57,334 bases of DNA, from assembly GCA_013115145.1 (NCBI GenBank), contig JAAPAO010000178.1:1-57334 (forward strand), written 5' to 3'. The stretch is from Perkinsus chesapeaki ATCC PRA-425. Taxonomy: Eukaryota; Protista; Perkinsozoa. The notes below the pieces were generated by a model. The model ran no database searches and had not been told where the DNA came from. It saw only the letters and a list, made by a program, of their open reading frames with translations. A program made the position numbers and the translations under genes. Position 1 is the first letter of the stretch. Every line of letters begins with the position of its first letter. Positions 1-57,334 of the stretch are shown piece by piece.

Positions 1-761
1 AATACTATCAAAGCGATCATTCGGCGGAGGATCATTAATGGTCTGGGGCGCCATAGCAGGAGATGAGAAAGTGCTCCTGGCCGAGGTTAACGGGAACTTG
101 GACAGCGAAGGGTACCAGGGGCTGTTGGAAAGAGACCTTTTACCTTTTTTGGAGGAAGGAAGGGAGCGTGGGGTCGAATATACCTTTCAACAAGACAACG
201 CCAGGCCGCATGTGTCTACTTCCACCAAGGCTTGGTTAGACCGAAACGGTGTTGAGTGCTGTGTTTGGCCCGAAGTGAGCCCAGATCTCAACTGCATCGA
301 GCACTGCTGGGGAAGGCTAGCCTGTATTGTATACGGGGATGGGAAGGGTCCGTACAATGACAAGGTTGAGCTCAGAAAAGCGATTTTCGAAGCCTGGGAT
401 TCTCTGACAAGTGAATACATCAGCAAGTTGACCAATTCTACTAAAAGCCGCCTAGTAGAAGCCCTTAAGTGTGGTGGGGGGCCCACTAGATACTGTTAGT
501 TACTTTCGTAGTTTCTTTTTGTGAGCGCATGTCATGCCTAGTTATTATCAGCCAAGACATTGTTGTGTGATATTATTTTGTGGACGTGCTGAGGGTAGCC
601 GTTTCAGATATCTTCCGAGGGCGTGCGCGAAATCATATAATTTTACCATGATAATTTTTGTCATGACTAAAAACCTAGGAATTCAAAATTTCGTGTTACG
701 AGTCGTTCTTGTTGTCGAGAAATATTGAAAAATGCATGTGTGATATAATTTTGTGGAGGGG
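1..761 (+). mobile_element. Tc1/mariner (DD34E) DNA transposon, right portion; left end outside window
   Basis: Transposase C-terminal half, then a ~260-bp tail with two copies of TGTGTGATAWWATTTTGTGGA (564-584, 737-757), as in IR/DR-type Tc1 ends. The exact right end (~761) is uncertain. Confidence 0.8.
2..499 (+). CDS. Tc1-family transposase, C-terminal DDE catalytic region (5'-partial)
   Basis: Frame is open from nt 2: SFGGGSLMVWG, FQQDNARPH, WPEVSPDLNCIEHCW. There are 34 residues between the second D and the E (DD34E). Confidence 0.92.
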   Translation: MLSKRSFGGGSLMVWGAIAGDEKVLLAEVNGNLDSEGYQGLLERDLLPFLEEGRERGVEYTFQQDNARPHVSTSTKAWLDRNGVECCVWPEVSPDLNCIEHCWGRLACIVYGDGKGPYNDKVELRKAIFEAWDSLTSEYISKLTNSTKSRLVEALKCGGGPTRYC

Positions 762-1012
762 TTTATATATTACTCCTATGCCACCTCCTTATTACATTTA
801 TATATTACTCCTATGCTACTTCCTCATTACATTTATATATTATTCCTATGCCACCTCCTCATTACATTTATATATTACTCCTATGCCACTTCCTCATTAC
901 ATTTATATATTATTCCTATGCCACCTCCTCATTACATTTATATATTATTCCTATGCCACCTCCTCATTACATTTATATATTATTCCTATGCCACCTCCTC
1001 ATTACATTTATA
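762..1012. repeat. 35-bp minisatellite, ~7.2 copies (consensus CCACCTCCTCATTACATTTATATATTATTCCTATG)
   Basis: Full units start at 781, 816, 851, 886, 921 and 956, with partial units at 762-780 and 991-1012. Confidence 0.97.
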
Positions 1013-1108
1013 AATTGCATCTCATGTACTCTCGAAATGTATGAGGTCCGTCGAAATCTCAGCCGTCTTTAGATGGCTGGTAATGTATATATCCTAAACT
1101 CCGTTCAG

Positions 1109-3185
1109 TTACGAGATCCTTGCCGAGGATACGCGAGTTAAGGATTTCTTCGGCAAAGGGGTTTTGGAGAGGATAAAACAGCCACAGACAACAGTCTTGG
1201 TTGAACTGTTGGGTGGTCCAAAGGTGTATCAAGGTCAGTTCCAAACTACAGGTCGTGGGAGTCGAACCTGTGCGGTTAGGTCGAGATCTTCCGGCAATAC
1301 ATAAAACACTGGGCGTCACCGATTACCACTTCGATGCTTTTATAATGGACTTCGACAAGGCCCTCAGTGGGGCAGGACTGGATTCGGATCTTATCGACGA
1401 GGTTGTTATAACCTTGGAGCCTTTACGAGACGTCATCCTAGGGCGAGATCCAGGTGGGGAGGGAGGGGGTTGAGTAGCGCGCTCTGAAGGGAATCGCTCT
1501 CGTTATGAAAGGGGAAATAATCGAGCGCATGGGCGCGCTTCTTGTCTTCGCGAAATTCGGGTGTTCGCTGGACACTTACTAGTCGAACGCTCGGTCGAAA
1601 CGATCTTATTATCCCCTCTGCAACAAAACTGTCGATAAGGCACTTGTGCCAAGCTATGAATTAGGAAGGGTTGCCTGATGAAATGGTATCAGTAAGCTCT
1701 TCTGCACACTGAACTGTGGGGGTCTGATACATTGTTATTCATCGCTTCAACTTTTTCACAACGTGGAAACTTTTTAGGTCTTGGAATGCTTAACATTGAT
1801 GTAAGAAAGTTCTGAATGTAATCTAAGAAGTTGAAGTGAAAATTAATCCTTGAAAAACTTATGTACTTTTTTCCCAATCGCGGTAGGAATGGTTCAGTGC
1901 CGTTCGGTGAGTCTTTGCTTTTTTAGGTGAATCTGCCCTGGCTCAACAAATGAAGCAGAAAAACGGCAAGCCTGTGGTGGAGCGGCTGGGTGGGGATATG
2001 AACCTTGAGACTATAGTGGAAGGAATGTAAGATGCTACTTCACCGACACTTCCCTTGTTCGTTATTCGGTTATTGGTACTATTGCTGTACCTTTGAACGC
2101 ATTATAAGTGTATCCTATGTTGATACGTAAAGGTTTAGGCAAATTCATTTTCCCTTCGTATTTCGTTGTTGTTTACGTTGATAAGATCCGAGGCGCACTG
2201 TGTACGTACCGTTGTGATGGGTTCGTGGTATAGGTACGAAAAGGCACAGGTGGACGACCGACTCAAGTTCTTCTTGGACAAGGGGAAGCAGAAGATCAGA
2301 CAAATCAAACAAAAAATGTCGTCGTGCAGAATTGCTTCCTTCTTTGAATTAGTGTTCCCTCTTAGGTACCAATTGATTTGCGGAGCGCTCGGTGGCCCGA
2401 AGCTGTATGATATTGCGAAGCTGAAGCCGGCGCATTACAATATGAACATCACCAACTATCATTTCGATGCTGTAAGCCAGAATGCAATCCGGCATGCATC
2501 TTTCGGTTAGATATTGAACTGTTTTTCTGAGATGTGTCGCGAGATGGGCATCGATGCTGATACGACTGATGATGCTTGTCTGGTGAGAAATGACTGATAC
2601 TAGCCGCCATTAGTATCTGGGAGCCTCAGATATTAAACAGCGTCCGAGGCGATATCACAACAGGGTGCTCAGTCCGTATGGAACTGGCGAAGAGGCGTAG
2701 TCAACTTGACGGTGAGATGCGTACTTGAGCCTAGGTTGAGTTCTGCTTTCCAGGCGATGACCAACTCTTCGCGCGCCTCGGTGGCCTTGAGGGAGTCGAA
2801 GATGTTGTTAGTCGTCTCTACGAATGTGTTGAGAGGGATAAACGAATCAACAACTTCTTCACGGGAGCGAAGCTGCAAGCTATCAAACGCAGTCAGAGCG
2901 ATTTCATAATAAAAACGCTTGGCGGGCCCACAAACTACAGCGGTCGAACTCTGGAGGAGATCCATGCTGTTTTGGCCATCACCGATTTCCACCTGGACGT
3001 CTTCTTCCAGCTGATGGCTCGGTCGCTGAGAGATTGCGGTCATGATGGCGATACAGTCGATGAGGTGTGGACGAGCCCGCCTCGTGGAAGATATTTGTTT
3101 TGGTCAGGTGCTCGTGAGGCTGGAAGATCTGCGGAAGCATATACTGGCTGCCCATTACGAGAAGAAGGGTTATGTTGTTAGGTGA
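1109..3185 (+). CDS. Multi-domain truncated haemoglobin paralog, 5'-incomplete (last three globin domains; possibly a pseudogene)
   Basis: Spliced exons give YEILAEDTRVKDFF..GGPKVYQ|GRDLPAIH..; VVERLGGDMNLE..M|YEKAQVDDRLKFF..PAHYNMNITNYHFDA..; LFARLGGLEGVE..EEIHAVL..HYEKKGYVVR*. These are collinear with domains 6-8 of the gene at 3296-9131 and share several introns. Confidence 0.85.
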
Positions 3186-3295
3186 TGCATGACACCATGT
3201 TTGGCTTTAGCCTTTTAACGTGTTACTTCATAAGCCTTTGCTGATGTGATGTTGGTCAATTAGGGCGATTTCTATTACAGAACGGCCAAGTCAGA

Positions 3296-6200
3296 ATGGC
3301 TGACATCGTCGGCCTAATCACGAATGTTGAACGCGCGCACAATGATCTGCAGCAACTACGAACTAAGATGGCCAGCGTTACTGGTGAGACGATCAACATG
3401 GCCATGGCACACATAATGTATCAGGCAAACTCGAAGCGATAAAACAACAGGTTGGCCCGACTGCGGGAGGCGGGGCTGACGGCACGACCCCAATTAATGC
3501 TCATTACGTGCAGAGCGAGCTGAGCCGAGCACGAGAGACACTTGACAGGTGAGACAAAAACTGCTTGTAACATACCTTCCGTGAAGTAACCTGCGCCTAC
3601 GGGCTTGGAAATTCTAGTTTAAATAGTTCGAGAAGGATTATCGATAAAAATCTAAATTTCTCGCCAACCCCATACCGAATATAATTATGGCTGGTATACC
3701 GTTAGAAAGTCACCCTCGAGAGCTTTCGAACTTCGCACGCATCGTCGAAATGCTCGGCCTCCTGAGAAAGTTATTCAAAGAAGCCCATTTTTGGGGGGAC
3801 ACCCTGTAGGAGACCGAGCGCGGCCGAATCATGTGCACTGAGAAGACCGACTACTTAGGTTCATGACAATGGTTCGGGAACAAGCTGAGAAGCAGGATGC
3901 CACTAGCGCTGATGATGAGCTGATCGAGGCCGAGGCCACCATGGAGACACTTAGGAAGAAGATGACGGGCACCGATGACAAGACCAGACCGCTGTAGAGG
4001 ACGCAACCGTCGAGCGTACCTCAGGCATCCGTTCTCCCTCAGAATCGAAAGGCTAGGCGGTGACACGGCAATCGAAACATGCGTGAAGCTCGCCTATGCC
4101 CAGGCTATGAAGGATCCTCGAACAAAGTAAGGTCATCGATATTGACCGGAACCGACGTTATTTTAGGGCGTACTTCTACAAAAATAAGAGAAAAATGACA
4201 TCCATTAAGAAGAAGATGCACCAGTATCTTGCTGGAGCCTTCGGTATCGCCTTGCTTGTGGAAATGTAAAGGCAGCCAATCTGATCAGGCGGTGCTTCAA
4301 CTTACGATGAGGAGGATCTTAAGAATGCCCATTATCAACTCAACATAACCGATTTTCACTTTGATGCGGTAGGCCTTCCTAATGGGGGACGTTCGTTCGC
4401 TATGGCGACTGGATCCGGAGGGGACCAGATTATAGAGCTAGCAGTGGTGTTATAGACTGGTATGAATGATTGATACGATATCGCACAGCACAGCCTTGGG
4501 GCCCGAATGGGAACGTAATTATTCGGGAGAAAGTAATGCAGAATTGCTGTATTATTCTGCATTAGCCTGGCCTGCGAAATAACTACAATAAGTGTATTAA
4601 CACCTAATTAGCATTGTCAATAATACTGGCTCAGCATATCCTTTGCCTCGCTCCGCCACAGACCGTGAGGAGCTCATCGATGTTTGTGAATCAGAAGGTC
4701 AATGTCAGGTGGCGGAGATGTTCCATGAAACTTTTGTGGCTACTGGAGCTCATGCCAACGCAGTGAGAGTAAGAGGAGCTGCGCTAGCTTGGAGATGAGT
4801 TTTGAATTGAGCAGGATGCGATGAAAGTGCTGGCGGCTACAAGGAAGGATATTACAACAGGCTGTACAGTGAGGATGGAGCTGGCACGGAGGAGTACAGA
4901 GAAAGGACTTGATGCCCTATTTCGACGGTAAGACATTCTCCTGTGAAAGAGGCTTCGCTGTGTTGGAATACGTCCACTTACCGACCTCTGTGTCGGGCAT
5001 GCATGAGAACTCTCATTTTTTCATGGAGTATCTTCGAAGCCTAGTGAGGCGATTAGGAGAGAAAAACGATGCCTTCGGTAAACTTCCGACTGAGCAATGC
5101 AACTCCCGTGCTGACTTTACGTATGCTAGCAGAAGCATCATTGCCGATATTCAGGCTTGGAGAAGAAGCGGGCATTGTGGAGTTCGTCGACCGTCTTTAC
5201 GACTTGCTTGTCGGGGATAAGAGAGTCCTGCCGTATTTTGAAGGGAAGGACGTATGGGCGTAAGCTGGGAAGAGCTCGACAGTCTTCCGAGGAGATCAGT
5301 CGAATCCAGTTCGGTCTCCGGAATCTCAATTTTCAGGATCAAACAGAAGCAGCTCGTCTACATAACATTCTTACTTGGCGGCCCTAAAGCTTACCAAGGT
5401 GAGATACGCGTTTTGGAACGAAGCAGTATACGCTCCTACTCAGGGAGAGATCTTGCTGAGATACACGAAGGTCTCGGCATTGACGACTACGGTTTCGACT
5501 GCTTTACTATGAACTGTGAGAAGGCTTTAGCCGCGATGGGCGTGGACGAGGACACAATTGACGAGGTGGTCACGCTAGGTGCAGGAAAAACGGCCAGCTC
5601 GTCGCTCGTTATTAGATCATCGTTACAATCGAGCCTCTACGAGACGAGGTGCTCAACAGGAAGCGAGGACTTCGGGCTGAGACTAAAATAGTAGACGGTC
5701 AGTCCATTTTGCAAAGGATCGGTGGCGAGATGAACTTGGAGGCGGTAGTGGAGACCATGTATGTTCTGACTCTCAGCAGGGGGATCGAGCAGCTCCCGTG
5801 TGGTTAGGTTCTCTGGCTGTGTTGTCGACCCAAGAGTGAAATACTTCTTCACGAAAGAACCCGGCAAGCTGGGCGGAATTCAGGCGAAGCTGGTAAGAGA
5901 GTCATCCCAGCCGCTTGAATGAAGGCTCCGTATGCAGGTCCAGCTCTTGACTGGTCTAATGGGAGGCCCCAAGACTTACGACTACGCCCGGTTGAGACCG
6001 GCACATTATAATCTTAACATCACAGATTACCAGTTCGATGCCGTTGTGGAGAATCTGCAGGTGAACCGTAAACAGGAGGAAGACGGTCCGACACTGTGTT
6101 GATGGCAGGTTGCGTGCAGTATGATGGAAGTCTCGGACGTTGTTATTGCTGATATCACCGAGGTTATCTCGACACTGCGATCCTACATTACCTGCGGCTG

Positions 6201-9131
6201 CGTGGTCCGGTATGAGATAGCAAGGAAGAAGACTGAGGCTGCTGGTAAGTCACGTGTGGCTGTCACGCGCTGAGCGGAAATATGGTACCGCAATCTGAAT
6301 TCAAGAAATGGTCGATGGGGAATGCTTAGTAACGCACTCCGAGCTGATCATTTTTAGGTACCGAAGGACTGTTCAACCAGCTTGGCCAGGACGAGGGAAT
6401 TACAAAGTTTATGGACTTCTTGTATGACCTAGTTACACAGGATGATAGGATAAAGCACTTCTTCCAAGGCGCCAAGCTTGATGCAGTGAAAGAGAGTCAG
6501 AGTAAGTTAATGCAGCAGTTGTGGTTGAATGCCCAGCTGCCCCTCTTTCGCATACTTGTTTTTACAGGTGTATATTTCAAAGAACTATTCGGCTCATCAA
6601 CTCACTATACTGGACGAGACATTCCCTCCATACATTCACTTATCCAAATATCTGACTTCCACTTCGATTCCTTCTTGGACTCTGCCAAGATAGCATTGGC
6701 GAAGCTGGGCATGGACACCGATACCATCGATGACTGTAAGAGCTCGCTCAGCGGTCTTGTTCACATGCAAGTGTTCAAGAAGCAGTATTTATCGCCTGCC
6801 TACCTTATCAGTCGGGAAAAATAGGAAATATTTCTTCTAACCTGAATCACGTTGCTTAACCGTAGCATTGGGCTGACGCAACACGGCTCTAGACTGTATT
6901 GCTCAGGCATCGTCCTGATGGAGTCCGCTCGTAAAAAAGTCGTCAACCCAGAGCTTATGAATCACGATGTCAAAAAGGCCATGGAGCTGGCCAATAAGAA
7001 GCCTTTGTAGGGTTGGAAGAGGGGCCGTTGTGCGGCGGCCTTTATTGGCTGGCTCTCAGATACGACAGGCTCGGAGGAGAATATACCATCACAAAGTTGA
7101 TGGAATCTACTTACGACAAGGCATTGGAGGATGATAGGTTACGCTTCTATTTTGAGAAGAACAAGGCCAAGGTGACCAGTATAAAGAAAAAGATGACACA
7201 GTTCGTGTCGGGCCTGACGGGAGGTCCTTCTGGTTATGATATCCACGATCTCAAGTACGTTGGACAACGTTGACTGGCGGCTCAGCTAGATTAATATTTC
7301 AGACCTGCCCACTATTCGATGAATATCTCCAACTTTCATTTCGATACCATGCTCGGTTTGCTTGCCCAGACGATTATTGAAGACTTGAAAGTCGAAAAGC
7401 CCGTTGCTCGAGAGCTGATGTCGTTGCTCCAGCCAGTCAGGGCCGACATCACCACCGGATACACTGTGAGGTCCGAGATGGCCAGGAAGAACATCGAGAA
7501 GGGTAAGCCCGGTGACTTGGGACAGTTGAACCGGGTCAACACTTAGGTTTGGACCATCTCTTTGAAAGAATGGGAGCAAGGGACGGCATATTGAAGCTTC
7601 TTGACAGCTTGTAAGAGATAGCCGTTCATGGTAGGAAATTACTGTGTTGCAGGTACCAGCTGGTTGCCGGCGACCCTCGGATAAAGGACTTCTTCGGCGA
7701 TGGCGCGTTGGAGAAGATCCGAGAGGGGCAGACGATTGTCCTGGTAGAGCTATTTGGTGGTCCTAAAGTCTACAATGGTAAACAGACGCAAATATGATCG
7801 ATATCTCAAAGAGGTTGGTGCTTTCAGGCCGGGACCTGGCCGAGATCCACAAGAACTTGAACGTCACCGACTATCACTTTGACTGTTTTTGCGCCGATTT
7901 CCAGAAGGCAATGATGGGTCTTGGAATGGATGAGAATCTAATCGATGAAGTCCTCATTACCATGGAGCCTCTACGACTCACTATTCTCGGTCGGGACGGC
8001 AGTAAGTCGAAAACGGTTGCCGGTCGAGTAGCGGTTATTTGCAGACGAGGCAGCGCTGGCTGCTCAAATGAAGGTAAAGGACGGAAAGAGCGTCATGGAG
8101 AGACTCGGCGGTGACATGAATTTGGAGGCCCTCGTGGAGTCTATGTAGGCCATGAAATGGTTGGCGTCTCTCCGATTTTGCGAGAATCTGCTGTGGGGTC
8201 AGGTTCGATAAGGCTATGACGGACGATCGGATCAAATTCTTCCTGGACAAAGGAAAAGCGAAAGTCCGAAATCTGAAACAGAAAATGTATCAGTTCATGT
8301 CGGGTGCTTTCGGAGGACCAAAGCAATACGATCCAGCAGCGATAAAGCCCGCGCACTATAACATGAACATCACCGACTTCCATGTTGATGCTGTAAGTCG
8401 AGCGCATTGAAATGGGTTGCCAGCGTTTTCGGCAGATGCTCGACTGTTTTTCGGATACATGTCAAGAGATGGATATCGACCCTGATACAATAGACGATGC
8501 CATCATGGTAAGCTGCGTTACGGACAGTCTCGCTAGTGGTGCCGATTCGGCACTGCCGAATTAGGTCATGAACAGTGTCAGAAGCGACATCACTACCGGT
8601 TTCGCGCTACGGCGTGAGTTGGCTCAGAAGCGGGACGGCCAAGACGGTGAGTGTGGGTCTTGATAGACGTGGAGTTATTTTCTTCCGATCAGGTGAAGAC
8701 CAACTCTTCGCGAGGCTTGGCGGGTTGGAAGGTGTTGAAGAATTTGTAACGCGACTCTACGAATGCGTGGAGCGAGATCGACGCATCAACCAGTTTTTCA
8801 CTGGGGCGAAATTGAAGGCTATCAAACAGGCCCAGACAGATTATATAATCAAGGCTTTGGGGGGACCGTCCGACTATACCGGACGATCGCTCGAGGAAAT
8901 ACATGCCGTGTTGGCAATTACTGACTACCACTTGGATTGTTTCCTCCAACTGGTCTCGAGGGCGTTGCGAGACTGCGGCCAAGATCAGGAGACCGTTGAT
9001 GAGGTGAGTGCTTCGATTAAGCTGGCAATTGTGTCATACTGGAGTTACCTCAGGTTGTAGTAAAGCTCGGATCTCTGCGAGGAAGCATACTGAAGGCGTA
9101 TTATGCCAAGATGGGGTATACGGCTAAATAG
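3296..9131 (+). CDS. Eight-domain group I truncated (2/2) haemoglobin with an N-terminal coiled-coil extension, multi-exon
   Basis: ATG at 3296 (MADIVGLITNVERAH..). GT-AG splicing joins in phase through 8 domains, each with a (R/Q)(L/I/M)G(G/E/Q/A) start, F at CD1, an EF GG(P)/GS motif and proximal His F8 (AH or IH), most followed by a (H/Q/G)FD-type G-helix motif. TAG at 9129-9131. Confidence 0.9.
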
Positions 9132-10526
9132 GAGCTCATAACATTTACCAATACCTATGTTCATTCCTTAATCATGCTGTCTTCTGTTGTGAATTGTCCT
9201 TTGCCGAGTTTCGAGTTACCAGTCGAGTTCTAAGACGCATTTCACTCCATATACAACTGAGCTGAGCTGTGCTCATCCTACTAATCTAGTCTATAAGGCT
9301 TTAATATTTGCAACCATAAAGCGAACATCACACTGCGACGGCCATGTAACGCGCGAGTGTCATGTTCGCAGGTGGAGAAAGCATGTGGAGCAAGAGTGTC
9401 GTGTGCTCGTCACGTGCTCGAACGCTGCAGGGGCGTGAATGTATTCTTCACTACATTTAGAGGTAGCAAAAAGTTCAGCTGGTAACAGAAGGCGAAGAAA
9501 TCAAGTAGCGTTTTCCACAGTATATCGGTAGCTATTGGGGCCCAGGTCGACGCAACGAGTGCCACTCACCGGGTGTAGTGCTCGCTGCTGCTGCTTCCAT
9601 TGAATTCCTCGCATCCCGCTGGGGCGAGCGATATCCGTGGAGAGTCGAGAATGAGTCTGTCCTAGCCCAAGCCCCAGGGGTCCTCATCACCAGGGATCCT
9701 ATTCAAAGATACCCGCCACAACATGCGCCAAGATGCGCTTCACCTCACGCGCACATAACAATATGAACGCCAGGAGCGTGTATTTCGGCGCAATGAGGCG
9801 TGTATGTTCGTACCTTTGAGATGTTACACGACAAAATACAGATACGTTCGGCAATGCCGATTGGTTTCCGAAAATCAATAGTAGCATTGAGGAGGAAGAC
9901 CGCGATTTGAACTGTCCGTTATACGTACCGAGGATGAATCGCATTGATGTAATCCCTCGGGACCGTCACTGCGATCAACTGCTGCCCGGATGGGCTTACG
10001 GGGTGCATGAATGTTCAAACAATGAAGGTTTACTCTAACAGGGAGCTCAAGTTTATCTGTGCCAGAGGCAAGAAAGAGAAAGCAAGCAAGTTTGGGTGCA
10101 GTTCGTTAACGCGATCTCCTATCAATGGAACGTCACTAAAGCCACGCACGGTGAGAGACATGGCGGCGGCCCTCCAGTGATTACTTTCCCCTATCTCTTG
10201 ATTTATACCACTAATCCTCTGAAGAGCTGAGCCAATACGGATAAAACTATGCTGCACAGGACCGTTTAGTCGAGCTCGAAGAGGTACTGGAAACCGTGCA
10301 CAAGGCAGATCCAACATGTAGCGCCACGACGCGGACTGCGCGTCTGCGTGCAGATGTACGCAGACATCAACTAGCTGTGCCGTATTCCCCCTACTAACAG
10401 GTTCAAAGCCTAGGGGTTTCGTCGTCGAGCGATAAGGCTATCGAGTCTCTCCGGGTGAGGTCTTCGAGTCCTCGATGTTCGACGTTCGCACAACAAACCT
10501 TCCTATAGACTTTTCGCCTACTTGCG

Positions 10527-10784
10527 ATGTCATTCAACATCTTCTACACTCTGCTGGCTACTCTACTCGTTCAGACTGCTTGTGAACTTATTCATTGTGA
10601 TCCCAGGTTTGGAGGAGTTCCTTGGGAATGCTGGAAGAGAAAACTGACTATATGCTACTGGAACATTTGTACAAAGAAGTGTAAATCGGATCAGGAATGC
10701 AAATCCGATAAGTGGCTGGGCCCTGCAGCTCCTTTCTGCCATCCTGTTGGAGCCCCACTCGGAAGTGTTTGTCTGTACCAGTGA
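10527..10784 (+). CDS. Small secreted cysteine-rich peptide (hypothetical)
   Basis: ATG start, hydrophobic signal-like N-terminus MSFNIFYTLLATLLVQTA and 9 Cys in 85 aa including C-x3-C-K-S-D-x2-C. A 45-nt intron at ~10781-10825 could extend it to ~10897. Confidence 0.6.
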   Translation: MSFNIFYTLLATLLVQTACELIHCDPRFGGVPWECWKRKLTICYWNICTKKCKSDQECKSDKWLGPAAPFCHPVGAPLGSVCLYQ

Positions 10785-10886
10785 TGCTTTGGAATTGAAG
10801 CCCTCACAGTAGCTTCTCTCTATAGTTCGGCAACTGATACCTCGCCGCTCGACGGCGACAGGAGTGCACTCTGGTATCAATGCAAA

Positions 10887-10937
10887 GCTATGTATTGAAC
10901 CAGTGCGCAGTGACTGCGCACTGGTTCAATACATAGC
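10887..10937. repeat. Perfect inverted repeat, 24-bp stem with 3-nt loop
   Basis: GCTATGTATTGAACCAGTGCGCAG-tga-CTGCGCACTGGTTCAATACATAGC. Confidence 0.97.
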
Positions 10938-12239
10938 GAGTGACTGTCACTCGCACTCGCCTCGCGCACACTTCCTGCTTTTATCTTTCATCTACGACTT
11001 TCAGAACCATTCATAGTCTTGCGCCACAGTATTCACAGTGGGGGGGGGGTCGATCATACGACATATATTGTGGACTTTCTAGCGGGCACGACACCCTCAG
11101 CCTTGCAGCAACGGCGCTGACATGAGCGCTACCAAGGTAGCGGATCAGAAATAACCTACCCAAGCGCAACGGTAGATTATGCTGGCCAAGCATACCAAGC
11201 CCTCAGAACCGATATACTCAGTAATGAAGCTGCTTCCCGTATTCGTTGAAATAATTTCCCTATTTCACCCCTACCACCAAATTGACGTCCCTATTCGTGA
11301 ATGAAGTGCCGTTATCCACGGAATAGATTTATCAAAAGTATAGAATGTCCCTCTGTTTTCAGATTTGCCTTCTCGAAATCTCCGCCTTATGGAATGAGGC
11401 TCACGTTCACCTTTTACTGGAACGCCCCGATATTCATTGCCCTCTAACAGATTCCTCACAATGATTATAAAGCTTCTTCGCAGGTCCCCTGCAGATCGTT
11501 CATGACCAACACTTCCTGTCCAGTAAGACTACGATATGTCTCAGCTACACTTTCTGTCTCCATGATGCAACCACTATTCTTCTGCATTGTAGGCATAATT
11601 GTATATCGTTCACGCTGTTACTTGCATCTAAGAACCCCTCTGTGTATTCCTTCGTATCTTGCTGGAACTATATTGTTCACTCGATACCCCGTTTTCCTTC
11701 AAGCAGTGTATCCGCCAACAGGCGCGATGCGCCGCACTATACCTGCCCTTCGCTTAGCTTAGGCGCCGCGCTTGCGTCAGGAGGAACACTCTGTAATCAT
11801 CCATAGCTCAAGTGTGCAACCACTATGCTTGATACCTGTATTTGTAAGCTAAGCAACTTTCCGAATCCCCCCATTCCCTCAATGTGGGGAAATATTCATT
11901 CTAGTTGCAGTGAACATCTGCATCCTAGGACTCGGACCATGCTGGTGATCGGTTTGAGTTCTTCCCCAACGATCGTGATGAGGATCGAGCGCTTCCGTGG
12001 TCCTAGCCTAGGACTCCTGGGTAGCGTAACCGATGATATTGTATTTTTTCGGCTCAGGACGTCGCCTCATCCAGATATGTCGTTCAAGAGGTTCAAAATC
12101 CTATTCGTCACTCTGCTGATCCAGGCCCAGACTGTGTTCCATTGTGACATCAGACACCTGAATGCGTCTGATAACGCCACATAAGTGGGCAGCAGCTATG
12201 CCGGTTTTGAGCCCAGCAAAGGAGCGGTTTAACCGTCTA

Positions 12240-12895
12240 CACCTTTATAATACCTAGTTCGTCCTTGGGAACATCAATTTCGCAGCGGCGGGCGAAGTTG
12301 AAGGTCCGAATCCGAAACCGTAAGATCTTTTCCGCGCTTGGGAAGTTCAATTTCGTCTTAGAACTTTCAATTCCGTCTCCACCCAGGAGGTGACTTCAAT
12401 TTCGCCCACTTAGGGAAGTCAATTTCGTGTTTCATACAATCAACTTCATCGTAGACTACGTGGTTAGAGAGTTTACTTTAAAAGTTTACTCGGTAGAGCA
12501 ATTGGCCATGACTCATGGCCCATGAGGACATGCCTGTCGGTGCTTAAGCTCATGCAATTCACATGCCTTTTTGAAGTTGAATGTCACATGCATCACGTGG
12601 CATACTTAACTTTTCAACACAGCCAATGTTGAGTTGTTGAAAGTTTAACTCTTTTAGAGTAAACTCTCTAACCACGTAGTCTACGATGAAATTAATTGTC
12701 TGAAACACGAAATTGATTTCCCTAAGTGGGCGAAATTGAAGTTACCTCCTGGGTGGAGACGGAATTGAAAGTTCTGAGACGAAATTGAACTTCCCAAGCG
12801 CGAAAAAGATCTTACGGTTTCGGATTCGGACCTTCAACTTCGCCCGCCGCTGCGAAATTGATGTTCCCAAGGACGAACTAGATATTGAAAAGGTG
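12240..12895. mobile_element. Non-autonomous Tc1/mariner-type MITE/foldback element, 245-bp TIRs, TA target-site duplication
   Basis: 12240-12484 is a near-perfect reverse complement of 12651-12895. Termini are CACCTTT..AAAGGTG, flanked by TA at 12238-39 and 12896-97. The 166-bp core is non-coding. Confidence 0.92.
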
Positions 12896-13413
12896 TACAT
12901 GCTTAGTCCCGAAGTATTGCCGAGACCTGTTTGCGCATGTCGCATTGCTATCAATTTCGACTATCTTTATAATGAGCAGGCTGGAGTTGGCGTTGGCAGT
13001 GGCGTCCACCATAATCGATACATTTGGCAGAGTAAATGACATGTGTAACTACTTCGTGCAGTACACAATGGAACGTAGTACGTATCACGCGTTTCACGCG
13101 TAAATGACGAAGTTTCCGTGTTTTACGTGTAGTGAGCAGTGGAATGTGTATTTCACAGGTGTTGTACATTACGCGGGTGCATCTCCAATATATATAGTAT
13201 ATATTGAATATGGCGGAAGCGTGTCGTGTTATTCGTCGCGAATGATTGGTGTTTTGTGTTCTTGGTGAAAAATGTTGAACGTTGTCTCGAATGGTCTCCT
13301 GGTATTATAAGTCCAGGGGCATTATACCACTGGTATGTATCTCTATAGAAAAATAGTTCTCAATACAAACACCCTAACAGTAACTGGTTGTCTGGCTGGT
13401 TATATCATATAAC

Positions 13414-13859
13414 TTATATGGACGGGTTCGGTAGCAGCGTATACCTGTCTAGTCTACGCATGTCCCGCATCCTTTTAAAATATTCTCTTGAGTTCGTTGT
13501 CCCATTACCAAGTATGCCGGCACCCTTGAAATTGACTCTGCTCAGCACTGTAGAAGACGCGCCATCCAACAGGGAGACTGCATTCGAAGAGGCTGTGGTA
13601 CGTCTTCGTCTCCCCTTTCCGTGAAAAATCAATACAAGTGGGATAATCAAGCAGTATATCATTGTGCTGATCACTGGGGGCGTGAAAGGGAATTTAAGTT
13701 ATTGTGGGAGGGAACCACCGTGAAAGTCTACCACCATGGTGAGGTGGTAGGGTCAGCACAGTTTTTAGGCACACATGGCAGTGTACTTGTACACTGTACA
13801 AGTCGATCTTGATAGGCAGCAACACCCGAACTCAGAGTCCCGAGAGCCACCCAATTCAT
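13414..13859 (-). CDS. Putative 3-exon small secreted Cys-containing protein (hypothetical)
   Basis: ATG at 13859 gives MNWVALGTLSSGVAA-YQDRLVQCTSTLPCVPKNCADPTTSP. A phase-matched GT-AG intron leads to C-DQHNDILLDYPTC..ECSLPVGW..GC. The last exon is uncertain. Confidence 0.35.
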
Positions 13860-14557
13860 GAAAAACCATCGGCGTTGCCTTAGACCGACCGGTCACCGCT
13901 CAGCGATATGCCGGCGGAGTATACAATGAGTCTGTGATAAAGACTAATAATCAGAGGGAAAATCAATCTTGATTTCGATTCGGCGTCTCACACGCCCCGT
14001 GTGAGATTCCGGAAATCGGACTCAGATTGTGATTCTTGAGTGTTTTATTATGTTATGGATTCCACGGTGGAATTTCCACCTTATGACTGGTTTTTATCTA
14101 AAGCATATGCTAGATACAACTTCGAATGACCATGTTCGAATGCTTCGATATGATAGGCCAATCGCAAGCAATGAATAGCAGCTTTCACGAAGCGCCCTTC
14201 CGCGATTGGACGATTGGCGCCCTTGTTTGGACAGCTATGTAGAACGATTGTGATCGTTCAAAACACGATCCTGCTCCATCGGGCCACCACAAAAAGGTGA
14301 ACAGTATCGAAGTAATAGGTTATAAAGCGATGGTCAAAGCGTGTGTGGCCCGCATGCTGCGAACATTAAGTTTATGATTTATTTTGTCGCTAGTATCGAT
14401 TGAGCAATTGGGGTAGGCTGTTAATCCCGCCTATCTCGGGTCCCTGTGTACTTATGGGCATAGGGAGATGGGAGGACGAAGGTGACTTCTATTATATTCC
14501 GATGACTGTTCGACACGACAATATCTTTGTAATGGGAACCATGATGAAAAATTCATA

Positions 14558-15928
14558 CTAGAAATTAACAGCCTCTCTGATCGAGTCGGCAACACGATGT
14601 TTATTAGGGACATAGAACTCTTCCCATGCCAACGGAAAGGGGGTATCAAAGCCTGTCACGCGCTTAACTGGTGCCAGCAGCGATAGGAAGCAGTCTGCTT
14701 GAACCTTCGCTGCAATTTCAGCGCCTGACAAAAGGAGTGGACCCTCAAAGCCTCTGCTATCCTCCTTACCGAACCCATTTGTCATTGGTGCTTCGTGAGC
14801 TATGATACATCTCCCGGTCTTTTTGACCGAATTAACAACTGCATCCCGGTCCCATGGCAGAATGGTTTGCAAATCTATCACCTGCGGCCAGCGTAGACAT
14901 TAAAGCGATAAGAATCATCCTTACCTCTGTCGATATTCCCTCTTTGGTTACCATCTCCGCGGCCTCCATGCAGCGGTTCACTTGGTTGCCCCAGGCGATC
15001 ACCGTAACGTCGCTCCCTGGCAAGCCATCGCGACAGCGCTGATGAAGGGGCAAATCCTCACCTTCCCTGACGGTTTCGGCTTCTCCCAGTGGGATTTCGA
15101 AGTCACCAACAGGCACCTCATCGCTGCTCGCCCTATACAGGACTTTGGGCTCGAAGAATATACAAGGATTCCTGTCCCTAATACAAGCCAATAGCAGACC
15201 TTTGGCTTGTAGGGCAGATCGCGGTACTGCAATCTGAATGCATATGTTATGGATAGCACCTTAGGGGGCTCCTACCTTCAGGCCGGGGCAATGAGCAAAG
15301 AATGCTTCGACGCTTTGACTGTGGTACAGTGCACCATGGCCCACAGCACCGCAAGGAGCGCGGAAGGTGACACCGCCAACATTGTAGGCCCCAGAAGCGC
15401 GGTAGCGATATCTGCGCTTGCTTGACCGGCAGGCGGGTAGCAGGTAGCTCACTTGGCTCCTTCGTTGACAATTTGATCGAAGGCTGGATAAATGTAGTCG
15501 GCGAATTGGATTTCGGCGATGACATCATGGCCTCCAGTGGCCGCCATGCCAAATGCGAAACCAGCAATTCCCTAAGAGAACGGATTCGAATGAAGCTGAC
15601 TGGCGGGCTCACTTGCTCCGTTAGGGGAGAGTTGAATACCCGGTTTGGTCCGAAGCGATCTCGCATATTAACTGAGCATCGAAAAACTCCACCGAATGCA
15701 ACATCCTCGCCTGAGAGACACTCGGGTTTACGGCAAGCCTGCAGCAAGGCTACCGAACATGACGGTCTTCGGATTTGTCTCCAACGCCACAGTCATAGCC
15801 GAGTTGATGGCCATGAACATGTTCATGTTCTCAGTGGGCCCCGAGTGTGCCCTAGACCCACCACGGTGGGGGAATCTTATAGCGCGACCATTCCCACCGA
15901 GACATTTGCGGCTCAGGCTTAGGGCCAT
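14558..15928 (-). CDS. BCKDHB: Branched-chain alpha-keto acid dehydrogenase E1 beta subunit, multi-exon
   Basis: Motifs [68 protein letters not shown], plus an Arg-rich transit-peptide-like N-terminus. Confidence 0.95.
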
Positions 15929-16033
15929 GAATAACAAACAAAACTAGATCCGCCAGGTAGATGTAACAAGCACAACAAGTCTACTTTACAATGAAGAAAC
16001 TCACTAACAAGCACGAGTGCCCCGCCGGGCGTA

Positions 16034-17346
16034 TCACTGATTTGTCCACTTCGCCTGACGCTTCTCGCTAAAAGCTGTCATTCCTTCCTTTCTGTCCTCC
16101 AACGCCCATGTGGAATGGAAAGCAGACCTCTCGAACCTGAGCAGCAAGAATGAACTTGCCGAGGTGGTGAGTCCAAAGTATACGAGGCACACAAACGCTG
16201 TCAAGTCAGAGTTTCGCGTTGGCCAATGGGCCGTGTGAGAAGGGTCACGTCGGAGGCGTTATGGCAAAAAACGAGTCGGTTAATCCGACTCCAGCCAAAG
16301 GCCTCTGAGTTGTTGCTGTAAGGTTCCCCGAAAGTACATTCGGAAGCACAGCTATGTGTGGGGCGAATCACAATGACGAATGGTTGCTCTCGGGAGCGAG
16401 CTGATCGATATGAGGTGAGGCTCACCTCAGTCCTTCAGCCAGAGTTGTCTCATAGGCGCGATTGACAACCTCCTTCGCCATTGCAATGGCAGGAGCCGAC
16501 AACGACGCTATTTGCTCAGCCATCTCAACAGCCTTAGGGACGAGCTCATCTGCAGGATACACCTGTTCAGGCAGATGGGGTAGTCTGCGAAGGGCGGTCC
16601 GCCTACATGAGAGACTAGTCCCCGTTTAAGAGCTTCATCCGCGTGCATGCGCCTTCCGGTGAGGCAAAGCTCCATGGCTAGGCTCTTGCCAACTACTCTA
16701 GTCAATCTCTGGCTGCCACCAGCACCGGGAATGGTGCCCAAAAGTACCTATGGGACGACTACTCATCGAGAGCTAGCCTAAACAGGTCACCTCTGGCTGA
16801 CCGAAGACAGCTTTTTCACTGGCCAGTGCGATATCACACATCATAGCGAGCTCGCACCCGCCGCCCAAAGCATAGCCGTTAACAGCCGCGATGACAGGCT
16901 TCTTAATTTGAGCCAAGTCTTGCCAGAACCCTAGCATGTTCTCCTTACAGACCTCTGCCATGGTCTCTCTGCTGTTCATTTCCTTAATATCAGCTCCGGC
17001 AGCGAACGCCTTCTCGCCGGTGCCAGTGATGACTATGGCGCGCACACTGTCGTCCTTGTCAAGAGCACTGGTCACGGAACTGAGCTCGGTCATGAGCTCG
17101 TCGCACAAGGCATTGAGGGCCTTGGGACGGTTAAGCCTGAGCCGAAGGAGACGATCGCACCGGCAAAGCAGAGCAGCAGCAGCCACGTTACGTTATTAAC
17201 GCTGTCCCTTTGTCGGCGTTGACGTCTACTAGAATGTTCTTGTAGCCGGAGTAAGAAGAGAACCCTCTGTGGAGTGCGGCGATGGCACTCACTCGCGGAA
17301 CGAAGTTCTGGGCAGCGCGGCGAGCAATTGAGTGAAATGACAACAT
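16034..17346 (-). CDS. ECHS1: Mitochondrial short-chain enoyl-CoA hydratase (crotonase), multi-exon
   Basis: [59 protein letters not shown]; last exon [21 protein letters not shown]. Confidence 0.93.
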
Positions 17347-17478
17347 TAAGAGGGAGAAAAGTCTACTAAATAATGAAGTAATTAATAACGCAAGACCGAA
17401 GCAAGAAGGATGAACTCAACACAGCGGTACAGTAAAACGAGGAGGTTGATCATGGTACATGTGGGACGCGGGAGAGTG

Positions 17479-20400
17479 CTACTGATACTGTCTAAGGTCG
17501 TTGCATACTCTTGAGGCCTCACTGTTGGGGTCCTCACACCCTGGACTCGAGCCTGCTTCCTTATAGTTGCAGCAGCAATCATGATAACCCAGCCATGGGG
17601 CCCTCCACTCTAGGTAAGCTGGAGCGCACTCGTCAGGGAAAACATATTGGGCGGGTGAGATCACGAACGGCTCTGTCGGGCTCACTGAGACCGAGAACTC
17701 CACATGGTCCACGCAAGGCCTCAGACTGCCTTGGCACCAGCATGCCAGGTACTCCCCTGCAGACACGGTCTCGGCGTCTACGATGCCGAAGTCAAAAGCC
17801 AAGCATTGAGTCGAATGTGAGGGGGCCTGGCAGCCCTCACTCCGCCCAGAGGCTCCCATGCCTTCAAGCGCTCCAGGGCTGACCGAGCATGGGTCAGTGC
17901 CGCTGGGAACGGGATCGGTCGGCCGTTGCTTAATCATTAGTTTGTCACCAGGATCCAAAGGCCGACTGTCAGGAGCTATGTACACCACGCACTTGGAGTG
18001 CTGCTCGCATTGGAGTGGCCTCGTAGGATCCGGAGAAAAGCGCGTCAGAGCCAAGATGCCGCCTGGGGTCTTGTAGTCGCCAGCGGAGTCGCTGCAGCCA
18101 TCGCTGGCACGGCACCAACATATCAATATAGTGATCCCTGTTCGAGAACCGTCAAAGACCTCGAAGTCTCGCCAGACGCCATCACCGTGGAGGAACTCGG
18201 TACGATACTCAGACCCATCCACTGCGCGAGAGGTCATGATGGCAGGGTCAGAGGGAGGCCAGTATCCGATGCTCGACAGCGAAGAGGTGCATTCGACTGT
18301 TCCGGTGAATGCCGACAGTCGAATGCGGTCCCCCGCGGTGAGTCCATGACCAGCGTACTTCGAGATGACACATGTGTACCCCCAGCGGCACACATGGTAG
18401 TTGCTGTCGTGATCGGGACCAGAGACCACGAGGAGACCTGCGAGGCCACCGGACCACAGCGCATCCTGCAGAGAGCAGCAGGAGGAGGCGCACCAGCAGA
18501 CCTTGTACTCCCCCGTCATAGAGATGGTCACATTCGGCCACTCCAAAACGGTGAGATTGGCAGGGCCGCGACCCGTCGCATTCACCGAGTAGACGACAGG
18601 AACCGACTCGGGCATGTAAACAGCGTTGTGATGACGGCGCGAGCCAGGTGCCCCACAATAAGGCACTTTGGTGATGGCTATAGTAGAGGACTGGTCCAGG
18701 CCAACTCCGACAACATACACTGTGGTAGGCCGATAAGGAGCCAGATTACGCTCACGTTGACCACTTACAGCGGAACCCGCTCGCCACCACATATAGCCGG
18801 CGCTGGTCAATGACGGCAGCTCTTGCAAGTAGAGCCCTCGAAGATCGAAGGCGGCAACGGCAAGGTCCCAGCTGCTGGTGAACAGCCATGGGCTGATAGC
18901 GCTGTCACGGTCGGACTGGCCCCAAACTATGGCCCCTCGCGCCGCTGCACCATTACTTTCCCGCGGCCTCCTCGAGTTGGCGCTCACTGCGCTGTCCCCG
19001 CTAGTAGACACAAGTGGCTCTCTTATGACCCTGACCGGCAGAGGCCGCTGACGGCGCAATTCCAGCCTCATATCACTGAGTTTGACACGCTCTTCCGCGT
19101 TGGATTGGGCGACCTGGAAACGCACTGTGGACTGTGGTGACTCGAGTAAGGTTTCTTCAATGGCAATCGTCATTCCACCGTTGGGTATCTTGCCACCCTC
19201 TACACCACAGCCACCATAGACAACCTGGTCTCTGGTTCCCAAGGCGGTGTAACCGCCCCCGAAGGCTGTGCCGTGGTGCTGAGCCCAAACCTCAAACGCC
19301 TGTCCCTCCACAGCAGCAGCACCGCTGCTTGTGGACTGCAGCTGTAACGCGGCGACGTCGTCACAGCGCCTCAGGTCGCACACAGTAACCGTGCGGTCCA
19401 ACCCGCCCTTGCCCGGCCTGGGGAGGACATTCACAACATTACAAGTGCGACCTGGTGAGCCCAGTGATGCGCAGTAGTTAAGGCACTCCCTGATAGTCAA
19501 CCTTCCATGGGCTCTAGCAAGACCTCCGGCGTCGAGGGCCACACAGTCTGGCCCTACTGATGTAGCGAAGGTCCTCACCAGAGACCACTGCTCGGGAAGA
19601 GAGGATGACCAATTTGTTATGGGCAGCTGGCCCACTCTGCAGTCCTCAGCAGGTATGGCACCGATACTGCTGATCACAAATGACCCCCTAACGGCCGTGA
19701 ACTCCCAAGGAAGGTCGACCTCGAGGGTCACCGTTGGAGCCAGACCATCGGATGCGCAGCTGAGATCAGTTATGTTCTCTAGCTCTCGTCTGTTGGCGGC
19801 GGGCAATGGCCAGCACGGATGAAAGCTGGCGGTCCCTGAGGCAGCGTCAATCTCGACGAAGGGAGCGTTGCCGGGTGGACCAGGACTAGAGAACCAGGAG
19901 GTGGTCCCCTCGGTGAGTAGGCGAGTGCCGTCCACCGGGGACCAGAAGTCCGCGTCACCCGATGCGGTGAGGGTCTCATTGGTGTCGTAGATGAAAATAG
20001 AATCGAGAGTTCGAACCGCTAGGAAGTCGGAACCCGAGGAGAGGCTGAGGCCAACAGCCAGGGACGAGGCGCCTAGAGACCAAGTGCCCGAGACCACTGG
20101 GTTCAGGTACTGGTCCAGGGATAGGGCAGAGACGGTCCCAGTGGTGCACGCTACGAAGACCCAATCACCCTGCATTCCGAACGAGCCACACTGGAGATCA
20201 GCAATGCCGCCGACCTCACAGAGGTCGTCTACAGCGGCAACAGGCACACTAAGATCGACCATGGTCCACCAGGATACACCACCGGCGAAGGTGCCAGCGA
20301 CCAAGAAGGCACCATGAGGGCACCAGGACAAGGCCGACACGGGCTCGCCTACCTGAGCCATCGCCATCACCGAGGACAGCACCGGTTCAAGCCGGAAGAG

Positions 20401-21204
20401 GAATACTCTACCGAGGCTGTTGCCAACAGCTACGACGTCGGTGGTGTTCGGAGAGAAGGCTATGGTGTTGAACGAGCTCGGCTCCGCCTCCACCCTGAGG
20501 ACCGAGTACTCCATAGCAGCACCGAACGTGACGTTCCACACAGTGGCCCGACCGTCGGCACTAGACACGGCCATGAGACCCTCCTGAGAGGCAACGCCTG
20601 TGATAGGGGCACCATCAAGGCTGGCTACACCGGCCCAGAGTTCGGACCCGCTAGTGGCGTCCCAGAGCCGGACAGTGCCATCGGTGTGCCCACCGATGAC
20701 GACACCCTCGGGCCCGGCAGCAACGGCGCTGACATGCGCACTTCCGAGGAGCCTTCTCGGTGGCGGTACAATACCGTCTTGAATGGCAAAGGTGTCGTGT
20801 TGGATGACGGTAACGGGAAGGCTGGTGGTGGAGGACAGATCAAAGCTGCGCCCCCCATCCGAGGAAAAACAGGCTCGGCCAGTCCCAGGATGCTGAGCAC
20901 GCAAGCTACATAGGAGTTTGAAGACGCCGGTGTTATTATGAAAGCCACTAGGGACCTCTGGAGAACACTTTCCAGGCGGCGAGAGGAACCTGGTCCCACC
21001 AGCCAAGGCGCCACAAGTGCCGCCAGATGGAACAAGGACCACAGAGCTGATCGATTGCAACTGGCGACCCGCGACGTGCAAAGTGAAGGGCGCGAACTGC
21101 ACGATACAAGTCGAGGCCGCACTGCTACCAGCTTCGATCCAGACACGGTAGATCTCGGGGCCTAGGGACGCGGCCAACGGGAGAAGTGTGAGGAGGTGCA
21201 ACAT
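17479..21204 (-). CDS. Large intronless secreted protein: signal peptide, WD40 propeller, PAN/apple-like Cys module, CWC-motif repeats (~1241 aa)
   Basis: Uninterrupted 3.7-kb ORF. Likely start MLHLLTLLPLAASLG at 21204. WD-like units (GHTDGTVRLWD, SSADGRATVWN, VSALSWCPHG), CLNYC..TCNVVNV..CDLRRC, and repeated (Y/I/L)xxCWC..C. Confidence 0.85.
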   Translation of the reverse strand: MLHLLTLLPLAASLGPEIYRVWIEAGSSAASTCIVQFAPFTLHVAGRQLQSISSVVLVPSGGTCGALAGGTRFLSPPGKCSPEVPSGFHNNTGVFKLLCSLRAQHPGTGRACFSSDGGRSFDLSSTTSLPVTVIQHDTFAIQDGIVPPPRRLLGSAHVSAVAAGPEGVVIGGHTDGTVRLWDATSGSELWAGVASLDGAPITGVASQEGLMAVSSADGRATVWNVTFGAAMEYSVLRVEAEPSSFNTIAFSPNTTDVVAVGNSLGRVFLFRLEPVLSSVMAMAQVGEPVSALSWCPHGAFLVAGTFAGGVSWWTMVDLSVPVAAVDDLCEVGGIADLQCGSFGMQGDWVFVACTTGTVSALSLDQYLNPVVSGTWSLGASSLAVGLSLSSGSDFLAVRTLDSIFIYDTNETLTASGDADFWSPVDGTRLLTEGTTSWFSSPGPPGNAPFVEIDAASGTASFHPCWPLPAANRRELENITDLSCASDGLAPTVTLEVDLPWEFTAVRGSFVISSIGAIPAEDCRVGQLPITNWSSSLPEQWSLVRTFATSVGPDCVALDAGGLARAHGRLTIRECLNYCASLGSPGRTCNVVNVLPRPGKGGLDRTVTVCDLRRCDDVAALQLQSTSSGAAAVEGQAFEVWAQHHGTAFGGGYTALGTRDQVVYGGCGVEGGKIPNGGMTIAIEETLLESPQSTVRFQVAQSNAEERVKLSDMRLELRRQRPLPVRVIREPLVSTSGDSAVSANSRRPRESNGAAARGAIVWGQSDRDSAISPWLFTSSWDLAVAAFDLRGLYLQELPSLTSAGYMWWRAGSAVSGQRERNLAPYRPTTVYVVGVGLDQSSTIAITKVPYCGAPGSRRHHNAVYMPESVPVVYSVNATGRGPANLTVLEWPNVTISMTGEYKVCWCASSCCSLQDALWSGGLAGLLVVSGPDHDSNYHVCRWGYTCVISKYAGHGLTAGDRIRLSAFTGTVECTSSLSSIGYWPPSDPAIMTSRAVDGSEYRTEFLHGDGVWRDFEVFDGSRTGITILICWCRASDGCSDSAGDYKTPGGILALTRFSPDPTRPLQCEQHSKCVVYIAPDSRPLDPGDKLMIKQRPTDPVPSGTDPCSVSPGALEGMGASGRSEGCQAPSHSTQCLAFDFGIVDAETVSAGEYLACWCQGSLRPCVDHVEFSVSVSPTEPFVISPAQYVFPDECAPAYLEWRAPWLGYHDCCCNYKEAGSSPGCEDPNSEASRVCNDLRQYQ

Positions 21205-21483
21205 CAGACCGGTGCGGGCATGCGAAACGAATTGGCACCAGTGGCATTGACAGGAGGTGGACTGAGACTCGACACACGCAAGTCGGATACGTTGAAGGAG
21301 AAAGGCAGGAGTACCAAGATAGGTATATACGGTGGTATTAGGAGGAACTGTCATCATCATTTATGCGGCAAGTGGTGGTAAGAAACAGGGGTCGAGCTCC
21401 GCCTGGGGTCTCATTGGTCTGTGCTCCCTACCTCTATACCTAACATCGCCGATCAACAATCCCCCATAATCCCACAGGCCATG

Positions 21484-22521
21484 TTACTTAGCAAAAAGCT
21501 CATCATACGAGGCAGTACCCTCCGCATGGCTGGCCGTGGCTTGAGGTGTCACCTTCTTGGAAGACTCCTCTAAAAACACCACCACCATCAACAACACCCC
21601 CAAGGCGGCCTAGTACTACCAGCAGCCATGGCCTTCCTGACCTGTGCTTTCAACTCGGCCTTCCGTCGTTGCGCCTCCTCACGCTCCTGTCTCTTCTTCT
21701 CCTCATCAGCTGCACTGGCAGCGGCAGCAGCAGCCTGACCATGGCATTTGTCAATCCGACCAGGTACCCCATTTACCTGTTTCTTAGCCTTTTCCTCAGC
21801 CTCTTGCTGTGCCTTCTTCTTCCTCTCCAGCTCCATCATTTGTGCCGGTGTAAGGCCTTCCTCCCTGATGCGCTCCTTCTCCTCGGCGGCCTTCTTCTGT
21901 TCGCGCTAAACCCAACCGCTACCCCTTCCCGTATGGTCAGCGCTATTACCATTTTCCTCAAGTGGGCCGGTACATAGATACCAGGCTTGGCCTCATCCGC
22001 AGCCTTCTTAGCAGCGGCCCTACGTCATACCGTACCCTCCCCTCAGAGCCGCCAGAACTACCTTTCGGCCTCCTCATGCTCGTGGCGCTTCTCCTCTTCC
22101 TCCACTTCAGCTGCAACATCAGCCGCCGTCTTCCCCCATGCAACTTTACCTGCTAAAATCTATCCAACCTAAGGTTCTAAACCCCCCATTACTCTCCGTC
22201 TCGGCGGTCTCGGCTGCCTGAGCTGGCTCCACTGGGGCCTTGGGCTCATCCTTGGCGATGAGATCGGTCTTGACCACCTTAGCCTCGGTCTTAACGGATG
22301 GCTCAGCACCGCTCACGATTGCAGTGAAGTTGTCCTGGATCGTGCGCCCGTAAAAGTCAGTTGAAAGACACCTTGCGTACCTCCAGACCATGGCCCTCTT
22401 GGGAGTCGTCCTGATTCTCCTCTACCTTGGCCTCCTCCTTCAGCTTGGCCGTCATATTAAGGGACTTTACCTTCTTCTTTTTCTTAGCAAATAAAGCTCC
22501 TAATCCCGCAGTTGTAGACAT
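21484..22521 (-). CDS. Hypothetical Lys/Glu/Ala-rich coiled-coil protein, multi-exon
   Basis: MSTTAGLGALFAKKKKKVKSLNM.., then spliced charged exons (ERKKKAQQEAEEKAKK, EEKKRQEREEAQRRKAELK). Probable end ..YDELFAK*. Confidence 0.65.
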
Positions 22522-22808
22522 CTTGGAATATAAACAATAACCTACCCACGTGCGACGGTAAAGCTAACCCCCTACCCCCTCAATCACCTTGCCCTACTAT
22601 CTCTTCATCAGGCTGGTGAGCAGAAAATGTAACTGGCGCACGCCCCAATAATCGATTTGAATGCCCCGTGCGCAGCACTTTCGGTTGGAGCAGAGACTGC
22701 TCGTGAAGAGAGTTGTATTATAGGGATTACTGCTGTAACCGTCTTGCCTTCATCTTTCGGTATGAGTGAGCTTGGTGGTAATAGTGGCGTCATTAGTGTT
22801 TCATTTGT

Positions 22809-25800
22809 ATGTCTGATTACGTCGCTGATTATATACAGCGAACATGGAAGAAGGTTCGACGGCGAGACAGATCTGACTCAACTCAAGCGCCGTATCGGCA
22901 TGTGGAAGTTGGTAATATGGGTATCTTAATTCTTCATAGTGCGGTACTTCCTGTCTGCTTAGGTGTCCCCAACCTCGAGTTCTATGACAATCGGGTATCT
23001 TCCCGACGGTATAATTGGTTTTCTTTCTTACCCCTCTCCCTACTATTTCAATTTCGTAAATTCTCTAATCTGTTCTTCCTCCTGAGCGCCGTGGTAATGC
23101 TCATCCCAAACGTTTCGTCCCTAAGCCCGGTGTCGGCGCTGTTCCCTCTGGCATTCGTGCTGATAGTCTCGGAAATACGCGAGTTCGTGGAGGAGTATCA
23201 GGCCTATAACCGAGATAAGGAGACAAATTCAACAAAAACACACAAGATAGCCGACAACGGCACGGTGGTGGCAGTTCCGTGGTCGGAGCTTCGGGTTGGC
23301 GATGTGGTCCTGGTCCTGGACCAAGAGCCCATACCTGCTGATTTGGTACTGTTGCTATCATCTCATGCCGAGAATGCTAAAACGGGTTCTGTGGCTTATA
23401 TGGAGACGAGCAACTTGGATGGCGAGACAAATCTGAAGACCAGGGAGGCGCCGAAGTTGGTTGGGAAGATGGTCATTTCGGGATCGGAATTTGCCAGACG
23501 ACGGTCCAAGACCTCAGGTAGCGAGCTGCCCTATCATATGGTCACCACACTAAGCTTGCTAGCCCTTCCTGCAGTTACAACTGAGCCTGACTCGAGCGCA
23601 GCAAGACAACAGTTACCGACTGAAGAAGGACAGGTGCGTAGTAGATGGGTTCATGGGTTGGGCAATGCTTGGCCTCAGGTCATCAAACGGCTGGGCACTG
23701 GCTACAACGCTGAGGACACTCTGGGTCGGCTGGTCTCATCTATGGCTATGGACTTTGAGGCACCTCATCCTGATATGTATAAGTAAGAGCCTTGGCAAGG
23801 TCGGGATAGGTCTAGTTGGGTGGGTGACAGGTTCAAGGGCACAATTGGACCACTGAGCAACACAGAGGACCAGGGGTTCGCTGAGGGTCTGTCGATTGAT
23901 AATATGTAGTAAAAGATCGTTGAGGCTGTGGTTGTAGGGTGAGTATCTTAGGTTACTTCGTGGATGTAAGCTCCGTAATACACCATGGGCTGTAGGTGTG
24001 GTAACTTACGCTGGTTATGATACCAAGGCTGAGATGAATAGCAGAGGTGAGCATGCTTCATTTATAGGAGTCGAATGTATTGATCGTATTAGTGACGGTC
24101 ATCGCTTGTAGCTCGGAGGACAGTTACATATGCTACTTGTATTTATTATTAATATTTGCCTATTATTAAGGTTCGTCACACGTGGTTGCATTGCTTATTA
24201 ATATATTGGCTTAGATGTGCTTATATCTGATATATCTTATATGATTACTATGCGTTATAGTAGTAGGATACGAGGTTGAGACTCGTACGCTCCTTAGTCG
24301 ATGAGAAATCACAGAAAAACAAAATATTCTATTGTATTGTGGAGAGCTGTATAGACTACTGCGCGTCAAATCCTTATAAACTCTGCGTGTTCCTCCGGGA
24401 TCTGGGAACAGCCGAGATGGGTTGATCAATGAGTACCTTAAGTATATATTTCCTCAGTGTAATAGGAATATCCGCAAACTGCAATTGTTAGTAGTGAGAA
24501 ACTGAGAAACCGTGCTGTTGACCGTCTATTACTTTGCTGCCAGGCAATCTTTTTGCCTTTTCCCTTCAGCCGCTGGTCTGCATCCATCCAAGCACTCTAC
24601 GGTAGAGAACCAGCAGAATGCCTACGTCACTTGGCTCGTGGTCTTACTTGTCATCCTCTGTGCTATAGTCACTATTGTATTCAGCACTGAGCCATCACCA
24701 GGCGACCCGGACTATCCTTGGTAATAGCGCAGCACGAGAGGGGTATCTTGAGGTCGGCTTAGGTACCTGTCGGGATTGAGCTACCAGAACCCTATTATCA
24801 ATTTCCTCGCCTTCTTCGTCCTTCTTAATACGTTGATTCCGATGTCCTTGTGGGTTACTTTGGAGATCCTCAAGCTGGCGCAGTCCTTCTTGATCGAGTG
24901 GGATAACCAGTTTTACGATGCAGAGAGGTAGGGCTTCTTTGATAGGTCGCAGGTTCGATCCCCGGTAGCGGTATTTTTTATCAGAGATCTCCACGCTCGA
25001 TGTAATGCTAAAAATATGCATGAAGAATTGGGAATGGTTACTCATGTATTCTCGGATAAGACTGGTACACTTACATGCAATAAGATGGAATTTAAGGGCG
25101 CTGCGGTCGGCACCGATACCTATTCACTAGAGTTCAACCGACCGGACCCTAGCACCGTGCCACAGGGTGAAAAGTGCAATGCGGTGTTCTCTGGGGTTCT
25201 ACCGACCAACTTGGAGCTCATCGGGATAATGCAACAAGCCCTGAAGAAGGACGGTGTCGACTCTCCTATAGGACAATTTCTTATGTGTCTGGCGCTGAAT
25301 CATTCCTGTGAGCATGTTGCTGCTGGGCATATTAATCCAGAGCATATGGAGGAGGAACCAGCTAAGATACTAAGTGGCTGCATTCAACTCTTCAATAAGA
25401 ACAAACGTCGAGGCCAACAGCAGCCTGTCGACGATTCTGGCCGGCTTGGTCGGGAACTGCTTAGAGAGGAGGAGCAAACGGTTCATACTGAGGAGCCTGA
25501 GAATTACCAGGGGACGTCTCCAGATGAAAGCGCGCTGGTCGGCGCCGCAGCTGACTTCGGAGTTCGTTTCGTGGACCGAACACCCGAGGTAGAGATTGTT
25601 AAACTGCCTGATGGCACTGAGAAGACTATGAGACTTTTGCATGTGGTTGAGTTCACCAGCGAAAGGAGAATGATGACCGTCGTTGTAACGGACAATGACA
25701 CAGCTGGTAGGGCGGACGGCGGGGGGGGCGGGGGCTGGTGGAAATAGCTGCTTTCAGATTATGATGATAAGCCTGTGTACATGTATACCAAAGGGGCCGA

Positions 25801-28346
25801 TAGCTCCGTACTGCCAAAGTGCCAGAACAACACCCCTGAGGAGAACAAGATCAGAGCTCACACTAAAAGGATGGTCGCCAGGTTTGCCGAGACGGGATTC
25901 CGTAGGAGCCTTGGTAGATTCGCGTAGTTTTATGCTGGTGTTCTCGGTAGGTACATTGTGTGTCGCTTATCGGGAGATAACGCTTTCGGCATGGCGAGAG
26001 ATCCAGAGTGAGATTGATGCGGCCCAGAGCAAGGTGGCGGAGAGGGAGAAGTTGGTTAGTGAAATAGATGCTAAGAAAGTGGAGGTTCACTTTACCTTGT
26101 TGGGGTGCACTGCAGTAGAAGATAAACTACAGGTAGTTGGCAAGGGTGCTCGGGTATCTTAGCTTGATTAATGCACTGAGATTTGAGTATGATTCTTTGG
26201 AGACCAGGCTGCTTATAGCTATTGTATGGCTATTTTGAGGTGGTCCTGCCGAAATAAGCGTGTCATCACTTTGAGTGATATAAGTAATTCGCTTGAATTT
26301 CCGATGGTCGCTGCTGCTGCTGCTTCACTTGCGAAGGTCCCCTGCTCAGGATGGCGTCCCTGAGACCATTGCTTCCCTTCGCAATGCCAATATAACAGTC
26401 TGCATGATCACTGGTGATAAGCGTGAAACAGCCATCAACATCGCCAGGAGTTGCCGCCTCATCACGAGCAAGCAGAATGTGTAATGTGGCTGCTGCCCTC
26501 GCTTGTGTGAATTCACCGAAGCTGTGGTTTAGGTATACAATGATGAGCCAGAATAACATGTTTGGTGGTGGCAACTTTGTGCCAATCAGGAGCCTACAGC
26601 AGCTGCTAGGTAATCCTCGGGAGGAGAAGGTCTCTTGGCTTTCAAGACTAAGTCTAAGGGTTCTATGTGGTAAAATTAGCAATTGGCCGGCAGGTTGGCA
26701 GCAATACCAGTCCTCATTCGCCTGCATTGTGACTCGGATTGGTAACGGTCTTGTTTTCAGAAGCGAAGGAGCCAGCGCTTGGAGTCGACACTCCTCTCGA
26801 GCCTGGTCCGGCTGATGGACATGACGATGAAAATGATACGGATATGTTGCTTGGACCAAATCCTTTGGCTATTTGGGAGCTTACGGGGGAAGGTCAGGAT
26901 ATAGAGGACAAGATTCGCAACGAGCAGCAGGTAACCGGCGCGGTTTTTTTTTGATAGAAAAATGGTTTTTTTCGTCAGGCTAAGAGACTTGTGTCCCGGA
27001 CGACCTCCAACATGTCCCGAGCCACCCCGCCCTTGAGGGCCAGCTCGATGACCAGCGGCAATCCGGATGGGCCCTCGGGCACGCAGAAGTTTTCTCTGGT
27101 TATCGACGGTGCAAGTTTGGATACCATTCTTGTAAATCCGGCTAGTCGGAAGAAACTTTTGGAGGTGCTCACCTACGGTCAATGCGAGTCCGCTGTGTTT
27201 TGCCGAGTAAACCCTAAACAGAAGGGAGAGATAGTTCATCTAGTTAAGGCTAGTCTTGACAAGCGAGGCCGAGTCCTAGCCATTGGTGACGGTGCTAATG
27301 ATATCAATATGATACATCAAGCTCATGTTGGTGTTGGTATATTTGGTCAAGAAGGTTATCAGGCTGCTGGTACAGCTGATTATGCTATTAGTAGATTCGG
27401 TGACCTTTATAGACTAATGTTCTATCATGGTCGGATTAACTATGAAAGGAACACTCACTTCATCAACTTCTTTATCTACAAGAATTTTGTATACACCTTG
27501 TGTCAGTTCTGGTTCGGTATTGTCTCCTACTGGACGGGCCAGACTGTCTTCGAGAGTTGGTACGTGCTATGTTACAACTCAGTCTTCTGTCTCGCGCCGC
27601 TTTTCATTGAGGCTCTCTTCGATAAGGATGTTGATCCCGACTTGGACGCCCCACCGCCGAAGGGATGCGGGCGAATGCCTCATCCGCCTGGTATGACGGT
27701 CCAGGCCTGGTACGAGGAAGAGGTACCTAAGCTTTACCACAGGACTAATGAGAACTATAATTTCGGTACGTCTATTCTCTTAAAGTGGATCGTTGTAGGA
27801 ACCATACAATCGCTGGTGGGCTTCTACGCTGTCTGGGGCTTCTGGGGCTACACTGGCACCCCTATCATGGGCGATGGGCATGTGGCCTCCTACTGGATGA
27901 TGTCGATACTGCTTTACTCGTTCATTATGGTATTGGTAACAACTCTGATATTCTACTATACAGTTGAATGGACTAAGCTGTTTATATTCTGTAACACCAT
28001 ACTTAATATTGTCATTTACGTGGCCTTCGTCTACATATATGATTTGTGGTTCGGAAGTGATGTTTATCGAGAGGCGATGGCCACCACTGGAAATATCACC
28101 TTCTGGCTCATCCTCTTATTGATCACAGCGGTTTGTGTCCTGCCCATCGTTGGTGCCTCCAAGCTGCGTCATCTCAGCAAGCATGCTTACTTTTCTGACC
28201 AACTGCAGGAGAGACGAGCGGCATACAAGCGAAAAACCCGCAAGGAGGATCGTCTTCAGCGTCGTCGTCGTCGGGGAAGGTCTTCCTCCTCTGGCCATCC
28301 AGCTGCGAGTAGCCAGTATGTGCGGACGGTCGATGCCGTAGTGTGA
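22809..28346 (+). CDS. P4-type ATPase (phospholipid flippase), paralog 1, multi-exon
   Basis: [82 protein letters not shown] and C-terminal TM segments. Confidence 0.95.
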
Positions 28347-28713
28347 GGAGGAGGCGTGTGCCGTCCTTTCTCCGTTCATTTGTGTCATTAGGGTTCCGTC
28401 GGAGTCCCAGACGTAGTTGTAGTTATGCTCTTGTCTCTGCTGCTATACTTGCTCATCCTTTTGTTGCATCATCATGGTTGCTCCCTCTCGTATATACCAT
28501 TGCGGGGCTGGCCGCCACCGACGGCGGCGGCGGGAGTAATTGATGATGGTTGTCGTCGTCGGCGTTCTAGTAGTGCTGCTGCTGGTGCTCCTAATCTGTA
28601 GTTCTTATGGAGTATTATCCGTTCCTACTTGTTTGTTGACTACCCATCAGTTTTGTGTTCGCTGTCCCCATTTCCCCTTCCTCAGTGTGTTATATGGCTA
28701 TGCGAGGTCGACT

Positions 28714-31700
28714 ATGGAGAGCATCTTTTTCCCGCGTTATGGCCATTCACCCTCACCTTCGGCACATCCTAGTCGGTAAGCCCCGTCCGTTTCGGTTCAG
28801 CCTCATATCTTAATTCCTCTCCTTAGGCGAGGCCACCCATTCCTATAGCGGCAATAGCATTTCCACTCGGCAGTACTCGTGGCTCACCTTCCTGCCACTC
28901 TCGATAGTCTTCCAATTCCGAAGGCTGTCGAACTGCTACTTCCTCCTAGCGGCAGTAATTGCCAACCTCCCGGACGTGGGCTCACTGAACCCATTCGCCT
29001 CGGTGGCCCCTCTGGTATTCGTTCTTATTGTCTCTGTGACTCGGGAGTTTATAGAGGAGTACCAGGCTTACCTGCGGGACAGGGAGACCAACTCTAGTAC
29101 CGCTCATGTGTTGGTCAGCGATGGTCGCATTGTGGCCCGGCCCTGGTCAGCGGTCTACCCAGGCGACATCCTGGTGGTCCGAGACCGCGACCACTTCCCT
29201 GCTGATTTGGTACTGTTGCTATCATCTCATGCCGAGAACGCTAAGACGGGTTCTGTGGCTTATATGGAGACGAGCAACTTGGATGGTGAGACAAATCTGA
29301 AGACCAGGGAGGCACCGAAGTTGGTTGGGGCCACGCTAGAGGCGTGCCTCGGCATGTCCCCAGGGCGACGGCCAGGCAGCGTTCCGATCGGTAGGCTTTA
29401 GCTGAGCTGCACTTCTCTACTGGATGACTCTTTGCAGCCATCGCGCCTGATCAAGAGCAAGGAGGAAATCGACAAGGCCGGGGCGCTGAGGCTCGGGTAG
29501 GCCTGGCCAACTGGTCCAAGGTGATGCCACCTCAGATGCCCTCGGACATCGACGCCAGCCACCTGTTTGAGATGGACAGTGGGAAGCTATCAGCTTTAGT
29601 AGGCAGTTTGGCCATAGAGTTCGAGTCGCCAACCACCGATATGATGAAGTGAGCACTTCGAGCGGAGCGAAGCAGTTCATGACGTTCAGGTTTCGGGGGA
29701 CGATATCGTCCTTGGTGGATGCTGGCTTGTCCACGGACACCTCGGAGGCTATTAGCATTGAAAACATGTATGAGCTCAGTCAGTCCTGATTCGGGCCATG
29801 GACTCTTCAGATTGCTTCGAGGCTGTAGCTTACGGAACACTCCTTGGGCGGTTGGTGTGGTGGTGTATGCTGGCAGTGAGACCAGAGCAATGATGAATAG
29901 TCATGGTAATAATAAAGCCATCGGTGAGGCTCCTAGCGTGCTCTCATCAGCCGACACTGGCCCACGCAAGCAGAGTACAGTCGATAGGGCGATGAACAAA
30001 TACGTTATGGTACTGTTCCTGTTGCAAGCGCTACTGTGTGCTTTGGCTACGATATTTACATCAACATACTCGCAGCCGGGCGATAAGGATGCTGATAGCG
30101 ATCCTCCGTGGTAATAGGGGGAGGGCGGGTCATAAGTTGAGGGAAATGTGGTATCGGGGTTACTGGTCGGGAGGGTCCACTAACTTCTCACATATGACGT
30201 ATATGACGGGAGCTTTTGTTCATAGCCATTAATAAGACTTGCTCCGACGACGACGCTTCTGTAGGTACCTGGAGGGTCTGTCGTACCAGGCTGAGTTCAT
30301 CACCTATATATCGTACTTTCTTCTCCTTAATACATTGATTCCGGTATCGCTGTGGGTCAGTGTGGAGGTCATCAAGTTCGCTCAGTCATTCTTGATTGAA
30401 TGGGATATGAACCTTTACGATGCAGAGAGGTAGGGCTTCTTTGATAGGTCGCAGGTTCGATCCCCGGTAGCGGTATTGTTTATCAGAGATCTCCACGCTC
30501 GATGTAATGCTAAAAATATGCATGAAGAATTGGGAATGGTTACTCATGTATTCTCGGATAAGACTGGTACGCTTACATGCAATAAGATGGAATTTAAGGG
30601 CGCTGCGGTCGGCGGTATGACCTACTCTGAAGAATTCCTAGGAGACGAGTCCGCCCCGCTGGGCTCTGTCGGCCAGAGGAGTCGCTCCGAGTTCAGCGGC
30701 GTTCTTCCGCCTTCGGGCCGGCTGATTGGATGCTTCCAGCAGGCCCTGGAAGCCCAGGGCCCCGACTCCCCACTAGCACTGTTCCTTCTGAGTTTGGCTT
30801 TGAACCACTCCTGTGAACGTGTGCGCATCAAAGGCCAGACCGGCCTCGAAGATTCCGACAGCCCTCGAGGGAAAAAGGGTTGCAATCCTTGCCTTTATCT
30901 GAGCCGGAAAAAGTTAGCACGATCGACGGGAGCAATTTCAATGGCCGAGGAGGGAGCAGAGGAAGCCCTAGACGGTCCAATATTATACCAAGGCACGTCA
31001 CCGGACGAAAGCGCCCTTGTGGGAGCCGCAGCAGACTTCGGGGTGCGGTTCATCGACCGTACGCCCTACTCGATCGAAGTAGCTTTGCCGGGAGGATCGG
31101 TGAGGGAGTTCAAAATCCTACATGTGGTGGAGTTCACCAGTGAGAGAAGGATGATGAGCACAGTGCTCACCGAGGACGCTCCGGGTAGCTGGCTGTCTGA
31201 GCCGTGCGCTTACAGGGGGGATTTCAGATACTCCCGATAAGCAAGTGTTCGTTTTCACGAAGGGAGCCGACAGCTCTATAGTCTCGAAATGCATTGTGAA
31301 CACCGAGGAGGACCCTAATACTTCATTCGGACATACGGAGCAAATGGTGAAGAACTTCGCAGAGAAGGGCTACCGTCGGGACCCTTGGGCCATGCTTCGG
31401 TGTCAGTGATTTGTTCAGGTACGCTGTGTGTCGCCTATAGACAGCTGGCGATGAACGAATGGGAAGCCATTGCGAAGGAGCTGCATGAAGCACAGATTGG
31501 AGATATGAACCTGCGAGAGGAAAAAGTGGCCAAAATTTGCACCGAAAAAATTGAAGTTGGATTCACCTTACTTGGATGTACTGCGGTGGAGGACAAGCTG
31601 CAGGTGATAGGAAATCTTGCTATCTTGCATTCTCTCAACGCTGTGTTGGCAGGATGATGTGCCGGAAACTGTCGAGGCACTGAGGAAGGCTGGAATAACG

Positions 31701-33372
31701 GTGGCCATGATAACTGGGGACAAGAGGGAAACTGCCATCAACATAGCGACGAGCTGCAATCTGATTAGTGACCCTGACAACATGTACTTGAGGCGTGATT
31801 TGACGGAAATACGGTATTATTAATTTTCAGGTACACCATGATAAGCCATCAGTCTCTGTTTGGTGGCGGTAACTTTGTTAATTTGAATGCTTTGAAGGAG
31901 GCGGCAAGTAAGCCTATTTATACCGTCGAATTCTCTGTGTATTCCGACCAGGTAAATCCTCGGCGAAGGCCACTGGCGACAATGTGGAGTTTACTAAGGA
32001 GAGGGTCATTTGGGGGCTGACGGAAGAGTGCCAATCTGAGAAGCCTCAACCCGGCGCGACTGCGCCTCAACAATCCGGAGAAGCTCGCCCAGTAAAAACG
32101 CCTAGGCTGGGGATCGAACTCGCGTGACTGTGTTTTTAGGGTCTTGGCGAGAGACAGGCTTCCAGGGTTCGGAATATGAGTCTGAACGTGGAGTCTCTGC
32201 CGGTCCGAGAGCCCAGTGCGGGCGGGCGGAGATACTCTATCGTGGTGGACGGTGCCTCGTTGCCGACCATCCTCCAGGCCCCGAAGAGCGTCGCCCGCCT
32301 CCGGTCCGTAATCAACCATGCACAGTGCGAGTCCGCTGTGTTCTGCCGAGTGAATCCTAAACAGAAAGGGGATATCGTGAGGCTTGTGAAGGACGGCATC
32401 CACGGCCGAGGGAGCGTCCTAGCCATTGGTGATGGTGCTAATGATATCAATATGATACATCAAGCTCATGTTGGTGTTGGTATATTTGGTCAAGAAGGTT
32501 ACCAGGCTGCTGGTACAGCTGATTATGCTATTAGTAGATTTGGTGACCTTTATAGACTAATGTTCTATCATGGCCGATGGAACTACGAGCGAATGTCACA
32601 TTACATCAATTTCTTCATCTACAAGAACTTCCTGTTCACCCTCTGCCAGTTCTGCTTTGGCACCGCCTCCCGGTGGTCCGGACAGACCGTCTACGATTCC
32701 TTCTACGTTCTTGTGTACAACTCGGTCTTCAGTCTTCTCCCCCTCACTGTGGCCGCCCTCTTCGACAGAGATATCCATCCCGACCTGGACGGCCCCTTGA
32801 CAGGTGATGGTCGGTTGCGCCACCCGTCGTACATGACTAATGCTCTCTGGCGGCACGAGGTCATTCCGCGGCTGTATCGTCGGTCAGCTTCCAACTACAA
32901 CTTCAACCCAGGCGTGCTGTTCCGGTGGATCGTCATAGGCACTTTCCAGTCGGTTATTTGCTACTACGGCGTTTGGTGCTTCCGACAGTACCCCAACGCA
33001 TCTGTGGGCGGCCACGGTCGGATTTCGGATTTGTGGATGGACTCGATCCTGCTCTATACGATCATTCTGGCTCTGGTCTCGGTGCTTATCTTACAGTACA
33101 CTAGGGAATGGTCGCGGGTTCTAATCCTGGCGCTGCTACTTTTTCAATTCTTCCTGTACATTGCTTTTGTTTTCGGCTACGATATCGCCATTATAGACGG
33201 CGATGCCTCCGGGTACCTCCTCAGCTCCCTCGGCTCTGTCGGCTTCTGGCTCATCTTGCTCCTTTTAGTCGTAACATGTTTCCTGCCGGCCTTTGCCTTG
33301 GAAAAATTGAAGTCTCTTTCGCCGACAGTTCCCCTTGTAGAGAAGCTCCTTCAGCAGCGTCGAATTAGATAG
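28714..33372 (+). CDS. P4-type ATPase (phospholipid flippase), paralog 2, multi-exon
   Basis: Same motif series (DGET, LIPVSL, DKTGT, TGDK, GDGAND). The start codon and first exon are uncertain. Confidence 0.93.
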
Positions 33373-33583
33373 TCCCTCAATGAAGCAGCAGCAGCAGCCT
33401 TGTGTAAAATTGTCGTTTTCGCCATGGCATGCTACCCCTTTTAAGTGTTTATCTTGTTGATGACTCTCCTATTGTGGTGTTGGATTGATAACTTCGCCCA
33501 CTGCCCCTTTTTGTCAGTATATTTTCCCTCACCGTTGACCAGCGGTCTCGCCACTAGTGCTGTCTAGTCCTCGGTAAAACAGA

Positions 33584-34830
33584 ATGACAAATGTCCTGAG
33601 CGATGCAGAAGTCGCCTCGCTGGACGAACAAATAGAGCGCGTCACCAACATGGGCCAGCTGACTGAGGCCGAGTGCAAGAACCTGTGCGAGAAGGTTCGC
33701 GAACTGCTCCAGGTGAGTCTCTTCCGTTTGCCGATATGTTTGATTGCCTGTTGTCGTCAGGAGGAGTCGAACGTCCAGCCAGTGAAATGCCCTGTGACGG
33801 TGTGCGGCGATATCCATGGACAATTTTTAGATCTAAAAGAGCTCTTTAGAATTGGGGGCAAACCACCTGAAACCAACTATTTATTTTTGGGAGACTATGT
33901 TGATAGGGGGTAAGGTTCCCACGCCGGCTGCTGCTGCTTCTGTCTGCTGTTCCCAATTCTCCTGTGATCGTCAGATATTACTCCCTGGAGACTGCATCAC
34001 TGATGTTCCTGTACAAGGTCCGTTATAAGGATCGTATCACACTCCTTCGTGGAAACCACGAGACCAGACAGATCACACAAGTCGGTTCTGAACTCCTTCG
34101 GTCGCTACGTCGTCACTGAGATTCCCCAGGTCTACGGCTTCTACGATGAGTGCCTGCGGAAGTACTCCAACCCCAACGTGTGGAAGTACTTCACCGATAC
34201 CTTCGACTACCTTCCTCTCACCGCTCTCATCGAGAACCAGATTTTCTGCCAGCATGGCGGACTGTCTCCCTCGATTGATCTCCTGGATCACGTGCGACAA
34301 CTGGTAACTCCTTCACTGCGCCGCGAAATTAATTATCATTTCCATCGAATTCAGGACCGAGTGCAAGAAGTTCCGCACGAGGGGCCCATGTGCGATTTGT
34401 TATGGTCGGATCCCGACGAGAGATGCGGCTGGGGTATCAGTCCGAGAGGTGCCGGGTAAGCTTCCTCTTCGTCAGCTCGACAAGGGAGGCTTCCTGTTCA
34501 GATACACTTTCGGGCAGGATATTTCGGAGCAGTTCAATCATGCTAATGGCTTGAAGCTGATAGCTAGAGCACATCAGCTTGTCATGGAAGGTTACAATTG
34601 GTGCCACGATCGCAATGTGGTGACTATATTCTCTGCACCCAATTACTGCTATAGATGCGGCAATCAGGCGGCCATCATGGAGATCGACGAGAATCTAAAG
34701 TACGACCATAGCTCGGTCAGCGGCGGTCATTGGTCTTCTCGCCAGATACACTTTCCTTCAATTCGATCCGGCCCCTCGGGAACAGTCTTCGCCCGACATT
34801 GCCCGCAAGCTCCCCGACTACTTCCTCTAG
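33584..34830 (+). CDS. PP2A-C: Serine/threonine protein phosphatase 2A catalytic subunit, multi-exon
   Basis: [46 protein letters not shown]; last exon [17 protein letters not shown]. Confidence 0.95.
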
Positions 34831-35037
34831 GCTACTGCTGCTGCTGCTGTATGACTATCTATGTAGATACTATTGACCTCTACTGTGTAGATGCTCGGAA
34901 CAGTTGAGTGTTGTTGCGTTAAAGCAGCTGGTCAATTCGAACCCGGCTGGCCCGGAAATTCCTCGACTCCGGCTTGATATTCTCTCACTTGGGCTAGTCA
35001 ATGCGATCAACAGTAGATTGTGTGGCCGTCTTTTGTA

Positions 35038-35691
35038 ATGAGTAACCCTCATCGTTCTGGCGAAGCCGGTGAAGTGTCAGTCAGTTATAGCAAGCATCCC
35101 TACCTAGCCGAGTACATCCTTAAGCACCCTGAGGCCTGCCAAAGAGATTCCCATAAAAGTGTGAAAAACAAAGACCGTTACTTCAAGCCTGACCCGGTGT
35201 GCTGGGCGTGCCTTGGTGCCCACGACTCCACCGAGTGCCCCGAGAAACGCTGCTTCAAATGCAGTCAAATCGGGCACTCATACAACGAATGTGAAAGCCG
35301 AGAAGTCTGCGTCTTCTGCCGAAGGCACGGTCACAGTAATCTGGCCAGTTGCCCTCTTTATGGGTATAGGCAAGCCTCGAATCCAACCTCACAAAGAGGC
35401 TCTAGATGCTTTGTTTGCGGAACGAAGGGCCATGTTCAGTGTAAAGGCTATCCTGCAGCTCCTGGTGAACACAGGGCTACAACAGTAACCGACTCTCGAA
35501 GAGAAATATGTCATAGCGGCCCTCTGCGGTATGGCAGGGTTATACGGCCACTTGAACCTTTACCAGCACCACTGCACACAGTGACATCGGCCCACCCTTA
35601 TCGCGGGAAGCCTGCAGATTATAGCGGTGCTGTCATCGGTCCTGGACAAGTATACGACTGGCGAGATGCCCAAATGAGCTACCGTCAATAG
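35038..35691 (+). CDS. Multiple CCHC zinc-knuckle protein (AIR1/ZCCHC-like RNA-binding), intronless
   Basis: CWACLGAHDSTEC, CFKCSQIGHSYNEC, CVFCRRHGHSNLASC, CFVCGTKGHVQC. Confidence 0.8.
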   Translation: MSNPHRSGEAGEVSVSYSKHPYLAEYILKHPEACQRDSHKSVKNKDRYFKPDPVCWACLGAHDSTECPEKRCFKCSQIGHSYNECESREVCVFCRRHGHSNLASCPLYGYRQASNPTSQRGSRCFVCGTKGHVQCKGYPAAPGEHRATTVTDSRREICHSGPLRYGRVIRPLEPLPAPLHTVTSAHPYRGKPADYSGAVIGPGQVYDWRDAQMSYRQ

Positions 35692-35928
35692 CGTCGTCAA
35701 GAGGATAACAAATCATAATGCAAAGTCAAAGGCATTTCCTTGACCTGTCAGTCGTTGCGCTAGTTATCCCGCTTTTTGATATAGAACGGCAGAACGATCT
35801 GACGAACGTAGAAGGCGCGATCGTGCGAGGTAAAGAAAAATATAGAAGAAAGTAGAAAGTAGAAGTAAAAGTAAAAGTAAAAATATAGAACGCTACAGTC
35901 TGTAGCCTACAGAGCGTCAGTTCCGGTA

Positions 35929-38900
35929 ATGTCGCGGGAGAATCCATTTCATGACAAGTACGACGAGTTCGCGCTAGAACGAGGAACGAATAAGTTCCTC
36001 GGCGACAGCGTGTTCTGGCAGCACTACGAGAAGATACCTGTAAGCCCACTCTGCAGTGGATACCTCGCAATTCATCAGTCACCACCCCCGATGGTCAGGT
36101 TCGGTTCGTGTACAAGGCCGGGTCCATTGAGTATCGGAACCTAAAGCTGATGCTCTTGGAGATGATATTCTATATCTCAATTGTTGTTTGCCTCACAAGC
36201 TTCCTGTAAGCCTATTCGAGGCCAGACGGAACCTCGTTTGAATTTTGTGCATGACTAACTACATACGTAGACGGAAAAATCGAGGGAATCTCGTGGACCT
36301 TCAATCGGATGCAGCTCGCAAGCTCCCAGACGTGCAGGTCAAATGAGCAACAGCGCTGGAATATCAATCTTGAAGTTAAAGTTGCCCAGCCGAGCCCTTG
36401 GTTCCCTCGCTAAATCGTCACAGAATACGCCCTATTGCGATTCAACTACCGGAATCTTGTTGAAGTTACGTCAAAATTTCTCAACAAGTGTAGGAGAGCG
36501 AGTACGTGTACCGACCGCCTAACAGCTAGCCCAAAAGCTCCAAAAGTTGGCTTATATAAGGTACAATCACATCGATGCTTCCCTGGAATACCAAGCACGT
36601 CAACAGCAGGAGCACTATTGGGGCCAATGCTCATCAGATGGTGGGTGCCGTATTGAGCAAGTCGATGACGTTACAACATTCTGGCAATGGTAACCCCAAG
36701 TCCATTTCGTGAGTTACCCATATCTTTCATCAAGGTATCGAGAGTCCCTAGTACCCTTGGCCTTCAATGCTGTCGGTGACCAGAGCCTTTTGGAACAGGT
36801 GCCACTCCATGACTGCTGCTGCTCCATCGCGACCTTTTGTGAACTATGGGAAGTTGCTCAGGCCGTTGCTAGGAGCAAGTCCACCGACGACACAGAATCC
36901 ACGACTATTGGTCAGTACCCATCTTTAACTCCGGCCGTAACACCTCCGGATGGCTGGCTCAACGGCATGGCTGCCTTGGTTATCGATACGCCAACAGAGA
37001 CCGTTACAAACAACACAGGCCTCGATTTGGATATTTTAGGTGGGTCAGGTTTCTACCACCGGTTTGGGAGTGTGCTCGCTGAGGATCAGTGGTATGAGAG
37101 AAAGTTTAACAGGAAATGTCTTCCTAGTGCAAGAAGAAATGTATTCGCTCTGGGAGTATCTGATGTTGGAGCGAGTGACTCCGACTTCTTTCTCAGGGAT
37201 AACAACGACCACGGCTGCGCCAACAACTGCCACAACTACTGTTGCTCCGGGTGAGCGTGACTCCCCTTCTTGATTGCCACCGGCCTGCCACCTCAGAGCT
37301 TGTCGTCGAACCTTCCCTCATCAGGGTTTGGCCCGAGCACGCTGTGACACTGTTTAGTCTCAATGAAGGTGCGTGGCAAGTCTGCGAGCTCGTAGAGGTT
37401 GTCGATCATCATCAGAGACGATACCATGGGGACCAAGATACGTCGGCGATACCGAGACTAACATCCTACTTGGACCTGTCAGAATTCGGCAGGTCGCCGT
37501 CACCCCGCAGCGCGCGTGCTCAGTTCAGGATGAACTTGTTTCTGTTCATTCGGTAATTTCGTGGCGAGTGACACTCTCCGTAACCTCAATATCAGGTGTG
37601 TTTCGGACCATGGTCGTCAAAGGATGAGTATAAGTTTAAAATAGCAAAAACAGGAACTCCCGAGCGAGTTCAAGATGCCTACATGTAGCAGCCCCACCAC
37701 TGTGTGCCAATTACGGCTTGTAGATGGCGACCGAGCAATGAAACCCAGCAAGAGGCGGTGATGGTTGGCAACTACTCTCAATACACCGGCGCGGGATACT
37801 TCTTCGATTTGCCCACTGACATCGTCCAGGCATTTCGGGTACGCTCCGTCAACTCTAAACGTTTGTCACGCCATACTTTTGTATGGTATTCAATGTCCAC
37901 ATACACTTCTGCCTTACGTGTGTTCCATCAAGCGGATTATTCAGGACGCGTGGGTTGCCACGAGATTTTAGAACCGCTCCCTCGCAATACTAAAGGCTTC
38001 ATCAAAATGTGTTGTGGTTAATTTACTGGAAGCTGCCATTAGGTTGCCGATGATCTGGAGGAGTGGCAATGGTTGGACATGGCAACTCGAGCCATCATCA
38101 TAGAGCTCTCGACACTCAATCCAAACATCAACATTGTCGTCAACACTCGGCTGCTCTTTGAGTACCCCTCTTTATGGCGCGGGCATGCACAGTGTCACCA
38201 GGTTCGGCCCAGATGGCTCTATTGGGGTGAAGCAGGAGCACACACCCCTACCAGTCGACCAGGTGTCCTTGCCCGTAAGGATCTATTAGCGATATAGTCA
38301 TCAACCTGGGAAGTGTCTCAGGTCATGCTGGAAGGCGGCACCTATCTCACATTGTTCTTGTACGAAGTCGTGGTCACCGCGCAGTTCGTCACGTTCATGC
38401 TCTTCGCGGCAGGGAACCTCTACAAAACAAGGCCCATCAGATACTTCACGTAACGGTCGCCCACTCGGGCCACCGATCCCCGCAGCAGATACATCTGGAA
38501 CGTGGTTGACGTCATTATCGTTGTGCTATTCTTCACCTATCTCTCCCAACGTTTAAGGTTTCTGTCTCTCCTAGAGGAGGAGCCTAGTTTGCGACCCGAG
38601 CTCCTGCCGATGCCTAAGGAAGTCTTCATGCCGTCGGTTAACGTAGAGATCACAGTGGCCCCACTTCCCACTCAGATACTCTATCTTCCGTGATCCCCTC
38701 ATGAGCAGCCGCAACACACTGTCCCTCCTGACGCTCATCGTTTGGCTGAAGCTCTTGAAGTACATGGTGGTCTTCGGGCCTTTCAGACCACTCGTGAGGG
38801 TCATCGAACGTTGCATGTACCAACGCCAGCCACCGGTCGTCTTCAACGTCGCACCATCAGATACGAGCTGCTCGCTTTCGCCCTACTGTGTATTGTCCTC

Positions 38901-40454
38901 CTGGCTGGTCTGGCGGTGTCTTTCCATATAGTCTTGGGACCGATAGTAGGTGCTCTTCGAGAGCCGAGAATATAATAGGTATCACTCAGATGGACGACTT
39001 CACTTGGGTTCACGGTAGCTTCTACACACTCATGTTCATGCTGGTCCGAGGGCCTACCGACAGCCGTATGACCCAGATACTCCACGAGGAGCCTCAACTA
39101 GGAAAGCTCCTATTCATACTGTCAGCCACCTCAGCGGCGCTATCGTATTTTCCTGCAATTGCAGATACATAGTGTTGATAGCGTTTCTGCTGATGGCGTT
39201 CTTCTTCGGCATTGTCTTGGACGTTTACAGCGAGCTGGCTATTTTATCCAAGAATCAGGACCCGAGCGTGTTGAGAGAAAACCCACAAAAGCGCAACCCG
39301 ATGATGGCATTCTTGTAAGTGACCAAGTTGCTGCAGCTTCCTTCGTTCTTGTTTACTGTACACACCGACCGGTTCAGATTCGCTTACCATTACAAGCTCC
39401 GTGGCGTCTCTCTAGTTCGGGACTTGGCCGATGACGAGGAAGTCGGCGGACCCGACGATCAGTGGATTGAATTACGAGCGCTCCCGGCATGCGTCGCAGC
39501 TGCCTGGGAGAGAAAGAGGTCAGGTTGCACAAATTGTGCCACGGTGAGCCGGGTGCTTCAGACGGGACCTCCAGTTCGAGCTCGAGGACAGTATCGCGGA
39601 ACGGGAGCAAGCCTCTGCCCTGAAGCACATCGAGCTAAATACTGAGGTCAGGCGATCGAGAGGATCAATATTGTGTAGGGCGCGTAGCGTGGCTGACTTC
39701 GAAGAGATTGGTTTGCAGCGCACCTGTCGGACAAGGTCAGCCAGCGATCGAAGCCTGGAGCTGATCGTACGCGCTTTGAAGAGGAGAGGGACGAAACGCA
39801 GAAGCTTGTTGAGCGGGCCGACAAATGCGATGTACGCCGTTCACTGAGGAGCATTACAATGCGTGAGCTCAGAGGATAACCCGAGTCCAGCTACAAAGGC
39901 TCTTGAATGAAACCCCCGAGCTTTGCCAGCTTATCGGCTCTGGGCGGGCTGTCGAGATCATCCGGAAATATAAGAGTGCGTACCAGGATGAGCGAGAGGA
40001 AGAAAGACAGCAACGCATTGCGCGGCTACAAGTAAAGAGTTGCTGAGTACTTTTAGAAGCCTGTAGGAGTTCGTTTAGGAAGTTATATTCTCCAAAATGG
40101 AGAAGGTAGGAAACAGAGCAACGAGACTGAAGTTTGATACAGCAGCTTCAATGGAGTTGGTCAGCACCGAGCTCAACGAGGCCATGACGGAGGTGACCTC
40201 CTTGACCTCCTCTTGTCTGCAGGACATTCTCTAGATGCAAAGTGTTTGGCGTGCGGACATGGCGGACGTGTTGGAGGGGATCGGCACTTTCAGTGAGACG
40301 ATGAAGAACTTAACAAGAAGCATTGAGGAGGTGTGGCTGACCACTTAACATGAATCGTTTTCTGCTGCTGTCGGCGTAGGTGCAATTGGCTCACACTCGC
40401 CTCGCCACAGACCTTCAGCTCGGGCAGCTTCATCTCGGTGGACACGTCCCATGA
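35929..40454 (+). CDS. Polycystin/PKD2-like (TRPP) cation channel, multi-exon
   Basis: S1 (LLEMIFYISIVVCLTSF), long luminal loop with ELSTLNPNINIV..RLLFEYP, WNVVDVIIV, WLKLLKY, pore-like GSFYTLMFML, MAFFFGIVLDVY and coiled-coil C-terminal exons ending at TGA 40452-54. Exon joins are approximate. Confidence 0.8.
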
Positions 40455-40607
40455 TTGATTGTCTTTCTCTCTCGAGAATGTTGAGTTCGTCTGAGTAACC
40501 TCGCACTTGAGCGCAACTAAAGCAATCGAGCAGTAACAGAAAATGTGCATTATAGCATAGCAATTAGTTCCTAACATCTAGACACGACTAAGGTAGCGTA
40601 CTCTCAT

Positions 40608-41570
40608 CTATTGAGAGGTCAGCTCAATCTCGCATAGGACGGGCAAATGGTCGCTGCCATGGGTTACATTGGGAATGCCTCGCTCGGAGATGCTGAGGTC
40701 TCGAGAGGAAGGCCCTGTAACAGCGCCGTTGCCCGTCTCGTCGTGGCCGGGGTCGACAGTAGTTGCGCCAGTCACCTTAAGCGATGCCCGAGGGGACTGG
40801 CAACCAAGGAAGATGTAGTCGATCTCATCCTCTCGTCCAGGCAACAGTCGATAGTCACCAGAGCGGGTGCTAAGAACATAGGAAGGAGGAACTAGACTGG
40901 TGAATGTCGGGGGCTTTAATCCTCCAGCTGTGAAACAGTCCTCCATACCACACTCAGTGATACGCTTGAAAGTATCGCTGTCCCGATGGTTGTTGAGATC
41001 ACCGCAAAGGATAACAGGCTCGCCTTGTTCAAGAAGACTGTGCAGCTTTGCCGTCAGTTGGTCAACCTCTTTGCTTTGGGTGGGGCAGGAGCCTTTCCAA
41101 TATAGATGAGTTCCCACCACTGTGAAACGCTGGCCCTGCGAGCTCTGCAGTCGGCAGATAGCGGCAACCCGCTCACTCCCGCACGTATACTCGAGAGTCT
41201 CAGCACTGACAAGTTCAAGAATTGACTTCCGCCAAAATACGGCAGAGCCGTCGTCGCGTCCTCCTGGCCGAGGTGCGAAATAACTGTCATAAGTAGGCCC
41301 CAAAGTCTCTCGGAAATCTTCATAGGAATCCATCTCACAAAGGCAGAGAATGTCCGCATTAGACTCTAGACAAGTCTTAGCCAGGATAGGCATACGGACA
41401 TTCCAATCAAGAAGGGATGGGAGCTGTGGGGCTCCCGTGGCGGCAGGGCAGAAGTTCTTCGCCACCTTGCCACCGAGGTACGGCCAGGCGTAGCTAAAGT
41501 ACTTGGAGAACCCAAAGTAGCGGCCCAGTATGTTATATTGCAGGACCTTCAATTGCTGCACTTGGGCCAT
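40608..41570 (-). CDS. EEP-superfamily phosphodiesterase of the CCR4/nocturnin/PDE12/Angel group, intronless
   Basis: LQYNIL, ADILCLCEMD, GTHL, ILCGDLN, IDYIF, GSDHLPV. Confidence 0.9.
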   Translation of the reverse strand: MAQVQQLKVLQYNILGRYFGFSKYFSYAWPYLGGKVAKNFCPAATGAPQLPSLLDWNVRMPILAKTCLESNADILCLCEMDSYEDFRETLGPTYDSYFAPRPGGRDDGSAVFWRKSILELVSAETLEYTCGSERVAAICRLQSSQGQRFTVVGTHLYWKGSCPTQSKEVDQLTAKLHSLLEQGEPVILCGDLNNHRDSDTFKRITECGMEDCFTAGGLKPPTFTSLVPPSYVLSTRSGDYRLLPGREDEIDYIFLGCQSPRASLKVTGATTVDPGHDETGNGAVTGPSSRDLSISERGIPNVTHGSDHLPVLCEIELTSQ

Positions 41571-41741
41571 TGGAGATAAAAAACAAAGCTGATCTAGGCG
41601 CGCATGGAATGGCTCAGGTAGGCGGAATTAGACGACGCAACAATGTGGACCTTTCCAGCAGTGGAAACCAGAGATGCTTACATTGACAATGAAATTGTAC
41701 AGATTGCATGAGTGGCTGCTCTATAAAATGGTGATTAAGTT

Positions 41742-42794
41742 CTATTTAGGGTAGGCTAGGCGCAGCCGCAGTGAGACAGCACCTAGCACAACAAATTCAT
41801 CTAGGTAGAGATTGAGTTTCCGAGGTCGGCGTGGGGTGAGCAATTCCGCAGAACGGTGGCCTAGCCGAGGAGATACAACTCTGGTCCCATTGACCGACCC
41901 CAGGTCAACAATTGTGACAGCGGATCCAGACAGCCGCAGAAGGGCATGTGTCCTCGAAATTGAGGGGTGGGCAAGCATATGGAAGTTGGCCTGTCTTTTC
42001 ATGTTTGTTCGGCCGAAAAGAGCCTCGCCTTGCGGAACAGTGATGGTCTTCTCAAGCTGGGGGTTCACCATGCCGCCCGAGAGGGGCGATACGTTAACAA
42101 TGAGTACTGGCTTGTCGCCTGAAGATGCAGTGCTAGCCGAATCTAGCGGGCCAGAGCCGCTCAGACCGGCAGGCTGGGACATCCATCCGACGGCCTCGGC
42201 CACAGCACCGAGTGCTCCGCCAAGAGAATCGGCCGCGGCTGAAAGGCGACGGGAGAGAACGTAGAACTCCTTAGGAATTGGGCCGACGCCCAGGCCACCC
42301 GCAAAGGCCTCTGCGAACTGGCAGCAATTACGGCGAAGTAAGTCGTATCTCCCGACAGTCCAGAAGGCCCCGAGACGCCTAACCAGCTCATACACCTGTC
42401 GCTCGGAGAGGGCAGTCGATCCCAAGTAGGCAGACTCTCGATAGACATGCACATCATGATGAGTTGGCTCGTGCCAATAAACCCCGCTAGGGTCCGTCTC
42501 AACATCCTCGGCGGTCTCTGGAGGACCGACCCCTGAGTAATAGTATTCCTTGCCGTAGATGGACACCCCCACATGAAAGGCTCCACCGAGACCTATCTTG
42601 GCCATTATGCTATTGAGCCGCACAACGCCTTCGTCCAGGTCGTAAACGTTTAAAAACACCGCATTGCTTTCAGGGTTTTGTGAGACCGATGGCGGCAGCA
42701 AATCCTTGATGTTACCCTGATGACCAGATATAGACGTTGAAGACGACACGGAGGACTGCGGCAGAGATCGCAGAGACCGACAACGCCCGCTCAT
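41742..42794 (-). CDS. PPPDE (DeSI/C97) peptidase fused to a C-terminal FHA domain, intronless
   Basis: VFLNVYDL..GAFHVGVSIYGKEY..YDLLRRNCCQF (His/Cys dyad), then LFGR..ISRTHA..IVDLGSVNGT (FHA signature). Confidence 0.88.
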   Translation of the reverse strand: MSGRCRSLRSLPQSSVSSSTSISGHQGNIKDLLPPSVSQNPESNAVFLNVYDLDEGVVRLNSIMAKIGLGGAFHVGVSIYGKEYYYSGVGPPETAEDVETDPSGVYWHEPTHHDVHVYRESAYLGSTALSERQVYELVRRLGAFWTVGRYDLLRRNCCQFAEAFAGGLGVGPIPKEFYVLSRRLSAAADSLGGALGAVAEAVGWMSQPAGLSGSGPLDSASTASSGDKPVLIVNVSPLSGGMVNPQLEKTITVPQGEALFGRTNMKRQANFHMLAHPSISRTHALLRLSGSAVTIVDLGSVNGTRVVSPRLGHRSAELLTPRRPRKLNLYLDEFVVLGAVSLRLRLAYPK

Positions 42795-42859
42795 GGCCGA
42801 GGGAAATTGGATAGGCCTATTAAGAGGAAAACATCAACCAATGGAAGATGAAGGATCTC

Positions 42860-45800
42860 AGATAGACAACGCATTGGACGATATCGATGCGGCAGGAGCC
42901 TTATACCTATGTGATGGAGACTGATGTAACGCAAGACTTGGTGAGTTGCCAGAGACGGTTGACGTAAGAGACGTAGGCTAACATGACTGACTTACCAAGT
43001 GGGACACAAGAGGACACCGAGGTGCCTGCTCGAACTGGGACTTGGCAATATCATGCAAAAAATGCAATGCACTAATGGTGACAATCCCTGTTGCACATTA
43101 AGCACGATTACATGTTCAAAACAGTTATATACCTATTATACTGATTATGATTATCAATGATTAATAACAACATTGCGTGACGACCAACGCTGCAGCTTGG
43201 CAAGAGACAACCTAGTCACCGTTAGCGACTTGAAGAGGCTACTGTGCATGTTCTTGCCTAGCTCATAACACTGATACGGGGCGCGAAAACGCGGCCGACA
43301 AAAAGGTATCATACAGCTTTAGAGAGCAAGATTGGCTCGACCTCGGCAACCTGCCGCGAGTGCATTGAAATGAGTGTGACAATTAGAGTAGTTGGCAGAT
43401 ACTGTTGGAGGGAAAAGACAGCGAGACCAAATCCTGTGAAAACAAGTTCACCGGGACTAGCATCAGACATTGCTTACCAGTTATGAACACCATAAGGCGA
43501 TTCCTTGTTCATGAGTGCATCAAACCTGACCCACGGGTAGGAGAATCAAGCAACGGCGGAGAAGATACCTCTCTTGGGTAAGAAGTCCGGATAAGGTGAG
43601 CTCGCTCCAGAAAATGATGAGGGTATCAGCAAGATTCTGGATGCCGCCTTCATTTTGGGCGCAAAACGATAGACGACCACAGTACTCATAGAGATTGCCT
43701 GATTGGTGTTGACCACTGCCAGAGACAAAGATGCTCACAATCAGATTCCACAAGAACTGATATCTTAGCCCGTGGCTGGTAGCCTGGAGTCAGGCAGTCT
43801 TCGCACTGGGCGGTTATGAACCACCGGAACCTCACCAAAAGGTTGTTCGCTGAAGGACAAGTAACGGAGAGTTCTAGCAACAGACATTGACCCTCACCAG
43901 GTGACAGGTTCATGGTACTGTTATCATACATATAGGACCTATATATAAGATAGAGGGCGCTGTCAGCGAGCTCCATAACATACCTGAGGGGAAACATCGA
44001 ACAAGTCCAGGGACAAGGGGTTACTTAGTCGACTCAGGGCTTGGGTACCCAGCCACGACGTGCTGTATGATGAAAGCGTCTTCGGGAATATGATTGAGAT
44101 AAGTGCGTTTATAAGCTCTGAGCTATAGGTTAGTGAATGACAGTTGCAGGCTATTTGCCTTAGTTTAACTAGGCCATTGAAAACCATTTGGGGATGGCTG
44201 GCCTCGACGTCAAGAGATATCCCAATGGGAGCAACTGCCATAAGCTCGTCTGTAGCGAGGGAGAGCAGCCAGGCAAACAAGGTATCAATGAACTCGAGCT
44301 GAACATTACAAGATTCAAACAGACAGCAGCAAACGGCATCACCAGAGCTCGCTCGTTATGCACGCTGGTGTCGCCGTAAGTGAGATATACAACTCCGCGG
44401 CCACTACGGTTGGTACCTGCTCCACAGTGACCACGAGCTTCAGCACTGCTCACTTGGCCTGGTCGCCGCCCTAAGGTTCTGAATGAAAGGTAAAAGTCGG
44501 TGACTGTTTTTAATCTCTGAAGGATTCGACCAGTCAGCTACGTTGAACCAGAAATCTCCACCGCAGCTGAAACTGCGAACTGCGGGGTGCCCGGCAAAGT
44601 CCTGACGAGGTATGGAGGCAAATGTCTCGACCCCAACGAACCGACAATGAACTCAGTGTTGGTGTGGTCCATCCACAGCTTTTGAGGCCATGTGTAGAAG
44701 CCAAGCTTTGCTTGAGAACAGTCAACTTCCGCTGGGGGGTGAGGCTGACAACGAGCGACACGTCGAGGGCACCACAACGGCTCTGAAGCTACCTCTTCAA
44801 GGCACTCAGAAGCGAGTCCAAGGAGGGCTTGAGCGGTAATGACGGCAAAGACCAGCGGCACGTTCATAAAAGGGGAGGGGGACAACAATAATGTACTGAC
44901 GGTAGAGCATGACGACGATGACATTTTCACGACACGAGGAGGGGGCTCGTCGAGGTGCACATCGTGGGCCGACTACAGCGCCTGGCAGTTGGTCGTGACC
45001 TTATTATTGAATTAGATTTTGGAGAATAGGCTAGAATGAGCAGTGTTAGTGGTAGACATGCTATATCGAGCGGGACAAGAGAAGCATCTTCCAGCCGTTT
45101 CAGATACCTTCTTCGGACCAAAGCCCGCATCGTAGACCGTAGCTTCTGTGGTGGCATGCGGTGGTAATCCCAGGGAACCAGAGTGTCGCATGCAGAGCGT
45201 TGATACCTCTAAAGCCCTGGCAGACCCCGAGGCTCTCTTGAAGTGAGGTTTGCTATGGCGAGGCCCGAAAGCAATCGGTAGGAGGCCAGAAACTTGGTGG
45301 CGCGAACGCACGCGAGAGAATTGTCCCACTTCGAACACAGCAGAAAATAACTGAACGTACACGACTAAGCATGAGCGATTGGGGAAAATACAACAAGCTT
45401 GACATAATCAACTCCCTCCGATTCGTAGGGCTGCATCTCTAGACTAGAGCCTCGGTAGCCCACTGCCGTGGAAGGCAATTGGTAAACGATCAAGGGCGGC
45501 TCGAGGTCCTCAACCTGCACTATCAGACTTCCCATTGCGTTCACCTGGCAACGCAACGAGGAGGATAAGACCCAGGGGATATCGGTGGAAATAACAGCGA
45601 CCGGCGACCTTTCTCTTCCGCTCCTCTGTGGCCTGCTCGAACTTTCTGCCTGCCCGCAGCTACAGCCACTAGGTGGCGATACTTCACCACCATGTTTCAT
45701 CGCAGAAGGCCCCGCCGTATTCTCGGTATTAGTTGCACTCGAGACAGGATGTGAATTGTGACGTCTGCTCTCGGCAGCTCCATATAGCTCCTTAAAATGT

Positions 45801-45955
45801 TGTACTAGGTGGGCAAAGGGTCTTCGAGGCCGGCCGTAGAGCAAAGGGTCTCTGCCAGGGGTGGTCTCTGGTGGGAGGGAAGCGTAGCCTGATTCAGCCA
45901 GTATCCTCTTGGATGCTGGCAGATCCGCCAATGCTGTGGAGGGCGGTGGAAGCAT
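42860..45955 (-). CDS. Hypothetical multi-exon gene or genes
   Basis: Long first exon from ATG ~45955 (MLPPPSTALADLP..) and a series of open segments bounded by GT/AG. No family recognised; boundaries uncertain. Confidence 0.35.
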
Positions 45956-46104
45956 TGAAACAAAAACGGCGGAGCGATGCTTAGTGGGTAAACGAAAGAC
46001 AGAGGGTGGCGTTGAGTCACTGTTAGAAACTGTTATCAATAGTGGGAATGATGTAGTCGTCAAGCAATCAGTCAGCACTGTGAGCATCATCATTATCATC
46101 ACCA

Positions 46105-47691
46105 TCAGCGATTATTAAGAGCAAGCGGGAGACCAGAGGGATCCGCAGCCGCCGGGGTGAAGGGGACATCATCCTGGATCTCCACCAGCATCAGCATGAG
46201 CCGCTTCTTCTTGGCTTCAAGTCTGACTACTAGAGTGTAGGTCACAACAGCCAGGACCACCGAAGACATGCTCAAGAAAGCTGCCGAATCAAACGTCTTA
46301 TCCCAGAAGATTATCGAGCACAAGTAGACGACAATAACCTAATGAAGAGAATAATTATACCACATTTCCGCCAAATCGCGTACAGCCAGAGCCTCTCCGA
46401 TGTTCTTGAGGACAGAATCAAGACTTCGCAAGAGGTACATAGTGCACCAGCCCTTAATAGTGAAGCTGGCGGCAACAGCCCAAGTGGAAATAGTCCATCC
46501 ATGGAAGAAGCCATACTCCCGCATTTCACCCTGAACAAAACAGCATCGTCCTCGGCAGCATGGATGAGCTGACCCTACGTCTTGGTCCAATGAGTAGGCT
46601 AAAATAAAGCAAGTCGTGAACCAGGCAATCTTATATTGTGCCATTTGGATGTAAAAGGGGACGTCCGAGTACTTCTTCATGTACTTATCGGCCAGCACCG
46701 CACACACACATGATATCGTAACCTTACAGCAGCAGCAGCAGTGTGGACGAGCCACCGAGAAGTCCGGAGCCTCACCTTGGACATGACGTATCCAACACCC
46801 AAAAGCTTGTGAAGGAAGCTCTGCTGTTCTTGAGGCTGACTCCCGAAGGAAGGATATGCACTATTATGATCTTCTATGACAAATGCACTCATTGAGGACA
46901 CAATCAGAGCCAACACCTAAAGGGTAGGGAAGGACAGGATGCCCCCGGGGGCCACTGGGAACGGAGAGAGGCCGAGTTAACGTGGCTACACTAGGATCAG
47001 CATGCGGAATGGATAACTAAAGTCTTTTTGTAAAAATCTAAGCCCGATCCTCCACGTTGGTGCACTACGAACTATATGGCGGCAAATACTAACGTTTTCT
47101 CGGATGCCAAATTGGGATGAAAAACGCTGTAATAATTTTTAGTGGTTGATGATGATGATGCTTACCACCCACTCCAGAGCTGTCTGACCCTGTCCTTTAA
47201 TTGCCCATAAAACCACAGCCGTAACGATGAGCTTAGATTGTCCTAAGACTTGGTATACCGCACCGTCCATGGCCGACATCGATTGCATCTCTAGGATATC
47301 TCCTATGCCAAACAAGGCTCCGATCAGCGAGAACACCTATCACAAGACTGTTCAAGTGTTAACTTCACCATCCAGAAGGCTACCTTGAAGGACTCCGGTG
47401 CGAGGCACTTTCGCAGCCAGTCAGGCCCCTCGAGGCTGTAGGCCATGTAGAGACCAACAGCAAAAGTGATAACACATTCCACAATCACCGGTGTGGCCTT
47501 ATTATAAAGGAACCTACCGAGCATCCCGTCAAGCTAGCTCGTAAGCAGCGCACATACCGCCCATCAACCTTAGATTCCTCCATCGTCATGGTATGTGCTC
47601 CCCGAACGATCACAAATACAGCCATCAGGCCCCACTTGCCCAAGTGAAGAGGGCTCCGCACCGGCCTCGGCTTGTGATCCTGGGCCGCCAT
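46105..47691 (-). CDS. Nucleotide-sugar transporter (SLC35A-like), multi-exon
   Basis: GALFGIGDILE..AMDGAVYQVLGQSKLIVTAVV, CVCAVLADKYMK..PFYIQMAQ, GFFHGWT, LRSLDSVLKNI and hydrophobic segments. Confidence 0.85.
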
Positions 47692-47916
47692 AGCAGCCCC
47701 CCTTGTCGACGGCAAGTCCTGGAACGTTGCCTCACTGTAAGGGACCGTGACACTACTGCTGCCGTCCCCCCGTCCCGGTGCGCTCATGGTCTGCGTTGCT
47801 CCACCTTTACGGGGAGGAACCGAAGAGGGCATGAGGCGGAAAAAACTGGTAACTAATCGAGCTTCGCTCCGCCCTCGTGCACAACAAAAACACACATTTC
47901 CAGCACAAGAAACTGT

Positions 47917-50791
47917 CATGCTGAAACACTGCTGCACGGCACCGCCATTCTCTCTCGATCGGTCAAACACTTCTGTAAGACTCGACGAAGTGGATGAAGC
48001 TCATGACGGAGGATCTCCACAGTTCCCTCTGGCACAGGCTGACCACGGTGCAAATGTCCAAAGTCCATTAACTCAGCAGTACCTCATCTCCGGCCTCGGC
48101 AACTATACTGTCCACGATTCGCCACAGCGCCTTAAGTTCGTTACTGTGCATCTGTGAGAGTACCGGACAGGACAGCACCAATGTGTCCTCAGCTTGGCCA
48201 CGACGTTTATATAAATCTGCAAAGAGCGTCAATGGCCGACGACGACGAAGCATTACTAGCGCAAGTAGAGGTAGGAAATGGAATTATAAACCTGGGTGTC
48301 TACGACGGCGGGCTGCATATCGTATAGAGAGCTTGCCCTTTATATTATTCCCCTTCTGTTAGTTACATACACTACCCTACGACGATAGAACAATAACTAG
48401 TAGAGATGGGACGAGGACTCCCAAACCAATCGACCACCTGCTCTATACTGCCCAGATCTTTACTAGGCTCAATTTCACAATAAACCAGTAAACGAGCAAG
48501 ATCGAATCTACACATACAAAACATATGATAATTCAGTCCTTCGAGAGCTTCCAGCAATCCCCTCGGACCGTTGCCGTCTTAATGCGACATCCAGCCCCCC
48601 TAATCGCCGAAGGCCCCAAGTACCTCCGTACTGCCTGTGTGGTGTCCTGAATGGCGTCCGCTGCACCTTTTCGGTCAACGGTTCCAGCCAGCTCGTCTGG
48701 AGGTTCGTCAATAGCTGAGAAAGGCCATTGGGAATACATAACTACACATGATGCTGCTGGCGCACCCGCTTGGCCACTGCTCTGTGGCCCAGTTCCCAGA
48801 ATCCCTCCACGGCCTTAATGGCATCGGGAGCCGGCACCAGATCGATGTGGAAGGGCAGTTCAGCTGACACGAGTAACATGCCACACTGGAGCCTAGATGG
48901 AATTCGGTTTGTCGAGGCTGTTTCCTCCGTAAAGGCGGGAGGGTCTGCTCCAACCCCCACTGCGCGAAGTGAATGGGATTCGATGCCTAGCCCAATTGAG
49001 AGTTCAGAGTTCGCATAGGTCACAATAAGACATAGAGGCTACGGTGCCGTGGTGTGATGACGAGCAAAGAGACAGAGTGCAGAATGAGCCTGAGAGGCCT
49101 TGGGTCGATATATTAAGTCTTCCAAAGGCAGACGATAAGACTGCCTCTACCATCCATCCTAACATGCACCCTTCTTACCGGAAGTAACGTTGATGAACTT
49201 CTTGCATATCCGTGGCAGATCCTCCCGTCTGCTGTCCACCATCGATATCCGATGGATAAGGTCGCATGCCAGTGACGGGCCCAGCCGATTGAAACTGTAG
49301 TGAAACGGTATACTATTTCTGCCGCTAGCCATGAACTTCCCTTCTGAGCAACGGAACAGCAACTGTATCGCTGACCTCCTCAAGAAAGCTACATTTTCGT
49401 CGATAGCTTCGAAATGGAACAATTCTTACTCAACCTTCCGAGAAAGTACTTTGTTGAATGCTCTCTTGTGTCCATGGGAAGCCCCCGACCTTCCCACCGC
49501 ACATGCCTACTTGTCAACTAGGATTTGTAAGCTCCTTAGTGCTGCATCAGTTTCCAATCCACCTCGGCCTTGTAGGCAGTGGGCAGCAAGCACCCTGTAA
49601 TGGGAAGTGACACTCAAGGACATAGAGAAAAGCCCTGAAAGCTCCCAGTCCGCCAGCGCAACCGCCAAACAAGGGAGTTGAAAATGTCGGCTATTGCCAT
49701 GCATAGGAGCAGCCATCACCGCGCTGACCGCAGCACACTCGGACCAAACACCGATGTTGAATTCCCTCGGGCGCTTGTGGGTCCTCCACCTCCTGCGGTG
49801 GACCAGACAGGCAGGCCCGGCGTGTAGGCCTTATGGAGGGCCAGCTGCGGTATAGGAGTGTTGCTGACCATTCGCATGCCGCCAGGAGTGGCCGACGCCC
49901 CGCCTCCATCTGGGGAGGAACTCAGACCACTCAGGAAAGAGGGGGCCGAAGGTACCGGGCTGCCGATGATCGGGACGAACCTGACAGAAATCCCAAGGGA
50001 CCAGCAGGTGACCCTCACTGCGCTGTAGAAGACTGTCGACTACTAGGGGCAGTGCTGCTGCTGCCCATGGTGGACCTATGGCTGAGAGAGCCAAGGTTGA
50101 TGAAGTGAGGTGGCCGAGGAATAAGGGAGGTCAGTGACGGTGGAGAGGGAGACTGCCGGACAAGGCCTGCTGGACCGCAGTGGCCCTAAGGACAGTAACG
50201 GAGTTCCTCAGGTATTTCACTACATTAGGCGTATCCCTTCTCTGCACTGCCTCCGAAGCAGCCAAGATAGGTGTTCCAGAGAGCTGCCGAGCTATCTGAA
50301 GGCGTACCAGTTACACTACTCGGAATGCCTAAGGCATACCAGTCTCCGCTGCCCTCCAGCAGTGTACGTGTTGGCACTGTAGCGTCTTTGGACCATAGCA
50401 GGCTGCGGTGCCCACATCACCGGGCTCTCCTGGCCGGACAGACCACCACTGTTCGGGCGCCACGCTGAAGATACCAATGGTATAGCGACTCACATACAGT
50501 GTCGGACCTCGCAACAGGTCCACCGATGGAGGCCCCACCGTAGGACAATGGCCACCAGTTGTGTTAGGCACCTGAAACCCTCTTATCCACGTGGCAGAGC
50601 TCCCTGTAGGACCTCAGTCTCCGTGGAGGGTCGGGCAGATGCTGAGAAGTCCAGCCTCGAGCTCGGGACGTTGCCAGCAGGCCTTCGTCTGACCCCATTG
50701 AAGGTAGTGGCGCTCAGAGACAGCCTGGTGACGTCACTGACCCTGCCGGGCGTCGACACAGCCATAGGAGGATCCAAGACGTCCCTGCAAG
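47917..50791 (-). CDS. Hypothetical multi-exon gene or genes, possibly a helical-repeat protein
   Basis: Chain of short open exons (e.g. LSAFGRLNIDPRPL, LWRIVDSIVAEAGDE|PVPEGTVEILRHELH..SA*). Family not recognised. Confidence 0.3.
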
Positions 50792-50819
50792 CCATGGCCA
50801 GCCGCTGTTCTCTATCTCC

Positions 50820-52621
50820 GCTAGTACACTGTATTCGGCTGCGGCGGTGGTCGTCGGACATGGTCCTCCTCGGTCTCGGTGTCCGCCTGCATCACGGTGC
50901 TATTCCGCACCGTAGCCGCCGCCTCGATGGCCTCAATAGACATCTCAGCGGCCTCCTGAATGTCCCTTCCTATAAGTAAAGGTGCTGGTGGTGGAGCCAT
51001 TGTTCTTGAGACGTGCTGTCTCGGACCCTACAACCCGGCAAAGATCCACCGGACTGGTTGCCATAGTACCTTGGAGATCCTCAACGAAGGAGCCCTTACA
51101 GGCGACTCGGACGTCTCAGACTTCTCCGCAGCTGACTCGTCACGATCAACCTCAGTCTGCCCTATCAACTGGCCACCACACGAGGTACCATATCCCACCT
51201 TCCCTGTGGTCGAAGCGTTCCCTGCTACTGGTCCACTCAGCTCCACTGTTGAGGATGCAAACATGCCAGTCTCTGAAGCCCACGGAGCCTCCTTCATGAC
51301 ATCTTGCTCCTCGGTACCTTGTGTGTCCACTAATATTGCCTTTTCCGCCTCTGACCCCTCTAGAGTGGTTTTATCGGACAGCACCGAGGACTCGCTGTCA
51401 CTGACCGGACTGCGGACGCTCGATCTGTTAGCCGTGCTCGCCAGCCTTCCACACAAGTTAGCTATTCGCGCCTGATCTGACTGATCCCAAAGCAGCCCTC
51501 GACTTGCCCTTGGATACGTCCTTCTCGGCCAGCTGGCGATCCCTGCTCTCAAGAGCTGCCGTCAAGGCCTTGATGGCAGCCTCTCCTCCCAATCGCTCCA
51601 ATCCTTTCAGACTCGCACGTGCTTGAGAAAGTTGGAGTGACAGCTTCACGTTGTCATCTCGCAACCTGCATTGGCCAATTAATCTTTAATGCGATGTAGA
51701 CAAGCCAACAAAAACGACCTCTTTAAAGACGTAACTCCTCCGGGATGTTTATACCTCCACGTCTTTAAAGACGATCCTGGATGTTTATACCACAAATGAT
51801 TCACTAGGACTCGGTATGGCCTCAGGTTAGAAATGACATTCGCTAAATGCCCTGGACGCCTCAAGGAGAATGTGTGGAGCGGAGATATACCAGGTTCACT
51901 AGGAAGACTAGCCCATCCCGATCACATCATGAATATTCCCCAATTACCGCCAAGTCTACCAGGTGCGTTATACGGTAACCTTTAACGAATATCCCCGGCA
52001 TAAGCCCCCTACTACTCGTGAGCTGCCTTGATGACTGATACCAATAGCGTTCGTTGCCTAGCAAACAGGCGTGGTGTAAGGAGACCATCCGTGGGCACTA
52101 GAGATAAGCTTCCCTCCTCCTTCGCCAGGGTCCGTGCCACGTCCAACCCAAAGCGGATCTCTTCCTCCTAAAGATAGGTTCATGCGCTCGTACGTAGGCA
52201 CAATTTATCACCTTATTTTTCCGAATCTTCTGAATTTGCTCTCTTAGTAGGCCAGCCTCCTTCCGAGCCTCACCGAGTTGGCACTGTAACTGCACGGAAG
52301 CTCCGTTCCAACTCAATGTTCGACTGCGGTACTTCTCTAATGACTTGAGGGTCACCATATGCTTGCTGGACACTTGATATAGAGGAGCCTTCCAAAGCGG
52401 TCTGAATAGGGACATAGTGCTGCTGCCCAGGTAGACAGCCCTGCATTGCCTCTAAAGCGGATATCCTCTCCTTCTGGGCACATACAATGTGTAGCAAGGA
52501 CGCTGGCCTGGAAGGGGGCAAGTTCGAGAAAGAAGACAAGGCGTTGTTACTTCCTGTCGTGATCCTGGACCAGCGAACGCATAATGTCTGCTGAAGCAGT
52601 CAAGAGATCTCCCTGAGCCAT
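50820..52621 (-). CDS. Hypothetical coiled-coil protein, multi-exon
   Basis: MAQGDLLTASADIMRSLVQDH.., heptad-rich exons (LGEARKEAGLLREQIQKIRK; LSLQLSQARASLKGLE..LESRDRQLAEKD), then an acidic low-complexity exon. Confidence 0.55.
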
Positions 52622-54585
52622 GACCACATTAGACTGTAGGGGGGCCCTTCCATCGTACTTGACCGGGGTCGTGGGAATCGGTATCGTCTAGGCGATCAAG
52701 GAGCTGACGTGCCCTCCGCCACACAGAGTCTTCTTTGGTTAATTCGGACATGATGCAGGTGAATTGTTATGAACTGTTGCAACAAGCAACTTTCGATGTC
52801 GACTGAGCAATTTCATCGTCATGCGTTATGCTGGTTTGTCGACCCCGGGTTCGATCCCGGGGGCAGACAGTATTCTCTACAGAAAATTTGGATTTCTATT
52901 ATTATCGTTCCAAGAATGATTGACCCCGGGGCTTATCTCAAAAGTAGAGCTCCCTCAAGCCTTAAACAGCTGAAAAGGTCGAGCTGAACGGGCTCTACAA
53001 GTTCTCGTTACGAAGCTCAATAATGCTTGTTTAACCCTGTAGCTGCTTCACGGGGATTAACAACGGACTCTTCTTCAGAGAAGGCTCCGTAAAAGATGCA
53101 AATTTAAAGGTTAACTTATTCAATAATCTCTAGCAAGCCATTAGCCGGCTTCTAAGGTTCTTAAACGCGCGTGCGGGTCCTGACTCGAAAATTGTCAAAG
53201 CATAATGGAGTTGAAGCCAGTGAGACTTCGACTGGAGCAGTTTGATTCAATTTTTACTTTGGGCCGATTTCTCCACGACAAATTTGGAGCCATGATTGCG
53301 TCAATGACGAGACGCGGGTTCAAATCCTAGCTAAGGAATGCCTTTCTTCAGCCAATAAAAGCTCGAGAAAGCTTCTTGAGGTATAAAAAGCTTCCTTGAA
53401 AAGCCGAAACTTCCGAAATCGGTTACCCTATCGAACTTGTGCGAGCTTCTTATCCCCTAGGAAGCGGTTGTTCGTTCAAGGGACTTTGAGGGTTGAGGCG
53501 TTCGGATATCTAGCAATATCTATCAACTTTTCATTGCACTATTTTATTTGGAAAATCAACCTCGCCCAGTGTTCTGCACGCAGCTGTGGTAATAGGAGTC
53601 CAGCTCCTGCTGGTTATCCATATAGCTGTTACAGCTAAGCTGTATGATGCTGCTTAAGAACATACCCCTGAATTCCTATGATCGCCGTGTTCACCAGACC
53701 CTTGGACGAAGCACGAGTAAACTTGCCAGTGACGCGGCCTCTGGGAACCCGAGATCAACGAAAGGGAGTTGTTGAGAGCTCTAGGAGTTCTCGGCTGCAA
53801 ATAGCATAGCTGCTAGTCGTAGCCCAAATAGTGGCACGTATGATCATTACAGGCTTACTAATATATTTAGATATCTAAGTAGCTGATGACAGATAGAATT
53901 CCACAGCTGCCAACCTAGCTATGGATTCCCATATCTTGGGCTAACGTAAGCTCCTTGTGCTCGAAGTCGACCTGGTATTGGCAAAATACTTCCAGTAGGA
54001 AGCTCTCCGACATGTGTTATGTGTTTTCCTAGTCTAAACCCTGTTGGTGGGGCTTTTCGATAGATGGGTTCATCCCTCTTAGATCTCCGGAGGGGTGGAG
54101 TATAGCTTTTACAATGTTAGGTCTGTGAGAAATCCACCTGCCCTGGCAGCATACTCGTCTGAATACCTCGGTGGTGCAACTAAGAAATATATGGCTTTGA
54201 GCACGCTTCCGTGATGCAGAAGCGTGCAAGTTATGTGTAGCGCTATACACGATTTTCCTCAGGTTTCTGAAGGTAATAGGTTACCTTTGAAGTTCGCTTA
54301 CGATATTCCTCAAGTTGATGCGCCTTGGGCTACCGATTCTTTCACATGTTCAGAGTTTCAATACTAGCTTGTTGGCCATGATTTGCACGCAAACAGCTAT
54401 TTGGCAGTCGCCACATTATTACCGCTGAAATGTTCTTCGTACGTCACCGCTACTCTCCCCAGAATTCTCACCGAGCACCCTAGAGGAGTACATTCAACCG
54501 CGTCGTTTTGGTCGTCGTTGGCTATTCTCTCCTGTGTTATACAGTTTCTACTGCGGCCTCTACCAGTCCTACTTTTTTTCCTTCA

Positions 54586-54831
54586 ATGTCTGCGCACTAT
54601 CGTCGTCGTGATCCCCCACCCGTACAGGCACTTCCCGTATCGAGTCTTGGACAGTCGCCCTCCGTGGGGTCTTTCGATGAGAATGCCCATCGTGATGTTT
54701 ACATGGCAATGTGTTTCCACGGTTGGACAGCTCGTATGAGAAGTGCTCATGTTCCGCACCCCTTCAGGAAGGTTTTAATTCTTAATGTGAAGCCCGTGGA
54801 GACCACAAAGCCCACGATGTCAGACGTCTAG
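54586..54831 (+). CDS. Small orphan protein, copy A of a two-member family
   Basis: ATG follows a pyrimidine tract. Shares DVYMAM..G..ARMRSAHVPH..R.VL with 55555-55851, with heavy synonymous divergence. Confidence 0.55.
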   Translation: MSAHYRRRDPPPVQALPVSSLGQSPSVGSFDENAHRDVYMAMCFHGWTARMRSAHVPHPFRKVLILNVKPVETTKPTMSDV

Positions 54832-55554
54832 TATTTCTTACTCGAATCGTTATCGACCTTGAATCAGCATTTCGCCATCAGATCGAAAGGGTCTCGTGGT
54901 GGGCTTCAATCGTAAAAGTTGTATGAGTCTTCACTATTGTTACGGGCTACGATTATTATAGTGTAACCAGTGAATTATTTTTTGATGTATCCCAGCCAGT
55001 GAAATTCTTGTGAATCCTGGCCTACATCTATTGGATAACGAGGATCTCTGGATGTCATGGTCATTCTAGCTGATCGTTTGTCTCTCTATTTCACTGATTC
55101 TCCTTTCTAGTTATCTTTGTCTCACATCTTCCCCACTTATTTAACCTTTTCATTTCCACACTGTAAAATTAGGTCCAGAAGTCTGTATCGCTCATTTCAT
55201 CAAATGAAGTCTGTCTTAGTGGCTCAGAATCCTTACTACAACTACAAAGCTGTGAAATGTACCCCAACTTGACGTGGTCTACGGCAAGTGTTTAGCTGCC
55301 ATATTCTTTATGTCCGAAGTGATATTCTGTATCATCCGTTATGATCGCACCCTTCGTTGGTGAGAAGCTCTCTGTATAGTCCTCAGGAGTCTTATCAATA
55401 GCTCATGCGTGAAATCACAGGATCCCCATCCTCGCTCAGCACCACTTCTGTTTAAGTCGTTTTCCTTTACGATAATGTTTTTGGTTTATCAGTTATGGGT
55501 CTAAGATTGTCGTGCATGTTTCCGATAGTTTTTACTGTATATTTTTCACCGCTA

Positions 55555-55851
55555 ATGCGATGCAGTAAGACGTGGCTACCGGATGTCCGTGACTGCGAAG
55601 CGATTCGCGAGGAGGACTCCTCCTCGAAACCTGTCGGGGAACTAGCCAAGGTTGATGACTCCGCAATGGAGCTTCCTCAAGACATTTATATCGCTATGAT
55701 GACACTCGGCAAAGAGGCTCGTGTCCGTGCAGCACATGTCCCTCATCAATACCGAGATATCCTTTTTATTCCGCGCTCATCGCCGCCGAGCCCTTCAGTA
55801 GAGATCAGCCGAGGCCGCAGGTCTTCATCTAGATCTACCGCGGCATCGTGA
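55555..55851 (+). CDS. Small orphan protein, copy B of a two-member family
   Basis: DIYIAM..G..ARVRAAHVPH..R.IL motif shared with 54586-54831. Confidence 0.55.
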   Translation: MRCSKTWLPDVRDCEAIREEDSSSKPVGELAKVDDSAMELPQDIYIAMMTLGKEARVRAAHVPHQYRDILFIPRSSPPSPSVEISRGRRSSSRSTAAS

Positions 55852-57334
55852 CAAGCTATTGCTTTGTATAATTGAGACGATCTGTACTCTACGATAACGG
55901 TTGCCCAACGAAGGTGGTCTTCGTACTAACAATAATGCAAGGCTTGTTCTTGTATCATCATTTTAACCACTTCTTATCGCATACAGTGTTGCGTCATCTA
56001 ATAATGTGGGCTCCGGGCGGAGTTTCATTGACAAAGCATTCGATTATCGGCAACTGATTTATGATCCTTCAAGTGAGTATGAACGAAGTGCGAAGAATGC
56101 CATGATTAACATTGCTCTGGTTTTTCAACTTGGCGCAGGCTGTCTCCTTCATGGTCGTATCATGGTTTCGGTCTTCGTCTACCGATAGTATCAATCCACG
56201 TATCTGATGTATATGATCTAGATGCGCACAATTGCTTCATTAACCTCCGTTATTTACGCATCAATCACTACTACAATACCTTTTGTATAATATCGTCTCC
56301 ATTGGAGTTGTAATTCGTTCGGTGTGGTCTTCCTTCACGCCTGACCACAAAGTATCTCTTGATTTGGTGAGCAGCGAAAAACCGGCTGTGTGTGATAGAG
56401 ATGCACATCAACAAGAAGCTGACCGGGATGCGTAAGAAAGATCCTTAGTGTGTATACGTGCAGCTGTGTGATCTGTGCAGTCATGCCTTATCCATGGTGC
56501 ACAGCGCTTCAACTACCTACAATACTAAGAATACCTCCTCCGTTCTCAACCGTAACAACTTTAAGATAGACGTAAGGCATTATACCATATGGAACTTGCA
56601 GACTCTCAGTCTAGTCGCTCTGGACCAGAGCGATGCCTCTCCGGTTGGGGGCGAGTGGTTCCCGAAAGATCGGGCCTCACCGTGCGCGCAGGGAACTATC
56701 ACCCGCAGAAGAAGGATGAGTTTCATCTTTCATTGCAAAAGACCTTAGAGTTTTTCATGCATTCTGCAACTTTAAGCTGTCGTGCTAAGTTTTAAGTTTC
56801 AAATCTCGCGTGTGGTCTACGTTTGCGCTGCGCGAGGGTGGAGCTTTTCGTTTGCTGATGCCTGTGTTTCGTTTACTGGAACTGGGCGGAGTTTTGATGT
56901 ATAATGGTATTGATTTGACGATATTCAGAGTCCGTAACGAAATAAAAGTCATTACTACCAACGAAAAACTGAACTTGAAAGTTTCACGGGGAGCATGAGA
57001 TACTCAATCACTGGTAATGTAAATTTAATCCATGAATCTCCAGTAGGTTTCAGTGAAAAACTAATTTCATTTCCTGAATCCCAGCCGTAAATGATGTAGA
57101 GCCCATTATTGTGCCGAAGCCGGTCTTGCGTTACATGCTCCGATAGGAGAACTTACTCATCTACAACGTGCCAAAGCTACGGTTTGTGAGTAGGTTAAGC
57201 AGCCTTAAAGTCATGTGGCAATCACCGTACGCATAAATATCTCGAGCTCTCCTGGTATTACCACGGGGTAACTCGTTAACCCTACATTAAAAAGTCACGA
57301 TCGAATGGTGCTTATGCGCACGCGGAAGAGACGT

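Follow-up and report, generated by a model that had tools for sequence, protein, structure and literature searches.

A conserved Perkinsus gene predicted to encode eight alternating truncated-haemoglobin domains in a single chain

The window, by which we mean the whole stretch of 57,334 nucleotides analysed from Perkinsus chesapeaki, carries on its forward strand what is very probably one Perkinsus-lineage gene, encoding a soluble chain of 1,179 aa in which a helical N-terminal region of about 110 aa is followed by eight TrHbN/T1 domains. Judged from sequence, it is one conserved gene and neither a gene array nor a pseudogene, an assignment that follows from a gapless fit to P. olseni, common introns, the rarity of non-synonymous change, relatives in which the unit forms a single ORF and the position-wise orthology of the domains. 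An earlier sequence-only reading had proposed a single gene with eight group-I 2/2 globin domains, and the gapless fit, the introns, purifying selection and the single-ORF homologues bear this out.

A protein-to-genome spliced aligner, with junctions checked by hand, placed 29 exons on the forward strand between 3296 and 9131, and all 28 introns are GT..AG, the splice sites having been chosen among GT-AG sites under the guidance of homology when the gene model was built. Introns measure 40-58 nt in 22 of the 28 cases and 66-340 nt in the other 6. The continuous frame of 1,179 aa ends at a TAG at 9129-9131 and falls within the 1,150-1,200 aa estimated earlier, and the genomic ranges then given for the eight domains match the rebuilt positions. 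In-frame stops between domains, which the same reading regarded as evidence against it, do not occur: internal domains have neither start codons nor stops at their boundaries, and exons run over the borders without a stop, as seen in 4815-4927, which closes D1 and opens D2, and in 5616-5758, which holds the end of D2, the linker and the start of D3. The window sequence agrees with DNA contigs from two samples, and by inspection no signal peptide is evident in the product. The gene and its parts are the following.

3296..9131, + strand: complete coding region of the eight-domain truncated-haemoglobin gene, here called the 'beta' copy, with 29 exons and 1,179 codons followed by the stop
3296..3993, + strand: N-terminal non-globin region, aa 1-112; exons 3296-3383, 3425-3548, 3859-3993
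4043..4927, + strand: D1, type A, aa 113-242; exons 4043-4126, 4167-4243, 4289-4368, 4709-4768, 4815-4927, the last of which also begins D2
4815..5758, + strand: D2, type B, aa 248-367; exons 4815-4927 (part), 5155-5259, 5337-5398, 5444-5565, 5616-5758 (part)
5616..6244, + strand: D3, type A, aa 378-507; exons 5616-5758 (part), 5808-5892, 5938-6060, 6109-6244
6358..7006, + strand: D4 and linker to D5, type B, aa 514-636; exons 6358-6501, 6568-6735, 6907-7006
7060..7502, + strand: D5, type A, aa 647-778; exons 7060-7254, 7303-7502
7547..8001, + strand: D6, type B, aa 783-902; exons 7547-7610, 7653-7777, 7828-8001
8045..8646, + strand: D7, type A, aa 916-1044; exons 8045-8144, 8203-8392, 8436-8507, 8565-8646
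8693..9131, + strand: D8 and C-terminal tail, type B, aa 1052-1171; exons 8693-9003, 9054-9131

When single exon pieces were compared with the Pfam family PF01152 (Bac_globin) at a cut-off of 21 bits, the D8 exon alone scored 60.8 bits and three more pieces, from D3, D5 and D7, also exceeded the threshold. The eight matches expected earlier for this profile were seen on the P. olseni orthologue (87% identical), which holds exactly eight Bac_globin stretches. As previously claimed, His F8 and Phe CD1 are retained in 8/8 domains, each of which would be expected to bind one haem b via His F8. The remaining pocket residues define two alternating conserved subtypes, type A in the odd domains (D1, D3, D5, D7) and type B in the even ones (D2, D4, D6, D8). 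Every even domain combines Tyr B10 with Gln E11, the distal pocket of Mycobacterium tuberculosis HbN, and in D4 the EF Gly-Gly is degenerate (GSS). In the odd domains the segment from CD1 to the EF motif (GGA in D1) is three residues longer, E10 is Lys and E11 is apolar (Met in D1, D5 and D7, Leu in D3); B10 is Tyr in D1 and D5 but Phe in D3 and D7, and the His F8 of D5 lies within KPAHY. This difference between the A and B pockets is kept across homologues.

The N-terminal region is conserved from residue 1 in the genes of P. olseni, P. chesapeaki and the relatives P0003 and L001, with a pN of 0.054 against P. olseni, and matches no Pfam family. In the AF2 model of the P. olseni orthologue it forms helices at 3-42 and 54-104, both of low pLDDT, which would probably serve in self-association or in the docking of a partner. 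The 310-nt intron at 3549-3858, within the segment encoding this region, carries a dispersed repeat and displays high depth at 3648-3846.

The AF2 prediction was made for the 87%-identical P. olseni protein in place of the window's own product, and reached a pLDDT of 83 and a pTM of 0.68. The structures that Foldseek ranked best against it are HbN and the TrHb1 of Paramecium, Tetrahymena and Chlamydomonas (TM 0.85-0.93, rmsd about 1 A). Superposition of this model on the AlphaFold DB model of a paralogue gave a TM of only 0.51 with an rmsd of 26 A; the packing of the domains thus differs between the two predictions, and the quaternary picture is unreliable.

M. tuberculosis HbN is the prototype TrHbN NO dioxygenase, and a role in NO/ROS defence or O2 storage, as suggested earlier, is plausible for the HbN-like even domains. 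Our tentative preference, short of an even chance, is that the protein may act as a multi-haem O2-dependent NO dioxygenase or NO scavenger, in which the even domains would be the catalytic sites and the removal of NO would shield the parasite from host nitrosative stress. The main alternative, though a rather unlikely one, is that storage, buffering or delivery of O2 under hypoxia is the main role and NO detoxification is not, in which case the chain would offer a high local haem concentration to a parasite of intertidal bivalves. Concatenation is the classical invertebrate route to high-capacity O2 carriers, such as the Artemia and Ascaris polyglobins, haem-binding residues are kept under purifying selection in 8/8 domains, and half of the domains have an apolar distal pocket lacking the Tyr/Gln pair used for NO dioxygenation. 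Nevertheless, in Tyr B10/Gln E11 pockets of the TrHbN type O2 is typically bound too firmly to be delivered, and no NO dioxygenases are better documented than these, M. tuberculosis HbN among them.

The nearest relatives of the product are proteins of P. olseni, P. chesapeaki and P. marinus, in accordance with the setting in an alveolate parasite assumed before the source was known. Against residues 1197-2375 of P. olseni KAF4665176.1 the identity is 86.8% with 0 gaps, and 28/28 introns are common to both genes in position and phase, D7 of P. olseni having one additional intron. Over the whole CDS pN is 0.083 and pS, which is saturated, 0.79; non-synonymous change is about 10 times rarer than synonymous change, pN/pS is close to 0.1 in every domain, and the N-terminal region taken by itself follows the same pattern. 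Two relatives from metagenomes are also informative: in L002 the N-terminus and D1-D8 lie in one ORF, whose sole intron (36 nt) falls within D8, and L001 has two tandem intron-less eight-domain ORFs, both having an ATG and a stop of their own. In a tree of the domains the position labels cluster far beyond chance, and the odd domains fall into a single clade (99% support). D3, D4 and D5 each form one group across taxa, as do D1 and D7 except for the long-branched entries of P0008; the grouping is less clear-cut at the even positions D2, D6 and D8. Taken together at the level of sequence, the eight-domain unit is old, being present in several Perkinsus species and in intron-poor eukaryotes from metagenomes.

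This unit usually occurs as a tandem gene pair, and the window follows the pattern. The earlier reading covered 3296-9131 and missed the globin exons further upstream, which belong to a separate paralogue.

1109..3185, + strand: 3' part of the tandem paralogue ('alpha'), covering the second half of D6', D7' and D8'; 9 exons, stop TGA 3183-3185
3270..3295, + strand: pyrimidine-rich acceptor-like site (...TTACAG), the acceptor ending at 3281, 14 nt before the ATG

The alpha frame is intact and, in a spliced alignment, near-identical to P. olseni alpha, the alpha half of KAF4665176.1, from 1109 on; the exon expected before this point is absent from 1-1108. Its last exon (3108-3185) is homologous to 9054-9131 of beta, and in the tree the alpha domains of the window group with D6-D8 of P. 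olseni alpha. Trans-splicing is established in Perkinsus, and the acceptor-like site is a candidate spliced-leader acceptor or, alternatively, the acceptor of models in which alpha and beta are fused. Such a larger gene, spliced into one transcript with about 16 globin domains, is improbable, even though it is modelled in P. olseni GenBank entries (KAF4665176.1, 2,375 aa; KAF4723286.1, 1,987 aa), where an intron takes out the alpha stop and links ...EKKGYS to WSLVE-MADIV..., using an AG at the corresponding site. Seventeen codons of open frame precede the ATG at 3296 in the window, only 110 nt separate the alpha stop from this ATG, and the good TTACAG acceptor stands at the same distance from it as its P. 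olseni counterpart. However, just two donors before the alpha stop of the window, GTTGTT and GTTAGG, fit the phase, whereas the donors of the gene have A/G at +3 in 28/28 cases, and the acceptor is explained equally well as a site of spliced-leader addition. Moreover, other P. olseni assemblies present separate adjacent genes (KAF4713054.1 ends in ...EKKGYSVK plus stop, followed by KAF4713055.1), in intron-less L001 the first tandem gene ends in a stop and the ATG of the second follows after 93 nt, and both P0003 and P. chesapeaki KAF4651942.1 begin at the same Met-Ala/Ser-Asp/Glu-Ile N-terminus. We retain beta as a gene of its own. None of the public RNA runs looked through was shown to hold the stretch; the mRNA with its 5' end, its independence from the alpha copy and the function of the product are inferred. 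That negative result, together with the homology-guided choice of GT-AG sites, is what could be said for several short genes or a decaying pseudogene array whose long frame is an artefact of splice choice, a reading that the gapless fit, the 28/28 conserved introns, the pN/pS of about 0.1 per domain, the boundary-crossing exons, the single-ORF homologues and the borders free of internal starts and stops make barely credible.

Among proteins of solved structure, type B is closest in sequence to HbN and type A to Tetrahymena TrHb. D8 finds its best solved relative in M. tuberculosis HbN (PDB 1IDR; gap-free, E 1e-12), which aligns gap-free with the even domains, has Tyr B10, Phe CD1, Gln E11 and His F8 in common with them and matches the predicted orthologue model in fold (TM 0.85, rmsd 1.1 A). 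HbN is nevertheless a single domain of 136 aa, crystallised as a homodimer, with a pre-A motif absent from the Perkinsus chain, and it differs from the odd domains, which have Met/Leu at E11 and in two cases Phe B10. The closest solved proteins to these odd domains, the TrHb1 of Tetrahymena pyriformis and Paramecium caudatum (3AQ5, 1DLW) and Chlamydomonas THB1 (4XDI), share the 2/2 fold but are single-domain. Gln occupies E7 and E11 in the ciliate proteins, where the Perkinsus odd domains have Ile/Leu and Met/Leu. Positions E7, E10 and E11 of the odd domains are set here by the EF Gly-Gly anchor; the HMMER alignment to Tetrahymena TrHb places its gaps elsewhere. In THB1, Lys E10 ligates the haem iron; this residue is found in all odd domains, where such ligation is a possibility.

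Orthologues and paralogues of the gene are found in P. olseni (KAF4665176.1, KAF4723286.1, KAF4713054.1), P. chesapeaki (KAF4651942.1) and P. marinus (XP_002767307.1). These entries come from other species or strains, have no annotated function beyond 'hypothetical protein', as the search for orthologues proposed earlier revealed, and are inconsistent in their gene boundaries, fused or separate according to the assembly. The novelty left open by the sequence-only reading is thus partial: the architecture, conserved in Perkinsus shellfish parasites and relatives, has never been studied, but orthologues are in GenBank, and an eight-domain globin is not unique, multi-unit T1 globins being known already from sequence. 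According to Keppner et al. 2020 (PMC7475203), such globins, identified in silico by Hade, Kaur, Chakraborti & Dikshit 2017 (IUBMB Life 69:479), are reported from ciliated protozoan parasites. To the extent of that description, they share with the Perkinsus protein tandem 2/2 T1 units in one eukaryotic polypeptide and a sequence-only status; the Perkinsus protein is set apart by eight units of two alternating subtypes, a conserved helical N-terminus and an architecture orthologous across several lineages.

Our profile search retrieved many multi-unit T1 globins of up to 12 units; besides the present protein, ten representatives of clusters showed 7-12 matched stretches. The protein of the diplonemid Lacrimia lanifica (EP01063_P030903; 1,882 aa, 12 T1 units) is likewise a long multi-unit T1 globin and comes from a transcriptome assembly, so that such long mRNAs do exist; volvocine algal proteins hold 5-6 T1 units. 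In the tree, the Lacrimia and volvocine units cluster among themselves, apart from the D1-D8 positions, and represent independent expansions without the A/B alternation and the N-terminal region. The nine-domain chain of Artemia and the two-domain chains of Ascaris and Daphnia are polymeric 3/3 globins of invertebrates, built on the same principle of haem domains concatenated by tandem duplication; these extracellular animal O2 carriers have a 3/3 myoglobin fold and an origin unrelated to that of the 2/2 truncated fold repeated in Perkinsus.

In the region 3296-9131 of the plus strand the ORF listing gives only fragments, as the sequence-only reading had noted; many of them bear truncated-haemoglobin motifs, and the window DNA is intron-rich and of eukaryotic type. 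The gene model was built with a purpose-written protein-to-genome spliced aligner that admits GT-AG introns in all three phases, with well-defined globin domains as templates, and each junction was inspected by eye. The resulting beta gene comprises 29 exons separated by 28 introns, all of which are bounded by GT..AG and carry A or G at donor position +3, and 22 of which measure 40-58 nt. Its frame is unbroken over 1,179 codons, from the ATG at 3296 to the TAG at 9129-9131, and is preceded by an in-frame stop at 3243-3245. A profile made from the window's own exons locates the eight domains (D1 to D8) at residues 113-242, 248-367, 378-507, 514-636, 647-778, 783-902, 916-1044 and 1052-1171, in agreement with the genomic ranges formerly proposed for eight globin domains; that observation was right, and the beta gene model is now solid. 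An exon at 4635-4703, obtained for the G helix of D1 by alignment to the D5 template, was dropped in favour of 4709-4768 on the basis of helix pattern and domain length, a choice later borne out by the gapless fit to Perkinsus olseni, and an acceptor of intron 1 at 3436/3437 was ruled out by the same comparison (...TGKLEAIKQQ...), which places it at 3424/3425. The N-terminal region, which is conserved and predicted to be helical, gave no match in a Pfam search, and no hydrophobic signal sequence was seen on inspection of the beta product. The locus thereby gains a clean 29-exon model, public Perkinsus models being inconsistent here: fragmented, fused or left as "hypothetical".

The sequence-only reading also held that all domains belong to a single gene. 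No RNA run containing the beta stretch was found in the sequencing-run searches, two small RNA runs with a matching species label gave zero coverage of it, and the DNA runs confirm the sequence only; the single-polypeptide question was therefore answered by comparison. Several exons of the window cross domain boundaries without a stop, among them:

4815-4927, plus strand: exon in which D1 ends and D2 begins
5616-5758, plus strand: exon running from the H helix of D2 through the linker into the first helices of D3

On the metagenome contig L002, a homologue that is 44% identical to and collinear with the window beta protein (P0003) has its N-terminus and D1-D8 in one 3.36-kb ORF, whose sole interruption is a GT-AG intron of 36 nt within D8 and whose end coincides with that of the beta gene. 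A second metagenome contig, L001, has in tandem two genes free of introns, for proteins of 1,265 and 1,166 aa, which share the architecture of the window beta gene, the stop of the first being separated from the ATG of the second by 93 nt. With a continuous spliced frame, exons that run across domain boundaries and homologues encoded in single ORFs, at least two truncated haemoglobin (TrHb) units are found in one uninterrupted frame, and the one-gene claim is upheld at the DNA and comparative level. The tandem eight-domain pair occupies L001:10001-17392, and this contig derives from an intron-poor, compact eukaryote in which the neighbouring genes include those for an MCM protein, mitochondrial carriers and a WD40 (IFT122-like) protein. 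In the first L001 gene and its relatives P0007 and P0009, D5-D7 score very weakly, some of them lacking His F8, and these may be degenerate, haem-free domains.

The closest comparison is provided by P. olseni. When 1.84 billion representative proteins were searched with a profile, from whose alignment a linker exon that misaligned was left out, the top matches were "hypothetical proteins" of P. olseni and P. chesapeaki. Residues 1197-2375 of P. olseni KAF4665176.1 are 86.8% identical to the beta model over 1,178 aligned residues with no gaps, and, when the exons are mapped on the fetched locus (L003), every one of the 28 window introns is found at the identical codon and phase. The P. olseni beta gene has one additional intron, in D7: the D7 exon is undivided in the window beta gene (8203-8392) and split by a phase-2 intron both in the upstream alpha copy of the window (2234-2471) and in P. 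olseni beta (L003:14296-14530), a distribution which indicates a lineage-specific loss in the window beta gene. Over the whole CDS, pN is 0.083 and pS, which is saturated, is 0.79; pN remains at 0.05-0.13 in the N-terminal region and in each of the eight domains taken singly, and decay is seen in none of the eight. The flanking genes agree in part, with an enoyl-CoA hydratase gene on the minus strand downstream of the P. olseni locus and, by eye, a similar reading frame on the minus strand downstream in the window; two downstream minus-strand ORFs gave no match in a Pfam search.

DNA contigs of two independent samples cover the beta stretch, and the supported differences amount to one intronic substitution. 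In one low-depth contig (run X4) a base is missing at 3465, in a G-rich run of exon 2; this 1-nt deletion is seen neither in two other runs of the same sample nor in run X3, and is most likely an assembly error and not a frameshift allele. Within the second intron (3549-3858), contig depth at 3648-3846 is raised about 6-10-fold in each of the four DNA runs, and numerous short contigs stop there, which points to a dispersed repeat that would explain the unusual 310-nt length of this intron.

Upstream of the beta gene, an intact frame of globin exons is near-identical to the C-terminal two and a half domains of P. olseni alpha and ends at a stop of its own, in an exon homologous to the last beta exon, so that the window holds the 3' part of alpha and the whole of beta from a tandem pair which, as the comparison indicates, predates the separation from P. 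olseni. The features concerned are the following:

2-496, plus strand: C-terminal part of a DDE_3 (Tc1/mariner-type) transposase ORF (PF13358, 33.8 bits) continuing past the start of the window
762-1016: satellite with a 35-bp repeat unit (7.3 copies, 95% matches), lying between this ORF and the exon at 1109
1109-3185, plus strand: globin exons of the alpha copy, with the TGA at 3183-3185
within 3270-3295, plus strand: acceptor-like TTACAG ending 14 nt 5' of the beta ATG, the AG being present also in P. olseni (L003, about 9870-9894)

When P. olseni alpha was aligned with splicing to positions 1-1108 of the window, no alpha exon appeared before 1109, only spurious matches inside the transposase ORF. 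Since this ORF and the 35-bp satellite stand in place of the expected exon, alpha is either interrupted by a large intronic insertion or 5'-truncated. Alpha and beta are merged into proteins of 1,987-2,375 aa in part of the P. olseni GenBank models and kept as adjacent separate genes in others. In the window, splicing into one fused gene would require a donor of the GTT type, not found at any of the 28 beta introns. Given this donor, and since intron-less relatives keep the alpha- and beta-type genes separate, we consider a fused gene very unlikely. The acceptor-like AG, which in both species precedes the beta ATG by about 15 nt, would be explained as well by a candidate spliced-leader acceptor as by fusion, a reading that draws on the known trans-splicing of Perkinsus; this site is what makes gene predictors fuse the tandem genes.

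In order to place the individual domains, a tree was made of 82 of them, from the window, P. olseni alpha and beta, P. chesapeaki, P0003, P0004 (a further homologous protein) and L001, together with long-branched rows of the homologue P0008. Five of the eight positions are recovered as cross-taxon groups, D3, D4 and D5 forming one group each and D1 and D7 doing so except for the P0008 rows, with poorer resolution at the even positions D2, D6 and D8; position labels require 14 changes on the tree versus about 61 when shuffled. By the tree positions, together with the single-ORF relatives, the eight-domain unit was already in place before these organisms diverged. All odd domains fall into a single clade (99% support). 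D3 groups with D7 (93%) and D2 and D6 lie together at the base, as would follow if a block of four domains had been duplicated; the 82-domain tree does not recover D1/D5 or D4/D8 as sister pairs, so that a 1>2>4>8 scheme of doublings is supported in part only.

The domains also fall into two subtypes by their haem-pocket residues, type A (D1, D3, D5, D7) and type B (D2, D4, D6, D8).

Haem-pocket residues of the eight window domains
His F8: all of type B; all of type A (8/8 domains)
Phe CD1: all of type B; all of type A (8/8 domains)
B10: type B, Tyr; type A, Tyr in D1 and D5, Phe in D3 and D7
E7: type B, Ile or Val; type A, Ile or Leu
E10: type B, Lys in D2 and small (Ser, Gly, Ala) in D4, D6 and D8; type A, Lys
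E11: type B, Gln; type A, Met (Leu in D3)
CD1 to EF motif: type B, standard length; type A, three residues longer

The earlier statement that every domain retains His F8 and Phe CD1 is thus correct, and nearly every homologue retains His F8 at each of the eight positions. Tyr B10 is present in six of the eight window domains, the D3 and D7 positions mixing Phe and Tyr among homologues, and the Tyr B10/Gln E11 distal pair occurs in D2, D4, D6 and D8 and is absent from the odd domains. The AB motif is Gly-Gly in D1, D3, D5, D7 and D8 and GE, GQ and GA in D2, D4 and D6, respectively; at EF, seven domains have GGP or GGA and D4 has GSS. The A/B dichotomy of the pocket holds among the homologues as well, the E-helix numbering of the odd domains depending on an anchor at the EF Gly-Gly that a conserved aromatic residue at E14 supports without proving it.

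Oysters and clams are hosts to Perkinsus species, which rank among their major parasites and live inside host haemocytes that produce reactive oxygen and nitrogen species. The beta protein is predicted to carry eight haems per chain, and such a protein, in view of this intrahaemocytic life, its conservation, the strong constraint and the tandem pair, is an obvious candidate for the handling of NO or O2. The reading we tentatively place first, at somewhat short of an even chance, is O2-dependent NO dioxygenation by the HbN-like even domains, a role that would be in keeping with a parasite's life inside haemocytes. The main alternative, buffering of O2, is rather unlikely, and the remaining probability falls to other haem chemistry or sensing. 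Lys E10 of the odd domains allows, by analogy, a hexacoordination like that of THB1, yet HbN also has Lys E10 and is pentacoordinate. A more speculative and quite improbable extension of the dioxygenase role is that the strict A-B alternation, kept across lineages, makes the protein work as four hetero-pairs, in which each odd domain would serve its even neighbour, forming a self-contained multi-haem NO-dioxygenase "wire". The odd domain, with Lys E10 and an apolar Met/Leu E11, and possibly hexacoordinate as in Chlamydomonas THB1, would then be an electron relay or gas reservoir for its HbN-like partner, and the N-terminal helices might dock a reductase or assemble a larger particle. To our knowledge, no globin works as such relay pairs. 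For globin biology, the protein would offer a well-defined multi-unit 2/2 model in which to ask whether concatenation and the alternation of two pocket types bring about cooperativity or relay.

According to the review PMC7475203, in-silico work (Hade et al. 2017) had already identified multi-unit T globins in which the 2/2 unit is repeated, and T1 sequences of this multi-unit kind occur in ciliated protozoan parasites. In our profile search, 134 cluster representatives scored below E 1e-30; among the best 150 nearly all have at least two units, and ten outside the window gene's own family have 7-12 matched stretches. A 12-unit protein is found in the transcriptome of Lacrimia lanifica and 5-6-unit proteins in volvocine algae; on this search, the multi-unit T1 class is widespread. 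The earlier hint of novelty consequently stands in part: the class had been reported in silico and has many multi-unit relatives, but it is uncharacterised, the literature search found no paper on Perkinsus globins, and the P. marinus members of the family are annotated "hypothetical protein". The beta protein belongs to this known but uncharacterised class, multi-unit T1 globins, in which it represents a large form, deeply conserved and built of alternating subtypes; multi-unit 2/2 globins are so far known from sequence surveys only.

At the Pfam PF01152 (Bac_globin) cut-off of 21 bits, single exon pieces of the window match with 60.8 (D8), 27.1 (D7), 26.9 (D5) and 23.1 bits (D3), and the last alpha domain, D8', with 56.2 bits. 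The eight Bac_globin matches anticipated in the sequence-only reading were obtained on the 87%-identical P. olseni orthologue, as eight stretches totalling 372 bits. An AlphaFold2 model of this orthologue, and not of the window's own product, built with 20 aligned homologues, has a mean pLDDT of 83 and a pTM of 0.68, its first ~104 residues forming two long helices of low confidence. The 2-on-2 helical fold is found on this orthologue model, for which the best Foldseek matches are 1IDR (HbN), 1DLW, 3AQ5 and 1DLY (TM 0.85-0.93, rmsd 1.0-1.6 A), that is, HbN and the group-1 TrHbs of Paramecium, Tetrahymena and Chlamydomonas; matches in the AlphaFold DB also include several shorter globin-like entries. 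An identity with invertebrate polymeric 3/3 globins is ruled out, since the domains match 2/2 TrHb structures, and 1O1L, the only 3/3 haemoglobin among the matches listed, has a TM of 0.36 by target. Group I is supported over groups II and III, all significant solved relatives by sequence being group-1 TrHbs and group II structures appearing only lower in the fold search. The closest solved relative by sequence is the Tetrahymena TrHb for the odd domains and M. tuberculosis HbN for the even domains, D8 aligning with 1IDR without gaps.
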